The notes beneath the pieces were generated by a model. That model searched no databases. It saw nothing but the letters and a program-made list of their open reading frames with translations, and was not told the DNA's origin. From NCBI GenBank assembly GCA_043815185.1, contig JBDRJF010000005.1, positions 3,407 to 67,406 of the forward strand: a stretch of DNA of 64,000 bases, written 5' to 3'. Shown piece after piece: positions 1 to 64,000 of the stretch (position 1 is the stretch's first letter; each line of letters opens with the position of its first letter). The position numbers were made by a program, and so were the translations under genes. The DNA comes from Candidatus Omnitrophota bacterium (lineage in GTDB: Bacteria > Omnitrophota > Gorgyraeia > Duberdicusellales > 4484-171).

Positions 1-1136
1 CCTGAAGTTAAAATATTGTTATCGTTAGAGATGCCAGCGTAAAAGGAAGAATTATCATAAACCGCGGCAGGTACGCTTGTATCATGCCCTGAGCTAAAAT
101 CAGGAAAGCCGCTGGGGTCAACAAGATGAAATTGAGGAGTATCATCGGAAAAAGTAGTCCCAAACTTATAATTAGAAAAACCATCTGCGAAGCCTCTATC
201 CGCCGCTGAAATATATTCGCTATCCGTGGAAATGGGAATATATGCGGTATTCGCAATGCGCCCCAAATAATCGTCTGCCCCCAGATTAAATTGATTAGAA
301 GTGTCAGAGATGTCAGCTGTAGGATTATGGGTAAAAGCAGAAGGAATAAAAGTATAAGTATTATCAGAAACCGAGGTAGATGCACTTACATCATCCCCTG
401 AGATATAAGACGAAGTATCCGCAATATTCGCCAAATAAGAATCTGCCCCCAGATTAAATTGATCAGTAACATCAGGGATGTCAGCTGTAGGATTATAGGT
501 GAAAACAGAAGGGATAAAAGTAGAAGTATCAACATGATTAGAAGGAGTAGAATTTACAGAAACAGTGCTAGAGTTGTTGGTAGGTGCAACATAGGTTAAA
601 GCAGAAGAATCATAGCTGTAAGATGCAGAAGAACTATCGTAAACCGAAGTAGTTGCACTTGCATCATATCCTGAGATATAAGACGAGGTATCGCTAAAAT
701 CATAAACACTGGGGTCAACCAGGTGAAACTCAACCGGGGAAGGCGTATAAGTAGGCATATAATCATAGGAAGGCATAACTGCCGGCGGTTGATAAACCGG
801 GACATAACTGCCATAGCTATCCCTGCTGGTAACCGGATCAGGAACGTAATCATCAAACGAATAAGCAGCCGCTGGCGGGGTATAATCTCCGCCATTATCA
901 ACCGCATAGGCATTTCCGCAGAAGAAAGCCATTAAAGGATTAGTAGGAAGCGGAGCCGGCCGCTGAAAGATCAGATTGAGCGTAGTGGCATAATCCGGCC
1001 CGGCCTTAGAAGTTAAACCCTGATAGACAAAGCAGAAGATAATCATAAAAGCCAGGGCCCTGATCCAGAGTTTACAGCGAGGGCCGCGGATCTTTAAAAT
1101 TACTCCTGACTGTAGGCTTTGCCTTTTTTCTACCAT
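1..1136 (-). CDS. Repeat-rich Ser/Thr/Asp/Tyr-rich membrane-anchored or secreted protein, 3' end cut by window edge (not in supplied ORF track)
   Basis: Manual translation from ATG at 1136 (MVEKRQSLQSGVILKIRGPRCKLWIRALAFMIIFCFVYQGL...) stays open for 378 codons to position 3. One N-terminal hydrophobic helix. 56-aa tandem repeat FIPSxFTxNPTADIxDxxxQFNLGADxYL. ATG lies 4 nt after the stop of 1141-2361. Track ORFs 8-385, 596-913 and 723-935 are other-frame shadows. Confidence 0.7.
   Translation of the reverse strand, partial: MVEKRQSLQSGVILKIRGPRCKLWIRALAFMIIFCFVYQGLTSKAGPDYATTLNLIFQRPAPLPTNPLMAFFCGNAYAVDNGGDYTPPAAAYSFDDYVPDPVTSRDSYGSYVPVYQPPAVMPSYDYMPTYTPSPVEFHLVDPSVYDFSDTSSYISGYDASATTSVYDSSSASYSYDSSALTYVAPTNNSSTVSVNSTPSNHVDTSTFIPSVFTYNPTADIPDVTDQFNLGADSYLANIADTSSYISGDDVSASTSVSDNTYTFIPSAFTHNPTADISDTSNQFNLGADDYLGRIANTAYIPISTDSEYISAADRGFADGFSNYKFGTTFSDDTPQFHLVDPSGFPDFSSGHDTSVPAAVYDNSSFYAGISNDNNILTS
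251..533 (-). repeat. 168-bp tandem duplication (2 copies) inside the repeat-protein gene
   Basis: 251-366 aligns with 419-533. Anchors: ctgcccccagattaaattgat at 275 and 443, gatgtcagctgtaggattat at 309 and 477 (offset 168 nt = 56 codons). Shorter related blocks at about 389-419 vs 662-692 and 114-137 vs 711-734. Confidence 0.85.
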
Positions 1137-1140
1137 TAGA

Positions 1141-2361
1141 TTACTCTTGTAAATTACTCTTGTATAAATATGTTTGTGGCCTATGCTTAAAATCCTCTTT
1201 GCCTGTACCATCATACCTGAGATAATTCGGCCACACCTTTTCCATAAAAGGTTCTTTTATGGTATGGGTGTAAACACTCCCGGCTATGGGGTATAAACCG
1301 CTAAAGGATTGACGAACCATAAAAGCATCCTGTTTATCCATGTCTTTAGTAATACTGCTGACACCGGCACTGATTATGCCGGAAGGAACCGATGAGATGA
1401 GATTAACTGTTCCGTGGATAAACGCCTCCTCAAGAGTATTGGCTTTATGAAGGTGACTATTGGGAATAACCTCATCGATACCGGCAGAAACTATTCCTCC
1501 CGCCAATGAACCGGTAACACCGGCAGCACCGCTTATCCAGGGTTCTATATTCCCCTTGCGGTCAACATTATTGGCCAAAATTGCCCCTTCGGTTATACCA
1601 CTAACAGCACCCACAGCTGCGGATTTAAGGGCATTAGAAAAGGTGTAGTTAGGCACAGCTGACATCATTGTCTTGTCCCAGCCGCTAAAGTGAACACCGA
1701 CCTTTAACCCATCCAGCGTACCAAAAGGTAATCCTTGTCCAGTAATATTAAGTGCATTCCCTTCGATTTGCTCCTCCAGTTTTGCTGGAGAAACCTCCAA
1801 GGTGCCTGAAGGATTTAACAATCCCCCAACCACCCCCTGGGCTACCGAAGAAACAAACACTGTGGTAGGAACCCCCCATTTCTGGGCTTGGCCAACCATA
1901 TTTATCCCGGAACCTAACTGGTTAAAAGCAGCCATGGAATTAAAGTTTGACATCCAGGTTCCTAAACCGCCGTAATTAGCTAGTGCGCCCTTAAAACCGG
2001 CGTAGGCTGTTGTCTGAACGCTTCCCCCAATTATCTTTGTAGCACTGGTAAAACTTCCAAGAGAATCAGTAAAATTTTTAACTTCTGCTCCCCCAACTAG
2101 CTCTTTAGTAATACCTCCGTCGAGAAAGTCTGCGCCATTAAGCGAGGCATCAATCCCTGAAGAAAGGATATTGCCGGCAGTAGATGAAGCCAGGCCGATT
2201 CCTACGCTGAGTGCGAATTGGCCGGTATCGAATTTTTGTAGTTCTCCGCCGCCGGATGGACGGGCCAATGCCCGGTGGGATAAAACTTGAGCCTGAAGAG
2301 TAAAAATGGTTAATAAACTCAGCAGAATTTTTGTGGATTTCTTTCTGAAAATATTTTCCAT
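1141..2361 (-). CDS. Secreted Gly/Ser/Ala-rich protein of unknown function
   Basis: 406-aa ORF with ATG start. Signal peptide KKSTKILLSLLTIFTLQAQVLSHRALA/RP. Gly-rich, no Cys, no motif I recognise. Tightly coupled to the downstream repeat-protein gene. Confidence 0.6.
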   Translation of the reverse strand: MENIFRKKSTKILLSLLTIFTLQAQVLSHRALARPSGGGELQKFDTGQFALSVGIGLASSTAGNILSSGIDASLNGADFLDGGITKELVGGAEVKNFTDSLGSFTSATKIIGGSVQTTAYAGFKGALANYGGLGTWMSNFNSMAAFNQLGSGINMVGQAQKWGVPTTVFVSSVAQGVVGGLLNPSGTLEVSPAKLEEQIEGNALNITGQGLPFGTLDGLKVGVHFSGWDKTMMSAVPNYTFSNALKSAAVGAVSGITEGAILANNVDRKGNIEPWISGAAGVTGSLAGGIVSAGIDEVIPNSHLHKANTLEEAFIHGTVNLISSVPSGIISAGVSSITKDMDKQDAFMVRQSFSGLYPIAGSVYTHTIKEPFMEKVWPNYLRYDGTGKEDFKHRPQTYLYKSNLQE

Positions 2362-2429
2362 TTGTTTTGCCTTCCCTTTTTTCCAAACATCTTTTTGTTG
2401 TTACCATTACGATGTCTTTGAACCATTAA

Positions 2430-2459
2430 AATATAACATATATTATATATAACTGTCAA
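2430..2459 (-). promoter_or_regulatory. Candidate sigma70-type promoter for the 1141-2361 / 1-1136 gene pair
   Basis: Minus strand reads TTGACA (2459-2454), 17/18 nt, TTATAT/TATATT (2436-2430), about 70 nt upstream of the ATG at 2361. AT-rich context, so a chance match is possible. Confidence 0.35.
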
Positions 2460-2608
2460 CTCAAAGGTAAGGAAAAATAGCCTTTTTGAAAACATTTTCA
2501 GCACCTTTCAGGCTAAATTGGCCTTAGAGCCTAATTAAGAATAGCCAAACCAATAATATTTAGGATATTGTGGACATTAAGAATTGTAAATTGTTGATAT
2601 ATAGCGAG

Positions 2609-3475
2609 TTACTGACCAACGCTAAATAGACCTTTAGTAATAAAATCCATTATAATCGGGCCGGCCACAATCACCATGATCACTGGCAGAATGCAAAAGA
2701 TCAACGGAATAAGCATTTTTATCGGGGCTTTCACCGCAATTCTCTCTCCGCGGTTAAATCGCCTCATTCGGGAGTCCTCCGAGAGAATCTTAAAGGTCTC
2801 TTCTACCGGAGTGCCCATTTTATCAGCTTGAGCTAAAGTTCTGACAAAAGAAGTCACATCAGCGATATTGAGCCGCTTAGCCATATCTCTCAAAGCCTCG
2901 ACTCGGGGCTTGCCTACATTTATCTCCTTTAAAACAGTTATCAGCTCTTCGATTAAAGGATTAATCTCGACCTTGTTGATAACCCATTTTACTGCCGACA
3001 TAAAGTCTAACCCGGCCCCAACGCAAAGGGCCAGCAAATCTACTGTTTCCGGCAATACTCTGGCTATGGCATACTTTCGTTCATTCACCTTACTATTCAA
3101 AATAATCGACGGCAAAGAAAAGCCGAAAAGAGCCGTTACCCCAAGCCGTAATGCCGAGCTCTGGCCAAAGATAAAGAAAACAATCAGCAGGGAAAAAATA
3201 GCCATCAACTCCTTGACTGACAAGAATTCAGCCGGGCTAATCTTCCACCTGGCTAAAGATATCTTTTCTTTTAAGGATCTTTCCAGGCCCTTTAATAATT
3301 TCAAAATCAATCCGTTAACCGGGAAAAGAATACTTAGAAAAGGAGCAAAAAAAGAGCCCTGTTTTTTCTTCAAGTTATCGCCAAAGACAGAAATCGTATC
3401 CTTAGTTTTAGGTAACAAACCCAGGAAGAATAAAATAAATCCTGCAGCTAAAGCAGCATAGATCAGATAAATCAT
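2609..3475 (-). CDS. tadC: Tad/Flp pilus platform protein, TadC-like (T2SS-F family)
   Basis: 288 aa polytopic membrane protein with a T2SS-F-type cytoplasmic domain (LPETVDLLALCVGAGLDFMSAVKWV ... GTPVEETFKILSEDSRMRR). ATGA overlap with the upstream paralogue. Confidence 0.8.
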   Translation of the reverse strand: MIYLIYAALAAGFILFFLGLLPKTKDTISVFGDNLKKKQGSFFAPFLSILFPVNGLILKLLKGLERSLKEKISLARWKISPAEFLSVKELMAIFSLLIVFFIFGQSSALRLGVTALFGFSLPSIILNSKVNERKYAIARVLPETVDLLALCVGAGLDFMSAVKWVINKVEINPLIEELITVLKEINVGKPRVEALRDMAKRLNIADVTSFVRTLAQADKMGTPVEETFKILSEDSRMRRFNRGERIAVKAPIKMLIPLIFCILPVIMVIVAGPIIMDFITKGLFSVGQ

Positions 3476-4323
3476 ATTTTAATCTTTCCGAATACTACAA
3501 TCAAGATAATCCCTATTATCTGCAAAAAACCAGCCCCGATCAGGAGCAGTTTTCCCAGTTCATTCTGCCACATAACCTCAAAATGACGGGGATTAATCTT
3601 TAAAACAACTAAAGCAAATACCGGCCCAAGAAAAGAAATAATTATCGCCTGTAACCGGGCTTGAAGAGTTAAGGTCTGAACCATTTCTTTTAACTTCGAC
3701 CTGTCTCTTATGGTTTCAATCAGCCGGGAAAATACCTTGGTTAAGTCGCCTCCGGTCTCCCGGGCCACAAGAATGGCTGAAGTAATTAAGGTCATCTCCT
3801 CCGAAGGCATTCTTTTATTCATGCGGGTTAAAGCCTCCTCCAAGCTTACTCCTACCTTTACCTCTCTAACTAACAGCGAAACTTCCTGGCTTATCGGCGG
3901 GCTTACCTCCTCAGCCAAAGACTCAAAAGATTGGATTAAAGTTAAACCGCCTTTAAGGCAGCTGGACAAAATCATTAAGCTGTCGCCGAGTTGAGCGTTA
4001 AATTGAACCCTTCTTTTGATAGCCAGTATCTTTACTAAACAAAAAGGGAGAGCCAGGCCGACAATCATCCCAACGAAACCAATCCAGAGCATTTGGGTTA
4101 ATAAAAACCCTAATATTCCCAAAACTAAAGGCACAACGATATAGAGGGTAACTAAAATATCTTTCCTGAAAAAAATGAACATCTCCTCAAGCTGAGCACT
4201 GGCTTTTTCGGCTTTCTTCTTCTGAGCCTGATCCCAGCTTTTGAGGAAAAAACCTATTCCATAATAGGCAAGGATAGCAAAGGCAGCTATCAGCAGGATA
4301 TAACCAAGTACCAAAGAGTTCAT
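3472..4323 (-). CDS. tadB: Tad/Flp pilus platform protein, TadB-like (T2SS-F family)
   Basis: 283 aa membrane protein with a T2SS-F-type domain (LGDSLMILSSCLKGGLTLIQSFESLAEE ... GGDLTKVFSRLIETIRDR). Paired with the TadC-like gene as in tad loci. Confidence 0.8.
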   Translation of the reverse strand: MNSLVLGYILLIAAFAILAYYGIGFFLKSWDQAQKKKAEKASAQLEEMFIFFRKDILVTLYIVVPLVLGILGFLLTQMLWIGFVGMIVGLALPFCLVKILAIKRRVQFNAQLGDSLMILSSCLKGGLTLIQSFESLAEEVSPPISQEVSLLVREVKVGVSLEEALTRMNKRMPSEEMTLITSAILVARETGGDLTKVFSRLIETIRDRSKLKEMVQTLTLQARLQAIIISFLGPVFALVVLKINPRHFEVMWQNELGKLLLIGAGFLQIIGIILIVVFGKIKI

Positions 4324-4364
4324 TAATTATTAAAACACCGATTAATATTCAATGGTCCCGCGTA

Positions 4365-4393
4365 ATTATAAAATAATCACATTGATTTGCCAA
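4365..4393 (-). promoter_or_regulatory. Near-consensus sigma70 promoter upstream of tadB-tadC
   Basis: Minus strand reads TTGGCA (4393-4388), exactly 17 nt, TATAAT (4370-4365). It lies in the 92-nt gap between 4416-5342 and tadB, about 40 nt upstream of the tadB ATG. Confidence 0.5.
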
Positions 4394-4415
4394 GGTTAAG
4401 TTCTGAATTTTGAAG

Positions 4416-5342
4416 TTATTTAAGCCTCATCTCCTTTATTTCTCCAGTTTCAGAATCTATACCAACATGTCTTTCTTCTCCGCCTTGCATATTATAAAGA
4501 CTTATAGTTACATAATCTTCTTGCACTGAAATATCGTTGTAATTTATGTTTTTAAACTCTTCGGTTGAGATTCCAAATATTTCAGTTACTTTTTCGGAAT
4601 TATTGGCTAAGGCTTCAAAAGCAGTGTAAACTTTTCGTTGATGTTCTGCAACTTCAGAATTTACCCCGTAAATAAGAGCTGACACCTCATAAGTAGCCTC
4701 ATAAGCTAAATATTCATCTGTAATGACTGCAATGTCAGGGTTTTCTCTCTGATTTATTATGTGTGTTGCTTCATGGGCAATCTTAAATGCCAACCAATTT
4801 GTTTTTTCCTCCTCAGTAACTAAACTTTCAAAGGCATCATAGCCTACAACTATTACACCTGAACCCCTGGGGGCTAAAGCAAGTCCTGGATCATCTAATC
4901 CTTCCAAAAATAATACTGGCACAAATATCCCCTCTGGCAGAATACCATTCGCAATTAGAAAATCATGTGCACCTTTTACAAGATATTCATAGCTATTGGA
5001 GGGAACAAGAGAGTTTTGCAATCTCTCTGCTGACACTCCCCCTAAGATAGTATTTCTATTCAGGGCATCTAATAATTCCTCGAAAGAGAACTTCTGGCCC
5101 TGTAAGAGTATTTCTCCCGGCTCTAATACGTGACTGGGTCCCCATTCGGTTTTTGCGCTTTGAATTTCACTGGTCCCGCCAAAAGGCTGGTATTGCTCCT
5201 CCTGGCCTAAAACATCAGCAGCTTTTTTGTAGCTGCCCTGGACCCTGCGTTTGATATAGACCGACATGGCAATTAAAGCTGTGGCTACTACAGCAATTAA
5301 AAAAGCATACCCCAGAATAGCTTGAGACTTATTTTGCATCAT
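4416..5342 (-). CDS. Pilin-like N-terminus fused to an HExxH (gluzincin-like) putative metallopeptidase domain
   Basis: 308 aa. N-terminus MMQNKSQAILGYAFLIAVVATALIAMSVYIKRRVQG parallels the Flp/TadE-like N-termini at 7788-10870. HEATH at residues 190-194 (nt 4761-4775), then DEYLAYEATYE about 20 aa downstream. 14-nt overlap with the upstream gene. Confidence 0.55.
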   Translation of the reverse strand: MMQNKSQAILGYAFLIAVVATALIAMSVYIKRRVQGSYKKAADVLGQEEQYQPFGGTSEIQSAKTEWGPSHVLEPGEILLQGQKFSFEELLDALNRNTILGGVSAERLQNSLVPSNSYEYLVKGAHDFLIANGILPEGIFVPVLFLEGLDDPGLALAPRGSGVIVVGYDAFESLVTEEEKTNWLAFKIAHEATHIINQRENPDIAVITDEYLAYEATYEVSALIYGVNSEVAEHQRKVYTAFEALANNSEKVTEIFGISTEEFKNINYNDISVQEDYVTISLYNMQGGEERHVGIDSETGEIKEMRLK

Positions 5343-6177
5343 GATAAACTACTGTAATTATAATATCGCCTAAGCCTAAAGAAGTCAAGTCTGGGCCCTC
5401 AAAACCCTCCATTCGAGTAAGATGGATCAGGCAGGCTTTGCCTCCCTGTTTAAACTCTAAACTCACTCCCTCCATGGTTATCCCAGCCATAGCCGCTTTA
5501 GCCTGCTGGGGTATCTTAGGACAAGTAGGGCAATCTTCGACCTTTGATAGATCGTATTGCTCAGAGCCGATAGCTTCCTGATTACTGAGACTCCAGCCTT
5601 GCTGGGGCATCTTCTGAAGATAAAAACCTTTAACTGCTTCTATGCCTCCGCTGGCCATATACCCGGCTTGCAGGCCGGAAGGAGTTTTACGGTAATCTAT
5701 CTGTCGACTCCCGGGATATAGGGGCATAAAATCCAAAGATTTTGGCTTCTCAAACAAACCTAAAGGCTGTCCTTGCTCTGCCCCCAGGCCTTGGGCCTTA
5801 GGGAATTCGCCGACACTAATACTGTAGAAAATAAGCTCTTCGGCCTTAAGCGGAGAGAAGTTTAAAACCAGCATCTGATCCCCTTTAATAAAATTATAGA
5901 CCCGGCCCTGTAAAGGCCCTGGGGCCTGAAGCATTGGTAAATCCAGCTTTCCCCAGCCCTTTTTGCTCAAGTTTTGCTGATAAAACTGGAGAATCTCGCT
6001 TTGGCTCAGAGAAGAACTGTATTGATAAACCGTAAACTGGCTTCCGGATATTTCCTGCTCAGCCTGGCTGGATAAATTAGTCTTAGCCGGTATTGGAAAA
6101 CCAAAGATTTGTGAAAATCCTGAAAAACTGGTTAAAATAAAAAAGACTAAAACAACTGCTACTTTTTTACTATTCAT
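5329..6177 (-). CDS. Secreted protein of unknown function with an internal duplication
   Basis: 282 aa. Signal peptide MNSKKVAVVLVFFILTSFSGFSQ. Two related modules (SEILQFYQQNLSKKGWGKL vs EAVKGFYLQKMPQQGWSLS). Embedded between pseudopilin-like genes. Confidence 0.5.
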   Translation of the reverse strand: MNSKKVAVVLVFFILTSFSGFSQIFGFPIPAKTNLSSQAEQEISGSQFTVYQYSSSLSQSEILQFYQQNLSKKGWGKLDLPMLQAPGPLQGRVYNFIKGDQMLVLNFSPLKAEELIFYSISVGEFPKAQGLGAEQGQPLGLFEKPKSLDFMPLYPGSRQIDYRKTPSGLQAGYMASGGIEAVKGFYLQKMPQQGWSLSNQEAIGSEQYDLSKVEDCPTCPKIPQQAKAAMAGITMEGVSLEFKQGGKACLIHLTRMEGFEGPDLTSLGLGDIIITVVYHDAK

Positions 6178-6286
6178 CTCTGCCCCCTTTAGCTGACAAA
6201 ACTACTAAATAAACCCTATAAACTAAAACACCCTAATTAACTTCTTCCTTCATCCTTTATCCTTTCCTTCTCTTAAATCATTCAAT

Positions 6287-7774
6287 TTATTCCTCAATAT
6301 CTTTTATTGGCACGGCTAACTCCTCTAAAAGATGGTCGCTAAAGTCAGTTAAAACAATTGAGGCATCATAGTAAGGATGGGGACTATCAATTTTCCCATC
6401 GCCGGCAAAACAAGCCTGGGCTGAAGAGGTAGTCAGGGGGTATTCGGTACTCCAAACACCAAAATCTGCTCCCTGATAGCGCTGGGTTTGAATAACCTCC
6501 ACCAGCCGCTGGGGATTATCAGGAACTTCATCAATCCCGGTAATAAGATAAGGTAAGACATCGCCAGCGCTACTACTGGTAAAGGTTCCGTTAACCAATA
6601 AGCCCGCGTGGGCAGCAATGCTGGCAACCAAACCTTTTATTTCGGAGGCAAGGGCTAATCCGGCTATCCCTACTGCGGTACAAGGAAAAGGACAAGCTGC
6701 TGTGTCAGCCCAGCCTAAAAACCCCAAGGCTTCACTTCCAAAATACCAGGCTAAAGCCAGAGCAGCGATTTCTAGCGGAAAAGGCAGCATCGCAATCCGG
6801 AGAACATACCGCTCTATTGGCTCGATTGCTACCTGAACCGCCACATCATGGCTCCGACTCTGGCCGTCAAGCCAGGTATAATTCTTGATAGCGCTGTTGG
6901 CAACGTCGTCGATATTATCTTTTACCCAAAGCTGATATTCGGCCTTCTGGCTATCACAATTATCGATTAAACAATTTAGTTCTTCCCGGGAACAGGTATC
7001 TTGACAATCACCATAATCCTTCAAACAATCATTATCATATTCACCATCACTATCAATACAATCACTTCTAACCCCGCACCTTCCCTTACAATCCCTGTCA
7101 CAAGCTTTCTCACAGGCATCACAAAGGCTAATATCCTCTAGCCTGCAGCCTTTAAGTTTGGAAGCTGCGCCGCTGTTATTAAAAGCAAAACTATAGCCGG
7201 ACTCAAGAGCCCCCTGGTAATAATCAGCAACATTTTCGCGAATCATCCGGTAGAAGTAATATTGAGTCATCCAATAGCCAGTAACCGTAACCAGTAATTT
7301 TTTCATAGTGTCATTAAAAAGCTCCATTGAACCAGCAGCCACAGCTAAGGCTGCTAGGGCGTCAGCACAATATGATCCCCACAAAGCACAACACCAGGGC
7401 TTGGGACAGCATTTGGAATACTTGCAGGCAAGGGCTAAAAAGGTCATAGCCAGCGAGGTTTTAGTCATTGCCGTAGCCATAGCAACATAACCAATAGTAA
7501 AAGAAATCGTAGCCATGGCAAAAAAGTACTGGTAATTAACTATCATCTGGGAGTTGGCTACGGCCAGGTAATTAAAGGCTGAGGCCATGGTTGAAGCAGC
7601 GGCTAAGGCTCCGGCATCAGCAGCATTAGCCGAGTAGGTCTTGGTCTTGGCAACCTTTCCTATATTTACGGTAACTAAAGCAGCAATAATTACGGCGATA
7701 ATAAAAACAATAAAAAAAGGGACTAATTGTCCCTTATGATAAGCTAACTTATTTTGATTAAAATAAATAAACAT
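6287..7774 (-). CDS. tadG: TadG-like pilus-associated protein with a Cys-rich insert
   Basis: 495 aa. N-terminal TM helix plus a Tad N-terminal signature (VTVNIGKVAKTKTYSANAADAGALAAAS). 21 Cys, including KCCPKPWCC and CDACEKACDRDCKGRCGVRSDCIDSDGEYDNDCLKDYGDCQDTCSREELNCLIDNCDS. Confidence 0.6.
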   Translation of the reverse strand: MFIYFNQNKLAYHKGQLVPFFIVFIIAVIIAALVTVNIGKVAKTKTYSANAADAGALAAASTMASAFNYLAVANSQMIVNYQYFFAMATISFTIGYVAMATAMTKTSLAMTFLALACKYSKCCPKPWCCALWGSYCADALAALAVAAGSMELFNDTMKKLLVTVTGYWMTQYYFYRMIRENVADYYQGALESGYSFAFNNSGAASKLKGCRLEDISLCDACEKACDRDCKGRCGVRSDCIDSDGEYDNDCLKDYGDCQDTCSREELNCLIDNCDSQKAEYQLWVKDNIDDVANSAIKNYTWLDGQSRSHDVAVQVAIEPIERYVLRIAMLPFPLEIAALALAWYFGSEALGFLGWADTAACPFPCTAVGIAGLALASEIKGLVASIAAHAGLLVNGTFTSSSAGDVLPYLITGIDEVPDNPQRLVEVIQTQRYQGADFGVWSTEYPLTTSSAQACFAGDGKIDSPHPYYDASIVLTDFSDHLLEELAVPIKDIEE

Positions 7775-7787
7775 TATAACATCTTAT

Positions 7788-8567
7788 TTAATTTTGCACC
7801 CCAAATACATCCTGTTCAGTTAATGCATCCGGCGTATATACCGGCCAATATAAATCTTTGGGATCAGGAATAACCTCTTCTTGCTCTTCTAATTCAGCGA
7901 TCAGGGTATCTAAGCTGCCTATCTGTTCTCTTAATAAGTCTACGGCTCCCGGCAGGTTATTTGCAATGGCAGCTATGGCTGCATCAGTCTGATCAATAAC
8001 CCCTTGATAACGGTTGATCAGAGGATTAAGGACATTATTGATCCTGTTGTCTATTTCAATTATTCTCGCCTCAATCACAGTTAACCGGGCTTTAATCCAA
8101 TCTATCCGATCCACACAGGGCTCACATTGGCCATCCGGGCAACGCATCAAACAAGTCTGATAAAGTTGTGCCAGTTCAGCTTTTAAAGCGGTCCGCTCAG
8201 TCTCCCAAGCTGTCCGCTCAGTTTCCAAAGCTGCTTTCTCGGCCTTAAGCCGGCTTAAATCACTCTTAATCGGCGCTTTAGAGGCTTCCAATTCTGCTGT
8301 AGTATCATCGGTAAGCGGTTCCGTGGAATCAATTTGAGCCTGCAAAGCATCCCGCTGATCTTTAAGATTTTCCAGATAACTGTTGTCTACGGGCTGGCCG
8401 GAATTTTGGGTTACGGTTCCGGCAACAACCCGGGTCTGACTATATGCCGGCTGGCGCTGGGCAATCTGGCTATCACCCCAGATCCAGATACCGATTATAC
8501 CAAAGAATAAAAATAATCCGATAACTAAAACCAGAACTACCTCTAAAATTGCTTGTGACTTTATCAT
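7788..8567 (-). CDS. TadE/pseudopilin-like protein with a long coiled-coil body
   Basis: Likely start is ATG 8567 (MIKSQAILEVVLVLVIGLFLFFGIIGIWIWG), with a TAATG overlap on the upstream stop; the track start 8585 is GTG. Heptad-rich C-terminal part with a 21-nt tandem duplication (ETERTAW/ETERTAL, about 8190-8235) and a CLMRCPDGQCEPC motif. Confidence 0.5.
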   Translation of the reverse strand: MIKSQAILEVVLVLVIGLFLFFGIIGIWIWGDSQIAQRQPAYSQTRVVAGTVTQNSGQPVDNSYLENLKDQRDALQAQIDSTEPLTDDTTAELEASKAPIKSDLSRLKAEKAALETERTAWETERTALKAELAQLYQTCLMRCPDGQCEPCVDRIDWIKARLTVIEARIIEIDNRINNVLNPLINRYQGVIDQTDAAIAAIANNLPGAVDLLREQIGSLDTLIAELEEQEEVIPDPKDLYWPVYTPDALTEQDVFGVQN

Positions 8568-9142
8568 TATTGACTGGTGTCCCACCCTCTTTGTTTACTG
8601 GTTATTCTGTTCTGGCTAATCGTCTTTATCGGCTTCTCATCGGGATCCCTTAAGGTGTAAGTTAGATTTTCATCAATATCCACTTTATGAACAGAGCTAA
8701 TAAGACTAAGGGTTTCTGTCCGATTAAAACTTTTATCCAGCTTGGTACCGTATTCAAAAACAATATCACCGATCTGGTCATCCTCACTTAAGCTTATCTC
8801 TTCGTCATTAATGTTATAATAAAAGCTTCGGATCTGCTGATCCCCAACATAAGGAACTGACCAGTGAACATAATTTGAAGCACTGAGGTTGGTTCTTTGT
8901 CCGGCTAAAGGAGTATTGATGTCGATATGCCTGCGGTCTTCCAGGGTAGTATAATTAACTATAGCATTCTCATCATGGGCTTTCTTCAAAGCCTGGCGAA
9001 AATTACCCATTAAGGTATATTGCTCATCATTTAAACGCTGGATATAGCTGATCAGTAATGAAAATGCTATTAAAATCAGGGAACCTAAGATTCCTATCTC
9101 TAATACTGCTTGAGCTTTTCGAAAATAGATCGTCTCGGTCAT
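8567..9142 (-). CDS. tadE: TadE-like pseudopilin
   Basis: 191 aa. N-terminus MTETIYFRKAQAVLEIGILGSLILIAFSLLISY (basic leader, AQxxxE, hydrophobic helix). ATGA overlap with the upstream gene. Confidence 0.55.
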   Translation of the reverse strand: MTETIYFRKAQAVLEIGILGSLILIAFSLLISYIQRLNDEQYTLMGNFRQALKKAHDENAIVNYTTLEDRRHIDINTPLAGQRTNLSASNYVHWSVPYVGDQQIRSFYYNINDEEISLSEDDQIGDIVFEYGTKLDKSFNRTETLSLISSVHKVDIDENLTYTLRDPDEKPIKTISQNRITSKQRGWDTSQ

Positions 9143-9528
9143 TCCTGGCTTTCCTCATGGCTTATCAGGGTATCCGGCGGTTGGCTTGTGCCCGGCACAC
9201 CCTGTCCGTAATCTATCTGATCTAAACTCTCTACCTCATGGGTTGAATCCACGGTGTAGGAACTTGAGATACTAAGGCCGCTGCTTCCTCCTCGGCCTTC
9301 ACTTTTCTGGATATTACTGTTAGAAGTGATATTTTTGACAGACTTCTCAGTTACCGGATCATTTAAAGAAGCTAATTGTTTATCACTGATAACAGCATCG
9401 GTTAAGTCTTTTACCCGGGCCTGGATAGCTCTGCGCAAATAAGTATTCATTGTGGCTAAAGCTAAAACCACAAGAATAATCAAAATTACATATTCTGGTA
9501 AAGCCATTGCCCTTTTAAGCCTTGGCAT
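9139..9528 (-). CDS. Flp/TadE-like pilin with a Ser/Thr-rich tail
   Basis: Probable start is ATG 9528 preceded by GGGAGG (track start 9540 is GTG). MPRLKRAMALPEYVILIILVVLALATMNTYLRRAIQARV..., 129 aa. Confidence 0.55.
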   Translation of the reverse strand: MPRLKRAMALPEYVILIILVVLALATMNTYLRRAIQARVKDLTDAVISDKQLASLNDPVTEKSVKNITSNSNIQKSEGRGGSSGLSISSSYTVDSTHEVESLDQIDYGQGVPGTSQPPDTLISHEESQE

Positions 9529-9583
9529 AACGCCTCCCACTTTTACCTTTATCCTGCCGCTTTGCAGATTTTATGCTGGTTGC

Positions 9584-9892
9584 TTATTGGCCCCAGTATT
9601 CATTAGCCAGGACATCTACATCTTCACTAGTTTGCCTATTCTGAGTGGTGTTACTGCCAGAAGTGGTGACTCCGCCTGATAAATTCTCATTACTGGTAGT
9701 AGTACTAGTAACATTGGTTTGGCCTGTAGTGTATCCCGGTGAATATTGCTCTCCCAGTTCGTCAGACGCGGATTTAAGTTTTCCCTGTAAGCCCCTCTTC
9801 AAATAAACCTGCATGGCAATTAAGCCGCCGGCAACTACCGCGGCGATCAGAGCATACTCTAAGGTACTCTGTGCTCTCCTCTTAATCAACAT
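9584..9892 (-). CDS. flp: Flp-like pilin, extended form (102 aa)
   Basis: MLIKRRAQSTLEYALIAAVVAGGLIAMQVYLKRGLQG followed by a Thr/Ser/Gly/Asn-rich tail. GAGGAGG Shine-Dalgarno upstream of the ATG. Confidence 0.65.
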   Translation of the reverse strand: MLIKRRAQSTLEYALIAAVVAGGLIAMQVYLKRGLQGKLKSASDELGEQYSPGYTTGQTNVTSTTTSNENLSGGVTTSGSNTTQNRQTSEDVDVLANEYWGQ

Positions 9893-9926
9893 CTTTATAC
9901 CTCCTCTAACTTCAACTCTCTCCTTA

Positions 9927-10295
9927 TTATTCCTCTATAGTTGAAACATGAGTCTGTTCGGTTGCAGTTGATGTCACTGCAACATCTTGAACGCTATCTC
10001 TAGCCACTGCTCCGCCATCTAAAGTATCGCTGCCGCTGGTGCTGGTAGTGGCACGATTGATACCTGAGGTCCTCTGTTCACTATAATAAGGTTCATATTG
10101 CTTGCTTGTACCCAAAACCGCACCGCTACCGGTAATATCGCCGCTGACACTACTTAAAGCAACTCCGGCATCATGCATCTTAGCCTGTAGAGATCTTTTG
10201 ATATAAACCTGCATGGCTAAGGCTGCTCCCACAATTACCGATATCAATATGGCATATTCTGCGGTAGACTGCGCCTTTCTTAAATTAACCAACAT
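9927..10295 (-). CDS. flp: Flp-like pilin, extended form (122 aa)
   Basis: MLVNLRKAQSTAEYAILISVIVGAALAMQVYIKRSLQAKM followed by a Ser/Thr/Gly-rich tail. AGGAGGTG Shine-Dalgarno. Confidence 0.65.
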   Translation of the reverse strand: MLVNLRKAQSTAEYAILISVIVGAALAMQVYIKRSLQAKMHDAGVALSSVSGDITGSGAVLGTSKQYEPYYSEQRTSGINRATTSTSGSDTLDGGAVARDSVQDVAVTSTATEQTHVSTIEE

Positions 10296-10343
10296 CGCTT
10301 CACCTCCTGATTTTTCGCCTCTGTTTTACCGGTTACTTCCTCT

Positions 10344-10523
10344 TCACTGACCCAGATTAGAATCCATCTTTGAGGTCATTCTCGTCATGGTGTTAGTGGC
10401 ATCAGTAAAGCTCTGTTCTACTGCCGGCCTAACAAGAGTTCTGGCAGCAAATATTATCCCAGCAACGATCGCTGCTAAAATAAGGGTATACTCCAAAATA
10501 CTCTGCGCCTTTGTTAGTCTCAT
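10344..10523 (-). CDS. flp: Flp-type mini-pilin (59 aa), not in ORF track
   Basis: Manual translation: MRLTKAQSILEYTLILAAIVAGIIFAARTLVRPAVEQSFTDATNTMTRMTSKMDSNLGQ*. ATG at 10523 preceded by AGGAGGTGG; TGA at 10344-10346. Confidence 0.7.
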   Translation of the reverse strand: MRLTKAQSILEYTLILAAIVAGIIFAARTLVRPAVEQSFTDATNTMTRMTSKMDSNLGQ

Positions 10524-10542
10524 TCTACTCCACCTCCTAAAA

Positions 10543-10698
10543 TTACCTGATGCTCTCGTTTAACTCTGCCCGCACCTGGGCCAGACGAGCATTCATGGCT
10601 CTTTGAATATATATTTGCATGGCCATTAAGGCCCCGGAAATTATTGCGATTAATGCTGCGTACTCAAGGAAACTCTGGGCTTTAGTTTTTTTGAACAT
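10543..10698 (-). CDS. flp: Flp-type mini-pilin (51 aa), not in ORF track
   Basis: Manual translation: MFKKTKAQSFLEYAALIAIISGALMAMQIYIQRAMNARLAQVRAELNESIR*. ATG at 10698 preceded by GAGGA; TAA at 10543-10545. Confidence 0.7.
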   Translation of the reverse strand: MFKKTKAQSFLEYAALIAIISGALMAMQIYIQRAMNARLAQVRAELNESIR

Positions 10699-10705
10699 CT
10701 TATCC

Positions 10706-10870
10706 TCACTGTAATATTACCTTTACACAACTGTTATAGTGACTAGAAAAACTTTGCTTTAGTTTAGAAAGAAATCCGGTACTAATAATAGCGGCAATCA
10801 CTATAGCAAATATAACTACATATTCAAAAACTATCTGAGCCTGTTTAAATTGTTTATCTTGGGTTCGCAT
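10706..10870 (-). CDS. flp: Flp-type mini-pilin (54 aa), not in ORF track
   Basis: Manual translation: MRTQDKQFKQAQIVFEYVVIFAIVIAAIISTGFLSKLKQSFSSHYNSCVKVILQ*. ATG at 10870 preceded by AGGAG; TGA at 10706-10708. First gene of the pilin array. Confidence 0.65.
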   Translation of the reverse strand: MRTQDKQFKQAQIVFEYVVIFAIVIAAIISTGFLSKLKQSFSSHYNSCVKVILQ

Positions 10871-10982
10871 TCTCTACTCCTAAATAAGAAAACCCACCAT
10901 AGTTCCAATCTTTGCCAAACTTTCGGCAACCCGGCTACTACTCCTTGAAAAAATTGTCTTTATGAATTCCCGGCTTTGCGCT

Positions 10983-10995
10983 CCGCCTTAGGCGG
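10983..10995. repeat. Short hairpin motif CCGCCTTAGGCGG (copy 1 of 2)
   Basis: The 13-nt string is identical to 30173-30185. 5-bp GC stem with a TTA loop. Lies in the leader region upstream of the pilin array. Confidence 0.5.
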
Positions 10996-11106
10996 ATTGC
11001 CTTTTTTGTTGCCTCCCCTAATTACCATATAACTATAACATAAATACCCGAAATATTGCAAGAAAAGAATCGGAAAACTCTGTCCTTTTTGAAAGCGCTT
11101 TAAATT

Positions 11107-12549
11107 TCAAAAAAGAAAAACCCGGCGCTGGTCCAGGTAAAAACACCCTTTATTAAAGGCTTCTTTAGCCTGTTTGGGCATTTTGCTCAGGCTAACCCCA
11201 AGATAATCCTGGCCCCAGACTAAACTTCCGGCTTTATTTTTAGGCTCCCAGCCCCAGATTATCTCTTTAAAAACAGCCGATAAAATTTGGCCCACTCTCG
11301 AGAAATCAAGCATTTCCTTAAAATTTAGCTTCTGAGGCAGCATCTTAGTCAAATAACCCTTATTTTTAGAGGTAGTAACCAGGAATTCCTCAATAGCCCT
11401 CATATCCTCAATAAACCGCTTTTGGGCCTGGGGCCATAAATATAGGTACTTTTTTAAAAAAGAAGCTACTCTTAACTTGTTACGGCTGATGTTGCCGGTA
11501 AGCAGGCCCCAGGTAGGTAGCGAAGCTGCAGCTGGCTTTATGAGGACATTATTTATCATAAGTTGTTGCTTTCCTTCATGTTGCGCAACCTTTGTTAGAA
11601 CTGAAGCACATAAAAGTTCACCGACGCCACCCCAAAAAAAGCTTTTAAAATTTGAGGGTCTAGCTACAAAGCTTATACCCTTAGAAATAGCTTCCGGATA
11701 GTAACCAATAAAAAAGGAGACCTTAGATAAATTTATTCTCTTTTGCTCTATGACTCTGCCCCGAGGATCTAAAAATTCAATCTTTTCTATTCCTTTATCT
11801 ATAGCCTGGAGAAAATCAAAGGTCAAGGGTGAAAGGTAGCCAAAACTCTTAGTATAGCCGATAATAATGGTCTTACTCTCAATCATGCCTTGAATAAGTT
11901 TAGTGGCTGATCTTAAAGGAAGGAAGAATTCTGCTATCCGGCAAGGCCCATTCCAGAAAGTAGACATCTTAGCATCAAAGTAACTGCAATAGCCATTATT
12001 AAAGTAAAATTTTAGGCTTGAAACCAGGATTAAACTGTCTCTTAGAGGGCCCAGGTCTATCTGGGGTTTATGTTGGGAAAGCTGGTGCTGAAAGTAACTC
12101 AGTTTACTGGCCGGCAGGGTCCTTAGCCCGGCTAATCTCAAAAAACCTTCTCTTTGGGCGCTTTTTTGCGGTTGCTCATTAATCAAGGCTGAAAAACTGG
12201 TTAAAATAATTAATTGCTTTAATAAATCCTTGGTTAATTTAGGGAAATAATTTTTAAGCTCCTGGCTTAAATAATCGAATATACCGACTTGATAATCCAG
12301 GCAGCGAAGCAGGAATAATCCGCAATGCTCAAGAGTCCGGCCCTTATAAATAAGTAAGGATTTCTTACGGCCCCTTTTTTCTTTGAGGCCGGAGGAGGTA
12401 AGAATTTTATTAACTGCGCTTTTAGAGATAGTAATTTTATGTTTCTGCTGCAGCAGCCCAGATAAAAGCCTAACCCCCAGATGAGGAGCACGTCTTTTCT
12501 CTTGAAGCACTATTTTTCTTAGCGCAGGAGTTACTATTCTTTTTGGCAT
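11107..12549 (-). CDS. Hypothetical 480-aa protein with an N-terminal transposase-type helix-turn-helix
   Basis: N-terminus LRKIVLQEKRRAPHLGVRLLSGLLQQKHKITISKSAVNKILTSSGLKEKRGRKK resembles the HTH seen at the start of IS481/IS3-type transposases. I cannot recognise a DDE/rve core in the remaining ~400 aa, and no terminal inverted repeats are seen. Confidence 0.4.
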   Translation of the reverse strand: MPKRIVTPALRKIVLQEKRRAPHLGVRLLSGLLQQKHKITISKSAVNKILTSSGLKEKRGRKKSLLIYKGRTLEHCGLFLLRCLDYQVGIFDYLSQELKNYFPKLTKDLLKQLIILTSFSALINEQPQKSAQREGFLRLAGLRTLPASKLSYFQHQLSQHKPQIDLGPLRDSLILVSSLKFYFNNGYCSYFDAKMSTFWNGPCRIAEFFLPLRSATKLIQGMIESKTIIIGYTKSFGYLSPLTFDFLQAIDKGIEKIEFLDPRGRVIEQKRINLSKVSFFIGYYPEAISKGISFVARPSNFKSFFWGGVGELLCASVLTKVAQHEGKQQLMINNVLIKPAAASLPTWGLLTGNISRNKLRVASFLKKYLYLWPQAQKRFIEDMRAIEEFLVTTSKNKGYLTKMLPQKLNFKEMLDFSRVGQILSAVFKEIIWGWEPKNKAGSLVWGQDYLGVSLSKMPKQAKEAFNKGCFYLDQRRVFLF

Positions 12550-12606
12550 ATATTTTATTATATCAGAATCTCACAGGCTAAGAAAGCTCCAGTTTAATCT
12601 GTAACA

Positions 12607-12631
12607 CCGGTTGAGGCTAAGCCTCAACCGG
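12607..12631. repeat. REP palindrome copy 1 (CCGGTTGAGGCTAAGCCTCAACCGG)
   Basis: Perfect 25-nt palindrome in the yraN / 480-aa gene spacer. Confidence 0.9.
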
Positions 12632-12755
12632 CCTCTTTTAAAACCCTGTCCGTTATCTCCGTTTGAAGTCGCAAATTGTGACTTCAAGTTCCTAAATCCA
12701 CACTCATTGATGCGTAACCTGTTTAGGATTCGCCTAAACCGGCCACAAACTGCTA

Positions 12756-12780
12756 CTGGTTGAGATCAGATCTTAACCGG
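12756..12780. repeat. REP variant (CTGGTTGAGATCAGATCTTAACCGG)
   Basis: Same outer arms GGTTGAG...CT(C/T)AACC but a different centre. Overlaps the yraN stop codon (12773-12775). Two other hairpins lie between it and REP copy 1: 12663-12687 (ttgaagtc-N9-gacttcaa) and 12718-12742. Confidence 0.6.
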
Positions 12781-13195
12781 GTAGAAAGTTGATATTTTTG
12801 TAATGGTTAATGCGGCTAACTCGATAGTTATTATCTAAGACAATACAAATTGCATCTATTCTATACTCTTTCTTCCATCTTTTCTTAGCTACGTAAGCTT
12901 TGGCATTATTGATAAGCTTAATTTTTTTGTTTCGGTTGAGCGACTCTTCAGGTATGCCAAACCTCTCACCCTTCCTTGTCCTCACCTCAATAAATACTAA
13001 TATACCTTTGCATAAGGCAATTAAATCAATTTCAGCCCACCTTGTCCGGTAATTTTGTTCAATTATAACGTACCTGTTAGACTGTAAGTATTTCTTGGCT
13101 ATTTCTTCTCCTAACCGGCCGGTTTTAAGATTCTTTGCCTTAATCGAAAGGCTTTTCTGAATGATTTCTGGATTGTCTTCTTTAAAAATACTCAT
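12773..13195 (-). CDS. yraN: YraN-family (UPF0102) endonuclease-like protein
   Basis: 140 aa; GRLGEEIAKKYLQSNRYVIIEQNYRTRWAEIDLIA...ILVFIEVRTR matches the YraN pattern. ATGA overlap with comM. Confidence 0.8.
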   Translation of the reverse strand: MSIFKEDNPEIIQKSLSIKAKNLKTGRLGEEIAKKYLQSNRYVIIEQNYRTRWAEIDLIALCKGILVFIEVRTRKGERFGIPEESLNRNKKIKLINNAKAYVAKKRWKKEYRIDAICIVLDNNYRVSRINHYKNINFLPG

Positions 13196-14733
13196 AAACT
13201 TTCTGCCTGAATTTTTGGCCTGTATTGTAAAGCTTCTGCCATATGGACTACATTTATTTCTGGTAAACTCTCTAAATCGGCTATAGTCCTTGCCACTTTT
13301 ATCATTTTAAAATAAGAGCGCGCGGAAAGCCCAAAAGCAATACCAGCCCGGCGCAGTAATTGTTTTATCTCTTTTGAAAGCTTACAATGTTTTTTTATCT
13401 GTGCGTTTTTCATCTCTGCATTAGTATAAATATCCTCTTCTTGGAAACGAGCCCGTTGAATTTTTCTGGCTGAAACCACACGTTTTTGTATTTGTTCGGA
13501 GGTTTCTAAACCGGTCTTTATTTGCTGATCATCGGAAAGCTCTTTAACGTTAACTGCCGGAACATTAACATGAAGGTCAATACGGTCTATCATCGGACCG
13601 GAAACCCGTTTCCTGTATTTTTCTATTTCCCTTTGCGTGCATGCGCAAGGCTTTTTAGGATGATACAAGTAACCACAGGGGCAAGGATTAGCTGAAGCTA
13701 TCAGCATAAATTTACAAGGATACCTTACTCTTTCTCTGCTGCGGGAAATGGAAACCTGGCCATCTTCTATAGGTTGTCTTAACGCTTCTAAAACACTACG
13801 GGGAAATTCATTGAACTCATCCAAAAATAATGTTCCACGATGGGCCAAACTTATTTCTCCAGGCTGAGGCCTTGTGCCTCCGCCAATAAGGCCAACCTGG
13901 GAAATAGTATGGTGAGGTGACCTGAAAGGGCGTGTTTTAATAATTGAACCTTGTGGCGGAATACGGCCGGCAGCCGAATATATTTTTGTAACCTCCAACT
14001 GCTCTCCACCCATTAACGCCGGTAAAATGCCTTGAACTGCCCGTGCCAACATGGTTTTACCTGAACCCGGGCTACCGGACATAAAAAGATTATGCCCTCC
14101 GGCAGCTGAAATCTCCATTGCCCTTTTAGCTTGCTCTTGGCCTAAAATCTCTACCATATCAAATTCAGCCCTAACAGCACCCTCTTCCTCATCCACATCC
14201 TTAAATTCAACCGGCTGGATTTCGATTTCATCTAATAAATAAGCTAATAAATGATTTAGGTTTTCAATAGGATAAACGTCTATTCCTTTGACAACAGCTG
14301 CTTCGTTTGCGCATGATTTTGGCACAAATATATTTTTAATTCCCTTTTCTTTAGCAAACAATGCTAATAGTAATGCCCCTTTGGTATGGCGTAATGTTCC
14401 GTCAAGAGAAAGCTCGCCAAAGAAAAGGCTACCTTTGGGAATTTTGAATTGAATGATTGATGCTAAAATGCCTACCGCTATAGGCAAATCATAGAAAGAA
14501 CCTTCCTTGGGGACATCGCCCGGTGCTAAATTAACCACAATTCTTCTTGAAGGAAATTCAATATTTGAATTTATAATTGCGGTTCTAACTCTCTCTTTGC
14601 TTTCATCCACTGCTTTACTAGGCAAGCCAACGATTTCAAAAGCCGGTAAACCTCTATTGGCAACATTTACCTCTACATCTATACCAATGGCCTCAAGCCC
14701 TGAATTTGACGCTGATAAAACCTTAACTAACAT
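13192..14733 (-). CDS. comM: YifB/ComM-family Mg-chelatase-like AAA+ ATPase
   Basis: 513 aa. Lon-like N-terminal domain (GLPAFEIVGLPSKAVDESKERVRTAI), Walker A GSPGSGKTM, Cys cluster ANPCPCGY...PCAC, C-terminal ChlI-like region. Confidence 0.85.
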   Translation of the reverse strand: MLVKVLSASNSGLEAIGIDVEVNVANRGLPAFEIVGLPSKAVDESKERVRTAIINSNIEFPSRRIVVNLAPGDVPKEGSFYDLPIAVGILASIIQFKIPKGSLFFGELSLDGTLRHTKGALLLALFAKEKGIKNIFVPKSCANEAAVVKGIDVYPIENLNHLLAYLLDEIEIQPVEFKDVDEEEGAVRAEFDMVEILGQEQAKRAMEISAAGGHNLFMSGSPGSGKTMLARAVQGILPALMGGEQLEVTKIYSAAGRIPPQGSIIKTRPFRSPHHTISQVGLIGGGTRPQPGEISLAHRGTLFLDEFNEFPRSVLEALRQPIEDGQVSISRSRERVRYPCKFMLIASANPCPCGYLYHPKKPCACTQREIEKYRKRVSGPMIDRIDLHVNVPAVNVKELSDDQQIKTGLETSEQIQKRVVSARKIQRARFQEEDIYTNAEMKNAQIKKHCKLSKEIKQLLRRAGIAFGLSARSYFKMIKVARTIADLESLPEINVVHMAEALQYRPKIQAESL

Positions 14734-14751
14734 ACCTCACCCCCCACCAAA

Positions 14752-14799
14752 CCGGTTGAGGCTAAGCCTCAACCGGTCTTTAAGCCTCAACCGGTCTTT
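14752..14799. repeat. REP palindrome copy 2 with a tandem half-site duplication
   Basis: CCGGTTGAGGCTAAGCCTCAACCGG at 14752-14776. The 18-nt unit aagcctcaaccggtcttt occurs twice in tandem (14764-14781 and 14782-14799). Abuts the dprA stop. Confidence 0.9.
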
Positions 14800-15676
14800 A
14801 ATCGCATTTCCCAGTATTTATATAATACTTTCCTCCCTCTTCCAATAATAAACCCCTTAGCTGCATAAGAGAAAGTATGGTACCTATCTCAGCAACTGAT
14901 TTTTTTATAAAACGAGATAGGTCATCTACTTTCATGGGCTCACGTTGTAATTCTTCTAATACGGCTTGCTCAAAACTATTTAAACTTGACAACCGTGATG
15001 AAACTTTTGGAGATCCGAATCGAATTGTATCATAGCTTGCCAATACATCTTCCGAGCTAGTTACAATATCAGCGCCTTCCTTAATAAGTTGTAAAATACC
15101 CTGTGAATTTAAGCTGGTAAGAGGGCCAGGGACAACAAAAAGTTTTCTTTTGTAACTCCTAGCAAGGCCCGCTGTAATCAAAGAGCCGCTTTTTTTACCA
15201 GCTTCAACGACCATAGTCACCTTGGATAAACCAGCGACAATTCTGTTTCGTTTAGGATAAGTCCATACAGCCGGCGAAAAACTCCCTTCAAACTCTGATA
15301 TGACTAACCCGTTATTTTCTAATATTTCATTATATAAACTCTCTTGATGTTGAGGATGAATCATGTCAATTCCGCATGGCATAACTGCGATGGTCTTTCC
15401 TCCAGCATCTACTGCTGCTTTATGCGCTGTTGCATCAATTCCGTACATGAATCCGGAAACAATTGTTACCCCGGCACTTGATATTTCTGATACTAATTTA
15501 GTGGTGATTTGCTTACCATAAGCTGTCATCCTCCTTGAACCCACAACTGCCAAGCAGTTTTCAAGAATAGAAGCATCCCAATTTCCCTTGTAATAAATTT
15601 TTTCCGGAGGAGAAGGAATCTCCTTAAGCAACTTAGGATACTTTGAATTTTCAATCGTAACCACACCACGCTTCAT
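14798..15676 (-). CDS. dprA: DNA processing protein DprA (Smf)
   Basis: Rossmann-like DprA core (LAVVGSRRMTAYGKQ...GIDATAHKAA...). Probable start is MKRGVV at 15676; the track start 15718 is a non-ATG codon inside REP copy 3. Confidence 0.85.
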   Translation of the reverse strand: MKRGVVTIENSKYPKLLKEIPSPPEKIYYKGNWDASILENCLAVVGSRRMTAYGKQITTKLVSEISSAGVTIVSGFMYGIDATAHKAAVDAGGKTIAVMPCGIDMIHPQHQESLYNEILENNGLVISEFEGSFSPAVWTYPKRNRIVAGLSKVTMVVEAGKKSGSLITAGLARSYKRKLFVVPGPLTSLNSQGILQLIKEGADIVTSSEDVLASYDTIRFGSPKVSSRLSSLNSFEQAVLEELQREPMKVDDLSRFIKKSVAEIGTILSLMQLRGLLLEEGGKYYINTGKCD

Positions 15677-15692
15677 TTTGCTAACTTTTGAT

Positions 15693-15715
15693 CGGTTGAG
15701 GCTAAGCCTCAACCG
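15693..15715. repeat. REP palindrome copy 3
   Basis: CGGTTGAGGCTAAGCCTCAACCG, 8 nt downstream of the RAYT stop codon. Confidence 0.9.
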
Positions 15716-15723
15716 CACTCTTA

Positions 15724-16434
15724 TTAATCAATGGTCAACATACCTAATTTTTCTCTCAGATTCATAGAAAATATACAGTCTTTTGCAAACTTTTTATATT
15801 TTTTGGAGCATGGAAACATTTCTCCTAATATATCTTTACCTATAATCGGTGAATTTCTTTCTCCGGCGTAATCCGCTAAACTGAAATAGGGATATTTAGC
15901 AGCCCATTGATAGGCATCATCAAAATTTTTTATAGCCGTTTCGAAGCCCTTAGGGTAAAGTTCAAAGGGATTCTTTACCTGAATATATACGCTCAGATAT
16001 CTTAAATATTCATCGTTGTTTACTACTCTTGCTTTATAAGGGCCTTGGAGAAACCTACCAGATTCTTGATATTTAGCGTTAAAATAGGTGGCCATACCAG
16101 TGCCAAACTTTTGCATAAACAACGCAAGACCACCTTCACTAATCGCCTTAAGAAGAAGATGAAAATGGTTTTCCATCAAAGAAAAAGCAATTATCTTTAC
16201 AAGTGGCCTTTGAGGAGGCCAATCTTTTAGCCAAATTAATTTTTTACCAAATGCCAGACCTATTTTCCTCCTTAGGCTTCTAAAAGGATTTGCAATCGGT
16301 ATTGAGGTATTAAAATAATATAACATCTGTAAAAAACGCCATCTATCACAAGCCTCACGAACTATTGCCTGTTTTCTGTTTCCTCTGTTATATACATGCA
16401 CATAACTGCCTATCGTAAAAACTTCTTTTCTCAT
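15724..16434 (-). CDS. REP-associated tyrosine transposase (RAYT), IS200/Y1 HUH family
   Basis: 236 aa. HUH motif HFH at residues 90-92 (ENHFHLLLKA). N-terminal YVHVYNRGNRKQAIV. Tyr/NP motif LSVYIQVKNPFEL. Size and motif order fit Y1 transposase-like RAYTs. Confidence 0.75.
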   Translation of the reverse strand: MRKEVFTIGSYVHVYNRGNRKQAIVREACDRWRFLQMLYYFNTSIPIANPFRSLRRKIGLAFGKKLIWLKDWPPQRPLVKIIAFSLMENHFHLLLKAISEGGLALFMQKFGTGMATYFNAKYQESGRFLQGPYKARVVNNDEYLRYLSVYIQVKNPFELYPKGFETAIKNFDDAYQWAAKYPYFSLADYAGERNSPIIGKDILGEMFPCSKKYKKFAKDCIFSMNLREKLGMLTID

Positions 16435-16452
16435 TTAAGTTAGTTTAATGTG

Positions 16453-16475
16453 CGGTTGAGGCTAAGCCTCAACCG
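16453..16475. repeat. REP palindrome copy 4
   Basis: CGGTTGAGGCTAAGCCTCAACCG, 19 nt upstream of the RAYT start codon. Confidence 0.9.
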
Positions 16476-16534
16476 GGGGTGTTAAAAATATTGGGGGTGT
16501 CCTTTGTGGATAACCCCCAATAAAAATTTCGAAT

Positions 16535-16798
16535 TTAGCCGCTGTTTTCCATGTAAGTAGAAATAACTGCTTCATTGAGTGCTTCCCGGGTCTGAGCGGT
16601 GATAGGAAAAGCACTGTTGTACCACTTGCCATCCTTGCCAGACTCTTGCGGCGCACCAACAAATAAGCCATTTTTACCTTCAATTATGCGAAACCCTTTG
16701 ATTACAAATTCATCGGCTATGATAACATCACATATAGCTTTTGTTGCCTTATCACCGGCAAATTTGTGAATCCTTGTAACTTTGAAATCTAAAGCCAT
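16535..16798 (-). CDS. spoVG: SpoVG-family nucleic-acid-binding regulator
   Basis: MALDFKVTRIHKFAGDKATKAICDVIIADEFVIKGFRIIEGKNGLFVGAPQESGKDGKWYNSAFPITAQTREAL matches the SpoVG pattern. The ATG at 16798 is preceded by AAGGAGG; the track start 16837 is probably too far upstream. Confidence 0.85.
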   Translation of the reverse strand: MALDFKVTRIHKFAGDKATKAICDVIIADEFVIKGFRIIEGKNGLFVGAPQESGKDGKWYNSAFPITAQTREALNEAVISTYMENSG

Positions 16799-16880
16799 CT
16801 CAGCCACCTCCTTCTTATTAAACACCTGCCTATACACACTACCTGACCTAAATTAGGACTGTTCCAAAATGCAACAGTCC

Positions 16881-16962
16881 CTGATTACATAGATTAAATA
16901 CAGATTCCAAAGATTAAATTATTCTTAAGCACTGTAATCTCTTTTTTAATCATTGTAATCAG
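16881..16962. repeat. Long imperfect AT-rich palindrome built from GATTA(CA)/TAATC words (element A)
   Basis: ctgattacatagattaaatacagattcc ... ttaatcattgtaatcag: the arms are reverse complements with a few mismatches. Shares agattacatagattaa and taatcattgtaatc with 34661-34730. Flanked by hairpins 16856-16879 and about 16962-16988 that share tgcaacag. Confidence 0.7.
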
Positions 16963-17084
16963 GCGCTGGTGCTATTATGCAACAGCGTCCTTATGTCCTC
17001 TCTACTTAATAGACGTAATAGACGCACAAATTCTTTCAAAAATTTTTACTTTTTTTAAATATACAGGTTTGGATTAACCAAAGA

Positions 17085-17120
17085 CCCGGTTGAGGCTTAG
17101 CCTCAATAGCCTCAACCGGG
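17085..17120. repeat. REP palindrome copy 5 (opposite centre orientation, internal 9-nt duplication)
   Basis: CCCGGTTGAGGCTTAGCCTCAATAGCCTCAACCGGG: centre T instead of A, and agcctcaa is duplicated. Lies 9 nt downstream of the anti-sigma stop. Confidence 0.85.
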
Positions 17121-17128
17121 TGGAGAGA

Positions 17129-17683
17129 CTAAGGGTGGGGGGATTTGAATCGGTCTTTTAGGCGATTGGAGATTTCGTCGTTCTCATCGCGAGAGTGGCG
17201 ACGCCAGGAATCAAACACCATAATAAGAATCCGGCCGTTTTCGCTTTCCAATACCCAACGTATGCCCAAAACAAAAGCGGCTACCAGACATTGCATAAAA
17301 TACTTTGGCAGTAGAAATGAGATGATGAAAAACATAATTGCCCCGGCAAGAGATAGATTCTTTTTCATTCGACTCACCCTTCCCTTGCCAATAGTATTTT
17401 TACCATTCTTAAGCAGTGCTTTGGCTTTATTTACAAGCCCAGAGGGAACTTTCCCTCCTATATTACGAATATTTGATTTTTTAGCTTCAAAGGCTAAATT
17501 AAGCTGGCTAAGGCAGAAATTGCATCGAGAAAGATGTTCTTCAACGCCTTTACGTTCCTGGCTACCCAGCTTAGACCCAAGATAATCCAGCAAGACTTCC
17601 TGACCAAGGCATTGAGCAGTTTTTTCAATATTGCCCGACTCTTTTTTAAGGTAGTTTTTAAGATACTCTTCTATTTTTCGCAT
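17129..17683 (-). CDS. Membrane-bound zinc-binding anti-sigma factor (ZAS type)
   Basis: 184 aa. HxxxCxxC motif (HLSRCNFC), then TM helices (LSLAGAIMFFIISFLLP, LVAAFVLGIRWVL). Directly downstream of the ECF sigma gene. Confidence 0.7.
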   Translation of the reverse strand: MRKIEEYLKNYLKKESGNIEKTAQCLGQEVLLDYLGSKLGSQERKGVEEHLSRCNFCLSQLNLAFEAKKSNIRNIGGKVPSGLVNKAKALLKNGKNTIGKGRVSRMKKNLSLAGAIMFFIISFLLPKYFMQCLVAAFVLGIRWVLESENGRILIMVFDSWRRHSRDENDEISNRLKDRFKSPHP

Positions 17684-17726
17684 TTTTCTCTCCTCTTTAA
17701 TAGACGAAATAGCTCTTCTTTTTCTT

Positions 17727-18293
17727 TCAAAAATCTTTTAAGCCCATTTTCTCTAGCCCTTTCTTAACCTTTTCTTTAGTCCGGGCGATTATGGTTGATA
17801 CGCTATTTACCGGCATAGCAGTAATTTCAGCAATTTCTTTATGGGTCCTGCCTTCAATAAGATTAAGGGAAATAGCAATCTTTTCCTTAACAGGCAAAGT
17901 ATCCATAATATTACCTAATAGATTTAATAAATCCCTTTTGTATAATTCCTCTTCAAATTTATCATTTTTTAACACCGGCATCTCTATAACAAGCTTCTGG
18001 TCTTGCTTTATTTTGCGCCGCATAAAATCAACTGTTTTATTGGAAGCTGTTACCGCCAGCCAGCTGGCAATTGTTTTTATATCTTTTAATTGAAGGAGTT
18101 TATCCCCTTGTAAAATTGATAAAAACACTTCCTGAAAAATACAATTAATATCGTCCTGGTTAAAACTAAAACCGCTAGCGGTCAAACGCTTTCTTATTGC
18201 CCAATAAATCAGCCTTGAATACTTTTGGACAAATATATCCCAAGCCTTTTTGTCCTTTTTTAAACAATAACTTATAAGTTGAAGTTCATTCAT
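17727..18293 (-). CDS. ECF-type sigma-70 family sigma factor
   Basis: 188 aa. Region 2-like (YSRLIYWAIRKRL...DDINCIFQEVFLSIL) and region 4 HTH (RTHKEIAEITAMPVNSVSTIIARTKEKV). Confidence 0.8.
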   Translation of the reverse strand: MNELQLISYCLKKDKKAWDIFVQKYSRLIYWAIRKRLTASGFSFNQDDINCIFQEVFLSILQGDKLLQLKDIKTIASWLAVTASNKTVDFMRRKIKQDQKLVIEMPVLKNDKFEEELYKRDLLNLLGNIMDTLPVKEKIAISLNLIEGRTHKEIAEITAMPVNSVSTIIARTKEKVKKGLEKMGLKDF

Positions 18294-18301
18294 CGGCAGG
18301 A

Positions 18302-19363
18302 TTAGTCTGAGAAGGCCTTATCGCCAAGTAGATCTAGCTTCTGGAAGTCAGCAAAGAATTTGGGATACATCCTCATGGTAGTGGTAAATTTTCCCTTTAT
18401 CTTGCCGTCAGGGTTCTTACCTTCAGCCTTAAATACAAATAGGTTTTGAATGGTAATTTCTCCCCGCTCGAGATCTCTTACTTCACTAATATGAGTTATG
18501 CGGCGAGAACCATCAAGAAATCTTTCTTGCTGAACAATTATATCTACAGTATTGGCAATCATCTTTCTTATTTCCCCGATTGGCAATTTTATCCCTGAAG
18601 AAAGTATCATTGTCTCCAGACGGCTGACTATTTCCTGGGGAGAATTACCGTGGACTACTGCTAAGGTGCCTTTATGTCCGGTAGACATAGCCTGAATCAT
18701 ATCTATTGCTTCCGCGCCTCTTACTTCACCGACAATAATTCTATCCGGCCGCATCCGCAAAGCATTTCTGATCAAATCCCGCAAAGTAACTTCACCCTTA
18801 CCCGCCTCATCGGGAGAACGTGTCTCTAGCGAAACTAAATTCTTATGATGGAGTTTAAGTTCCGCGGTATCCTCTATGGTAACTATCCGCTCATCTTTGG
18901 GAATATGGAAGGAAAGCATCTCCAGGGTGGTAGTCTTTCCTGCACCAGTTGCTCCGGAGAAAAGTATGTTTAGGCGCCCCTTGATACAGGCAATTAAAAG
19001 CTCAGCCATCTTTTGACTTAAGGTCCCTTTGGCTGTTAAATCATCGAGGCTCTTTATCTCTTGAGAGAATTTTCTGATTGTAATTGCCGCTCCCAGGCGA
19101 GCTAAGGGGCTGATTATAACGTTGACTCGGGAACCATCTTCTAAACAAATGTCAGCGTAAGGGGAGGCAACAGATACGTTTCGCCCGCCCTTCTTAAAAA
19201 CCTCATCAATCACTTCTTTTATCTCTTGAGGATTAAAAATCACATCTATACTCTTCTTTCTGCCTGCTACTTCGATAAAAGTAGCCTGAGAGCCATTGAC
19301 CATGATCTCAGTAATAGCTGGGTCGCCCAATAACTTTTTGATTTTTGTTGCTCCGTCTGGCAT
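18302..19363 (-). CDS. cpaF: CpaF/TadA-type secretion ATPase, stand-alone paralogue
   Basis: Walker [67 protein letters not shown]. Probable start is ATG 19363 (MPDGATK), 4 nt after the upstream stop; the track start 19429 overlaps the upstream gene. Confidence 0.85.
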
Positions 19364-19367
19364 AGTA

Positions 19368-21533
19368 CTAATCCTTAGTAATAAATATTTCTCGCGGCAA
19401 ATCGATACCCCTGGCCTGTATTTCTTCATAAAAAGATGGGATATAACCTAAAGGAGTAAATTTTCCTAAAACTCCTCCCTGAGCATCCACCCCGGTTTGA
19501 GAAAACCTAAAAATATCCTTAAGGTCTATATGAACATCATCGAGCATACCGACAACTTCGGCGATTTGGACAACTTTACGCGAACCGTCGGAAAGACGGG
19601 CAACATGCACTATTAAATCTATGGCTGATGAAACCATCTCCCTGATAGAACGAATGGGAAGTTCTATCCCGCTCATTAAAATCATGCTATCTAATCTTAT
19701 TAAAACATCCTGGGTGGAATTGGCGTGGATGGTCGATAAGCTTCCGTCATGGCCGGTATTCATTGCTTGAAGCATATCCAAAGCTTCACCGCCCCGGGAC
19801 TCACCGACAATTATTCTATCCGGACGCATCCGTAAGGTATTCCGGAATAAATCTTTTATGGTGATCCCGCCCTTACCCTCTATATTCGGCGTCCGGGATT
19901 CAAGCCTGATCCAATGAGCTTGATCTAATTTCAATTCGGCCGAATCCTCAATAGTAACTATCCGTTCACCCTCGGGGATAAATGAGGAAATAATGTTAAG
20001 TAGGGTGGTTTTTCCCGAACCGGTACCGCCGGAAACCAATATGTTTTTCCGGGATTTTACTGCCGCATCTAAGAATTTGGCCATCCCCGGACTTAGACTA
20101 TCGAACTTTTGTATTAAATCTTCCACAGTAAAACGTTTCTGAGAAAACTTTCTGATAGTTAAAGTCGGCCCGGTTAAGGAAAGCGGCGGGATTAAAGCAT
20201 TTACCCGGGAACCATCAGGAAGCCGAGCGTCAACATAAGGAACAGATTCGTCAATCCTGCGGCCCAAAGGAGCAAGAATCCGCTCAATTACTACCTTGAC
20301 TTGTTCATTGGTGGTAAACCTTTTACTGGTTAATTCTAATTTACCTTTTTTTTCTATATAGACCTGATCCTTATTATTAACCATAATTTCAGTAATTGAA
20401 GGGTCGCCAATTAAATCCTCTAAGGGGCCAAAACCCAAAGCCTCATCCAGGATCTCCTTAGTTACTTGCTTTCTAATCTCCAAAGAAGAAATAAATCCTC
20501 CGGCTTCCTTGCTGATAATATTGGAAATTATCCTTTCGGCCCTCTTCCTTAACTCTTCAGCTTTAGCAGCGTGGGCCATAAAGGCATCTACCGATAAATT
20601 CTTTAAGTCTAACTCGGTGATAAGTCTCTGGTGAACCCTGCGCTTAAATCTTATTATCTGGTCCTCTTCTTCCTGCAGGGTAGTCTTCTTAGCCTCTCCA
20701 CTGGCATAACTCTTCTGCCAAAAAACCCCATTATGCCCCCCCTCTTCTTTAGCCACTCTGATATCAGCAAGACTCTTATGCTCTATGTATAGGTCTTTTT
20801 TGCCGATAAGCAGATCAGCTAATTTATTAAGTGCCAGGGCAGCTTTAGAATTGGGGCTATCAATAACTACCGGTATTCCCCGATTAACAGCTAAACCGAT
20901 AGTCCTTCCCTCAGAAGGTATCAAAGCAATAACCTCTGACGGCAGAAGCATTTTTATCTCTTGCCAACTTATCGAGCCTTTACTTTCGGCCCGATTAAGA
21001 ATTATCTTAATCATCTTGAGCGGAAAACCTAAACTCTGTAAGGTATCAAGAAGCCATTCGGTTTGATAAACCGATAGGATATCAGGGGTAAGAATTAAAA
21101 AAATAATATTGGAGGAATCAAGGGTAGCAATCAGATTATCGCTTAAATTGCTGCCGGCATCTATAAGTACGTAGTCAAATTCTCTGCTGATAACTGAAAT
21201 AAAATCCTTTATCCCCTGATCGGTTATCTGGGCACCTTGAGATATTTTAGAAATGGCTGGTAAGAAAAAAAGATTATTCTTATAGCAGCCTATGTAATTG
21301 CGAATGTTTCTTTTTTTACTTTTAAATTCGCCCAGGTGTCCGATTAAATTAAATAAGCTGTACTTACTCTTAGTTCCCAAGAGTTTAGAAGTTTCCTGGG
21401 GGGCTCCTAAGCCTAAATCCAGATGAAATACTTTCTTGTTTTTTAGGGCCAGGCTGACTGCTAGATTTAAAGAAATAAGGGTTTTACCTACCCCTCCCTT
21501 GGTGCTAAAGAAAGAAATTACTCTCGATTCCAT
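19368..21533 (-). CDS. Fusion protein: ParA/MinD-like (CpaE/TadZ-like) N-terminal domain + CpaF/TadA ATPase
   Basis: 721 aa. Residues 1-~260 carry the deviant Walker A FFSTKGGVGKTLISLNLA. The C-terminal ~400 aa carry [66 protein letters not shown]. Confidence 0.8.
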   Translation of the reverse strand: MESRVISFFSTKGGVGKTLISLNLAVSLALKNKKVFHLDLGLGAPQETSKLLGTKSKYSLFNLIGHLGEFKSKKRNIRNYIGCYKNNLFFLPAISKISQGAQITDQGIKDFISVISREFDYVLIDAGSNLSDNLIATLDSSNIIFLILTPDILSVYQTEWLLDTLQSLGFPLKMIKIILNRAESKGSISWQEIKMLLPSEVIALIPSEGRTIGLAVNRGIPVVIDSPNSKAALALNKLADLLIGKKDLYIEHKSLADIRVAKEEGGHNGVFWQKSYASGEAKKTTLQEEEDQIIRFKRRVHQRLITELDLKNLSVDAFMAHAAKAEELRKRAERIISNIISKEAGGFISSLEIRKQVTKEILDEALGFGPLEDLIGDPSITEIMVNNKDQVYIEKKGKLELTSKRFTTNEQVKVVIERILAPLGRRIDESVPYVDARLPDGSRVNALIPPLSLTGPTLTIRKFSQKRFTVEDLIQKFDSLSPGMAKFLDAAVKSRKNILVSGGTGSGKTTLLNIISSFIPEGERIVTIEDSAELKLDQAHWIRLESRTPNIEGKGGITIKDLFRNTLRMRPDRIIVGESRGGEALDMLQAMNTGHDGSLSTIHANSTQDVLIRLDSMILMSGIELPIRSIREMVSSAIDLIVHVARLSDGSRKVVQIAEVVGMLDDVHIDLKDIFRFSQTGVDAQGGVLGKFTPLGYIPSFYEEIQARGIDLPREIFITKD

Positions 21534-21537
21534 TAGT

Positions 21538-23133
21538 TTAATCTATCTCGTAAACGATGGGTATATCAATCCATATATCTTTTAGCTCAATATCAGGAGG
21601 AAAAGACGGGTAGGGGCTTAGAGATTTAACCACTTTTAATACACTATCGTCAAAAGAAAGATAATTTGAGGATTGGCTAATCTGAGCATCCATAAGCTCG
21701 CCTTTGCGGTTAAGATGCAACTTTATCTTCATTGACCCCTGCCAACCGGCATCCTGAGCCAGGCGGGGATATTCCAAAGACTGAAAGATAGTTTTTTGAA
21801 TTTCTAAAATATAATTATTTAAACCAGCTTCTTCGGCTAGATACTGAGGATTAACTTTTAACCTTGCAGATGAAAAATCTTCTCTGCCGGTTACGATCTT
21901 ATCTTCACTTTTTTCGTCCGTCTCCACCAGCCTGGGAACAATAGAAATCACTAGCTCGGTTTGGTCATTCTGATAATCTTTAGACCTAAAAAGTGCTCCT
22001 AAGATAGGAATATCACCTAAGCCGGGAACTTTACTAATGTCATCTTTAGTAACTTTATCTTTAAATAGACCGGCGATAACAACCCCCTGGCCGGATCTAA
22101 GGTTCAAGACAGTAGAAGTACTCCTGGTAGCAAAAGATTTGATGGTTGTGCCGTCAGCGCGTTCGTATTGGCCCTCGGTAGATAACTCCTTTACCTCGGT
22201 AACTAAATTTACCTTTATATCGTCTCCTCTGAGAACAACCGGTTGAATATTTAATTTTACCCCGTATTCTTTATATTCTATGTCTTCAGCCACGGTATCG
22301 CCGGAAGAAGAGGAACTGACTTTAACTATTGGAACTTCTCCTCCGACTAAAAAACTAGCCTCCTCCCCGGATAAACATAGAAGCTTTGGTTTAGCTAAAA
22401 TTTTACCCTTGCCCTCTTTAGCGGCAGCCATAATCTGAACATCCAGGGCTGATCTGGTAATATCTACAATCCTAAAAACATCTTTAAATTTTCCGGTTGA
22501 GGCCGCAGAAGTAAGCTGATTTACAGCTGTCGGTGAAGAACCCGAGGTTCCGGTCCAGTCAAGGCCAAAAACTTCCGAAAAACTCTTAGTTAATTCTAAA
22601 ATATGGCATTCTATCTCTACCATCCGGCGCTCTTCTTTTACTAATAACAAGTTATCAATACTTTCGGTGAAAGGCGCAAGTATTGTTTCTATCTGGCCCC
22701 TCTCGACGGCAGTTACCTCTCCGATGACCATTACCTTACCGGTGGCATCATTCTTTTTAAAACTCACATTTTTCATTTTTAGTCTTTTGTTAATTGCCCT
22801 AGCTAATATTTTAGCCAAAGCATCGGGATCATTAGCATAAACGGTAATATAAAACAGTTTTTCTCCCTCCCTGTCCCATACTGTCAGAATAGTGCTTCCT
22901 GACTGCTTAGCTAAAAGTATTATTTCTTCAGTCGATACCGAGTCGACATCGGCTATCTCAGGATTTCTGACTGAAACTCTTTTCGGCGAGACTACCTCTA
23001 TTGCCTTAACTTCTCCTGTTACCATAAATATATCGCCGCTCTCCTCTTCTAGATCCAGAAATTGGCCAAAGGCGCTTTGAGAAGTAATTAGGGCTGTACA
23101 AACTAGTATTTGGAAAAATAATTTTCTTAGCAT
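21538..23133 (-). CDS. cpaC: CpaC/RcpA-type secretin with a C-terminal TonB_C-like domain
   Basis: 531 aa. Signal peptide. Secretin core (VPGLGDIPILGALFRSKDYQNDQTELVISIVPRLV). The last ~90 aa (nt ~21538-21816) read YPRLAQDAGWQGSMKIKLHLNRKGELMDAQISQSSNYLSFDDSVLKVVKSLSPYPSFPP, a TonB C-terminal-type pattern. Confidence 0.75.
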   Translation of the reverse strand: MLRKLFFQILVCTALITSQSAFGQFLDLEEESGDIFMVTGEVKAIEVVSPKRVSVRNPEIADVDSVSTEEIILLAKQSGSTILTVWDREGEKLFYITVYANDPDALAKILARAINKRLKMKNVSFKKNDATGKVMVIGEVTAVERGQIETILAPFTESIDNLLLVKEERRMVEIECHILELTKSFSEVFGLDWTGTSGSSPTAVNQLTSAASTGKFKDVFRIVDITRSALDVQIMAAAKEGKGKILAKPKLLCLSGEEASFLVGGEVPIVKVSSSSSGDTVAEDIEYKEYGVKLNIQPVVLRGDDIKVNLVTEVKELSTEGQYERADGTTIKSFATRSTSTVLNLRSGQGVVIAGLFKDKVTKDDISKVPGLGDIPILGALFRSKDYQNDQTELVISIVPRLVETDEKSEDKIVTGREDFSSARLKVNPQYLAEEAGLNNYILEIQKTIFQSLEYPRLAQDAGWQGSMKIKLHLNRKGELMDAQISQSSNYLSFDDSVLKVVKSLSPYPSFPPDIELKDIWIDIPIVYEID

Positions 23134-23149
23134 TGAATACTCCTACCCC

Positions 23150-23956
23150 TTACTTAGATAGAGAAACCTCTTCTTTTTGAGTTCCTTTATAAACTTCCAG
23201 GGTCGCTTTCTTCTCTTCTACCTGAGGGGGCTGAGCCCACATACCCAACCTCCGCATAAGCGTCTCAAAAGTAACTGCTGAATAACCGACTTCTTGAGAA
23301 GAATCCAGGGGGGCTCGCAGAACCAATCGAATTTTATTACCGGATTCTAAGACAAAGGTAAGTAGTTTTATATCTTCGGGTTTAAGAGCAATTGTAACTG
23401 TCTCAGCTGAACTCTCTATCCGGTAAGGAGAAATATTCTTGCCGGTAGCCAGAATCTTTACTCCCTGGAAAAGGGTAACTACCAGGTTTTGCCCGGCTTG
23501 AATCGCAAAAGTCCCGATAATATCCACATGATCGCTGGGTTTCATTAACCCTTCGACAGAAGAAATTTTATCTACCGGTATGGTTATCGCCCGCATACCT
23601 TTAGGAATTCTTTGAGAAAGAAACTGAGCCCCGCTTACACTGCCAATCATATTGTTGTTTATATGCTGTCCTTTTAAAATATCTACCCTGGCTATTTTCC
23701 CTACCGCTGACTCTATGGCGGTCAGGTCTCCGGGCTGATAAGCAGTAGAGCGAATTCGGCTTAAGGCCACCGTATCCTGATCAATAGCGCTCTCTTTAGA
23801 AATATCCACCCTAGCGGTTACTACTTCTAATATTTCACCTTTGTTATAAAGCTGCTGGATCAGTTTCTGATCTTCCTGCATTTTGGTATGAATTAGCAGT
23901 ATAGCAACAACCGCTAAGCCAATTCCGATTATCAGATTTAAAACTCTCTTATCCAT
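23150..23956 (-). CDS. cpaB: CpaB/RcpC-like Flp pilus assembly protein
   Basis: 268 aa. N-terminal TM (LNLIIGIGLAVVAILLI), a SAF-like segment (EVVTARVDISKESAIDQDTVAL), then an RcpC-like beta-rich region. Directly upstream of the secretin. Confidence 0.7.
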   Translation of the reverse strand: MDKRVLNLIIGIGLAVVAILLIHTKMQEDQKLIQQLYNKGEILEVVTARVDISKESAIDQDTVALSRIRSTAYQPGDLTAIESAVGKIARVDILKGQHINNNMIGSVSGAQFLSQRIPKGMRAITIPVDKISSVEGLMKPSDHVDIIGTFAIQAGQNLVVTLFQGVKILATGKNISPYRIESSAETVTIALKPEDIKLLTFVLESGNKIRLVLRAPLDSSQEVGYSAVTFETLMRRLGMWAQPPQVEEKKATLEVYKGTQKEEVSLSK

Positions 23957-23964
23957 CCTGATAC

Positions 23965-24945
23965 TTAGTTAATCAAACCGCTGTTTATAACCGTATTCGG
24001 TTCGAATCTAGATCTTACTGCCCCCATCAATTGGCCGATAGAATCCATACTCTTATTCTGAAGCAAGATATACTCTAACTCGTTGTATACCTCATCCAGA
24101 GATTGAGGTACTCCTTTTTGGACATCATCAACCTTAAGAATATAATACTCCTCCTTGACCGGATCTTTAAAAACGCTGGAGGTGCCATCTTTATCTAAAC
24201 TAAAAGCCACTTCCCAGAACTTGGGAAATTTTAATCCTGGTTGTCTTACTAAATATTCCTGGTCGTTATGTTTTAGCAGCCCGCCGGCTGCTGCACTCTC
24301 AGTGAGAGAGTGCTGTGAGGCTAATTCATTAAAGTTACTTCCGCTAAGCAGCTGGATTAATAAATCCTTGGCTTTAGATTCTGAATCTACTACGATTTCC
24401 CTGATTTTTCTTCTCTCTATGCTCTCTAAAGTTCTTTTGTAGTCGTTATTATATAAATCCTCTACCTCTATGGGGGTTACATTAATATCCTTAAGGGTAT
24501 TTTTGAGCAAGGAAAAACCAAGAATCTCGACTGTGCTTTTTCTTATACCCTTTACCACTTCCGGGTCTCGATCTAATCCCCGCAGTTTAGCTTCTTGAGC
24601 TAGTAACTCCTGATTAATCATAAGTTCTAAATAAATCTTTTTGGTCTCAGGGGAGCTTAAATCAATCCTCTCCACTTGGGGAGATAGGAATGTACCGGCT
24701 AAAACTCCTAATGCCTGTACCGGAATTTTAGTGTTTCCTCCGTTGAGCTTAATCAACATATCTACCTGCTGATCAAACTCATCAATGGTTAATACCCAAT
24801 CATTTATTTTAACCAAAATAGGGCTGGTTGGTCCGATTACAGGAGTGGTTGGCGGAGAAACTTTCCTAAAACTAGGTAAGAGATCACAACCTAAGAAACT
24901 CAAGGCAAAAACAACGGCTACAATAACAAAATATATCCTTTTCAT
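23965..24945 (-). CDS. Lipoprotein peptidyl-prolyl isomerase (parvulin/SurA-PrsA-like)
   Basis: 326 aa. Lipobox SFLGC. Parvulin-like segment REIVVDSESKAKDLLIQLLSGSNFNELASQHSLTESAAAGGLL. First gene of the machinery operon. Confidence 0.6.
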   Translation of the reverse strand: MKRIYFVIVAVVFALSFLGCDLLPSFRKVSPPTTPVIGPTSPILVKINDWVLTIDEFDQQVDMLIKLNGGNTKIPVQALGVLAGTFLSPQVERIDLSSPETKKIYLELMINQELLAQEAKLRGLDRDPEVVKGIRKSTVEILGFSLLKNTLKDINVTPIEVEDLYNNDYKRTLESIERRKIREIVVDSESKAKDLLIQLLSGSNFNELASQHSLTESAAAGGLLKHNDQEYLVRQPGLKFPKFWEVAFSLDKDGTSSVFKDPVKEEYYILKVDDVQKGVPQSLDEVYNELEYILLQNKSMDSIGQLMGAVRSRFEPNTVINSGLIN

Positions 24946-25149
24946 TTAAAACCCCCCTTTTATCGGCCAAGAGCTTGCTGCTCCATACTATATTATTTAT
25001 AATAAGTTTAACAACAAAGAGTTCTAAAATCAAGCTTTTTTTAAAGAAATCCACCGTTTTTATCTCAATGATTTAGGGGCGCTCCTTGCGGTCGCCCTTT
25101 TAATAATTAATAAAGGGATGGGACAAGTGTTAATGCTCACTAATTAATG

Positions 25150-25178
25150 TTGCCTTTATCGAAATTATAGTTTAGAAT
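25150..25178 (+). promoter_or_regulatory. Sigma70-type promoter giving a (near-)leaderless transcript for the HARP gene
   Basis: TTGCCT (25150-25155), 17 nt, TAGAAT (25173-25178). The ATG at 25188 is only 9 nt after the -10 box, with no Shine-Dalgarno. Confidence 0.45.
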
Positions 25179-25187
25179 ATTAAGCAA

Positions 25188-25778
25188 ATGAAAAAATCTC
25201 TAAATATAGTCTTAGATACTAGTATTTTTGTTAATCCTGATTCCCGAGTTCATTTCGGGAATACACCCAAGGCAGCTTTCTCTAATTTCTTAGACCACTT
25301 AAAGGATAAAAAACATATTAACTGCTATATCCCTCCCTCAGTATATGAAGAGTTAGCAAAATTCATCGAAAGATTACCCCCGGCAGATAAACTAATTTTA
25401 ATCAACAAAAAACCCCCTGCTTCTTATCAAACCCCGGTCCCAAGCTTATTAGTATATGAATTCATTGAGGAAATGCGCCTAAGAGTCAACAAAGGCCTGC
25501 GAATCGCTGAAAAATATGCCCATAAAGGAATAACCGTGGCCGGGGAGACTAATAAGGAAAAGTACGAAGAATTAATAAAAAGTCTGCGCGGTGAATACCG
25601 CAGTGCTCTGCGCGAAGGAATTATTGACAGCAAAGAAGATTTTGACTTAATCCTTCTGGCCAAAGAAATAAATGCTTATCTCGCTACCTCTGATCTGGGA
25701 TTGGTAAGGTGGGCTCAAAAGTTAGGCCTAACCTGCATCAACGCTTGGGAACTTAAAGAAATAGTGATTAAGCCTTAA
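25188..25778 (+). CDS. RNA-free (protein-only) RNase P of the HARP / UPF0278 PIN-like family
   Basis: 196 aa. [63 protein letters not shown] and [17 protein letters not shown] match blocks I recall from Aquifex Aq_880 and archaeal RNA-ligase-partner homologues ([46 protein letters not shown]). Confidence 0.75.
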   Translation: [196 protein letters not shown]

Positions 25779-26784
25779 TAATAGAGGTAACGATTTCGCG
25801 GGTAATATCCTGAATAGTGATTATTCCGTAAATTTTTCTGCCCTTTAAAACCAAAGCGATACTTTCTTTCTGGGACTTTAATTTTGTAAAAATTTTGTGA
25901 AGCTTATGATTAAAACCAACTTTGACTATCGGCCTTATAAATTGCTGCCAGCTTATTCCGCCTTGGTAAAATAAATCATAAATATTTACATAACCGATAA
26001 TTTCTTTATTCTTTCCTCCAGAGGTAGATCCGTCCTTTCGGCCTGAGGCTAAGGCTGGGGCTGGGGCGGAATATACCGGATAACGGGTAAAACGATATTG
26101 CTTAACCGTGGCCAGAATAGTTTTATAGGAGTCGGCATAGTCAAAAGCAATTATTTTTTTACCCCTGACACAAACATCTTTAATCCGTTCCCTTCTGAAT
26201 TCAAAAACTTCCTCAATCGCTTCTTTCTCGCCCCGGTCAATACCTCCTTGTTTCTCTATCTCTTTAACCAAAAATTTTATCTCCTCTTTAGTTACAAAAA
26301 AAGAGCGGGGCTTAGCCTTTCTTGCAAAAATTTTTACTAAAAACTTACTAACTGCTTCGATACTTTTTACAATCGGTAAGAATAATTTTTCGAAAAAACT
26401 AATTAAGCCTACTACTTGACAGCTAAAATCCTCCTTGAGGAAGCGGCCGATATTCTTAGGGATAAGTTCAGCAAAAATCACTACAATTGGCGTAAAGATA
26501 AAGGTAATCCATAGGTTGCTTAATCTTAAGCCCCGGTTAATTAGAAAAAAGGTAAGAAAACTAGTACTTAATACCAAAGATATGTTTGTCCCAACCAGGG
26601 TGGTAACCAAAAACCTATGGGGATTTAAGATAAACTCATAGACTTTCCCAGCTTTTCTATCGCCTTTATTCTGGCGATGCCGCAACTTAAGAGCCGGGGA
26701 AGAGATAAAACTTATCTCGCTGGCAGCAAAAAATCCCTGGAGGATAACGAAAATTAGGCAACTTAATAAGTATAAGTAAATCAT
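25768..26784 (-). CDS. CNNM/CorC-family DUF21 + CBS-pair membrane protein
   Basis: 338 aa. DUF21 TM region with the ASEISFIS motif, then a CBS pair. CBS1 is interrupted by SAPAPALASGRKDGSTSGG (see repeat 26047-26080). No CorC_HlyC C-terminal domain. Confidence 0.7.
   Translation of the reverse strand: MIYLYLLSCLIFVILQGFFAASEISFISSPALKLRHRQNKGDRKAGKVYEFILNPHRFLVTTLVGTNISLVLSTSFLTFFLINRGLRLSNLWITFIFTPIVVIFAELIPKNIGRFLKEDFSCQVVGLISFFEKLFLPIVKSIEAVSKFLVKIFARKAKPRSFFVTKEEIKFLVKEIEKQGGIDRGEKEAIEEVFEFRRERIKDVCVRGKKIIAFDYADSYKTILATVKQYRFTRYPVYSAPAPALASGRKDGSTSGGKNKEIIGYVNIYDLFYQGGISWQQFIRPIVKVGFNHKLHKIFTKLKSQKESIALVLKGRKIYGIITIQDITREIVTSIIKA
26047..26080 (-). repeat. GC-rich in-frame insertion, short member of an RPE-like family
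   Basis: Minus strand CCGCCCCAGCC-ccagccttagcc-TCAGGCCGAAA. Both 11-mers recur in the same order in bioC (58842-58908). Contains cttagcctca, also present in the REP. Confidence 0.55.
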
Positions 26785-26812
26785 ATCTTTAAAAAATTAA
26801 AAGTTAAATATA

Positions 26813-26894
26813 AAAAACCAAAAACACAGATCAAATACGTAAAAACATTTTTGTATTTTTAATATGTGTATTTAATATTTAATTTTTGGTTTTT
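26813..26894. repeat. AT-rich inverted repeat between the two CNNM genes
   Basis: aaaaaccaaaaa (26813-26824) and tttttggttttt (26883-26894) are perfect 12-nt inverted repeats 58 nt apart. The interior is also partly self-complementary (aaatac / gtattt words). Confidence 0.6.
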
Positions 26895-26912
26895 AATCTT
26901 CGAATTACGTTT

Positions 26913-28127
26913 TTATTTTTTCGCTTCTATTATTACGCTGACAATTCTTCTAGCCGTAGCCCGCTCTATGGTAAATTCTACTCTTTTGAATTTTAATTTT
27001 TCCCCTGACCGGGGTATTCTTTCCATTTGCGAAAGTAAGAACCCGGCAATAGTATCTTCTTGCTCAGGCAAGTTTAGGCCTAATTCTAAATTTACGGTTT
27101 TGATATTTGTCTTTCCATAAACCCTATAGCGTTTATCTTCTATAGATTCTATCTGCTCCTGAATGCTTTCAAATTCATCATAGATTTCCCCAAATATCTC
27201 CTCAATAATATCCTCGACAGTAATTAAACCTTCAGTTCCTCCATATTCATCTAAAACAATGGCAATTCTCTCATCTTTGGCTAAAAACAACTTTAAGATA
27301 TCGTCAATTCCTTTGCTTTCGGGAATAAATATCGGTTTATGCAAAAAGCCATGATAATCCTTATCGGGCTCAAGAAAAACATCTTTAGCGTAAAGAACGC
27401 CGACAATATTATCTAACGACCCCTCATATACAGGGAATTTAGAGTGTTTCCGCTTACGCAGAAAGCTTATTATATCTTTCTGGTTTAAGCTAGTATCAAT
27501 TCCCTGGATATCAATACGGGCCGTCAATATTTCACTGGCCTTAGTATCCTTAAACTCTAAAACATGGCTAATCATTTTTTCTTCCTGAGCCGAAATTTGG
27601 CCATCCTTCTTGCTTAAAAGAAGAGCACCCCTAAATTCTTCATCGCTTAAGGTGGATTTTTTAGGTTTACGGATAATCAGGGAAGAAAAAATCCTGGCTA
27701 TTCCTTCGATAGCAATAATAAAGGGAAAGAAGAGCCGGGAAAAGATATTTAAGAATGGGGCAAGGGTTAAAGATAACTTCTCTGCCGTATATATTGCTAT
27801 TGTCTTGGGAAAAATTTCGCCTAAAAACAAAATAAGTGTACCACTGGCTAAAACTGCTATAACCAGTCCGTTTTTCCCCCAAGCCTGAACCGAAATCGCT
27901 GTGGCTAAGGAAGCCAGGCTAATATTAACTAGCATATTTCCAAAAACAATAGCGGAAAGCAGGCGAGTAGGGCGCTGGAGTAGGCTTTTGATTATTTTTC
28001 CTTGAGGATATTTCGCAGTAATCCGGCGTAATTTTAAGTCACTGAGAGAAAAAATTGCTGTCTCAGAGCCGGAGAAGAAAGCTGAAAGTATAATAAAAAT
28101 TAAAAAGAGAGAAATATTAACTAACAT
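26913..28127 (-). CDS. CNNM/CorC-family protein (DUF21 + CBS pair + CorC_HlyC)
   Basis: 404 aa. GSETAIFSL motif, a CBS pair, and a C-terminal transporter-associated domain (RYRVYGKTNIKTVNLELGLNLPEQEDTIAGFLL...FTIERATARRI). Confidence 0.8.
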   Translation of the reverse strand: MLVNISLFLIFIILSAFFSGSETAIFSLSDLKLRRITAKYPQGKIIKSLLQRPTRLLSAIVFGNMLVNISLASLATAISVQAWGKNGLVIAVLASGTLILFLGEIFPKTIAIYTAEKLSLTLAPFLNIFSRLFFPFIIAIEGIARIFSSLIIRKPKKSTLSDEEFRGALLLSKKDGQISAQEEKMISHVLEFKDTKASEILTARIDIQGIDTSLNQKDIISFLRKRKHSKFPVYEGSLDNIVGVLYAKDVFLEPDKDYHGFLHKPIFIPESKGIDDILKLFLAKDERIAIVLDEYGGTEGLITVEDIIEEIFGEIYDEFESIQEQIESIEDKRYRVYGKTNIKTVNLELGLNLPEQEDTIAGFLLSQMERIPRSGEKLKFKRVEFTIERATARRIVSVIIEAKK

Positions 28128-29001
28128 CTCTAATATTGCCGAGGTAAACGAAACTTAAACCGGCTTCTCTACCTAGGGTTTCTGCTTTTTTTAAAGTTTC
28201 GATCGGGGTTAGTTTATGATTAATGAACTGATAATCGGGATGAAAACGGCTTATGTGCCAAGGTATATCTTCTCCAACATTAGCAATAAATTGGGCTATA
28301 TCAGCCAACTCGGAAGAAGAATCGTTTTCCCCGGGAATAATTAAAGTAGATATCTCTATCCAAATACCTAAACTTTTAGCCAGCTTAATTGAATCCAAGA
28401 CTGGTTTTAGGTGTCCTTGACAATGCTTTAGATAGAACTTCTCTTGAAAACTTTTAAGGTCTATGTTGGCCGCATCCAAATAAGGATTGATAGCCACAAG
28501 CGCTTCTTTGCTCATATAGCCATTGGTTACAAAAACATTCTTCAATCCCGCCTGTTTAGCTAACTTGGCAGTATCATAAGCATACTCAAAGAAAATCGTA
28601 GGTTCGCTATAAGTATAAGAGATACTCTGGCAATGATTTTCCTCTGCTTTCTCGACTACTGCCGCCGGCATCAACTCACTGCCTTCCTGAAAATCATAGC
28701 TTCTTGGTTTTTGAGAAATCTGCCAATTCTGACAAAAACCACAGCGGAAATTACAGCCTGGGGTGGCTATCGAGAAAGATCTACTCCCGGGAAGAAAATG
28801 ATAGAGAGGTTTTTTCTCAATCGGGTCAACATTGGCAGCTATAGCCTTAGCGTAAACTAAGCTATTGAGATTACCTCCGATATTTTGCCTTACCCCGCAG
28901 AAACCTAATTTATCGGGAGCAATCTTACAGTGGTGGGCACAAAGATAACAACGCACTATATCTTTCTTGAACTTCTCATAGAACATTGCTTCTTTGATCA
29001 T
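28117..29001 (-). CDS. amrS: AmmeMemoRadiSam-system radical SAM enzyme
   Basis: CYLCAHHCKI...GFCGVRQN...DPIEKKPLYHFLPGS...GCNFRCGFCQNWQISQ. Probable start is ATG 29001 (MIKEAMFYEK); the track start 29037 is TTG and overlaps the upstream gene. Confidence 0.8.
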   Translation of the reverse strand: MIKEAMFYEKFKKDIVRCYLCAHHCKIAPDKLGFCGVRQNIGGNLNSLVYAKAIAANVDPIEKKPLYHFLPGSRSFSIATPGCNFRCGFCQNWQISQKPRSYDFQEGSELMPAAVVEKAEENHCQSISYTYSEPTIFFEYAYDTAKLAKQAGLKNVFVTNGYMSKEALVAINPYLDAANIDLKSFQEKFYLKHCQGHLKPVLDSIKLAKSLGIWIEISTLIIPGENDSSSELADIAQFIANVGEDIPWHISRFHPDYQFINHKLTPIETLKKAETLGREAGLSFVYLGNIRDVS

Positions 29002-29014
29002 TCTATTTTCACGG

Positions 29015-29542
29015 TTAACCTTTAAGGCACTGTTCAAATTTTCTGGCTAATAAATAAAAAAGGTCGGAGAGCCTATTTAAATAAGTTAAAATATACTTAT
29101 TCCTGAGGAGTTTTTTCCGGCTTAAGGTTATAACCCTTCTTTCGGCTCTTCTGGTTACAGCCCGGCATATATCCAAGCTGCTGGCGAGTGTGTTTTCCCC
29201 GGGGAGCTGAAAACAGCCTATTTTTAAATTTTTTTCGTCTTCCAAACCCTTTATAATTTTATCAATACAGCCAATGAAACTGTTATCTATCCTTTGTTTA
29301 AGTTTATTTAATGATTTAGTCTCAGTTACTATCTCGGTACCCAATATAAATAAATTCTTCTGTATGTCCTCGATAATCTTTTTGGCCTGCCGATCTTTAA
29401 TCATACTTTTTGATAAACCTAAACAAGAAGACAGCTCGTCAAGGGTCCCGCAAGCTTCTATTCTTATATGATCTTTACTTACCCTTGGCCCTTGCCAGAG
29501 ACCAGTCTTACCCTTATCGCCCTTTTTGGTTACTATACTCAA
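29015..29542 (-). CDS. pduO: PduO-type ATP:cob(I)alamin adenosyltransferase
   Basis: 175 aa. TKKGDKGKTGL...RIEACGTLDELSSCLG...CRAVTRRAERR pattern; TTG start. Confidence 0.8.
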   Translation of the reverse strand: MSIVTKKGDKGKTGLWQGPRVSKDHIRIEACGTLDELSSCLGLSKSMIKDRQAKKIIEDIQKNLFILGTEIVTETKSLNKLKQRIDNSFIGCIDKIIKGLEDEKNLKIGCFQLPGENTLASSLDICRAVTRRAERRVITLSRKKLLRNKYILTYLNRLSDLFYLLARKFEQCLKG

Positions 29543-29600
29543 AATCTCCTTTGGGTTTAGAACTTAATTATAATGTGCCTGTTGGATTTCTTCAAACTAA

Positions 29601-30155
29601 TTAAGCCTGGATAAGGCTTAAGGCTTCCTGCCGGCTTTTAGCATTACTTCTAAATACCCCTCTTACTACCGAAGTGGTAGTAACTGCTCCCGGTTTCTTA
29701 ATCCCGCGCATGGACATACAAAGATGCTCAGCTTCAATTACTACCATTACTCCTTTGGGTTTTAACTTCTTCATAATTACGTCAGCAATCTCTGTAGTAA
29801 GCCGCTCCTGAACCTGCAGACGTTTGGCTAAAGTATCTACAACCCTGGCTATCTTGCTTAAACCAGTAATTCTTTTATCGGGAATATAAGCTATATGAGC
29901 TTTGCCGATAAAAGGAAGAAGATGGTGTTCGCAGAGAGAATATAAAGAAATGTCTTTTAGAAGAATAATCTCATCGTGCTTCTGCTCTAGTATTACCTCA
30001 AGCTCATCGCTAGCATCCTTAAATTGCCCGGCCAAGATTTCTTCATACATCTGGGCAACCCTCTTAGGCGTGGTCGCGATATCTTTTAATTCCAAATTCG
30101 CGCCCACCGCTTCTAAAACTAACCGGATTCCCTTCTCAATTTTTTTCTTATCCAT
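29601..30155 (-). CDS. folE: GTP cyclohydrolase I
   Basis: 184 aa. [45 protein letters not shown] motifs. Confidence 0.9.
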
Positions 30156-30172
30156 ATCTCCTCCTCAATGAC

Positions 30173-30185
30173 CCGCCTTAGGCGG
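30173..30185. repeat. Short hairpin motif CCGCCTTAGGCGG (copy 2 of 2)
   Basis: Identical to 10983-10995. Sits in the 38-nt mnmE-folE spacer. Confidence 0.5.
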
Positions 30186-30193
30186 AGAATTGA

Positions 30194-31600
30194 TCATTTC
30201 CCAATACAAAAATTACTAAAAATACTCTCTAAAATCTCCTCAGAAATTACTTCTCCGCTAAGCCGGCCTAAATTATCTAAACACAACTTTAATTCTAGAT
30301 TCATAAAATCTATAGGCTGCCCTTCACCCAGGAAGGTCTTTACCTGTTTAAGGCTGACTCTTACCTTATCTAAAATCTGCTTCTGATAATGGCTAAGAAA
30401 AATAATGTTTTCCCGTCCTACCCCTTTTTTATAAACTACTCTGTAAATAGCCTTCTCTAAGCCAGCTAAACCTTTACCTTTTAAAGCGCTCATCTTCACT
30501 ATAACTGCTCCCGGCATCTCTCTTAAATCCAGGCGTTGGGATAAGTCGCTCTTATTTATTACGAAAATTACATTTTTGGCTTTTACTTTATCAAGGAGAA
30601 AAGAATCCTCGTTCCCTAAGCGGCGTGAGCCATCAAGAACTAAAATAACTAAATCGCTCTTCCGGAAAATATCTAAAGACTGCTTTAAAGCTTTCTTGGC
30701 TATTAAATCTTTGGGCTCTAAGATACCGGCCGTATCATAAATTCGAAGCGGCACACCTCTTATATTTATCGTCTCCTCAATTACATCACGGGTAGTGCCG
30801 GGTAATCGGCTCACAATAACCCTTTCTTTTTTGAGTAAACAATTAAACAGGGTGGATTTCCCGGCATTGGTCTTACCGCAGATAACACACTTAAGCCCCT
30901 CCCGCATAATTTCAGCTTCCTGGTAACCTTCAAGAAGATTAACTACCTCTTTCTCTATTTTAGCGATTTTTACTCCTAAGTCTAGCGGAACATCTTCAGC
31001 TACATCTTCGGGAAAATTCAGCCTACTCTCAGTCTCGATGAATAATTCTTTTATATTTTCCTTTAATCTCCTTATTTTTAAGGATGCCTGGCCTCTTAAT
31101 TGCCCGGCAGCCAAAACCAGAGTATCTTCACTCTTGGCCTCAATAATTCCTCGAATGCTCTCAGCTTGGAGCAGATCAATTCTCCCCCTCACTAAAGCTC
31201 GATAGGTAAACTCACCCGGCAGAGCCAGCCGAGCTCCGGATTTCAAAGATATCTCTAAAATCTTATTTACTACCGCAGCTCCTCCATGGGAAGATATCTC
31301 AACCACATCTTCCCGGGTATAAGTTGAGGGTTTACGCATGATGCTCAATAAAACTTCATCTATTATTTCCTCCCTCTTTTTTCTCCCCTTAGCTTTCTCT
31401 ATAATCCACCCATAGTGAAGAGTGTAGGTCCTGGCCTCTTTTATATTCTTTTTTCTGGCTGGCTTAAATATTTTAGCGGCGATTGTTAAAGCTTTGTTGC
31501 CGGACAGCTTAATTACTCCCAGAGCTGATTTACCGGGGAAAGTGGCAATAGCCGCAATAGTGTCCCCTACTTTGTAGTCCTTTAATCTAAATTCTCTCAT
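30194..31600 (-). CDS. mnmE: tRNA modification GTPase MnmE
   Basis: 468 aa. N-terminal DTIAAIAT, G-domain GKTNAGKSTLFN / DTAG, C-terminal FCIGK. Confidence 0.9.
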   Translation of the reverse strand: MREFRLKDYKVGDTIAAIATFPGKSALGVIKLSGNKALTIAAKIFKPARKKNIKEARTYTLHYGWIIEKAKGRKKREEIIDEVLLSIMRKPSTYTREDVVEISSHGGAAVVNKILEISLKSGARLALPGEFTYRALVRGRIDLLQAESIRGIIEAKSEDTLVLAAGQLRGQASLKIRRLKENIKELFIETESRLNFPEDVAEDVPLDLGVKIAKIEKEVVNLLEGYQEAEIMREGLKCVICGKTNAGKSTLFNCLLKKERVIVSRLPGTTRDVIEETINIRGVPLRIYDTAGILEPKDLIAKKALKQSLDIFRKSDLVILVLDGSRRLGNEDSFLLDKVKAKNVIFVINKSDLSQRLDLREMPGAVIVKMSALKGKGLAGLEKAIYRVVYKKGVGRENIIFLSHYQKQILDKVRVSLKQVKTFLGEGQPIDFMNLELKLCLDNLGRLSGEVISEEILESIFSNFCIGK

Positions 31601-31634
31601 CTTAAAAGCATTTTAATCTGACTTTCCCTTAAAC

Positions 31635-33002
31635 TCAACCAGCATATTTTACGTTATTGTCTTGAGATTGCAAGACCCGCTTAGCTTCAGCTACTAAAAA
31701 CAAAGAACCGCTAATGACAATTGCCCAACCTCTTCTGTAGCTTTCCCTTGCCTGCTTAAGAGCTTCACTTACCGTAGCAGTTAAATAAACTCCTTCCCCC
31801 TTAACTATTCTTTTTAATTCTAAAGGGCTTTGAGCCCGGGGGTTGTTAAAACTAGTTAGCAAGAGATAAGAATAATCTATGCTTTTTAACATCTTTTTAG
31901 CATCTTTATCTTTAGAGCAAGCGAATATTAGAATAATCTTCTTACCCGGAAAGTATCGCTTCAAATTATTATCTAAGGCTGAAAATGAAGAAGGATTATG
32001 GGCGATATCGACAATAGTTAAGGGTGCCTTATTGACCACTTCAAACCTTCCCGGAAGGAAACAGCGACTAAGACCGTCTCGGTAATCTATCTCCTTAGCA
32101 ATTACTCCTTTTTCTTTTAATAAAGTGACAGCAGCCAAAGCTAAAGAAGCATTTTCTACCTGATGTGCTCCTTTAAGATAAATCGCTAGATCGTTTAAGC
32201 TAAGCTTACCGAATCTAAAGTCAAAGAAGGTAACCTTTCTCTTTAGCCTTAAGTTCTTGGTTTTAAAATCCCGGCCAAGAAGCATCAATAAAGCATTTTT
32301 AGCTCTACACTTATCCTTAATTACCTTTAAAGAAGCCGGCCTCTGGCAGGAACAAATTAAAGGCGTATTCTTTTTGATGATCCCGGCTTTCTCATTAGCA
32401 ATCTCAGCTAATCTTTTACCCAGTTTATCAGTGTGATCATAACCAATATGGGTAATTATTGAAACCAGGGGGGTAACTATATTGGTGGCATCCAGCCTTC
32501 CGCCTAAGCCGGTCTCTAAAATAATAAAATCTAATCTCTGCTGAAGAAAATAGCTGAAAGCAAGGGCCAGAGAAACCTCAAAAAAAGTTACCTGGCCTAA
32601 TCCCTTAGGAAGCTTTAAGCCAGCTAGTTTTTTTCTCAACTCTTTGGTGATTTCTGTAAAATTATCTTTAGGAATTAGGCTCTCCTTAATATCTCCACCA
32701 TTTAAGTTCTTTTTAACTACCTTGATCCTTTCCCTAAAATCAAAGAGATGCGGCGAGGTAAAAAGCCCTACTTTAAACCCGGAAGCAGCAAGCAAATAAG
32801 CGCAAAAATGAGCAGTGGAGCCTTTACCCTTGGTGCCGGCGATATGGATTACCTTTAAATCTTGATCAGGAATTTTCAGATGTTTAAGCAAAGCAGAGGT
32901 TCGCTCTAACTTCAAACACCGCTGGTAAAAGTAGAAAGGCTTCTTCTCGTAGTTTATAAAAGACCCGAGATAGTTTTTTTCTTGCCTATATTTATCAATC
33001 AT
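31635..33002 (-). CDS. folC: Folylpolyglutamate synthase / dihydrofolate synthase
   Basis: 455 aa Mur-ligase fold. HIAGTKGKGST P-loop, ETGLGGRLDATN, AHNP. Confidence 0.85.
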   Translation of the reverse strand: MIDKYRQEKNYLGSFINYEKKPFYFYQRCLKLERTSALLKHLKIPDQDLKVIHIAGTKGKGSTAHFCAYLLAASGFKVGLFTSPHLFDFRERIKVVKKNLNGGDIKESLIPKDNFTEITKELRKKLAGLKLPKGLGQVTFFEVSLALAFSYFLQQRLDFIILETGLGGRLDATNIVTPLVSIITHIGYDHTDKLGKRLAEIANEKAGIIKKNTPLICSCQRPASLKVIKDKCRAKNALLMLLGRDFKTKNLRLKRKVTFFDFRFGKLSLNDLAIYLKGAHQVENASLALAAVTLLKEKGVIAKEIDYRDGLSRCFLPGRFEVVNKAPLTIVDIAHNPSSFSALDNNLKRYFPGKKIILIFACSKDKDAKKMLKSIDYSYLLLTSFNNPRAQSPLELKRIVKGEGVYLTATVSEALKQARESYRRGWAIVISGSLFLVAEAKRVLQSQDNNVKYAG

Positions 33003-33022
33003 TTTTAAGTGGCTGGGTGGAT

Positions 33023-33131
33023 GAGTAAATGAGTATATGAGTTAATGCACAAACGGTTAAATGAATACATGCGCAAATACAATAATTGTTTTTCTCCCCA
33101 TATACCCATCAACTCTTGTACTCATTTACAC
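33023..33131. repeat. 25-nt inverted repeats spanning the purH-folC spacer
   Basis: gagtaaatgagtatatgagttaatg (33023-33047) vs catcaactcttgtactcatttacac (33107-33131): reverse complements with 4 mismatches, including a perfect 11-mer gtaaatgagta/tactcatttac. The right arm ends 1 nt before the purH stop. Confidence 0.65.
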
Positions 33132-33132
33132 T

Positions 33133-34647
33133 TTAGTGGCGGAAATGACGGATGTTTGCAAAAACCATGCTCATATCTAACTTATCGCAGGCTTTTATAA
33201 CATCTTGGTCCTTGATCGAACCTCCGGGTTGGATTATGGCCCTGATTCCCTTTTTGTAAGCAACCTTTATTGAATCCTCCTTAGGGAAGAAGCCGTCGGA
33301 AGCTAAAACTGCCATAGGCGGAAATGCTTTAGCTCTGCTTAAGGCTATCTTTACTGCTCCCACTCTTGAAGGTTGTCCTCCTCCGATACCTAAGACAGAA
33401 CGATTTTTAGCTATAACAATTGCATTGGACTTTACCCATTTAACTACCTTCCAGGCAAATATTAAGTCTTTCAGCTCACGACTAGTGGGTTTCCTCTGGG
33501 TCACTACTCTTAAGCTACTTTTATCCAGAGTTAAACTGTTTCTATCCTGGATCAGGTAGCCAAAAATTGTAGTTTTTATATCTTTAGAGCCGGCCTTTTT
33601 ACTAAAATCAGCCTCTAAGACACGTAATTTCTTCTTGGAAGAAAATATTTTTAAGGCTTCTTTGGAGAAAGACTGGGCGATAACGCACTCTTTAAACTCA
33701 CTGTTTAAGATTTGGTGGGCACTTTCTTTATCTACTTTTCGGTTTAAAGCAATAATTCCACCGAAACTAGAAAGTTTATCACAAAGGTAGGCTTTTTTGT
33801 AAGCTAAAGCTAATTTTTTGTCCACCCCTATTCCACAGATAGAGGCATGTTTAACAATAACTGCTGTCGGCTCATTAAACTCTTTTGCCTGCTGCACAGC
33901 AGTATCAAGATCAAGAAAATTATTATAAGATAACTCTTTTCCCTGCAGTTGTTTAAATCTGATATTATTAAAATCAACTACTTTATATAAAGCCCCTTGC
34001 TGATGAGGGTTCTCACCATAACGCAGAGAGTGTGTTTCTTCAAAATTCCAGCTTAATATGTCTTTGCCTTTAAAGTAATTGTAAATAGCATTATCATATT
34101 CTTTAGTAGTATAAAAAGCATCTTCAGCTAAAGTTCTTAAAGTCTCCTCGGATATGAATCCTTTATTCTTCTGAAGTTCGCCACTAATTAATTTGTATTG
34201 CCGGAAATTACTAAGACAAGCAACGTTTTTAAAATTCTTGGCTGCAGCTCTTAAGAGCGCGGATCCGCCGATATCTATATATTCAACCATCTCATCCCAG
34301 CTTAATTTCTGTTTTACCATTTCTACAAAAGGATAAAGGTTGACTATCACCATATCAATCGGCTGAATGCCTAAACCTCTTATCTCCTCCATATGCAAAG
34401 GGTGCTTCTTGTTAGACAGGATGCCTCCGAACACCTTAGGATGCAGGGTCTTTACTCTGCCGGAAAGAATCTCCGGGAAAGAGGTTAAGGCTGCTACATC
34501 CTTGACCGAGATTCCGGCTCTGCGCAGAAGAGTTGCAGTCTTGCCGGTAGAAATTATCTCAACATTAAATTCAGCTAATTTCTTAGTAAATTCAGCTATC
34601 CCCTTCTTATCCCAAACACTTATTAATGCTCTTCTAATCTTTAACAT
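33133..34647 (-). CDS. purH: Bifunctional AICAR transformylase / IMP cyclohydrolase
   Basis: MGS-like N-terminal domain (RALISVWDKKGI...STGKTA...GRVKTLHPKV) and AICARFT domain. Probable start is ATG 34647 (MLKIRR); the track start 34659 is TTG. Confidence 0.9.
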   Translation of the reverse strand: MLKIRRALISVWDKKGIAEFTKKLAEFNVEIISTGKTATLLRRAGISVKDVAALTSFPEILSGRVKTLHPKVFGGILSNKKHPLHMEEIRGLGIQPIDMVIVNLYPFVEMVKQKLSWDEMVEYIDIGGSALLRAAAKNFKNVACLSNFRQYKLISGELQKNKGFISEETLRTLAEDAFYTTKEYDNAIYNYFKGKDILSWNFEETHSLRYGENPHQQGALYKVVDFNNIRFKQLQGKELSYNNFLDLDTAVQQAKEFNEPTAVIVKHASICGIGVDKKLALAYKKAYLCDKLSSFGGIIALNRKVDKESAHQILNSEFKECVIAQSFSKEALKIFSSKKKLRVLEADFSKKAGSKDIKTTIFGYLIQDRNSLTLDKSSLRVVTQRKPTSRELKDLIFAWKVVKWVKSNAIVIAKNRSVLGIGGGQPSRVGAVKIALSRAKAFPPMAVLASDGFFPKEDSIKVAYKKGIRAIIQPGGSIKDQDVIKACDKLDMSMVFANIRHFRH

Positions 34648-34660
34648 TTTGCTTCGCAAA

Positions 34661-34730
34661 TGATTACGCAGATTAGAAAAAGATTACATAGATTAATTAA
34701 TCATTGTAATCTCTGTTTAATCTTTTAATC
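34661..34730. repeat. Long imperfect AT-rich palindrome built from GATTA(CA)/TAATC words (element B)
   Basis: tgattacgcagattagaaaaagattacatagattaa|ttaatcattgtaatctctgtttaatcttttaatca. Five GATTA words then four or five TAATC words. Shares 15-16-mers with element A (16881-16962). Directly upstream of purH. Confidence 0.7.
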
Positions 34731-34731
34731 A

Positions 34732-34770
34732 AGAGATTTCTGTCTTCTTAAGGTTTTTCCGGAAATCTCT
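34732..34770 (-). terminator. Stem-loop overlapping the stop codon of the YchF-like gene
   Basis: agagatttc (34732-34740) pairs with gaaatctct (34762-34770): 9-bp stem, 21-nt loop. On the minus-strand RNA it is followed by UUGAUUAAAAGAUUA, which is A/U-rich but not a clean U-tract. Confidence 0.3.
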
Positions 34771-35458
34771 AAACATTAAACCTTATTTCGATTATATCGC
34801 CGGCCTGGACGATGTAATCCCTACCGACTGTTTTCACAAACCCCCGCGACTTTGCCTCAGCCATATTAAAAAAATTATCTAAATCGCAGGCCTTAGTGAT
34901 GTCGGCTTTTATGAAACCCCTCTTTAAGTCACTGTGGATTTTCCCGGCGGCTTCAAGAATGTTTTCTCCTTTCTTTATGCCCCAGGCCCGGACTTCCTTT
35001 TTTCCGGCGGTAAAAAATAGAACTATGCCGGCCTTACCAATTACTTTCCCTATCACCCCATCAACTTGATCGGCCTTGTCCATCCCTAAACAAGGTTTAT
35101 AAGTAATTAGCTGCAGCAGCTTAAGGGTTTCAGCCTCTTGCGGTGAAAATTCAATATCAGAAAGCAAGGTCTCCCCTTCTAAAACCCCGGTAGCTTTAGC
35201 CAGAAGTTGCTTTTCTTTTTCATCTTCCGACCGGGTAATTCTTTTTTCTATTTTCTCTAAATCAATCAGTATAAGATCTAGTTTTTTACTAAGATCAAAA
35301 ACAATTGCATCGGAGCTTTCAGGTTCAGCAGTTATGAATTCAACCGGGTAAGGGGTTACTTTCTGAGGTGAAAACTTCTCAACTAACTTATCCCAATGCT
35401 CCGGTTGATATTTATGTTTTCCCGGTTCAATATCCAGACCAAAATTAAATATTTTCAT
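34769..35458 (-). CDS. YchF-like protein lacking a recognisable P-loop (C-terminal DUF933/TGS-like part conserved)
   Basis: 229 aa. The C-terminal block FFTAGKKEVRAWGIKKGENILEAAGKIHSDLKRGFIKADI...GRDYIVQAGDIIEIRFNV matches the YchF C-terminus. The N-terminus MKIFNFGLDIEPGKHKYQ has no GxxxxGKS/T. Confidence 0.6.
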   Translation of the reverse strand: MKIFNFGLDIEPGKHKYQPEHWDKLVEKFSPQKVTPYPVEFITAEPESSDAIVFDLSKKLDLILIDLEKIEKRITRSEDEKEKQLLAKATGVLEGETLLSDIEFSPQEAETLKLLQLITYKPCLGMDKADQVDGVIGKVIGKAGIVLFFTAGKKEVRAWGIKKGENILEAAGKIHSDLKRGFIKADITKACDLDNFFNMAEAKSRGFVKTVGRDYIVQAGDIIEIRFNV

Positions 35459-35479
35459 TATTTTAAGGGCAGAAAGTTG

Positions 35480-37492
35480 CTATTTACTTTGAATATGCTC
35501 CTGCTTCGCTTGTTTTGCCTTATCGGCAATCCCTTGAGCAATTCGGGCCGGAACGATGTTGTAATTAGAAAAACTCATGGTGTAACTACCCCTGCCTCCG
35601 GTGACCGAACGCAAATCTGATGTATATTTAAACATCTCGGCTAAAGGGATTTGAGCCTTAACAACTTCATTCTTGCCCTTAGCTTCCATTCCCATTACCC
35701 GGCCTCTTCTACTGTTTATATCTCCGGTAATCTGCCCCATAAATTCATCGGGAGCAACGATTTCTACATTCATAATTGGCTCCAACAACACACCCCCGGC
35801 CTGCTCAAAAGCTTTCTTTAAAGCACAAGATGCGGCAATCTGGAAAGCCATATCTGATGAGTCTACCGGGTGGTAGGAACCATCGAAAAGAGTTACCCGG
35901 ATATCAGCTATTGGATAACCGGCTACCACACCTTCCGCCATTGCTTTATTCAAACCCTTTTCTACCGAAGGGATAAAATTACGTGGGATTGTTCCACCAA
36001 CAATTTTATTAACAAATTCAAATTTCTTGCCTCTCTCTAAAGGTTCTAATTCAATAGAGACATCACCATATTGCCCCCGGCCTCCAGTCTGTTTCTTATG
36101 CTTATAAGAAACCTGAACTGTTTTAGTAAGAGTCTCGAGGTAAGGCACCTTAGGCGTACCTAACTCTATATTAGCATTATACTTTCGCTTCATTCTATCA
36201 ATAATCACATTGATATGTAATTCACCCATGCCGGATATAATAAGCTCTTTGGTCTGAGGATCAAGAGAAATACTGCAAGTAGGATCCTCACTGGTCAGGC
36301 GCTGAAGAGTTGAAGATATCTTGTCTTCATCCTGGCGAGTCTTAGGTTTAACTGAAGCTGAATAAGCCGGAGAAGGAAAACTTAGCTTAGGGAACTCAAA
36401 GGTCCGGGAAGATTCAGAAAGCGTATCTTGAGTTTGAGTATTTCTTAATTTTGCTACTGCTGCGATATCTCCGGCACAAACAGCTTCTTGAGCTATCTGC
36501 TGCTTCCCCTGGAGGTAATATAGTTGGCCAAATTTTTCCCGAGAAGCTTTATTAACATTGAAGAATTCACTATTAGAAATCAATTTCCCCGAGAAAACCC
36601 TAAAGATAGTAAGCTGGCCTACGAAGGGATCAATCACAGTTTTAAAAACCTGGGCTGAGAAAGGAGCATCAACTTTCGGCGCAATACTCACTTCTTGCTG
36701 CGATTTATCTTTGGCCTGCCGGGGTAAAGCATCACCGACCGAAGGCATAATCTCAACGATTAAATCAAGAAGACAATCAACGCCGGCTTGCTGAGTGGCT
36801 ATCCCGCCGATAACCGGGAAAACTTGCGAATTAGCAATTGCTTTCTTTAGAGCCGAATTAAATTCTCCCTCGGCCAATTCTCCGGTCTCAAGATACTTCT
36901 CAAGAAGCTGATCGTCGCTCTCAGCAGCCATCTCCACAATCTTGCTGTAAGTTGAAGAATTTTTATCCTTATCTTTTAAAATATTAATTACATTTCCACC
37001 TTCAACCATCGCTACACTTACAGCACACTTAGTTAAGCTGGCCCGGATATCATTTAAAGTTTTATTATAATCCGTACTCTCCTTATCGAGCTTGTTTATG
37101 AAAAAAAAGCAAGGAATATTCTTTTCCTTTAAGATTTCCCAAACTTTCTCGGTTCCTACTCCTACCCCTTCTACAGCATCAACCACAACAATAGCAAAGT
37201 CTACGGCAGAAGAACTGGTAATCATTTCACCAATAAAATCGAGATAACCCGGAATATCAATGAATTGTAAAGAATTTCCTTTATAATCAGCGCCTAAGAC
37301 CGCCAAATTAATAGAACTCTTTCTCCTCTTCTCATCATCTTCGTAGTCGCTGGTGGAAGTATCATTATCTACACTACCTAAACGAGTAGTTGCTCCAGAT
37401 TTAAAAAGCATTGCTTCGGTAAGGGAAGTTTTACCTGATTGGGCATGGCCGCAAATAAGAAAGGTTTTCTTCTTCATTACATCGCTTTGCAT
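35480..37492 (-). CDS. fusA: Elongation factor G-like translational GTPase (paralogue type)
   Basis: 670 aa. G1 GHAQSGKTS, DIPGYLDF, NKLD, and EF-G domains II-V (GELHINVIIDRMKRKY, GGRGQYGDV). Strong RBS AAAGGAGGG. Confidence 0.8.
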   Translation of the reverse strand: MQSDVMKKKTFLICGHAQSGKTSLTEAMLFKSGATTRLGSVDNDTSTSDYEDDEKRRKSSINLAVLGADYKGNSLQFIDIPGYLDFIGEMITSSSAVDFAIVVVDAVEGVGVGTEKVWEILKEKNIPCFFFINKLDKESTDYNKTLNDIRASLTKCAVSVAMVEGGNVINILKDKDKNSSTYSKIVEMAAESDDQLLEKYLETGELAEGEFNSALKKAIANSQVFPVIGGIATQQAGVDCLLDLIVEIMPSVGDALPRQAKDKSQQEVSIAPKVDAPFSAQVFKTVIDPFVGQLTIFRVFSGKLISNSEFFNVNKASREKFGQLYYLQGKQQIAQEAVCAGDIAAVAKLRNTQTQDTLSESSRTFEFPKLSFPSPAYSASVKPKTRQDEDKISSTLQRLTSEDPTCSISLDPQTKELIISGMGELHINVIIDRMKRKYNANIELGTPKVPYLETLTKTVQVSYKHKKQTGGRGQYGDVSIELEPLERGKKFEFVNKIVGGTIPRNFIPSVEKGLNKAMAEGVVAGYPIADIRVTLFDGSYHPVDSSDMAFQIAASCALKKAFEQAGGVLLEPIMNVEIVAPDEFMGQITGDINSRRGRVMGMEAKGKNEVVKAQIPLAEMFKYTSDLRSVTGGRGSYTMSFSNYNIVPARIAQGIADKAKQAKQEHIQSK

Positions 37493-37606
37493 AATAACCC
37501 TCCTTTATTTAAATTTTTATTATAATTGAAACAGAGCCTGCCGTCAAGGAAACAGCCGTTTTTTTTACAATCTTTAAACTATTGTAGTGCAACAACTTAT
37601 ATAAAT

Positions 37607-38647
37607 TTAGAGGATTAGCATCGCATCGCCGAAGCTGTAAAAGCGGAATTTTTCCCGCTTAGCGTAAGTATAGCTCTGCCTTATTAGAGAAGGTTTAGCA
37701 AAAGCCGAGGCCAGAATAAGGTTAGTGGAAGAAGGGGTATGAAAATTGGTAATAAGAGCGTCGACTACTTTAAATTTATAGCCAGGAGTAATATAGAGAT
37801 TAGTTGGGCCACAAAAAGCCTTAACTAAAGAACCTTTACCTAAAGAAGCCGCTGTCTCTAAAGACCTAACTGCGGTTGTCCCGACAGCAATTATTCTCTG
37901 TTGATTTTTCTTGGCTTTATTTATACTTTTAGCAACTAAAAAGCCAACCTCTACCCTTTCTGACTCGATCCGATGATTACGGATATCTTCACATTTTACT
38001 GGACGAAAAGTAGCTAAACTGCAGTGAAGAGTTATGTAAAGTATCTTTACACCTTTTTCTTCTATCTTCTTTATTAGCCGGGGGGTAAAGTGTAAGCCGG
38101 CCGTAGGTGCGGCTACTGCTCCTTTACGCTTGGCATAAACAGTTTGATAGTCATCAGGGTCTTGAATTTCTTTTTTTATATAGGGTGGAAGAGGCATTGC
38201 TCCTGTTCTGGTAAGAAAATCATCTACATCTAAAGGCCTGAAATCCAGAATCCTTGAACCACTGGGAGTTTTGCTAATAATTTCAGCTCTATAATCTCCT
38301 GGTTCAAAGTTAATAGTCTCACCTACTCTAGCCCGCTTTCCCGGTTTTACCAAAGCCTCCCAAACTCCCTTTTCCTTCTCGCCAAGCAACAATATCTCTA
38401 ACTTAGCTCCACTGCTTCTTCTGGCTAAAAGCTTGGCTCTAATTACCTTAGTATTATTTAGAATGAGAAGATCCCCTTTTTTAAGGTAATCAACTATATC
38501 CCTGAAAACCCTTATCTTTAGGGAAGAACTCTTGCGGTCTAAGACCAGAAGCCGGCAGCTATCCCTGGGTCTGGCCGGCTCTTGGGCTATTAAGTCCTGG
38601 GGGGCTTGAAAATTATAGTGTTTTCGGTTAAAGATATCATCGCGCAT
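37607..38647 (-). CDS. queA: S-adenosylmethionine:tRNA ribosyltransferase-isomerase
   Basis: 346 aa. PPYIK, VYAKRKGAVAAPTAGLHFT, AVGTTAVRSLE, SFGDAMLI motifs. Confidence 0.9.
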   Translation of the reverse strand: MRDDIFNRKHYNFQAPQDLIAQEPARPRDSCRLLVLDRKSSSLKIRVFRDIVDYLKKGDLLILNNTKVIRAKLLARRSSGAKLEILLLGEKEKGVWEALVKPGKRARVGETINFEPGDYRAEIISKTPSGSRILDFRPLDVDDFLTRTGAMPLPPYIKKEIQDPDDYQTVYAKRKGAVAAPTAGLHFTPRLIKKIEEKGVKILYITLHCSLATFRPVKCEDIRNHRIESERVEVGFLVAKSINKAKKNQQRIIAVGTTAVRSLETAASLGKGSLVKAFCGPTNLYITPGYKFKVVDALITNFHTPSSTNLILASAFAKPSLIRQSYTYAKREKFRFYSFGDAMLIL

Positions 38648-38721
38648 CGGGAGAATATTTTATCAGAAAAAGCAAAATTCACCATATTTTTATTGATCAT
38701 TATTCAGTTTAGATCCAAAGA

Positions 38722-38750
38722 TTGACTTTTGCTAATAAATGTGCTATGTA
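38722..38750 (+). promoter_or_regulatory. Sigma70-type promoter giving a leaderless transcript for the GGDEF gene
   Basis: TTGACT (38722-38727), 17 nt ending in TGTGC, TATGTA (38745-38750). The ATG at 38758 is 7 nt after the -10 box, with no Shine-Dalgarno. Confidence 0.45.
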
Positions 38751-38757
38751 ATAGCTT

Positions 38758-39906
38758 ATGAAGGAAGAGATTAAGAATCTTAAAGCGGAATTGGAAAAGG
38801 CCCGCTCCCAACTATATGTCTTCTATGAGCTTACCAAGGCTATGCGGAGGACGCTTAGGATTGATGAGATAACCTACATTATTTTAACCGGCTTAACTGC
38901 CCATGAAGGCTTAAGATTTAATCGAGCCGCTATATTTTTTACTGATCAGGAAACTAGAAAAATCAATGGCTTTATGGGTATCGGACCTATAGATAATCAA
39001 GAAGCAACTCGAATATGGCACAGCATCGAAAAGGAAAAAAAGAATCTCTATGACTTAATCGATAATTACCATCACATAAAGGAAGATAAGGTAAAGCCGC
39101 CTTTTATGAAACTGATTCAATCCCTTTCTTTTCCTCTTGATAAGAAAGGTGGATTACTTTTTAATGCACTCTACAAAAAGGATGTAATTCATATTAGAGG
39201 GGGGGAGAATAAGTTTAAGAACGATCCCCTAATCAAGAGTTTAAATCTAGAAGAATTCCTTATTGTTCCGCTATGGATAAAAGGTAAGCCTAACGGGGTA
39301 ATGGTGGTGGATAACTATATTACCAAAAACCCGATAAGTGACGATGAGATAAAAATATTTACTATGTTCATGGAGCAAGCTCAAGGGGCCTTGGAGAACT
39401 CTCAGAGTTTTGAAAGTACCTTAACCCAGGCTCACACCGATCCCCTAACCTCCCTCTGGAACTACGGTTATTTTCAATATCGGCTCGATGAGGAGATAGC
39501 TAAAACCAACTCCAGCCTTCTGCCTTTATCGGTAATGATGGTCGATATTGATAATTTTAAAAAATTCAATGATAGCTACGGACACATCCAGGGTGATGAA
39601 GCCTTAAGAAGAATAAGCCAAATCTTTAAGGAAAATTGCCGTAAAATTGATATCTTATGCCGTTACGGCGGGGAAGAATTCTCGTTGATTTTACCAGCTA
39701 ACAATAAAAAAGAAGCAGCATTGCTGGCTGAGCGAATAAGAAAATCTGTTGAGGGCAAGACAATCTTAAACAACAATTTCACCATAAGTATCGGCATCGC
39801 CTCTTATCCTAAAGATTCAACTAATAAAATAACCCTAATCCAGAAGGCTGATCAAGCTCTCTACGCGGCTAAAAGAGCAGGGAAAAATAGGGTAGTTCTG
39901 GCCTAG
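38758..39906 (+). CDS. GAF-domain diguanylate cyclase (GGDEF)
   Basis: 382 aa. N-terminal coiled coil plus a GAF-like region, and a C-terminal GGDEF domain with active-site GGEEF and DIDNFKKFNDSYGH. Confidence 0.85.
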   Translation: MKEEIKNLKAELEKARSQLYVFYELTKAMRRTLRIDEITYIILTGLTAHEGLRFNRAAIFFTDQETRKINGFMGIGPIDNQEATRIWHSIEKEKKNLYDLIDNYHHIKEDKVKPPFMKLIQSLSFPLDKKGGLLFNALYKKDVIHIRGGENKFKNDPLIKSLNLEEFLIVPLWIKGKPNGVMVVDNYITKNPISDDEIKIFTMFMEQAQGALENSQSFESTLTQAHTDPLTSLWNYGYFQYRLDEEIAKTNSSLLPLSVMMVDIDNFKKFNDSYGHIQGDEALRRISQIFKENCRKIDILCRYGGEEFSLILPANNKKEAALLAERIRKSVEGKTILNNNFTISIGIASYPKDSTNKITLIQKADQALYAAKRAGKNRVVLA

Positions 39907-42900
39907 GAGGGGACTGCTTCTTGGGCAAACTTTACTGATACCAGTTTAGAAATACCTTTCTCTTGCATCGTAACACCATATAAAACATCGGCATTACTCA
40001 TAGTTTTTTTGTTATGAGTAATCAGGATAAATTGAGAAAGAGCAGCGAATTTTTTCAGGAGATGATTAAACCTATCAACATTAGCTTCGTCTAAAGGAGC
40101 ATCTATCTCATCGAGAATGCATAAAGGCGAAGGCCTGACGCTAAAAATAGCAAAAACTAAAGCTATGGCAGTTAGAGCTTTCTCGCCTCCCGAAAGAAGA
40201 GAAACGTTTTGTAATTTTTTTCCCGGAGGCTGAACTTCAATTTCCACACCTGACTCTAAAACATCATCCTTATCAAGAAGAATAAGGTTAGCTCTTCCTC
40301 CGTTGAATAAAAATCTAAAGTTCTTTTTAAACTCCTGCTCAATCTTATTGAAAGTATCTAAGAAGAGTTCTCGCGAGGTACGATTAATCTTGGCAATTGC
40401 TTTCTTTAGCTTATCTTTAGAGATAATTAAATCTTGTTTCTGGCTATCTAAGAAATCTTCACGTTTCTTAAGTTCTTCGAACTCTTCAATAGCCACTAAA
40501 TTAACCTCCCCAAGCGATTTCATCCGCTTGCTTAATTTTTCCTTCTCCGCTGAGAGTATATCTCTGTTCTCCTCAATCAGTTCCCCGGACACAGGGCTAA
40601 ACTCGACTTTATAAACCTGAAACAAATAATCTTTAACCTTCTCCTGCTCATACTCCAAGCTCTGAATTTCCAGCTTTTTATTATAAGTGGAATCACGTAA
40701 GTCCTGGGCTTCCTTCTCAAAAACTTGCAGGCTTTCTTTAACTTTATCAATCTCCTTGTTTAAAGACATTTCTTGCTCTCGGAAATTCTGCTTCTCTTCT
40801 GTACCTTGATCAATTTTAAGTTTATCGGCTTCTATCTTTGCTCGTAAACTCTCGATTTGGCCGTTAAAAGACATGGTTCGTAGCCTGTTTTCCTCTTCTT
40901 CTTGGTTAATTTGCTCTAAACTATGCTGAATATTACTCATCTCATCCTTAAAAAGAGTGATCTTAGACTCTAAGGTTTCTCTTTCTTTATGCAAAGATTG
41001 TTTCTGGGCAAGGTTACGAGTTATCTCAAAATCTATATTGGTTATTCTCTCTGAACCATTAGTTATAACTTGATTAGCTGAAGCTAAACTTTGATTAGCC
41101 TGATCTAAATCGTTCTGGTAAATAGCAAGTTCGGCTTCGATTTCTTCTTGCTTCTTCTGACAATCTCCGATATCATCAAGGGTGGCCTTCTCTTCCTGAT
41201 TAAGCAACTCTGATTCTTCTTCCAGACGCTCGGCCTCTTTGGCTAAACCACCCTTCTCTTGCTGCTCCTGCTGCAACCGGCTTCTTACCTCTTCAATTTG
41301 GGTAGTTTCGGCTGATAAATCCTGGCTGAGCTTACCCTTTTCGGTCTCTAGCTTTGCCTTCGCCTCTGTTAATCCCCCAATTTCATTCTCAATAAAGGCT
41401 ATTTTCTCCTCCAGCTGCTTCTCCTCAAAAGAAACTACCTTGGCCTCTATCTCGGCCTTATAAAATCCTCCTTCCTGTTTAAACTCTACATTCTGTAAGG
41501 AAGCAACTAACTTGTTAATGCCTTTGGGTTCTTCATCAAAAATAACGGTAATTCTCTTCTGGACCGAAAAGATCTCATATTTCATCCGTAAATCTTTTAG
41601 GAAATCATAACAGGTTTTAAGTTCCAGCAGTTCTTTTTCTTGAGTTACCAATTTTGACCTTAAATCTTCGGTCTGGGCGCTTAAGTTCTTTTCTTTTTGG
41701 GCTAAATTACTTCGCTGCTCTTGCAAAGCTGCTAAATCATTTTCTATCTTTATCAATTCTTCCTGAGCCGTCCCTAGATTATCCTTATTTTCAGTTAATA
41801 GAGTATCTAATTTTGCCTTATCCAGAAGTAAGCGCTTTTTCCGATTAACTAAAGAAGTACTTTTAGTTTGAGTTTCAATAAGAATGTTATGGGATTGTAC
41901 TTTCCTGCTCTCTAAATCCAGCACTTTTGTCTTTTCTCGGTCAACTGTCTTCTTAGCAGTTTCTACTTCCTGCTTAAAAACTTCTTTTTCTTCCTCTATT
42001 GTTTTGGCCCTTTGATCTAGCTCCTTTAAGTTTGCATCGATTGCTTCCAGCCGTACTATCTCTTCCTGGCTCCTATTCTCCTGCAGCTGCAACCGCTGAT
42101 TAAGATTGGTACGGGAAAGCTCAACATTTATGCAGCGCTGTTGAATCTCTTTTATCCTCTGATCATCAACCGCAATATGGCTAGCCGAACTCTCTATTTG
42201 AGCGTTTAGAGAAACAATAGCTGTTGTAGCTGCCTCTAACTTATCCCTTAGAACCTTAAGCTGAGCATTTAAATTCTCCCAAAGATTGTTAACTTCCTGC
42301 AGCTGTTCTTCTTTATCCTTCCCTTTATCTTTGAAAAGATTCAATTCTCCGGTGAGTTTACTAATTTTTTCTTCTAATTCTACAAATTGTAAAGAAGCAA
42401 TTTTTTTTTCTACCTCAATAAGTTTTTCTTGAGTTTGTTTATACTGTTTTGCTTTCTCTACCTGCCGCTCAAGATAACGTATCTGCCTCCTTACTTCAAA
42501 GAGTATATCTTCCAAGCGCAGTAGATTCTCCTCGGTTTCAGCTATCCGGCGTAAAGACTCTCTCTTTCGTTCCTTATACTTTATGATTCCACTGGCCTCA
42601 TCAAATATCAAACGTTTATCCTCGGGTTTATAGCTTAAAAAGATCTCTATCTTTCCCTGTTCAACAAAAGAATAGGTAGCTTCTCCAACGCCGGTACCCA
42701 TAAACAGTTCCTGGACGTCTTTTAACCTAACAACATTTTTGTTGATAAAATACTGGCTCTCACCGCTTCGGTAGAGACGCCGGGCAACTGATACCTCTTT
42801 ATAATCTATGGATAAATATTTATCTTCGTTAGAAAAGGTCAAGGCGACTTCGGCATAATTTAAGGGCGGGTGGTTTTCGGTGCCGTTGAAAATAACATCC

Positions 42901-44753
42901 TCCATCTTGGTTCCCCGCAAAGACTTAGGGCTCTGTTCTCCTAGAGCCCATTTAACAGCATCAAATACATTGCTGTTATGTACAATAAAATTGTCTGCTA
43001 CAAAGTTATGGTTACCATCTATACATAAATCATAAACCCACTCTGTGTCTGAAGGTAACTTCTCTATCTTTATGATTTCATCCCAATAAATATCAGAAGT
43101 AGCGAAAGTAAGAAGTCTTGAACCTAGCTCTCTGTTGTGAGTTGAGGATATTTGTTTAATTTCTTCCATGACTTCTAGAATTCCTCCGCGTGAAGGAAAA
43201 CAAGCGTCTTCATAGTAAGCTGACAGCTTAGGGCATTGTTTTTTTACTTTTTTTACACTAATACTTGAAGATTTTATGTATTCTTTGATTAAAGAATTAA
43301 TATTGGGAATAATATCAAAATTAGGATTAGCCTTTACGGTTATCTTGTTGATTGCCTTCAAAACCTCTTTCTTCTTTCCCACAAGATTAAGATAAGGCGC
43401 TATCTTCTTAATATTACTAATTCCGTATATATAAAGGGAGTAATATGTCCTCTTTATTCTCTTGGAAGTATTAGTAGCACATTTTACCTTTTCTCTTATC
43501 AAAGCTTGTACACCTAACCTCAATAAAAGAGTGGAAAGGCCGTAAGCTAATTTACGGCTAGCCGTAGAATATTCTATATAAAAATTCTTTCTTCCTTTTT
43601 CCTGTTTATTCTTGAAGTAAGCATCTCCTTCAAAAAGGGCAGAAATAAATTCTGAAATTACTTTGGGAGAAGACGAAAATAGCTGAGAAGGAATAACTTT
43701 TTCGCCTGACTTCCCCCCGTGTTTAATACCAAAAACTTTATCTAAAAACTTGCAAAGAACAGAAGAGAATATAATTACATCTTTTGCGCACTTTTTATAA
43801 GAAAATACTTTTGGTTTTAGACCAAAGGACTGCTCACTACATATACAAAAATCTTTTACAATAGCTTCATCTTCGTTTACAAACCAAACCTGATTAGAAA
43901 AGGTAGTCCTGCCTTCAGAAATAATATACCCCAGAAAACGCGCTAAATTTCTGTCTAAAGAATCCGGAATCTTTACATGTCCATTAGAGCGAGATTTAAA
44001 TTCTAAAGGGTTATAGCTATAATCCGTCTTTCTATCTAGCAACGAAGATACATGGGCCGCATTTAAGGCCTGTTGGCTTCTGACACCGCACAAAACTGAA
44101 GAAGAAACTCCCAATTCTCCAGCCAAAGCTTTCCACCCCCCACAATTTGCTTTTTCTAAATAAACCAATTCTTTCAATTCCTCAGAATAGGGAACGTAGA
44201 CTAAATCTTGAGGAGAAAAACAATTAATAACCTCTCTAGTCCCCAGTCTATCTTGAGGAAAATCTATATTAAGCTTCCTTGGGATGGCTATCCTTACACC
44301 CTCTTTCAATTCTTGAGCCTTTAATGCCTTTAAACGTCCATCCTCGATCGTAAAAAAGGGATGGTAGTGAGTTGTAATTACTTCCTCGCCTTTTTTTGTC
44401 CTAATCTTAAGTAAAAAAGAAGGCGACTTTCTTCTTATAAATGAGTCTATTCTTTTTTTCTCGAACTTTAATGTGCTGGGATTAAGGGAAAAAACGGAAA
44501 GATTATCTTTATTCTCTAAACTACCTACCCCATCATCAAAAGAAATTAGTTTTTTTGATGAAGAAAGGCTCTCTTCTACTAATTCTCCAATTTTAACTGC
44601 TCTACCGCTGGCAAGGAAAACTAAAGAATCCGGATGCAGGCATTTCCCACAACCATTTGGACCAACAACTACGGTTATCCCTGATTCAAACTTAAGGGAA
44701 GTTTTTTCGGGGAAGGACTTGAACCCAAAAATTTCTAATTCTTTTAAATACAT
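39903..44753 (-). CDS. smc: Chromosome segregation protein SMC, interrupted by an intein in the Walker A loop
   Basis: 1616 aa. N-extein ...VVVGPNGCGK, C-extein SNVFDAVKWALGEQS..., long coiled coils, a hinge region, signature LSGGEKALTAIALVFA and Walker B LCILDEIDAPLD. 1060 aa after intein removal. Confidence 0.9.
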   Translation of the reverse strand: MYLKELEIFGFKSFPEKTSLKFESGITVVVGPNGCGKCLHPDSLVFLASGRAVKIGELVEESLSSSKKLISFDDGVGSLENKDNLSVFSLNPSTLKFEKKRIDSFIRRKSPSFLLKIRTKKGEEVITTHYHPFFTIEDGRLKALKAQELKEGVRIAIPRKLNIDFPQDRLGTREVINCFSPQDLVYVPYSEELKELVYLEKANCGGWKALAGELGVSSSVLCGVRSQQALNAAHVSSLLDRKTDYSYNPLEFKSRSNGHVKIPDSLDRNLARFLGYIISEGRTTFSNQVWFVNEDEAIVKDFCICSEQSFGLKPKVFSYKKCAKDVIIFSSVLCKFLDKVFGIKHGGKSGEKVIPSQLFSSSPKVISEFISALFEGDAYFKNKQEKGRKNFYIEYSTASRKLAYGLSTLLLRLGVQALIREKVKCATNTSKRIKRTYYSLYIYGISNIKKIAPYLNLVGKKKEVLKAINKITVKANPNFDIIPNINSLIKEYIKSSSISVKKVKKQCPKLSAYYEDACFPSRGGILEVMEEIKQISSTHNRELGSRLLTFATSDIYWDEIIKIEKLPSDTEWVYDLCIDGNHNFVADNFIVHNSNVFDAVKWALGEQSPKSLRGTKMEDVIFNGTENHPPLNYAEVALTFSNEDKYLSIDYKEVSVARRLYRSGESQYFINKNVVRLKDVQELFMGTGVGEATYSFVEQGKIEIFLSYKPEDKRLIFDEASGIIKYKERKRESLRRIAETEENLLRLEDILFEVRRQIRYLERQVEKAKQYKQTQEKLIEVEKKIASLQFVELEEKISKLTGELNLFKDKGKDKEEQLQEVNNLWENLNAQLKVLRDKLEAATTAIVSLNAQIESSASHIAVDDQRIKEIQQRCINVELSRTNLNQRLQLQENRSQEEIVRLEAIDANLKELDQRAKTIEEEKEVFKQEVETAKKTVDREKTKVLDLESRKVQSHNILIETQTKSTSLVNRKKRLLLDKAKLDTLLTENKDNLGTAQEELIKIENDLAALQEQRSNLAQKEKNLSAQTEDLRSKLVTQEKELLELKTCYDFLKDLRMKYEIFSVQKRITVIFDEEPKGINKLVASLQNVEFKQEGGFYKAEIEAKVVSFEEKQLEEKIAFIENEIGGLTEAKAKLETEKGKLSQDLSAETTQIEEVRSRLQQEQQEKGGLAKEAERLEEESELLNQEEKATLDDIGDCQKKQEEIEAELAIYQNDLDQANQSLASANQVITNGSERITNIDFEITRNLAQKQSLHKERETLESKITLFKDEMSNIQHSLEQINQEEEENRLRTMSFNGQIESLRAKIEADKLKIDQGTEEKQNFREQEMSLNKEIDKVKESLQVFEKEAQDLRDSTYNKKLEIQSLEYEQEKVKDYLFQVYKVEFSPVSGELIEENRDILSAEKEKLSKRMKSLGEVNLVAIEEFEELKKREDFLDSQKQDLIISKDKLKKAIAKINRTSRELFLDTFNKIEQEFKKNFRFLFNGGRANLILLDKDDVLESGVEIEVQPPGKKLQNVSLLSGGEKALTAIALVFAIFSVRPSPLCILDEIDAPLDEANVDRFNHLLKKFAALSQFILITHNKKTMSNADVLYGVTMQEKGISKLVSVKFAQEAVPS
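42975..44642 (-). mobile_element. 556-aa intein with a LAGLIDADG homing-endonuclease domain, inserted between GK and S of the SMC P-loop
   Basis: Starts CLHPDSLVFL (Cys1, residue 38). Block B ITTHYHPF. LAGLIDADG-type motifs LARFLGYIISEGR and FISALFEGDAYF. Ends VYDLCIDGNHNFVADNFIVHN followed by +1 Ser. Removal restores GPNGCGKSNVFDA. Confidence 0.85.
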
Positions 44754-44783
44754 AAAGCTGTTTTCAAAAAATCAGAACTTTAT

Positions 44784-45974
44784 TTATTTCTCTTCCAGCT
44801 TCTTAACCAATAGAGGAATTATTTTAAATATATCACCGACAATACCGTAGTTGCTAACTTTAAATATCGGGGCGTCAGGATCTTTGTTGATAGCGATAAT
44901 GGTCTTTGATGACTGCATGCCTACCAGGTGTTGAATCTGTCCGGATATACCGCAAGCAATATAGATTTTGGGACAGACAGTCCGTCCGGTCTGCCCGACT
45001 TGATGCGAATAGGAAATCCAGCCGGCATCCACACAAGCCCGGGAAGAGCCTACAGCCGCACCGAGAGCTTCAGCCAACCCTTCAACTAATTCAAAATTCT
45101 TAGCTTCGCCTAGGCCCCGGCCACCAGAAACAATAATATCGGCTTCGGCTAAATTCACGGTGGAGATAGCTTCTTTTATGAAATCTAAGAATTTTATCCG
45201 TCTATCCTCAAGAGCCGGGTCAAAACTCTCCTTGATTATTTCACCCTTCCGGGAAGTATCAATACCAGCCTCAGGCATTACTTTATGCCGAACCGTAGCC
45301 ATCTGAGGTCTATAGTTGGGAGATATAATCTGAGCCATAATGTTGCCGCCGAAAGCCGGGCGGGTTTGAATCAATATCTTCCTCTCCTTATCAATATCCA
45401 AACCAGTACAATCAGCGGTCAAACCAGCATAAATATTTACAGCAATTCTTGCAACCAGACTTCTTCCGGTAGTAGTTGCTCCGGCTAAGATAATCTCCGG
45501 CTTATATTTGCCAATCAGTCCTGATATTGCCTTGGTGTAGTTCTCGGCAATATAGTGTTGTAAGCTTGTTGAATCAACTACAAAGACCTTATCGGCGCCG
45601 CGATAGACTAATTCTTTTGCTTTCCCAGTTATCCCCGAACCAAGTAAGATTGCGCCGACATAAGTATTGAGATCTTTAGCTAACTCTTTTGCTTTGGCTA
45701 GAAGCTCAAAGACTACCGAGGCAATAACTCCCTCCCGCTGCTCAGCAAAAACCCATACACCTTTGTAGTGGGAAATATCATCTTTTATGATGGTCCTGCG
45801 CTCAATTTTTATAGCATCAAAAGTGCAGCTGTCTATGCAGGCTGCGCAGAAATTACACTTATCTAAATCAATTATTGCTTTCTTATCGATCAGCTTTATA
45901 GCTGCCAGCGGGCAGGCGCTAAGACATAAGCCGCAGCCAACACATTTATTTAAAATTATCTTTATCCCGTTCAT
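44784..45974 (-). CDS. etfA: Electron transfer flavoprotein alpha subunit with an N-terminal 2x[4Fe-4S] ferredoxin domain
   Basis: 396 aa. CVGCGLCLSACP and CNFCAACIDSC clusters, then an EtfA fold (ADIIVSGGRGLG, GQTGRTVCPKIYIACGISGQIQH). Confidence 0.85.
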   Translation of the reverse strand: MNGIKIILNKCVGCGLCLSACPLAAIKLIDKKAIIDLDKCNFCAACIDSCTFDAIKIERRTIIKDDISHYKGVWVFAEQREGVIASVVFELLAKAKELAKDLNTYVGAILLGSGITGKAKELVYRGADKVFVVDSTSLQHYIAENYTKAISGLIGKYKPEIILAGATTTGRSLVARIAVNIYAGLTADCTGLDIDKERKILIQTRPAFGGNIMAQIISPNYRPQMATVRHKVMPEAGIDTSRKGEIIKESFDPALEDRRIKFLDFIKEAISTVNLAEADIIVSGGRGLGEAKNFELVEGLAEALGAAVGSSRACVDAGWISYSHQVGQTGRTVCPKIYIACGISGQIQHLVGMQSSKTIIAINKDPDAPIFKVSNYGIVGDIFKIIPLLVKKLEEK

Positions 45975-46765
45975 ATTAAGTCTTTGATCTCCTCAAATAA
46001 CTCTTCCACTATTTCCTCTGGTTCGCCCTGGAGGATTTTTCCGCCTTCCTTAGGAGGCGGTGTAAATATTTTAACTACTTGAGTAGGCGAACCATTGAGC
46101 CCAATCTGATCTTCAGCTATCCCTAAATCCTTATTACCCCAAACCGTAATTTCAGCCTTCTTAGCTTTCATCTTTCCCCGGAGAGAAGGCAACCGAGGTT
46201 CGTTTATTTCTTTCACCACGGTAATAAGTGTTGGCAGTTTAAGCTCTAGCATCTCATAACCTTCCTCAAGCAACCTTTCCACTATCATAACTTTTGGGGT
46301 AGTGTCAAGATGCACTGAATCTATACGTCGAACATAAGTAGCTTGGGGTAAATTAAGATGGGTGGCTATGCCCGGGCCAACCTGAGCGGTATCTCCGTCG
46401 GAAGCTTGTTTGCCGCAAATTACTAAATCGCAGCCGCCGATTTTGGCAATTGCCTTAGCTAAAATCAAACTAGTAGCCCAAGTATCGGAACCGGCAAAAG
46501 CTCTATCTGAAAGATGAATTGCTGAATCTATCCCTAAAGCAAGAGCTTCTCTTAAAGCACTCTGGGCCTGAGGCGGCCCCATGGTAATAACTATCGATTG
46601 GCCGCCAAAACGTTCTTTTAGGCGTACTGCCTCCTCAATAGCATACATATCAAAAGGATTAATTATAGAATCAACCCCTTCTCTAATTAAAGTATTGGTT
46701 TCGGGATTAATTTTTACATCGGTAGTATCGGGAACTTGTTTTATGCAGACTACTATCTTCATCAT
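45971..46765 (-). CDS. etfB: Electron transfer flavoprotein beta subunit
   Basis: 264 aa. MKIVVCIKQVPDT..., DLVICGKQASDGDTAQVGP. ATGA overlap with etfA. Confidence 0.9.
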   Translation of the reverse strand: MMKIVVCIKQVPDTTDVKINPETNTLIREGVDSIINPFDMYAIEEAVRLKERFGGQSIVITMGPPQAQSALREALALGIDSAIHLSDRAFAGSDTWATSLILAKAIAKIGGCDLVICGKQASDGDTAQVGPGIATHLNLPQATYVRRIDSVHLDTTPKVMIVERLLEEGYEMLELKLPTLITVVKEINEPRLPSLRGKMKAKKAEITVWGNKDLGIAEDQIGLNGSPTQVVKIFTPPPKEGGKILQGEPEEIVEELFEEIKDLI

Positions 46766-46839
46766 TATTCAAAATACTATATATTTACTAATTGTCAATA
46801 CTATTCGCCGGCAGGAGGAGGTAATTGAGCGCCTGACTT

Positions 46840-47718
46840 TTAGAAATTAACGCCGGTAAGTAACTTTAAAACCTGCTGGTACTTCTCTTGAGTTTTACCT
46901 ACCACCTCAAGCGGCAAGGCAGGAACCGGAGGGGTTTTATCCCAACCAGATGCTTCTAGATAATCACGGACAAATTGCTTATCAAAGCTGGCCTGAGGCC
47001 TTCCGGCCTGATACTGGTTCTGGGGCCAGAAACGAGAAGAATCAGGAGTCAAGACCTCATCGACTAGGATCAGCTTACCATCGCAAATACCAAATTCAAA
47101 TTTAGTATCGGCAATAATTACCCCTCTCTCTTGGGCGTGCTGAACAGCTTTATTGTAAACACTAATGCTAATTTCCCTTATTTTTTCAGCTAATTCCACT
47201 CCAATCGCCTTTTTCATATAATCAAAACCTATATTCTCATCGTGGCCGGTTTCAGCTTTAGTAGCCGGAGTGAATATGGGCTCTGGCAACTTAGCTGACT
47301 GCTTTAAATTAGAAGGCAAGTTTATACCGCAAATACTTTGCTTAGCCTTATATTCTTTCCAGCCCGAGCCAGAAAGATAACCCCTAACCACACACTCAAA
47401 TGGTACTACTTCGCACTTTCTGGCAATCATAAACCGATCGGCTATTCTTTCTTTATAGCTCTTGAGCTGATCCGGTAAATCCTCTAAACTTGTAGAAATA
47501 AGATGGTTCTCTACCATATCTTTTAGAAACGAGAACCAGAATGATGAAATCTTGGTCAAAACCTTTCCCTTATCAGGGATAGGAGTAGGTAAAATAAAAT
47601 CAAAACAAGAAATTCTGTCGGTAGCGACAAGCAGCAGCTTATCGCCTAAATCGTAAACATCTCTTACTTTCCCTTTTTTAAATAGCTTCAACTCTTTAAT
47701 TTCTAAATCATCGACCAT
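46840..47718 (-). CDS. purC: SAICAR synthetase (long form)
   Basis: 292 aa. GKVRDVY, LLLVATDRISCFD, IIADTKFEFG motifs. Confidence 0.9.
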   Translation of the reverse strand: MVDDLEIKELKLFKKGKVRDVYDLGDKLLLVATDRISCFDFILPTPIPDKGKVLTKISSFWFSFLKDMVENHLISTSLEDLPDQLKSYKERIADRFMIARKCEVVPFECVVRGYLSGSGWKEYKAKQSICGINLPSNLKQSAKLPEPIFTPATKAETGHDENIGFDYMKKAIGVELAEKIREISISVYNKAVQHAQERGVIIADTKFEFGICDGKLILVDEVLTPDSSRFWPQNQYQAGRPQASFDKQFVRDYLEASGWDKTPPVPALPLEVVGKTQEKYQQVLKLLTGVNF

Positions 47719-47720
47719 AG

Positions 47721-49601
47721 TTACGCCTGATAAGAAAAGTTTTTAGGACTAACATAATTCCCGTATTTCTCCTGACACTCTCTGAGCCGTTTAGCTTGAG
47801 CGTCTAACTCCTCAAACAAACAAGCAGGAATATCTTCTAGCTTCTCATAGATTGCTCTAATTCTTGCGATTTTAACTAAATTCTCAACCACCTTTAAGTT
47901 AAATTGTTCAAGATACTCAACTTCCTGATAATCTCTGCCTAAGACCTCTTTGAATAGCTGTTTTAAACAATCATATTCGGGTATTAAACCGGTTGGGGTC
48001 AGAAGCGCCTTTACCTTTTTCTCAGCCCTTAGGCAGATCCATTTAAGCCAGATGCGTTTATCTTGTATCTGGTTTAAAAATTGACCATTTTTATTCCTCA
48101 AGAAGTAATTAACCGAAAATACTAAAGGGGGATTAGTTAACTTTTGCGCAAATTCTAAATTTGCCGCTATATATTTGCCTAAGGGAATAGAAAGAAAATC
48201 CATGTTGGACATTGGGTTAAAAACTCTTACCCCTTCCTGGCCCAAAGTAGCTGCGGTTGTCTCTGATTCCAGGCTTGCAGCCTTAGTAATAATTCCCTGC
48301 TGCCAGGAAAAAGCTTGTTCTACCGGAACTAATGTGTCCGAATCCCGGCCGCCGTAAATTAAGCCTTTAACCTCTACCCCTTGAGGATTATCCAAATTTT
48401 CATCGATATTATCCAAAGCATTTAGTCTTATGGTGTAGCGGGCATTCTTATGAGAAGACGGAATAGTTACTCCTTCCTTGTCAGTCTTTCCGGGAAACCA
48501 GGGTCCTGAGTAGTTTATCCCTTTAGAAGGAACTTTATCGCTCTTGCCGGTCCAGAAAGTATTATTTTCTTTATTGACTAAAATATTAGAGAAGATAATT
48601 TCACCTTCCTTAGTTAAGGATTTAAATAATACCGGATCATCTTTAGGGTTTACATCTTTAACGATACCAAAGATACCCCTTTCTACGTTTACCGCTAGGG
48701 CTTTACCATCTTTTGCTCTTAAATAAGCTATGTCGTCGCCGACAATAGATTCTCCGCTGAGCATGGCAGTTGAAGTTTTACCGCACATGCTGGGATAGGC
48801 TCCGCAAAAATAGGTCTTTCTCCCTTCCTGGTCTAAGACCCCCATTAAAAACATATGTTCCGCCAGCCAGCCCTCTTGGTAAGCTTTTTTTATAGCCAGA
48901 CGTAAGGCCAGTTTCTTCAAGCCTACGCTATTGCCGGCATACTGGGTGTTGACGCTATAAACTAAGTTATCTTCTAAATCAATATATATTCTTCGCTTGT
49001 CTACATCCTTACTTACTTTGTTGGCTAAAGCTCCAGCACTATGCACAAAGGAGAAAAAATCTCCTTCTCCTTTACGTTTCCGAAACTGCTCATAGCCCGG
49101 ACGGTAAAGAATGTCTTCGGAATGTATTACGTAAGAGGAATCGGTAATCTGAGCGGCTAAGATAGAAAAGGGAGAATCAATCGGGCCCAAACAGAAGAAA
49201 CAAATAAACATCTCCTTACCTTTCATGATATCGCGCAATATATCCCTTACCTCAGCTCTACCCTCCTGACGGTCAATGCTATTTAAATAACCTCCGCTTA
49301 GTCCCCCGGAGATAAGATACTTGGTATTCTTTTTATCCCGGGCCTGGTCAAAGAAACCGTCAAAGTGAATGGTGTGGCCTTTGAGGCTTAAATTCCTCTC
49401 TTCGCCGGTAGCCAGGGCTTTTTCTCTTATGTAAGTTGAATCAGAAGAAGAATCAGTACGGACAAAGACTGATTTAGGGTTACAAAGCTCTAGATACTCA
49501 CCAACAAAGCCAATAACTTTGGGGTTTTCAAGCACAGTAAGCTTCTCTAGGCTCTCTTGATCCAGCCTCGCTTTTAAAAAGTTTAAATAATCTTTAGGCA
49601 T
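47721..49601 (-). CDS. pckG: GTP-dependent phosphoenolpyruvate carboxykinase
   Basis: 626 aa. Kinase-1a-like AYPSMCGKTS, VGDDIAYL, overall PEPCK-GTP length and pattern. Confidence 0.85.
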   Translation of the reverse strand: MPKDYLNFLKARLDQESLEKLTVLENPKVIGFVGEYLELCNPKSVFVRTDSSSDSTYIREKALATGEERNLSLKGHTIHFDGFFDQARDKKNTKYLISGGLSGGYLNSIDRQEGRAEVRDILRDIMKGKEMFICFFCLGPIDSPFSILAAQITDSSYVIHSEDILYRPGYEQFRKRKGEGDFFSFVHSAGALANKVSKDVDKRRIYIDLEDNLVYSVNTQYAGNSVGLKKLALRLAIKKAYQEGWLAEHMFLMGVLDQEGRKTYFCGAYPSMCGKTSTAMLSGESIVGDDIAYLRAKDGKALAVNVERGIFGIVKDVNPKDDPVLFKSLTKEGEIIFSNILVNKENNTFWTGKSDKVPSKGINYSGPWFPGKTDKEGVTIPSSHKNARYTIRLNALDNIDENLDNPQGVEVKGLIYGGRDSDTLVPVEQAFSWQQGIITKAASLESETTAATLGQEGVRVFNPMSNMDFLSIPLGKYIAANLEFAQKLTNPPLVFSVNYFLRNKNGQFLNQIQDKRIWLKWICLRAEKKVKALLTPTGLIPEYDCLKQLFKEVLGRDYQEVEYLEQFNLKVVENLVKIARIRAIYEKLEDIPACLFEELDAQAKRLRECQEKYGNYVSPKNFSYQA

Positions 49602-49728
49602 TTAATCTCCTTCAACAAAGAAATTTATCACAAGATCCCTTGCTTAGCAAGCTTTTTTGAAAAATATAAGGGGAAAATCAGTAAGCTTAGCTCCTAAAGT
49701 CTTGGCATTAAGGATGTTATGTAATAAT

Positions 49729-50514
49729 TTAGGTTTTAGACTTTAATATCTTAGCCAGCAGTTTATTCACTTCTTGAGGGTTTTTTAAGAAGTATCTGGC
49801 CCGGGAACCTTGTTTTCGGCCTACTCTTATCCCAAAATCAGAGCAGCCCAAGTTTTTGAAGACATCCTCATCAGTTAAATCATCGCCGATAAAAATAGTT
49901 AATTCGTCTTTTTGTTTCTTCAGCCGTTTCTGGAGGAAATTGACGGCATCGAACTTATTGATGGCAATATTAGGTCTTATTTCCAAGACTTTCTTACCAG
50001 CACTTAGCTTCAGCTTCCTGTTGCCTAAATAAGCAGCGGTAACCCGCCGAAAAATTAATTTTACTCTGGCTAAACCCTTGGTTACCTTGCGGTAATGGAC
50101 AGCAAAAATAACCCCTTTATCTTCAAAGACTACTCCTTTAATGCCTTTTAAGGCTTTCCTTAACTCCTTCTTGGCTAAAATTAAAGTTAATCGACACTGC
50201 TTAATTAGTGCTTCTTTAACTAAAATCTTTTTTCCTTTAAACAAAATTTCCAAACCATGGTTTCCGGCATAAAATATATTATTTACCCCCACCCTTTTCT
50301 TAACATCGGATAAACTTCTTCCGCTAATAATACCTAAAACTACTTTTTCCTGCCGGGTAAGTTCTCTAAGCAGTCTTCTGGTATATCGAGTAAGCTTGGC
50401 CTTCCCCGGATCTCTCACTATCGCTGCCAGCGTACCGTCATAATCCAAGAAGAGAAAAAGCCTCTTCTTGTTTTTCAGTACCTTAGTTATTTCTTGATTA
50501 AAAATATATCTCAC
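49729..50514 (-). CDS. otsB: Trehalose-6-phosphate phosphatase
   Basis: 261 aa HAD family. LFLDYDGTL, SGRS, GDDLTDED. GTG start overlapping the otsA stop (GTGA). Confidence 0.8.
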   Translation of the reverse strand: MRYIFNQEITKVLKNKKRLFLFLDYDGTLAAIVRDPGKAKLTRYTRRLLRELTRQEKVVLGIISGRSLSDVKKRVGVNNIFYAGNHGLEILFKGKKILVKEALIKQCRLTLILAKKELRKALKGIKGVVFEDKGVIFAVHYRKVTKGLARVKLIFRRVTAAYLGNRKLKLSAGKKVLEIRPNIAINKFDAVNFLQKRLKKQKDELTIFIGDDLTDEDVFKNLGCSDFGIRVGRKQGSRARYFLKNPQEVNKLLAKILKSKT

Positions 50515-51983
50515 TCTTCCTGGGGGATATCAGAAATTACCTTGCCAATCCAGCTCCAAATATCATTACGCTGGACATTCTGCCGTAGTTTCCTCATTAT
50601 TTTTTTCTTTTGGTCCTCATTCATGGTAAGGGTTTTATAAATAGCCGCACTTACTTCCTCAGGATGGTAGGGGTTAATCGATATAGCATCGGTCAACTCT
50701 CTGCTGGCTCCGGTGAAACGGCTTAAGATTAGTGCTCCTTTTTCTCTTGTATTAGCTGAGATAAATTCTTTAGCCACAAGGTTCATCCCATCATGTAAAG
50801 AACTAACCACGCAAATATCAGCTATTTTGTAAAAAGCCAAGACTTCTTTAAAAGTAAGATGTCTCCTTAAGAAAATTATTGGTTTCCAAAGTTTCTGAGA
50901 ATGTTTAAAATTTACCTCCTCTACCCGGGCATTGACCCTCTCATTAAGTTGCTTATATTGGAGAATATGGATGCGGGAAATTTCACCCATCTGAATAAAA
51001 ATTATCTTTTCTTTTAGCTCCGGATGGGTATCTAAGAGCTTATCGATTGCATTTATTCTTTCTACAATACCTTTGGTATAATCTATCCGGTCTAAGCCAA
51101 TTATTACTTTATAGCCTTCTAGGTCAAATTCCTCTCTAAGTAATTGGGCTAAGTTTTCCACCTCAGTATCATCGGAAGTCTTACTTATACCTTTAAAATC
51201 AACACTTATCGGGTAGTCCCTTACTAAAGAGGTGTGTTTTTGATGTACGATTAATTGTTTTTCATTGTCGATCTTAGCCTCAACTTCATTAGCTACGGCA
51301 TCGAAGAAATTATTGCAGAAGTATCTTATCTGAAATCCTAAAAGATCGTAAGAGAGTATCCCTTCTAACAACTCCTGACGCTGAGGCAGAATTCGAAAAA
51401 CATCATAGGTAGGCCAAGGAATGTGCCAGAAAAGAAGGGTAACTACCTGAGGATTCATCTCTTTTAAATAATTACTGACTAAAGCCAGGTGGTAATCCTG
51501 TACAAAAACAATTGCTTTCTTATCCTTTATCTCTTTACTGATATTTTGAGCAAACTTCTTATTTACCTGTTTATAAATTTTCCAATCTTCATTCTTAAAC
51601 TCCGGCTTCATGAAAACTAAGTGCGAAAGCGGCCAAAGCCCCTGATTAGAGTATCCAAAGTAATAACCTAAATTTTCGGCCTTACTTAACCAGACATATT
51701 TTAGCTCATAAGACGGATTATCCGGCGGAACCTTTATTTTCGAGTTCTTTACCACCAACCGATCAGCATCACCGCTGCCACAGCAAACCCACAGCCCGCC
51801 CAGCTCCTGCATAATCGGGTCTAAGGCCGTAACTACCCCGCCGGGACCGCGAGTGCACTCAATTTTTCCCCGGGACAACTTATGGATATAGGGCTGGCGG
51901 TTGGAGGCTACTACAAAGGCATAGTCAGAAAGCTTACCCTTTACTAGTTCTAAAACTGATTTCTTATCCCAAACTTTTAGCAT
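50511..51983 (-). CDS. otsA: Alpha,alpha-trehalose-phosphate synthase
   Basis: 490 aa GT20. VASNRQPY, NQGLWPLSH, VQDYHL, SLHDGMNLVAKEF, LILSRFTGA. Confidence 0.9.
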   Translation of the reverse strand: MLKVWDKKSVLELVKGKLSDYAFVVASNRQPYIHKLSRGKIECTRGPGGVVTALDPIMQELGGLWVCCGSGDADRLVVKNSKIKVPPDNPSYELKYVWLSKAENLGYYFGYSNQGLWPLSHLVFMKPEFKNEDWKIYKQVNKKFAQNISKEIKDKKAIVFVQDYHLALVSNYLKEMNPQVVTLLFWHIPWPTYDVFRILPQRQELLEGILSYDLLGFQIRYFCNNFFDAVANEVEAKIDNEKQLIVHQKHTSLVRDYPISVDFKGISKTSDDTEVENLAQLLREEFDLEGYKVIIGLDRIDYTKGIVERINAIDKLLDTHPELKEKIIFIQMGEISRIHILQYKQLNERVNARVEEVNFKHSQKLWKPIIFLRRHLTFKEVLAFYKIADICVVSSLHDGMNLVAKEFISANTREKGALILSRFTGASRELTDAISINPYHPEEVSAAIYKTLTMNEDQKKKIMRKLRQNVQRNDIWSWIGKVISDIPQEE

Positions 51984-52023
51984 TTAACGGTTTTTGGTTT
52001 AAGGACTCTTTTGTCGAGTTTTA

Positions 52024-52034
52024 ATTATAGCACA
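52024..52034 (-). promoter_or_regulatory. Extended -10 promoter element TGTGCTATAAT upstream of otsA
   Basis: Minus strand reads TTTTGTGCTATAATTAAA, 41 nt upstream of the otsA ATG. The same motif recurs at 52497-52507. Confidence 0.5.
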
Positions 52035-52081
52035 AAAGAATTCCAGCCCCAAGCCAAAATTAGCGGCATTAATCAATGACT

Positions 52082-52441
52082 TTAGAGGAATTTTAAGATA
52101 CTTAGGCCGATAACAATATAAATTGCACCACCTAAACGATACAGCCCCAAGGACATTCGAGAAGATAAGCCGATCAGTTTCTTAGCTCCTTGGTTGCTTA
52201 AGAAGATAAATCCCTTAAACATTCCTAAAATCCCTACAACCATCAGTAGTTTTGACAATAGGCCCTGGGCCTTAAAAGCGGTTACAATCAAGGTACCGGA
52301 TAGAATAATCGTCAGTAAAAATAAGCTTCGTTTTAACTTTTTGATGCTCTTGGTTTGCAGTTTCTTTTTCAAGATCTGCGGCTTAACCAAGACCAGAATA
52401 CCGAAGATAACCCAGATAAACCCGATGATTTTAGCTAACAT
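52082..52441 (-). CDS. Small membrane protein of unknown function (4 predicted TM helices)
   Basis: 119 aa, hydrophobic, Lys-rich loops, ATG start. Bracketed by two copies of the TGTGCTATAAT promoter motif. Confidence 0.5.
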   Translation of the reverse strand: MLAKIIGFIWVIFGILVLVKPQILKKKLQTKSIKKLKRSLFLLTIILSGTLIVTAFKAQGLLSKLLMVVGILGMFKGFIFLSNQGAKKLIGLSSRMSLGLYRLGGAIYIVIGLSILKFL

Positions 52442-52496
52442 ACCCCACCTCCTGGAATTTCCCCGCTTCCGGCGGGGCCAAACTTAACTATTTAAT

Positions 52497-52507
52497 TATT
52501 ATAGCAC
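52497..52507 (-). promoter_or_regulatory. Extended -10 promoter element TGTGCTATAAT upstream of the small membrane-protein gene
   Basis: Minus strand reads TTTTGTGCTATAATAATTAAA, 56 nt upstream of the ATG at 52441. A hairpin ccccgc-ttccg-gcgggg (52460-52476) lies in the leader. Confidence 0.5.
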
Positions 52508-52570
52508 AAAAATTCAATTTTGGGGAAAGCAAACAAGAAGCCAATTAAGGAGGCCGGACCTATAATTTTC

Positions 52571-53218
52571 TTAGGTTTCCTCTTTTAATAAGAGGACGTG
52601 GATATTTGAAGCCAGGTCCTGATCCACAGCAAAAGAGGAATTGTCCATCTCAAAGACAAAGGAAGGAAAACGATGAAGCAACTTTATCTTATTTCCGGGA
52701 AGAATACCCATCGAGATTAGTTTCTTTAAGATTTCACTATCGTGAGTATTTATATAGCTTATCTTCCCGCTATCGCCAGCAGCCATATTGTGCAAGGTAA
52801 CAATTAATCTTTTGGGAGTCTTCTCAAAACTCCGGCAGCAAGAACCACTAGGTATATTTTTGCCATGAGGACAAATTTTAGGGTGTCCGAGGAGAGTGCA
52901 GACATTATCTTCTAAGCCATAGTGAAGTCCGTGCTCAAGCTTACAGCTTGCCTCATGCATTAAAGGATCCCTTACATCCAATACATCAGCAACAAGCCTT
53001 TCAGCTAAACGATGCCGGCGCACACAGCCTCTAGCTTCTTTTAACCCTTCTTTAGTAAAGAAATCCTTCTTATTTATGTCAATTAACCCCATCTCTACTA
53101 ATTCCTTAAAGGCCGGCTCATCCTTTAAGACCCTGGTACTAGGTCTTTCCTTTTTCTCTTCAATCTCAATCCATAGCGATTCTAAGATCTCTTCTTGAGC
53201 ATCTGATAATTTATACAT
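52571..53218 (-). CDS. DtxR/MntR-family metal-dependent regulator with a FeoA/SH3-like C-terminal domain
   Basis: 215 aa. Winged HTH, RHRLAERLVADVL, a metal-site His/Cys/Glu cluster (HEASCKLEHGLH, CPHG...CC), and C-terminal GDSGKISYI...GILPGNKIKLL. Confidence 0.75.
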   Translation of the reverse strand: MYKLSDAQEEILESLWIEIEEKKERPSTRVLKDEPAFKELVEMGLIDINKKDFFTKEGLKEARGCVRRHRLAERLVADVLDVRDPLMHEASCKLEHGLHYGLEDNVCTLLGHPKICPHGKNIPSGSCCRSFEKTPKRLIVTLHNMAAGDSGKISYINTHDSEILKKLISMGILPGNKIKLLHRFPSFVFEMDNSSFAVDQDLASNIHVLLLKEET

Positions 53219-53358
53219 TTTAATTCACCTCCATGAGACTTGCGCTTTTGCAAGTTATTCACGAAGCAAAAGTGCATAGTCGAATTGATCCCGAAGTCGC
53301 GCTGGGTAAATATCGAAGAGATTTACCCAGCATCCATTGCGACGAGGGACATTCATTA
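53219..53358 (-). other. Highly structured 140-nt feoB-dtxR spacer (possible regulatory RNA or processing element)
   Basis: Hairpin 1 (53290-53348): core gctgggtaaat/atttacccagc 11 bp, extended by gtcgc/gcgac and ccc..ggg. Hairpin 2 (53242-53275): gcgcttttgc/gcaaaagtgc. Hairpin 2 competes with the alternative acttgc/gcaagt (53238-53255) next to the GGAGGTG RBS. Confidence 0.45.
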
Positions 53359-55320
53359 TTACATCCCAAAAGTTATCAACATTTTATTTAAAATAAATCC
53401 TATTGAAAAGGAAAAAAATAAGATAAATACTGCTATACCTAAAGCAAATTTAATGCCCCTTTCTTTTATATTCATTAAGAACTGGGCAATGCAAGGCAGA
53501 AAAAGAGTCAGAACTATGGCGGCAACGATTATTTCCCGGCCTGAAAGCAGCCCTTGCTTTTCCAAATCATAAAGGCCGGCAGCACCATAGTCCCTTCTGA
53601 AAAAACCGAATAAGAAAATTTTAGCCATCTCCAGGGGTAAGCCGATAAGTTTTACCGGATAAGCTAATATTGCAATTATGCTGTCAAAAACTTTAGTAAT
53701 TTTACCAAGCCAAATTAATACACTAGCCCAGATAAATATCGGCAATACTTCTTGAAAATACCATTTTAACCTGGTGTAGGTCTTGATGAAAATATTGCTT
53801 ATCCGGGGCATACGCAAAGGAGGAAGCTCAATGTGAAACGAGGGGCGTTTTCCTTTTAAAACCTTATTAAGAAAGAAGCCGGTAGTTGCAAACACTGCTG
53901 AAATAACTAAAAACCAGAGAGCTAAGGCCCAGGGCCGTTTTGAAAGTACAGCCATTATAACCCCTAACTGGGCCGAACAAGGAACACTCAATGAGAGTAG
54001 GAAAGTGGCAATGATTCTTTCTCTTTTAGTCGGCAGAATTCTCGTAACCATGGTAGCCATAGTATCGCAGCCTAGGCCCAAGACAACCGGGATAACAGCT
54101 CTTCCGCTTAAGCCAATCTTTTTAAATACTCGATCCAGCATAGCTCCTATCCGCGGCAGGTAACCGGTATCTTCAGCAAAACTAAATACAAAAAAGAATA
54201 TTCCCACAATCGGAAGAACAATGGCAATAGCATAACGAAGGCCTAGGGTAATTATCCCGTATTCTCCGACAAAAAGCGATTTAATCCACTCAAAACGGAT
54301 GAATTTATCGAAAACAGAGGTAAAAAAAGGGTTGATATGGGCTCCAAATACCTTGGTCTCTAAAAAATCTACACAGACTCCGGCGCCAAACTCTCCAACT
54401 AATTTATAGATGCCAAAATAAAGAAAACAACCCAGCAAAGGTATCCCCACAACAGGCCTTAGGGTTAGATCTCCTAAAATAGGTGAGATATTCCTGGTTT
54501 TTCTCTCCTTCTCTTTTACCACGCTCCCGATAATTGTCTCAGCCTTTCTTCTTAAGGCTAAGTTAATTGAATACTCTATTGGCTGAGATAATTTTTCTTT
54601 AACCCCACTCCTTATCTTCTCTATCGCTTCTAAATTTTCCCGGCCTTCTTTTTCCTTCACTAGTTCATAAATTTCTCTATCCCCTTCTAACAATAGCAAA
54701 CTTAAAATATTCTTATCTAGAGGATAATCTTCTTTTAACTCTTTATTTACTCTTTTACTAGCTTCTTCGATAAGCGGAATATATTTAACTAGCGGCTCTT
54801 GCTTGGCAGGTAATGCCGATTCTTTTGAGCTTAAAGCTTCTGCTATCCTTTTCTTCAGTTCTCTTATTCCCTCACCCCTTACTGAAACTGTAGCAACAAC
54901 CGGAATCCCTAAAGTCTTCTCTAACTTCTCAATGTCAATAGATATACCAGCCTTGCTGGCCTCATCAATAATATTTAATACTAAGATAACCGGAAGATTA
55001 GCCTCAATAAGTTGTAAGGTCAAAGGCAGGGTTCTCTCTAGGTCTTTTGCAGCCCCAACATGGATAACCAGATCAGGGTTATCTTTAACCAAGATAAGCC
55101 GGGCAATTCTCTCCTCTTCAGTTAAGGGTAGAAAAGAATACATCCCGGGAGTATCTATTAACTGAGACTCCCTACCGCCGATATTTATCTTGGCTTGGAA
55201 AAGCTCAACCGTGGTCCCGGGGTAATTTGAAACCGTAGCATAACGGCCACTCAAATTATTGAAAATTGAAGATTTACCTACATTGGGTGAACCAACAATG
55301 GCAATTTTTGCTGGATTCAT
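53359..55320 (-). CDS. feoB: Ferrous iron transporter FeoB
   Basis: 653 aa. N-terminal G-domain IAIVGSPNVGKSSIFN, DTPG, NIID, and polytopic gate-motif membrane domains. Confidence 0.9.
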   Translation of the reverse strand: MNPAKIAIVGSPNVGKSSIFNNLSGRYATVSNYPGTTVELFQAKINIGGRESQLIDTPGMYSFLPLTEEERIARLILVKDNPDLVIHVGAAKDLERTLPLTLQLIEANLPVILVLNIIDEASKAGISIDIEKLEKTLGIPVVATVSVRGEGIRELKKRIAEALSSKESALPAKQEPLVKYIPLIEEASKRVNKELKEDYPLDKNILSLLLLEGDREIYELVKEKEGRENLEAIEKIRSGVKEKLSQPIEYSINLALRRKAETIIGSVVKEKERKTRNISPILGDLTLRPVVGIPLLGCFLYFGIYKLVGEFGAGVCVDFLETKVFGAHINPFFTSVFDKFIRFEWIKSLFVGEYGIITLGLRYAIAIVLPIVGIFFFVFSFAEDTGYLPRIGAMLDRVFKKIGLSGRAVIPVVLGLGCDTMATMVTRILPTKRERIIATFLLSLSVPCSAQLGVIMAVLSKRPWALALWFLVISAVFATTGFFLNKVLKGKRPSFHIELPPLRMPRISNIFIKTYTRLKWYFQEVLPIFIWASVLIWLGKITKVFDSIIAILAYPVKLIGLPLEMAKIFLFGFFRRDYGAAGLYDLEKQGLLSGREIIVAAIVLTLFLPCIAQFLMNIKERGIKFALGIAVFILFFSFSIGFILNKMLITFGM

Positions 55321-55327
55321 AAAATTA

Positions 55328-55774
55328 TTAAGTATGTTTGGCTTTAGCTAATTTTGTTTTGCACTCTTTGCATATTCCAAACAGCTGAAGCTTGTGGCTG
55401 GTGAGGGTAAAATTAAATTTCTTGCATAGAGCATCTTGTAACCTCTCTATTTCAGAGTCTACAGTTTCTATTAGCTTCAAACAGCTTTGGCAAATTAAAT
55501 GATCATGATGTTTATAGTCATATTCAAACCTGGCCCTTCTATCTCCTAAATTTATTTCTCTGGCTATGCCGGCCCCGGAAAGAAGCTTTAAGGTGCGAAA
55601 AACTGTTGCCTGGCCAATAGCCGGATTTTTCTTTTTCACAATTCCGTAGAGGTCCTCAACGCTAAGATGCTCTTTTGTCTCAAGGAATATTTTAAGAATT
55701 TGGCCTCTCTGCCCAGTAAATTTTAAGCCCTTTGCCTTCAGGAAATCATTGAATATTTGCTGCTCTTTTTGCAT
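55328..55774 (-). CDS. fur: Fur-family metalloregulator
   Basis: 148 aa. Winged HTH (ATVFRTLKLL), HHDHLIC, CxxC pairs (CQSC, CKEC). Confidence 0.85.
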   Translation of the reverse strand: MQKEQQIFNDFLKAKGLKFTGQRGQILKIFLETKEHLSVEDLYGIVKKKNPAIGQATVFRTLKLLSGAGIAREINLGDRRARFEYDYKHHDHLICQSCLKLIETVDSEIERLQDALCKKFNFTLTSHKLQLFGICKECKTKLAKAKHT

Positions 55775-55783
55775 ACACCACCT

Positions 55784-55810
55784 AATTGATATTGAAATTC
55801 AAAATCAATT
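55784..55810. promoter_or_regulatory. 27-bp AT-rich palindrome, candidate Fur-type operator of the fur-feoB operon
   Basis: AATTGATATTGAA-A-TTCAAAATCAATT: 13-nt arms with one mismatch. It ends 10 nt upstream of the fur ATG, next to the RBS AGGTGGTG. Confidence 0.5.
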
Positions 55811-55836
55811 ATAGTTAGAATCACGGTTCTGTCAAC

Positions 55837-57177
55837 CTATTTTCTTAAACTTTTAATAATCCGGTAGGTCTTATCTAAGGCCTCGATGATCTGGCTCTTT
55901 TTTATACATAGCGGTAGGAAAAAATAGACAATGCTGCCTAAGGGGCGCAAAATAAGCCCTTGTTGCAATCCCCTTTGGTAAACCTCTAGCCCTATCCTCT
56001 TCTTTAGGCCAAAAGGCTTTTTTGTCTGCTTATTCTTTACCAACTCTATTGCCCCAATCATACCTATATATCTTACATCACCGACTAAAGCGAGATCTCT
56101 AAAAGCTTCTAATTTTTTATGAAATACCGGAATAAGTTTATTGATTTTTTTTAGAGTATTCTCCTGCCTGTATAGCTTTAAACTGGCTAAAGCTGCGGCA
56201 CAGGAAATAGGATTAGCTGTATAGGTATGGCCGTGATAAAAAGTTTTTCGCTTCTGATAATCAGCGTAAAAAGCTTTATAGACTTTATTGGTAGTCAAGG
56301 TTACTCCCAGGGGAAGATATCCGGAAGTTATTCCCTTGGAAAGGCAGATAAAATCCGGCTTAACTCTCGCATATTCGCAGGCAAACATTTTTCCGGTCCG
56401 GCCAAAACCACTGGCTACTTCATCTAAGATTAAATGAATATTATATTTCTTAGCTAGCTGGGCAGCTTTCTTAAGATAAAGAGAGGGGTAAATAATCATC
56501 CCTCCGGCAGCCATAACCATTGGCTCTAAAATCAAAGCAGCAATCTCCTTACTTTTTTTCTTTAATCTAGCTTCTAAAGAGTTTACACACTCTATGTTAC
56601 AGGTAGATTTATCTTTTCCTGCCGGACACCGATAGCAATAAGGTGAAGGAGCTTTAAAGCTTTTAAAGAAAAGGGGTGAGAAGACTTTATTGAACAAGCC
56701 CACTCCGCTGACACTCATCGCTCCCAAAGTATCGCCATGATAAGCAGAATCCAGGGATAGGAATTTTGTCTTCTCCCTTTTTCCCCTATTCTGCCAATAT
56801 TGAAATGACATCTTCAATGCTACTTCAACTGCGGTTGAACCATTGTCAGAGAAGAAAACTTTAGTTAAATTATCAGGAGTAATTGCCACCAGCTGTTCTG
56901 CTAATTTAATCGCCGGCTTATGGGTAAAACCGGCAAATAAGACATGCTCAAAGGAATTTAGCTGCCTCTTAATAGCCTTATTTATCTCCGGGTGGTTATG
57001 GCCGTGGATATTGCACCACCAGCTGGATATAGGATCATAATAACAATTCCCCTGATCATCATAGAGCTTTATTCCCTTGGCTCTCTCGATTAGAATCGGA
57101 GGAAACTGCTCACAATCCTTCATCTGAGTATAAGGATGCCAAATATATTTCAGGTCTTTTTTAATCCAACTATCCAT
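55837..57177 (-). CDS. bioA: Adenosylmethionine-8-amino-7-oxononanoate aminotransferase
   Basis: 446 aa class-III aminotransferase. YHGDT, LILDEVASGFGRTG, LSKGITSGYLPL. Confidence 0.9.
   Translation of the reverse strand: MDSWIKKDLKYIWHPYTQMKDCEQFPPILIERAKGIKLYDDQGNCYYDPISSWWCNIHGHNHPEINKAIKRQLNSFEHVLFAGFTHKPAIKLAEQLVAITPDNLTKVFFSDNGSTAVEVALKMSFQYWQNRGKREKTKFLSLDSAYHGDTLGAMSVSGVGLFNKVFSPLFFKSFKAPSPYCYRCPAGKDKSTCNIECVNSLEARLKKKSKEIAALILEPMVMAAGGMIIYPSLYLKKAAQLAKKYNIHLILDEVASGFGRTGKMFACEYARVKPDFICLSKGITSGYLPLGVTLTTNKVYKAFYADYQKRKTFYHGHTYTANPISCAAALASLKLYRQENTLKKINKLIPVFHKKLEAFRDLALVGDVRYIGMIGAIELVKNKQTKKPFGLKKRIGLEVYQRGLQQGLILRPLGSIVYFFLPLCIKKSQIIEALDKTYRIIKSLRK
57145..57177. repeat. Direct repeat copy 1 (true bioA 5' end)
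   Basis: atatttcaggtcttttttaatccaactatccat matches 58007-58039 at 30 of 33 positions. Confidence 0.85.
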
Positions 57178-57269
57178 TTGCTGCTATTATAGACAAAAAA
57201 CCCCGCATTATCAAGACACCAAAACATCCTCCAAAAAGCTACCGAATTGAATATTAATAATAGCAAGAT

Positions 57270-57280
57270 TGTGTTATAAT
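57270..57280 (+). promoter_or_regulatory. Extended -10 element TGTGTTATAAT for the cassette genes (leaderless)
   Basis: TGTGTTATAAT at 57270-57280. The ATG of the small ORF at 57289 is 8 nt after the -10 box. No convincing -35. Confidence 0.4.
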
Positions 57281-57288
57281 TATTTAAT

Positions 57289-57465
57289 ATGAAAAGTGAC
57301 CAATTGCGAAAACACCATATAGCATCATTTACTAAATTGAGCATATATGATCGTCTATTCTGGGCTTTCTCCCAAAATAGATTTCTCTCCCAATTCATGA
57401 ATACCGAAGCAAAAGATATCAACAGAAATATCCGCAAACATGGCAAAAAATACTTCGGATCCTAA
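57289..57465 (+). CDS. Small 58-aa ORF upstream of and overlapping the nucleotidyltransferase gene (candidate antitoxin-like partner), not in ORF track
   Basis: Manual translation: MKSDQLRKHHIASFTKLSIYDRLFWAFSQNRFLSQFMNTEAKDINRNIRKHGKKYFGS*. 26-nt out-of-frame overlap with 57440-57934. No family recognised. Confidence 0.35.
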   Translation: MKSDQLRKHHIASFTKLSIYDRLFWAFSQNRFLSQFMNTEAKDINRNIRKHGKKYFGS

Positions 57466-57934
57466 AATTTGGTATAAAATAATCAATAAATTTAATGAAA
57501 CAAAATTAAATTATGTCTTAGTTGGCGGTGCCGCTTTAATCATCCATGGACTGCCACGGAGCACTTTAGATATTGATATTTATATTCCTGCCAAAGAAGA
57601 AGTCTTAAATAAACTTTTTAAAATTGCGGATTCTTTAGGGTTACAAACTGAACAAAAATCCATACTCGCAATTAGCCATTCACCAGAGTTATTTGTTAAC
57701 CAATGGATTTGCTTTTCCTATAAGGGGCAAGATATTTTAGATGTCTTCCTGTCCAGCGAAAAAGAATTCAATAAACTCTACACTAATTCGGAACAGAAAA
57801 AAGACAAAACCACTTCAGTCAGAGTAGCTTCTCTTAAAGACATTGAAATGATGAAAAAAAAGAGCGGCCGTCCTATAGATTTAGTCGACCTTAAATTTAT
57901 CAAAGAAACAAAGAAATACAAAAAACCTGATTAA
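57440..57934 (+). CDS. Nucleotidyltransferase-fold protein (minimal NTase, toxin-antitoxin-like family)
   Basis: 164 aa. NTase motif VLVGGAALIIHGLPRSTLDIDIYI (G[GS]...DxD). C-terminal VASLKDIEMMKKKSGRPIDLVDLKFI is typical of small NTase-fold proteins. Confidence 0.55.
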   Translation: MAKNTSDPKIWYKIINKFNETKLNYVLVGGAALIIHGLPRSTLDIDIYIPAKEEVLNKLFKIADSLGLQTEQKSILAISHSPELFVNQWICFSYKGQDILDVFLSSEKEFNKLYTNSEQKKDKTTSVRVASLKDIEMMKKKSGRPIDLVDLKFIKETKKYKKPD

Positions 57935-57988
57935 ATTCTAACAACTCATTTCACCTAACCCAAAAGCTGCGCTTTTGTGCCGGTGAAT

Positions 57989-58039
57989 TCAAATGTTAGA
58001 AATACGATATTTTAGGTCTTTTTTAATCCACTTATCCAT
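57989..58039 (-). pseudogene. bioA: Remnant of the bioA 5' end (16 codons then stop)
   Basis: Minus strand atggataagtggattaaaaaagacctaaaatat... = MDKWIKKDLKYRISNI*, compared with the true BioA N-terminus MDSWIKKDLKYIW. Lies 10 nt downstream of the bioD stop. Confidence 0.7.
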
Positions 58040-58049
58040 TCTTCAATTA

Positions 58050-58745
58050 TTACTTTAAATTAGATAATATCTTTTTACCTATTTTTCTAAAACTTTTATG
58101 TAATCTATCTGTGTCTTTAGTCCCAGGCAAACTTCCTGAAGACTTCTGGCCGCTGATTGCCTCGATTATCTTAGGGTTATCTTTGAGAATTATATTGCTT
58201 GTTTTACCCTTTAAATTATTAAATACAATTCCGGCTATTTTCAGCTTTCTGGCCTTAAGGGCTTCTATGGTCAAAAGGGTATGGTTAATCGCTCCTAATT
58301 TATTACCAACTACAACTAATACTGAAAGGTTTAGCTCCTTAGCTACATCGATTACTAATTTCCGCTTATTCAAAGGAACTAAGGCTCCGCCTACTCCCTC
58401 AACTACTACAAAGTCAAAAGCTTTTTCCAAAAACTTAAAGTTCTTCTTTATCCTTTCTATACTTATCTTTCTCTTCTCTAGGCTTGAAGCCAGATGCGGA
58501 GAAGAGGGAAATTTAAAGCGATAAGGAGAAATATTGGCCAGATAATTCTTTAACTCTTGTTTTTTCTTATTGAGTAACTTTAGATGCAGGCTGACATCTT
58601 TGGAAAACCCTACAGAACCGGCCTCAACCCACTTCTGAGTTATAACTTTATAGCCCTGATCAGCTAAGAACTTGGCTAATAACCCGGTTACGATGGTCTT
58701 CCCTACTCCGGTATCGGTCCCAATAACAAAAATCCCACTCATCAT
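58050..58745 (-). CDS. bioD: Dethiobiotin synthetase
   Basis: 231 aa. FVIGTDTGVGKT P-loop; VVEGVGG. Confidence 0.85.
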   Translation of the reverse strand: MMSGIFVIGTDTGVGKTIVTGLLAKFLADQGYKVITQKWVEAGSVGFSKDVSLHLKLLNKKKQELKNYLANISPYRFKFPSSPHLASSLEKRKISIERIKKNFKFLEKAFDFVVVEGVGGALVPLNKRKLVIDVAKELNLSVLVVVGNKLGAINHTLLTIEALKARKLKIAGIVFNNLKGKTSNIILKDNPKIIEAISGQKSSGSLPGTKDTDRLHKSFRKIGKKILSNLK

Positions 58746-58760
58746 TTACCTACAATAGTG

Positions 58761-58783
58761 CGGTTGAGGCTTAGCCTCAACCG
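58761..58783. repeat. REP palindrome copy 6 (centre T orientation)
   Basis: CGGTTGAGGCTTAGCCTCAACCG in the bioC-bioD spacer, 41 kb from the other copies. Confidence 0.9.
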
Positions 58784-58792
58784 GCTTCAGAC

Positions 58793-59626
58793 CTATTTAG
58801 TACCTCGGCAAAAGAAAATTTGATAGGTAGCCACTATATTTTTTCGGCCTGAGTCTTCAGTCAAAGGCTGACCAGCCTCTGGTTGGGACCAGCCTTTGGC
58901 TGGGGCGGGAAACTTCTTCTTATAAATCTCTTCTATTGAAGCTACCTTCTGGGGAGTCCAGAAAATTTCCCCTTTTAAGCCATCACCTCTTGTCCCGGTA
59001 CATCTTAGGTTCTCTAATAGCTCTAGCAATGAGTTATAATTCTGATTATAAACCTCTTCTTTTACTTCAACCTCACTAAAAATAGCTTTTAATATCCCCT
59101 CTAATTTTTCCTTGCCCAAAAAATTACTGGCAGTTATCGCAAGAGGCTTACCGAGAAACTCTTCCAGGCAACTATGCAACTGGGAAAAAGTCTCAGGCCC
59201 AAAGGTAGAGAATAAAATAAAACCTCCTCTTTTAAGGGCTTGCTTGTATCTTATTAAGTCTGATTTCAAATCCTGAAACCACTGGAAACTAGCATTAGAA
59301 CTTATAAGATCAAACTCTTCTTCCAGGTTAAGGCTTTCAGCATCAGCAACAATGAATTCTATCCTCTCATCCCCGAGCTTTTCCTTGGCAACTTCAATCA
59401 TCTTGGCTGATATATCTACAGCTTTTATCTTCGCTTTTGGAAATTTATCTCTGAGAAGCTTGGTATAATTTCCGGTTCCGCAGCCAATATCTAAAATATT
59501 ATTATATCGATTACTATCAATTTCATTAATAAGCCGAGAAGCACAAAGGTTCTGAACCCTTGAATGCTGATCATAATCCCGGGCATGTTTTGAGAAGTTT
59601 TCTTCGATTATTCTTTTATCGATCAT
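58793..59626 (-). CDS. bioC: Malonyl-ACP O-methyltransferase
   Basis: 277 aa. SAM motif ILDIGCGTGNYT; position in the bio operon. The C-terminal region carries an extra ~20 aa, PAPAKGWSQPEAGQPLTEDSGR (see repeat 58842-58908). Confidence 0.8.
   Translation of the reverse strand: MIDKRIIEENFSKHARDYDQHSRVQNLCASRLINEIDSNRYNNILDIGCGTGNYTKLLRDKFPKAKIKAVDISAKMIEVAKEKLGDERIEFIVADAESLNLEEEFDLISSNASFQWFQDLKSDLIRYKQALKRGGFILFSTFGPETFSQLHSCLEEFLGKPLAITASNFLGKEKLEGILKAIFSEVEVKEEVYNQNYNSLLELLENLRCTGTRGDGLKGEIFWTPQKVASIEEIYKKKFPAPAKGWSQPEAGQPLTEDSGRKNIVATYQIFFCRGTK
58842..58908 (-). repeat. GC-rich palindromic in-frame insertion, long member of an RPE-like family
   Basis: Minus strand CCGCCCCAGCC-aaaggctggtcccaaccagaggctggtcagcctttgactgaagac-TCAGGCCGAAA. 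Internal 9-bp stem caaaggctg/cagcctttg with a nested accag/ctggt. Same end 11-mers as 26047-26080. Confidence 0.6.
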
Positions 59627-60303
59627 AGATACCTGCCTAAATCAGCTTCTAAAAAAGGAATGTGGCCGGAATCTTTAATAGTTATTAACTCAGCATTCGG
59701 GATAGCTTGTTGAACTTCTCTAGCCTCATCAATAGGTGCTATTCGGTCTTTCTCTCCGTGGATAATCTTTATTCTTTCTATCCCGGATAACTCTTGAGTA
59801 TTTATCTGAGCCTTTTCTAAAAAATCTAAAGTCTTGAGTAAATATTCTAAATCGAACTTCTCACAGTAAGTTTTAAGTAAGTTTTTCTTAAACCAACTTA
59901 AGCTCTCTTGCCTAGAGAAACACTGCCCATAGAATTTATAAAGATAACCTCGCCGGCTCTTTTTAAGAAGTTCTTTAATTTCAGCTATCTCCTCTTGTTG
60001 GTATTTTATTCTGATACTTACTAAGATTAGCTCTTCAATTAAATCAGGATACTTGGTGGCAAATTCAACGGCCAGGAATCCACCCAAAGACCAGCCCAAT
60101 AAAGAAATCTTCTCTATCCCTCGCTCTTGCAAAGTATTAAGAATGCTATTCTCAAAGGTAAAAGGAGAAAAATCAAGAGGCAACAGATAATTAAATTTCA
60201 GATTTAATGAGTCGAAAATCCTGTAGTCAGTAGCCCAGCCCGGGATAAGCACCATAGTTTTCTGCTGGCCTCGGTCTAAATATTTAAAAATTGGCTTTGA
60301 CAT
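59623..60303 (-). CDS. bioH: Pimeloyl-ACP methyl ester esterase (BioH-like alpha/beta hydrolase)
   Basis: 226 aa. Nucleophile elbow LLGWSLGG, C-terminal GHIPF; between bioF and bioC. Confidence 0.7.
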   Translation of the reverse strand: MSKPIFKYLDRGQQKTMVLIPGWATDYRIFDSLNLKFNYLLPLDFSPFTFENSILNTLQERGIEKISLLGWSLGGFLAVEFATKYPDLIEELILVSIRIKYQQEEIAEIKELLKKSRRGYLYKFYGQCFSRQESLSWFKKNLLKTYCEKFDLEYLLKTLDFLEKAQINTQELSGIERIKIIHGEKDRIAPIDEAREVQQAIPNAELITIKDSGHIPFLEADLGRYL

Positions 60304-61436
60304 AAGTCTTTAATCAGTCTTTCTAATACTTCTTTTGAGTGATGATAGGTTAATGAAAACCTTAACCGGGATTCTCCTGTTGGCACAGTAGGCGGCCGTA
60401 TCGGAAAAACCCAGTAACCTTTTTTCTGCAACTCTTGGCTGATCTTAATTACTTTCTGGTTATCGGAAACAATCAACGGCACTATCTGAGATGAACCTCT
60501 TATTTTGAATCCTGCTTCTTTTAAATTCTTGCGAAAATAATCCGCATTACTGATCAGGTCTCTTCTGCGCTGCGGCTCCTCTTCTACTAATTCTAAGCTA
60601 GCGAGATTAGCAGCGATTACTGCCGGCGGAAGAGCTGTAGAATAGATAAAACTTCTGGCGGTATTTATTAAGTAATCAACTAAACTTTTCGAACCAGAAA
60701 CATAACCGCCAAAACTTCCTAAAGCTTTGCTAAAAGTGCCCATTATTAAGTCTATTTTCTTAACCACCCCTGCTTCTTCAACTACACCAGCCCCACTCTT
60801 ACCGAATATACCGGTAGCATGGGCCTCATCGACCATTAATTTACAATTGTATTTTTCTTTCAAGCTAACTAATTCTCCTAATGCCGGCTTATCGCCATCC
60901 ATACTAAATACACTCTCAGTTATTATTAAGGCTTCTTGGAACTTATGTCTCTGCTCTTTTAATAATTGCTCTAAGTGATTCGAATCGTTATGTGAGAAAC
61001 GGAAAAACTTTGCCCCTGATAAAATTATCCCGTCAATTATGCTGGCATGACTTAGCTTATCGGAGAAGATAACATCGCCTCTCTGACAGAGAGCACTAAT
61101 TATGCCAAGATTAGCCTGATAACCAGAGTTAAAGATTAAGGCTCTTTCTTTACCTTTAAAATCAGCTGTTTCCTCTTCTAAGCGATGGTAAATATCTAGA
61201 TCTCCGCTCAGGAGCCGGGAAGCTGATGAACCTACACCTAATTTATCTACTACCTCTTTTGCGGCTTGTTTTAGCTTAGGATGAGTTGAAAAACCTAAGT
61301 AATCATTAGAAGATAAATCAATGTATTCTCTACCTTTGAAAAGCCTTAGGCCCTGGCCCCGGGAAGTTGCCGGCTTCAGGACTCTTAGCAGATTATCTTG
61401 TTGTCTTTTCTTTAAGAATTCTTCTATCCGTCCCAT
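60276..61436 (-). CDS. bioF: 8-amino-7-oxononanoate synthase
   Basis: 386 aa. SSNDYLG, MVDEAHATG, GTFSKALG (PLP lysine). Confidence 0.9.
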   Translation of the reverse strand: MGRIEEFLKKRQQDNLLRVLKPATSRGQGLRLFKGREYIDLSSNDYLGFSTHPKLKQAAKEVVDKLGVGSSASRLLSGDLDIYHRLEEETADFKGKERALIFNSGYQANLGIISALCQRGDVIFSDKLSHASIIDGIILSGAKFFRFSHNDSNHLEQLLKEQRHKFQEALIITESVFSMDGDKPALGELVSLKEKYNCKLMVDEAHATGIFGKSGAGVVEEAGVVKKIDLIMGTFSKALGSFGGYVSGSKSLVDYLINTARSFIYSTALPPAVIAANLASLELVEEEPQRRRDLISNADYFRKNLKEAGFKIRGSSQIVPLIVSDNQKVIKISQELQKKGYWVFPIRPPTVPTGESRLRFSLTYHHSKEVLERLIKDLCQSQFLNI

Positions 61437-62341
61437 ATTTTTTTTACTTCTTCTATAAGCCTATAGTCAGCCTCAAGTTCTCTTCCCTTAATAGTTAAGT
61501 AACCACCAATAAGCATTCCATTAGCTCCAGCCATAAAACCTAGGCCCTGGAAATCCCCTAAAGCGCTCTCTCTTCCGGCTGCTATCTTTATCGGTTTATC
61601 TTTTAAAATTACTCTAAAAATAGCTAAAGTTCTGATAACATCATTACAGGAAATTGGCTTCAAATTCTCCAGGGAAGTTCCTTTTATCGGAACCAGAATA
61701 TTTATCGGCACTGAATCCACATCTAACTCTTTTAAAGTATAAGCCATATCAATTCTATCCTGCCAGGTCTCACCCATCCCGATTATTCCGCCGCTACAGA
61801 CCTCCAGGCCAACGGCTTTGGCAGCTTTTATTGTATCAACTCTCTGGCCAAAATCATGGGTTGAGACAATTTGTTGGTAAAACCGCCGAGAAGTTTCAAT
61901 ATTATGATGATAACGAGTCAGGCCGGCTGCTTTTAATCTCTTAAGCTCCTTCTCGCTTAAGGCTCCTAAAGAAGCACAGACAACAATACCGACTTCTTTT
62001 CTTATTGAAAAGATTGCTAAAATTATTTCCTCTAACTCTTTAGCCGCTAAACAGTTTCCGCTGGTTACAATACCAAACTTCTCAGCTCCAGTATCCTTTG
62101 CCTTCTTAGCAGCTTTTAGAATTTCTTGTTTTTTCTTCAATGGATAGGTTGATATATCAGCGGAGTGATGGGTTGACTGGGCGCAGAACTTACAATCTTG
62201 GCCGCAATAACCGGATTTAGCATTTATAATGCTGCATAATTCAAACTTGGAACCTAAATAATCTTTTCGAGTCTTATTGGCTAAAGCGAGTAACTCCGGC
62301 AAAGGTAGGCTTAGTAAAAAATTTATGTTTTGGCTGTTCAT
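61424..62341 (-). CDS. bioB: Biotin synthase (radical SAM)
   Basis: CGQDCKFCAQS cluster motif. Probable start is ATG 62341 (MNSQNINFLLSLPLPELLALA) with GAGGT 11 nt upstream; the track start 62410 adds 23 unlikely residues. Confidence 0.9.
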   Translation of the reverse strand: MNSQNINFLLSLPLPELLALANKTRKDYLGSKFELCSIINAKSGYCGQDCKFCAQSTHHSADISTYPLKKKQEILKAAKKAKDTGAEKFGIVTSGNCLAAKELEEIILAIFSIRKEVGIVVCASLGALSEKELKRLKAAGLTRYHHNIETSRRFYQQIVSTHDFGQRVDTIKAAKAVGLEVCSGGIIGMGETWQDRIDMAYTLKELDVDSVPINILVPIKGTSLENLKPISCNDVIRTLAIFRVILKDKPIKIAAGRESALGDFQGLGFMAGANGMLIGGYLTIKGRELEADYRLIEEVKKIWDG

Positions 62342-62442
62342 ATTGACATTTACCTCTATTGTCATCCATTTTAGCACTAAAGGTTTACAATTACAACCCC
62401 GCTTGCACACCCGGTGTGTAGGTATTGGTTGGGACTTAATTT

Positions 62443-63435
62443 TTAACGGGAAGATTGGTTTAGATTTAACTTTGTGACGTCGCCGGCCGATATTTTTTCG
62501 ATCAGCCCCGAGTCCTGGCGCAGGAGTAAGTACCCTTTCTCATCTATTCCAACAGCTTCACCTTCTATCCGTTGGTTAAAGACCTTTACTTTTACCCGCT
62601 GGCCCCAGAGAAAACAAAATTGACCCCACTCTTTAAGCAAGTTAGAAAAGCCTTCGCGTTGGGCCTGGCGGTAACAAGCTTCTATCTCTTCAAGTATTCT
62701 TTTGGCAATCTCTACTCGTGACACTTTTTTCTTTAAATTCAAGAATAAAGAAGTGGCCTGAGAAGGTAAATCTTTAGAGTTAACATTAATACCTATCCCG
62801 GCTACTACAAAGTGAATTCTATCCATCTCAGCATTCATCTCAGAGAGTATTCCGCCTAATTTTTTCCCTTTAAGATAAATATCATTAGGCCATTTTACTG
62901 AACATTCTACACCAGTTGCTTTTTTTATACCGCGCAGACAACCCAAAACAATAAGCAGAGTGATTTGAGGAACCTCTTGAATAAGAAGAAATTGAGGCTT
63001 GAGGAGTAAAGAAAAATAAATACCTCCTCGTGGAGAAATCCATTGCCTCTGGATACGGCCTCTTCCTTTTTTCTGGGTTTCAGCAAATACTACTGTACCC
63101 TCAGGCGCTCCTTCCAACCCTAATTGCCAGGCCAGGTCCTGGGTGGAATCTATTACCTCCTGATATTGAATCTCTTTGCCGATAAAACCGGTATTTAAAT
63201 TATGTTGAACTTCCCAAGGATAAAATTTATCAGGGCAAGATTCAAGCTTATAGCCTAGATGAGGAACAGCTACAATCTCATATCCTTTATCACTAAGTTT
63301 GCCGATATGTTTCCATAAGGCCTGGCGGCTAATCTTTAGCTTACTGGCTAGCTCTTCTCCGGAAGTATAGCCCTGATTATCCTTTAACTCCTCAAGAATT
63401 ATATAATCTAAATCCTTGTCCAGCTTTGTCATCAT
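62443..63435 (-). CDS. birA: Bifunctional biotin-[acetyl-CoA-carboxylase] ligase / biotin operon repressor
   Basis: 330 aa. N-terminal winged HTH (TSGEELASKLKISRQALWKHIGKL), GRGRIQRQW biotin-binding loop, KWPNDI. Confidence 0.9.
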   Translation of the reverse strand: MMTKLDKDLDYIILEELKDNQGYTSGEELASKLKISRQALWKHIGKLSDKGYEIVAVPHLGYKLESCPDKFYPWEVQHNLNTGFIGKEIQYQEVIDSTQDLAWQLGLEGAPEGTVVFAETQKKGRGRIQRQWISPRGGIYFSLLLKPQFLLIQEVPQITLLIVLGCLRGIKKATGVECSVKWPNDIYLKGKKLGGILSEMNAEMDRIHFVVAGIGINVNSKDLPSQATSLFLNLKKKVSRVEIAKRILEEIEACYRQAQREGFSNLLKEWGQFCFLWGQRVKVKVFNQRIEGEAVGIDEKGYLLLRQDSGLIEKISAGDVTKLNLNQSSR

Positions 63436-63465
63436 AATTAGTACCTATAGTATTTTAAGAATTAT

Positions 63466-64000
63466 TTAAGCTTTCTTAGTTGCTTGGGTTTTTAACTTTC
63501 TTTCTTTAGCCCAGCAATAGAGAACCGGGACCAAGATAAGATTAGACAGAGTGGCTGTAATCAGGCCGCCTACTGTAGGTGCTGCCATTGGCTTCATAAA
63601 CTCAGAGCCGGTTCCTTTTGAAAGCATCACTGGCAGGAGAGCAAGGATTGTAGTCGCAGTAGTCATAATCGCCGGCCGTACTCTTAACAGCCCAGCCTCT
63701 ATAGCTGTTTCCCTTATTGCTTCAATAGTCTTAGGCACTTTTCTTCTAAATAAATCATCTAAAGCCGAGAGTAAAACCACACCGTTATCAGTAGCCACTC
63801 CAAACAAAGCAATAAACCCTACCCATACTGCAGTAGAAAAGTTAAAACCTAAGAAAAATAATAATATGACACCTCCCATAAGTGCTACTGGTAACCCGGT
63901 TAAAAGAATTAATAAAGAAGTCATATTTTTAAATGCTATATAGAGAATAATAACAATAAGAGCTAAACAAATTATCAAAGAGGGAATTAGTCTCCGGCGC
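63466..64000 (-). CDS. C-terminal part of an RND-family efflux permease (5' end outside window)
   Basis: The frame stays open from 63978 to the window edge (the track start is an internal TTG). TM-rich VWVGFIALFGVATDNGVVL...RPAIMTTATTILALLPV is typical of AcrB/CzcA C-terminal TM helices. Confidence 0.75.
   Translation of the reverse strand, partial: RRRLIPSLIICLALIVIILYIAFKNMTSLLILLTGLPVALMGGVILLFFLGFNFSTAVWVGFIALFGVATDNGVVLLSALDDLFRRKVPKTIEAIRETAIEAGLLRVRPAIMTTATTILALLPVMLSKGTGSEFMKPMAAPTVGGLITATLSNLILVPVLYCWAKERKLKTQATKKA

Follow-up and report, generated by a model that had tools for sequence, protein, structure and literature searches.

A nested hairpin insert in bioC of an Omnitrophota genome and a cross-phylum family of very small palindromic DNA elements that lie mostly in frame within genes

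Results

A composite hairpin insert in bioC

The window analyzed here, a 64,000-nt stretch of a Candidatus Omnitrophota metagenome-assembled genome (MAG), contains a bioF / hydrolase / bioC / bioD cluster in which bioC (58793..59626, minus strand) encodes a malonyl-ACP O-methyltransferase of 277 residues. The gene carries a composite hairpin insert of 66 nt, corresponding to 22 codons (58844..58909, minus strand; predicted peptide PAPAKGWSQPEAGQPLTEDSGR), and a codon-by-codon reading places TTT (58910-58912) on one side of it and AAA (58841-58843) on the other. A first-pass annotation had proposed a GC-rich palindromic in-frame insertion of 67 nt at 58842-58908; the insertion was confirmed, with each end shifted by 1-2 nt. 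As the same annotation had described, the region is locally GC-rich (64% G+C over 58865-58914, compared to 37% in the surrounding 2 kb) and folds as a nested hairpin (caaaggctg...cagcctttg with inner accag/ctggt): as single-stranded DNA the insert has a minimum free energy of -13.8 kcal/mol (z = -2.2), with CAAAGGCTG/CAGCCTTTG forming the outer stem and ACCAG/CTGGT the inner one. An AlphaFold model predicts a low-confidence loop joining the final helix to the final strand (pLDDT < 50 at residues 243-261), consistent with the surface loop considered for it beforehand. The exact window BioC protein had no match in the contig index.

On our reading of the sequence the window copy is modular, a three-level nest of 15-nt hairpin units. 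In coding sense it reads CCCGCC; CCAGCC AAA GGCTGG; TC; CCAACC AGA GGCTGG TCAGCC TTT GACTGA; AGAC; TCA GGCCGA, with all parts on the minus strand. The 5' outer arm CCCGCC (58904..58909) was assigned by sequence reading and by comparison with relatives, in which it is TCCGCC. It is followed by a perfect unit with 6-nt arms and a 3-nt loop, CCAGCC AAA GGCTGG (PAKGW; 58889..58903), which by sequence comparison opens the inner double hairpin in a 60-nt composite type; the same unit occurs in the BioC inserts of relatives L001 and L003, and as the variant CCAGCC AGA GGCTGG in L008. Comparison with the L003 composite further delimits a nested 30-nt double hairpin, CCAACC AGA GGCTGG plus TCAGCC TTT GACTGA (58857..58886), which lies in reverse orientation and another phase and interrupts a former TCAGCC arm, leaving TC and AG(A)C. 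Its predicted reading, QPEAGQPLTE, matches the PPEADPPLA-type reading of reversed copies, e.g. P0130 in the CNNM alignment. The loop and 3' arm TCA GGCCGA (58844..58852) belong to the split unit TC..AG(A)C TCA GGCCGA, which corresponds to the second inner double-hairpin unit of L003. Relative to L003, the window copy has a 24-nt deletion, with the outer 3' AAA GGCGGA and the trailing TCCGCC TCA GGCGGA missing.

Empty and filled sites among BioC orthologues

Most BioC orthologues have 255 residues and no insert, reading ..KRF/KNIVATYQ.. (here and below, a slash in a site marks the insertion point), whereas close relatives carry 0, 5, 10, 20 or 22 additional residues, all at one point, as proposed for a lineage-specific insertion. 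The empty site is found in L007 as AGG TTT/AAA AAT. Among the filled sites, L004 carries TCCGCCTCAGGCGGA, the unit number is two in L006 and about four in L008, where two are perfect, and in L003 a 30-nt double hairpin is nested in the first unit. The relatives form a star-shaped tree at about 80% identity, which does not separate one gain from many.

Variation in unit number at one site (1, 2 or about 4) could suggest that the palindromes were made in place at TTT/AAA, by template switching, snap-back synthesis or slippage. The tandem units are near-identical direct repeats, which makes slippage plausible, and the 24 nt by which the window differs from L003 lie between direct repeats TCAGGC(C/G)GAAA. 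However, the insert sequence is unrelated to the flanking DNA, identical sequence is found at more than 100 unrelated loci in different genes, and slippage alters copy number and cannot make the same 30-mer repeatedly. A local mutational origin is thus improbable and already contradicted; local mutation survives solely as a source of unit-number changes.

A second copy and other sites in the window

A CNNM (DUF21) + CBS gene (25768..26784, minus strand) encodes 338 residues, compared to 319 in orthologues without an insert, and contains a decayed 57-nt copy of the 60-nt composite (26014..26070, minus strand). The copy reads TCCGCC CCAGCC CCAGCC TTAGCC TCA GGCCGA AAG GACGGA TCTACC TCT GGAGGA (predicted peptide SAPAPALASGRKDGSTSGG) and aligns to an exact 57-nt gap in L190, a relative with 89% identical DNA and the empty site GTA TAT/AAG AAT. 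A copy in this gene had already been noticed and placed at 26047-26080; its existence holds, and the copy proves to be larger than then described. CNNM orthologues, most of which lack the insert, carry 0 to 33 additional residues at a single F/K site, and the first CBS domain is no longer detected in the window protein.

The two copies share their ends, as the first-pass annotation had pointed out: TTTCGGCCTGAG (12 nt) and GGCTGGGGCGG (11 nt) each occur twice in the window, solely at the bioC and CNNM sites and in the same order and on the same strand. Since only about 0.008 exact 12-mer matches are expected in 128 kb, and a co-linear 11-mer lies within 60 nt, chance is a negligible explanation for the shared ends.

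By alignment with L190, an intergenic 30-nt indel was also found (30166..30195), containing the hairpin CCCGCC TTA GGCGGA (30172-30186); judged by its sequence, it is possibly a single-unit member of the family. Another hairpin, at 10982, lies within a borderline c-di-GMP-I riboswitch match and was not counted as a copy.

Element anatomy and insertion signature

The family is built from GC-rich hairpins of 15 nt, each comprising a 6-bp stem and a 3-nt loop (consensus TCCGCC-NNN-GGCGGA), for example TCCGCC-TCA-GGCGGA with the predicted reading SASGG. Among propagating forms, the most frequent is a double hairpin of 30 nt, TCCGCC AAA GGCGGA TCCGCC TCA GGCGGA. The arms TCCGCC ... GGCGGA delimit every form, giving terminal inverted repeats of just 6 bp, and copies nest within or adjoin one another, which produces composites, among them the 60-nt form and the 66-nt form of the window. 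As each unit equals five codons, the length of the element never disrupts the reading frame. At stem positions 3 and 13, 53 copies have a C-G pair, 14 an A-T pair and 3 a mismatch.

Three empty/filled DNA pairs are exact at a T/A step, in bioC (TTT/AAA), a radical-SAM gene (TTT/AAA) and the CNNM gene (TAT/AAG), and none of the three shows a target-site duplication. In the radical-SAM pair (GGC TTT/AAA AAA) the filled allele is longer by exactly 30 nt, in the CNNM pair by exactly 57 nt. Insertion is thus seamless at T/A steps in T-rich/A-rich DNA, with no bases lost. Copies are in general flanked by T-rich DNA on the 5' side and A-rich DNA on the 3' side; on the 5' side, which the query left unconstrained while it constrained the 3' side, this is a bias and not a fixed motif (T at -3 in 44/79, T at -2 in 51/79, T or C at -1 in 59/79). 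A rule by which the element targets hairpin tips was rejected: a few copies lie mid-palindrome, but over 123 copies the flank complementarity equals that of a re-paired control.

Distribution across genomes

A scan of species-representative (GTDB) genomes gave 123 matches at no fewer than 120 loci, where about 9 were expected by chance. The identical 30-mer TCCGCCAAAGGCGGATCCGCCTCAGGCGGA is present in 80 of the 123 listed matches, and an upstream unit beyond what the query specified is likewise found in 80 listed matches. Family units number 243 in 1.03 Mb of fetched loci, compared to 1 in a reversed-sequence control. Hosts among the matches listed belong to the CPR, Omnitrophota, Planctomycetota, Bacteroidota and others. 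Together with copies in the radical-SAM, RtcB and ValRS genes of relatives (BioC, RtcB and ValRS share the 60-nt composite), this answers the earlier question of further copies: the mini-element is hosted by the window genome, as proposed, but is not peculiar to it. Metagenomes scanned with the end-to-end pattern of the first-pass annotation gave 60 matches, of which 57 were judged to be chance matches in GC-rich DNA and three to be real (L155, L163 and L181). The element has no Rfam match.

An identity of 30 nt across phyla is hard to account for without a vector, yet collections of plasmids (72,556) and phages (50,697) gave zero matches, and in IMG/VR one contig only carries the element; this counts against a selfish mobile element. 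The lack of matches among plasmids and phages of cultured organisms, and the fact that 117 of the 120 listed genome matches are MAGs, could also suggest an artefact of metagenome assembly or sequencing. Against this, about 20 contigs from JGI, ENA and NCBI carry BioC with the insert (P0005), the same insert is present in the independent assemblies L004 and L005, and P0002 was found in two samples. The matches also include the MFD-series MAGs L013 and L082, which we take to be long-read (Nanopore) assemblies. Furthermore, point mutation, compensatory stem changes, decay and nesting follow host phylogeny, and an artefact would give no bias in frame or orientation. We give this explanation the least credence of all.

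Hosts and reading frames

The 30-mer is found in LysRS, DapA, RecJ, GlnA and similar genes with the predicted reading SAKGGSASGG, which in LysRS and DapA fills an exact 10-residue gap relative to the solved structures 3a74 and 2ehh. In GatB the 30-mer is in another frame, with the predicted reading PPKADPPQAE. The reading frames of BioC, CNNM, LysRS, DapA and GatB all stay open despite the insert. At least 60 of about 124 listed copies lie within ORFs of at least 150 residues; the SASGG frame accounts for 41 of these, other sense frames account for 12, and 7 are antisense. Depending on the ORF threshold, 38-64 of about 124 listed copies lie outside long ORFs.

The prevalence of the SAKGGSASGG frame inside ORFs and the predicted loop position of the BioC insert would fit a selected protein feature, a Gly/Ser/Ala-rich loop acting as an adaptive linker in BioC and other proteins. 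This is highly unlikely and already largely contradicted: the same DNA is used in other frames (as in GatB and in the QPEAGQPLTE of the window) and in non-coding DNA, a perfect palindrome is not demanded by selection on protein, close relatives lack the insert, and the genic hosts are functionally unrelated housekeeping enzymes. As one 30-mer is read as SAKGGSASGG, as PPKADPPQAE, and also lies in non-coding DNA, the element acts at the level of DNA and not of protein.

Search for a mobilizing enzyme

All-against-all clustering of 1,961 ORFs from the 120 listed loci revealed no protein family in more than 5 loci, and a longer form of the element was not found at these loci. The window has a single Y1_Tnp (Y1/HUH, RAYT-like) gene (15724-16434), and the palindrome on its flanks, CGGTTGAGGCTAAGCCTCAACCG, is a different one from the TCCGCC units. 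It was rejected as the mobilizer, having its own repeat; its CPR homologs (e.g. L192 and L194) have other repeats, and no TCCGCC units were found near them. For the intergenic copies no orientation bias was detected, the G-rich strand being used in 32/64 as judged by 8-kb GC skew, a weak proxy for fork direction; fork-coupled single-strand transposition would predict such a bias.

Element-bearing lineages (CPR and Omnitrophota) possess a conserved Y1_Tnp-DprA-ComM-YraN cluster associated with single-strand DNA processing. This cluster, the strong sequence conservation across phyla, the stem covariation preserving the hairpin and the intergenic position of about half of the listed copies could all be reconciled with a functional nucleic-acid motif, i.e. 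a site for a DNA-uptake, recombination, partition or RNA-processing protein that is useful or favored by biased recombination, with genic copies as harmless placements. We consider such a motif unlikely, though the most credible of the alternatives, given that the copies are true insertions and not substitutions converging on a motif, that they nest in one another, that their positions differ between close relatives, and that CPR loci with the DprA cluster contain no units.

Discussion

The element is a propagating, cross-phylum entity at the DNA level that acts like the palindromic elements of Rickettsia, and the BioC insert is probably a copy of such a non-autonomous, selfish DNA micro-element. 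One phase and orientation is predicted to yield small, flexible residues (SAKGGSASGG), and such copies dominate in genes, within loops. Purifying selection may sort insertions by frame, orientation and position in the protein. Unit number may shift partly via slippage between near-identical tandem units. Movement would occur in trans, by an enzyme recognizing the terminal hairpin arms. Duplication-free insertion at T/A and identity across phyla together point to a candidate hairpin-handling enzyme, possibly programmable or very promiscuous; our guess would be a single-strand DNA transposase of the HUH/Y1 kind that binds hairpins, since insertion and excision by these enzymes leave neither duplications nor scars. 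The host probably gains no function from the element.

More broadly, the data may reflect a pan-bacterial class of ultra-small mobile DNA, and we found no published description of the element in open-access papers and preprints. Such a class would be built from 15-nt modules with a 30-nt core, adapted to genes (multiples of 5 codons, Gly/Ser/Ala frame), seamlessly inserted at T/A and possibly excised, self-nesting, and recently spread horizontally through more than 15 phyla, whose bacteria are mostly uncultivated, via a hairpin-recognizing enzyme; we regard the case for and against this reading as evenly balanced. If true, no smaller transposable unit would be known, any MITE being 3-10 times larger, and protein loop insertions in CPR, Omnitrophota and other lineages would have a general source. 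This could account for many Gly/Ser/Ala loops of 5, 10 and 20 residues that are so far unexplained in CPR and Omnitrophota proteins. In compact genomes with scant non-coding DNA, such as those of these two groups, modules of five benign codons would show how a parasite persists. The inserts can distort alignments and phylogenies and cause errors in domain calls, as seen for the first CBS domain of CNNM, and could mark recent gene flow.

Comparison with known systems

The nearest functional analogs are the Rickettsia palindromic elements (RPEs), reportedly described by Ogata et al. in 2000 and 2002 and by Claverie and Ogata in 2003. RPEs are about 100-150 bp long and form Rickettsia-specific families confined to one genus or order. 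Both systems comprise palindromic selfish repeats that enter coding genes in frame and are tolerated as additional segments at the protein surface, and both also occur in non-coding DNA and have no transposase of their own. In contrast to RPEs, the element described here has a 15-nt unit, a 30-nt common form and 57-66-nt composites, its copies nest, and it is found in many phyla beyond the Rickettsia / Rickettsiales range (Omnitrophota, CPR, Planctomycetota, Bacteroidota and others); it is thereby set apart from RPEs by length, host range and, going by the descriptions, composition. The proposed analogy to RPEs therefore holds for a coding-tolerant palindromic mini-element, in function only and with no sign of relatedness in sequence or size. 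If the class is real, it would extend the Rickettsia paradigm of in-gene selfish palindromes from one genus to much of the uncultivated bacteria. The term RPE appears in e.g. PMC1779305.

Yeast mitochondrial G+C clusters (PMC4464245, PMC8811140) and sponge mitochondrial hairpin elements (PMC2800124) are likewise short GC-rich palindromic mobile sequences in AT-rich genomes, and G+C clusters occur in single, tandem or nested forms and occasionally in frame in a gene (var1). The present element shares this trait: its inserts are GC-rich palindromes of 30-60 nt that interrupt AT-rich DNA singly, in tandem or nested. G+C clusters are, however, organellar and not in bacterial chromosomes, with sequences set apart by description, and they are neither made from 5-codon modules nor shared across distant hosts. 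Their flanks also bear characteristic target motifs.

Small dispersed repeats (SDRs) of heterocystous cyanobacteria were reportedly presented by Elhai et al. in 2008 under the title 'Very small mobile repeated elements in cyanobacterial genomes'. SDRs are mobile, about 21-27 nt long, nested, and without the terminal inverted repeat and duplication signature of classical MITEs. The likeness lies in tiny size, mobility, nesting and the lack of a classical MITE signature; SDRs differ in being restricted to one cyanobacterial group, mostly intergenic and of other sequences, and they are not simple 6-3-6 hairpin modules, nor typically in frame in housekeeping genes. The 2008 study is cited in PMC3116915 and PMC3733652.

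REP / REPIN sequences with their RAYT (Y1 HUH) partners are short GC-rich hairpins, often paired and non-autonomous (PMC3116915, PMC3733652). REPs, too, are thought to be moved by a hairpin-recognizing single-strand DNA enzyme without target duplications, but they are extragenic, species-specific and flank a RAYT gene, whereas the element here is often intragenic and identical across phyla. The window does contain a system of this type, with CGGTTGAGGCTAAGCCTCAACCG around the gene at 15724-16434, but its repeat is another one. REPs carry GTAG/CGTC tags (PMC3733652); neither tag was seen at the ends or in the flanks of the element.

Finally, MITEs entering genes are known from, for example, the QMITEs of Coxiella burnetii (PMC5896051) and reviews (PMC10969869, PMC2229807). 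MITEs are likewise non-autonomous and palindromic, with some copies in ORFs adding residues. Classical MITEs measure 50-500 bp, can be traced to an insertion sequence, and show target-site duplications as well as terminal inverted repeats; the present element shares terminal inverted repeats, of 6 bp, but not the target-site duplication. In the hairpin at each end and the insertion free of target duplication, it resembles IS200/IS605-derived (PATE-like) elements.

The bioC insertion

The minus-strand ORF at 58793..59626 encodes a 277-aa class I methyltransferase with an identical database entry, malonyl-ACP O-methyltransferase BioC from a Candidatus Omnitrophota metagenome-assembled genome (MAG), and is part of a bioF/hydrolase/bioC/bioD cluster. 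The first-pass annotation had placed a 67-nt palindromic insertion, coding for about 20 additional residues, at 58842-58908. Its location and kind were borne out, but codon-by-codon reading moved the boundaries by 1-2 nt, giving a 66-nt insert of 22 codons (PAPAKGWSQPEAGQPLTEDSGR) at 58844-58909 (minus strand), flanked by TTT (Phe) and AAA (Lys). The insert is indeed GC-rich (64% vs 37% in the surrounding region) and folds as DNA into the nested hairpin described (minimum free energy -13.8 kcal/mol, z = -2.2). BioC homologues (n = 120) are mostly 255 aa long, lack the segment and read ..KRF|KNIVATYQ.., and close relatives carry 5, 10, 20 or 22 additional residues, all at the F|K point of the alignment, which shows the segment to be an insertion. 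In the AlphaFold model (mean pLDDT 83.5), the insert lies in a loop with pLDDT below 50 (residues 243-261) that follows the final helix (225-238) and precedes the final strand (264-276).

The DNA of relatives revealed a modular build. The empty site in L007 reads AGG TTT|AAA AAT, and L004 has it filled by one perfect palindrome of 15 nt, TTT[TCCGCC TCA GGCGGA]AAA, translated as SASGG. L006 has two of these units in tandem, and L008 has about four, of which two are perfect. In the 60-nt form of L003, the 5' arm of the first unit is directly followed by a double hairpin, [CCAGCC AAA GGCTGG][TCAGCC TCA GGCCGA], nested within that unit, and a second unit comes after. The 66-nt form, common to the window and P0002/L001 (a BioC protein and a locus of relatives), can be read from its sequence as an L003-type form with one gain and one loss: an extra 30-nt double hairpin at 58857-58886, reversed, in another phase (QPEAGQPLTE) and splitting the TCAGCC arm, and 24 nt lost between direct repeats TCAGGC(C/G)GAAA.

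Further copies and empty sites

The two ends of the insert had been noted to recur in an unrelated gene. As a 12-mer and an 11-mer, each is found exactly twice in the window, only in the BioC insert and at 26036-26069, with order and strand kept, a co-occurrence far beyond chance. The second host is a CNNM/CBS gene (25768..26784; 338 aa, most orthologues 319 aa). L190, a relative's locus with 89% DNA identity to the window and alignable over 21 kb, is missing precisely the 57 nt of 26014-26070, and GTA TAT|AAG AAT stands at its empty site. This segment is a decayed version of the 60-nt composite (TCCGCC CCAGCC CCAGCC TTAGCC TCA GGCCGA AAG GACGGA TCTACC TCT GGAGGA). Other lineages carry 4-33 residues at the F|K point of CNNM, e.g. 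SASGG, SAKGGSASGG or SAKGGSPPEADAPLEHVSGG, where a reversed unit pair is read as PPEADAPLE. The third pair is in a radical-SAM gene, in which L001 is longer than four relatives by exactly 30 nt, placed between GGC TTT and AAA AAA. Neither target duplication nor deletion was seen in any of the three pairs (BioC, CNNM, radical-SAM), and the empty site is a T|A step in each.

The window and L190 also differ between genes. A 30-nt indel at 30166-30195, between two co-directional genes, contains the hairpin CCCGCC TTA GGCGGA, and a 110-nt segment of L190 (18377-18486), missing from the window near 18305, includes the unit TCCGCC TCT GGCGGA. AT-rich segments of 104-119 nt at 34651-34769, 26794-26904 and 16856-16959 are missing from L190; the first and last contain GATTACA/TGTAATC-type inverted repeats, and the three look like a second, MITE-like intergenic family. 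Elsewhere in the window, at 10922-11011 (minus strand), downstream of a 480-aa ORF with weak transposase-type HTH hits, a c-di-GMP-I riboswitch match of borderline score (35.5 bits vs a gathering score of 35) includes the hairpin TCCGCC TTA GGCGGA, which has the form of an element unit.

Distribution of the family

A scan with KKWTCCGCCTCAGGCGGAAA over one genome per GTDB species returned at least 120 loci, against about 9 expected by chance. The proposed coding-region-tolerant mini-element analogous to Rickettsia palindromic elements (RPEs) is supported and considerably widened, to unrelated genes in many phyla. Another unit was present in the 15 nt upstream of 80 of the 123 listed matches, where the query fixed only three bases. 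The resulting 30-mer, TCCGCC-AAA-GGCGGA-TCCGCC-TCA-GGCGGA, has an alternative stem (TCAGCC/GGCTGA) and varies chiefly in the first loop. Most changes in the stem are compensatory (pair 3-13 among the matches listed: C-G 53, A-T 14, mismatched 3), and the 5' flank, where the query left it free, is A-rich, then T-T-Y in these matches. According to the record titles of the matches listed, hosts include Saccharibacteria and many other CPR groups, Omnitrophota, Planctomycetota, Verrucomicrobiota, Kiritimatiellae, Lentisphaerae, Bacteroidota, Ignavibacteria, Desulfobacterota, uncultured Gammaproteobacteria, Elusimicrobia, Cloacimonadota, WOR-3 and others, with 31% to 71% G+C. The fetched loci (1.03 Mb) hold 243 family units vs 1 in reversed-sequence controls, several having further independent copies. 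Composites propagate as units, since the 60-nt form is found again in metagenomic RtcB (L163, TTT|GAC) and, in part, in metagenomic ValRS (L181). The L163 RtcB ORF is 1014 aa long, about twice the usual length, with an intein-like central block.

The only cultured-organism matches among those listed are three Halomonas isolates (L097, L118, L120; 68-69% G+C genomes), which carry one unit as part of TTTTCCGCCTCAGGCGGAAAA inside an orthologous gene. This is probably native sequence and not the element.

Reading frames and host proteins

Within ORFs of at least 150 aa, the listed copies are read in the SAKGGSASGG frame in 41 cases, in other sense frames in 12 and antisense in 7; about half of all listed copies lie outside long ORFs. 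Genic hosts among these matches are ordinary housekeeping genes, which from their sequences we take to be RecJ, GlnA, LysRS, PheT, PilB/GspE, RecG, ProRS, DapA, RluD and DinB. Alignment to solved structures left an exact 10-residue gap at the element in both LysRS (3a74) and DapA (2ehh). In GatB, the 30-mer is one base out of phase and reads PPKADPPQAE, an insertion relative to 3h0l; this GatB (L071) has a second low-complexity insertion (IPNPKSQIPNKSQIQNSK) vs solved GatB structures. Since the module is 15 nt, its length never shifts the reading frame. That one frame and the sense orientation are in excess fits purifying selection in favour of a Gly/Ser/Ala reading; by our own reasoning, the excess is also partly explained by TTTAAA being barred from one of three coding phases (TAA stop).

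Nature and possible movement of the element

Four observations mark the BioC insert as one of a family of DNA-level propagating elements, as opposed to a feature of the protein, a product of local mutation or chance: the same short DNA occurs across phyla, in genes with no relation to each other, in several frames and between genes; close relatives differ by its exact presence or absence; copies nest in each other; and copies decay. An assembly artefact is very unlikely, as BioC P0005 with its insert is found on about 20 contigs in three repositories, the independent assemblies L004 and L005 share one BioC insert, and copies evolve along with their hosts. Matches in MFD-series MAGs (L013, L082), presumably long-read (Nanopore) assemblies, were also counted against it.

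Our preferred guess, by analogy to IS200/IS605 and REP-RAYT, is that the element would move by HUH/Y1-type single-strand DNA transposition, given insertion without duplication, hairpins at both ends and patchy presence among relatives of about 80-90% identity, which needs one site to be hit repeatedly or the element to be excised seamlessly. The guess drew no support from the orientation of intergenic copies relative to GC skew, where no bias was found, or from the fetched loci, where no protein family was linked to element copies. The element, whose identity across phyla is hard to account for in the absence of a vector, was missing from the plasmid and phage collections and present on a single IMG/VR contig.

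The window does encode a Y1_Tnp (IS200-like, HUH) protein of 236 aa (15724-16434, minus strand, within 15693-16475). Its gene has the 23-nt palindrome CGGTTGAGGCTAAGCCTCAACCG on both sides, a REP/RAYT-type arrangement, with more copies at 12607, 14752, 17086 and 58760, one of the copies lying between the bioC stop and the bioD start. This protein was rejected as the mobiliser, as its palindrome differs from the TCCGCC units and its CPR homologues have repeats of their own, with no TCCGCC units nearby. The window (12773-16434, minus strand) and two CPR genomes (L192 10001-14201; L194 7292-11256) share the gene order Y1_Tnp, DprA, ComM-like Mg-chelatase ATPase, UPF0102/YraN nuclease, with one extra gene interposed in each CPR locus, for a phosphoribosyltransferase in L192 and 23S_rRNA_IVP in L194. 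The three Y1 proteins are 55-62% identical, and each gene has on its flanks inverted or palindromic repeats peculiar to its genome, an organization that points to a domesticated HUH enzyme with a link to genes for single-strand DNA processing.

Comparison with known systems

Literature searches of open-access papers and preprints found no published description of the element, which is notable for its minimal size, five-codon modularity, seamless insertion and cross-phylum distribution. It resembles RPEs as an in-frame, tolerated, non-autonomous palindrome, but differs from them in length and hosts. Classical MITEs are larger and, in contrast to the element, duplicate their target; REPs are set apart by the element being intragenic, lacking a GTAG/CGTC tag and not flanking a RAYT. 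Like yeast mitochondrial G+C clusters, it is a GC-rich palindrome that invades AT-rich DNA and comes singly, in tandem or nested, and like the small dispersed repeats of cyanobacteria (21-27 nt) it is tiny, nested and free of duplication, though by description it is a member of neither.
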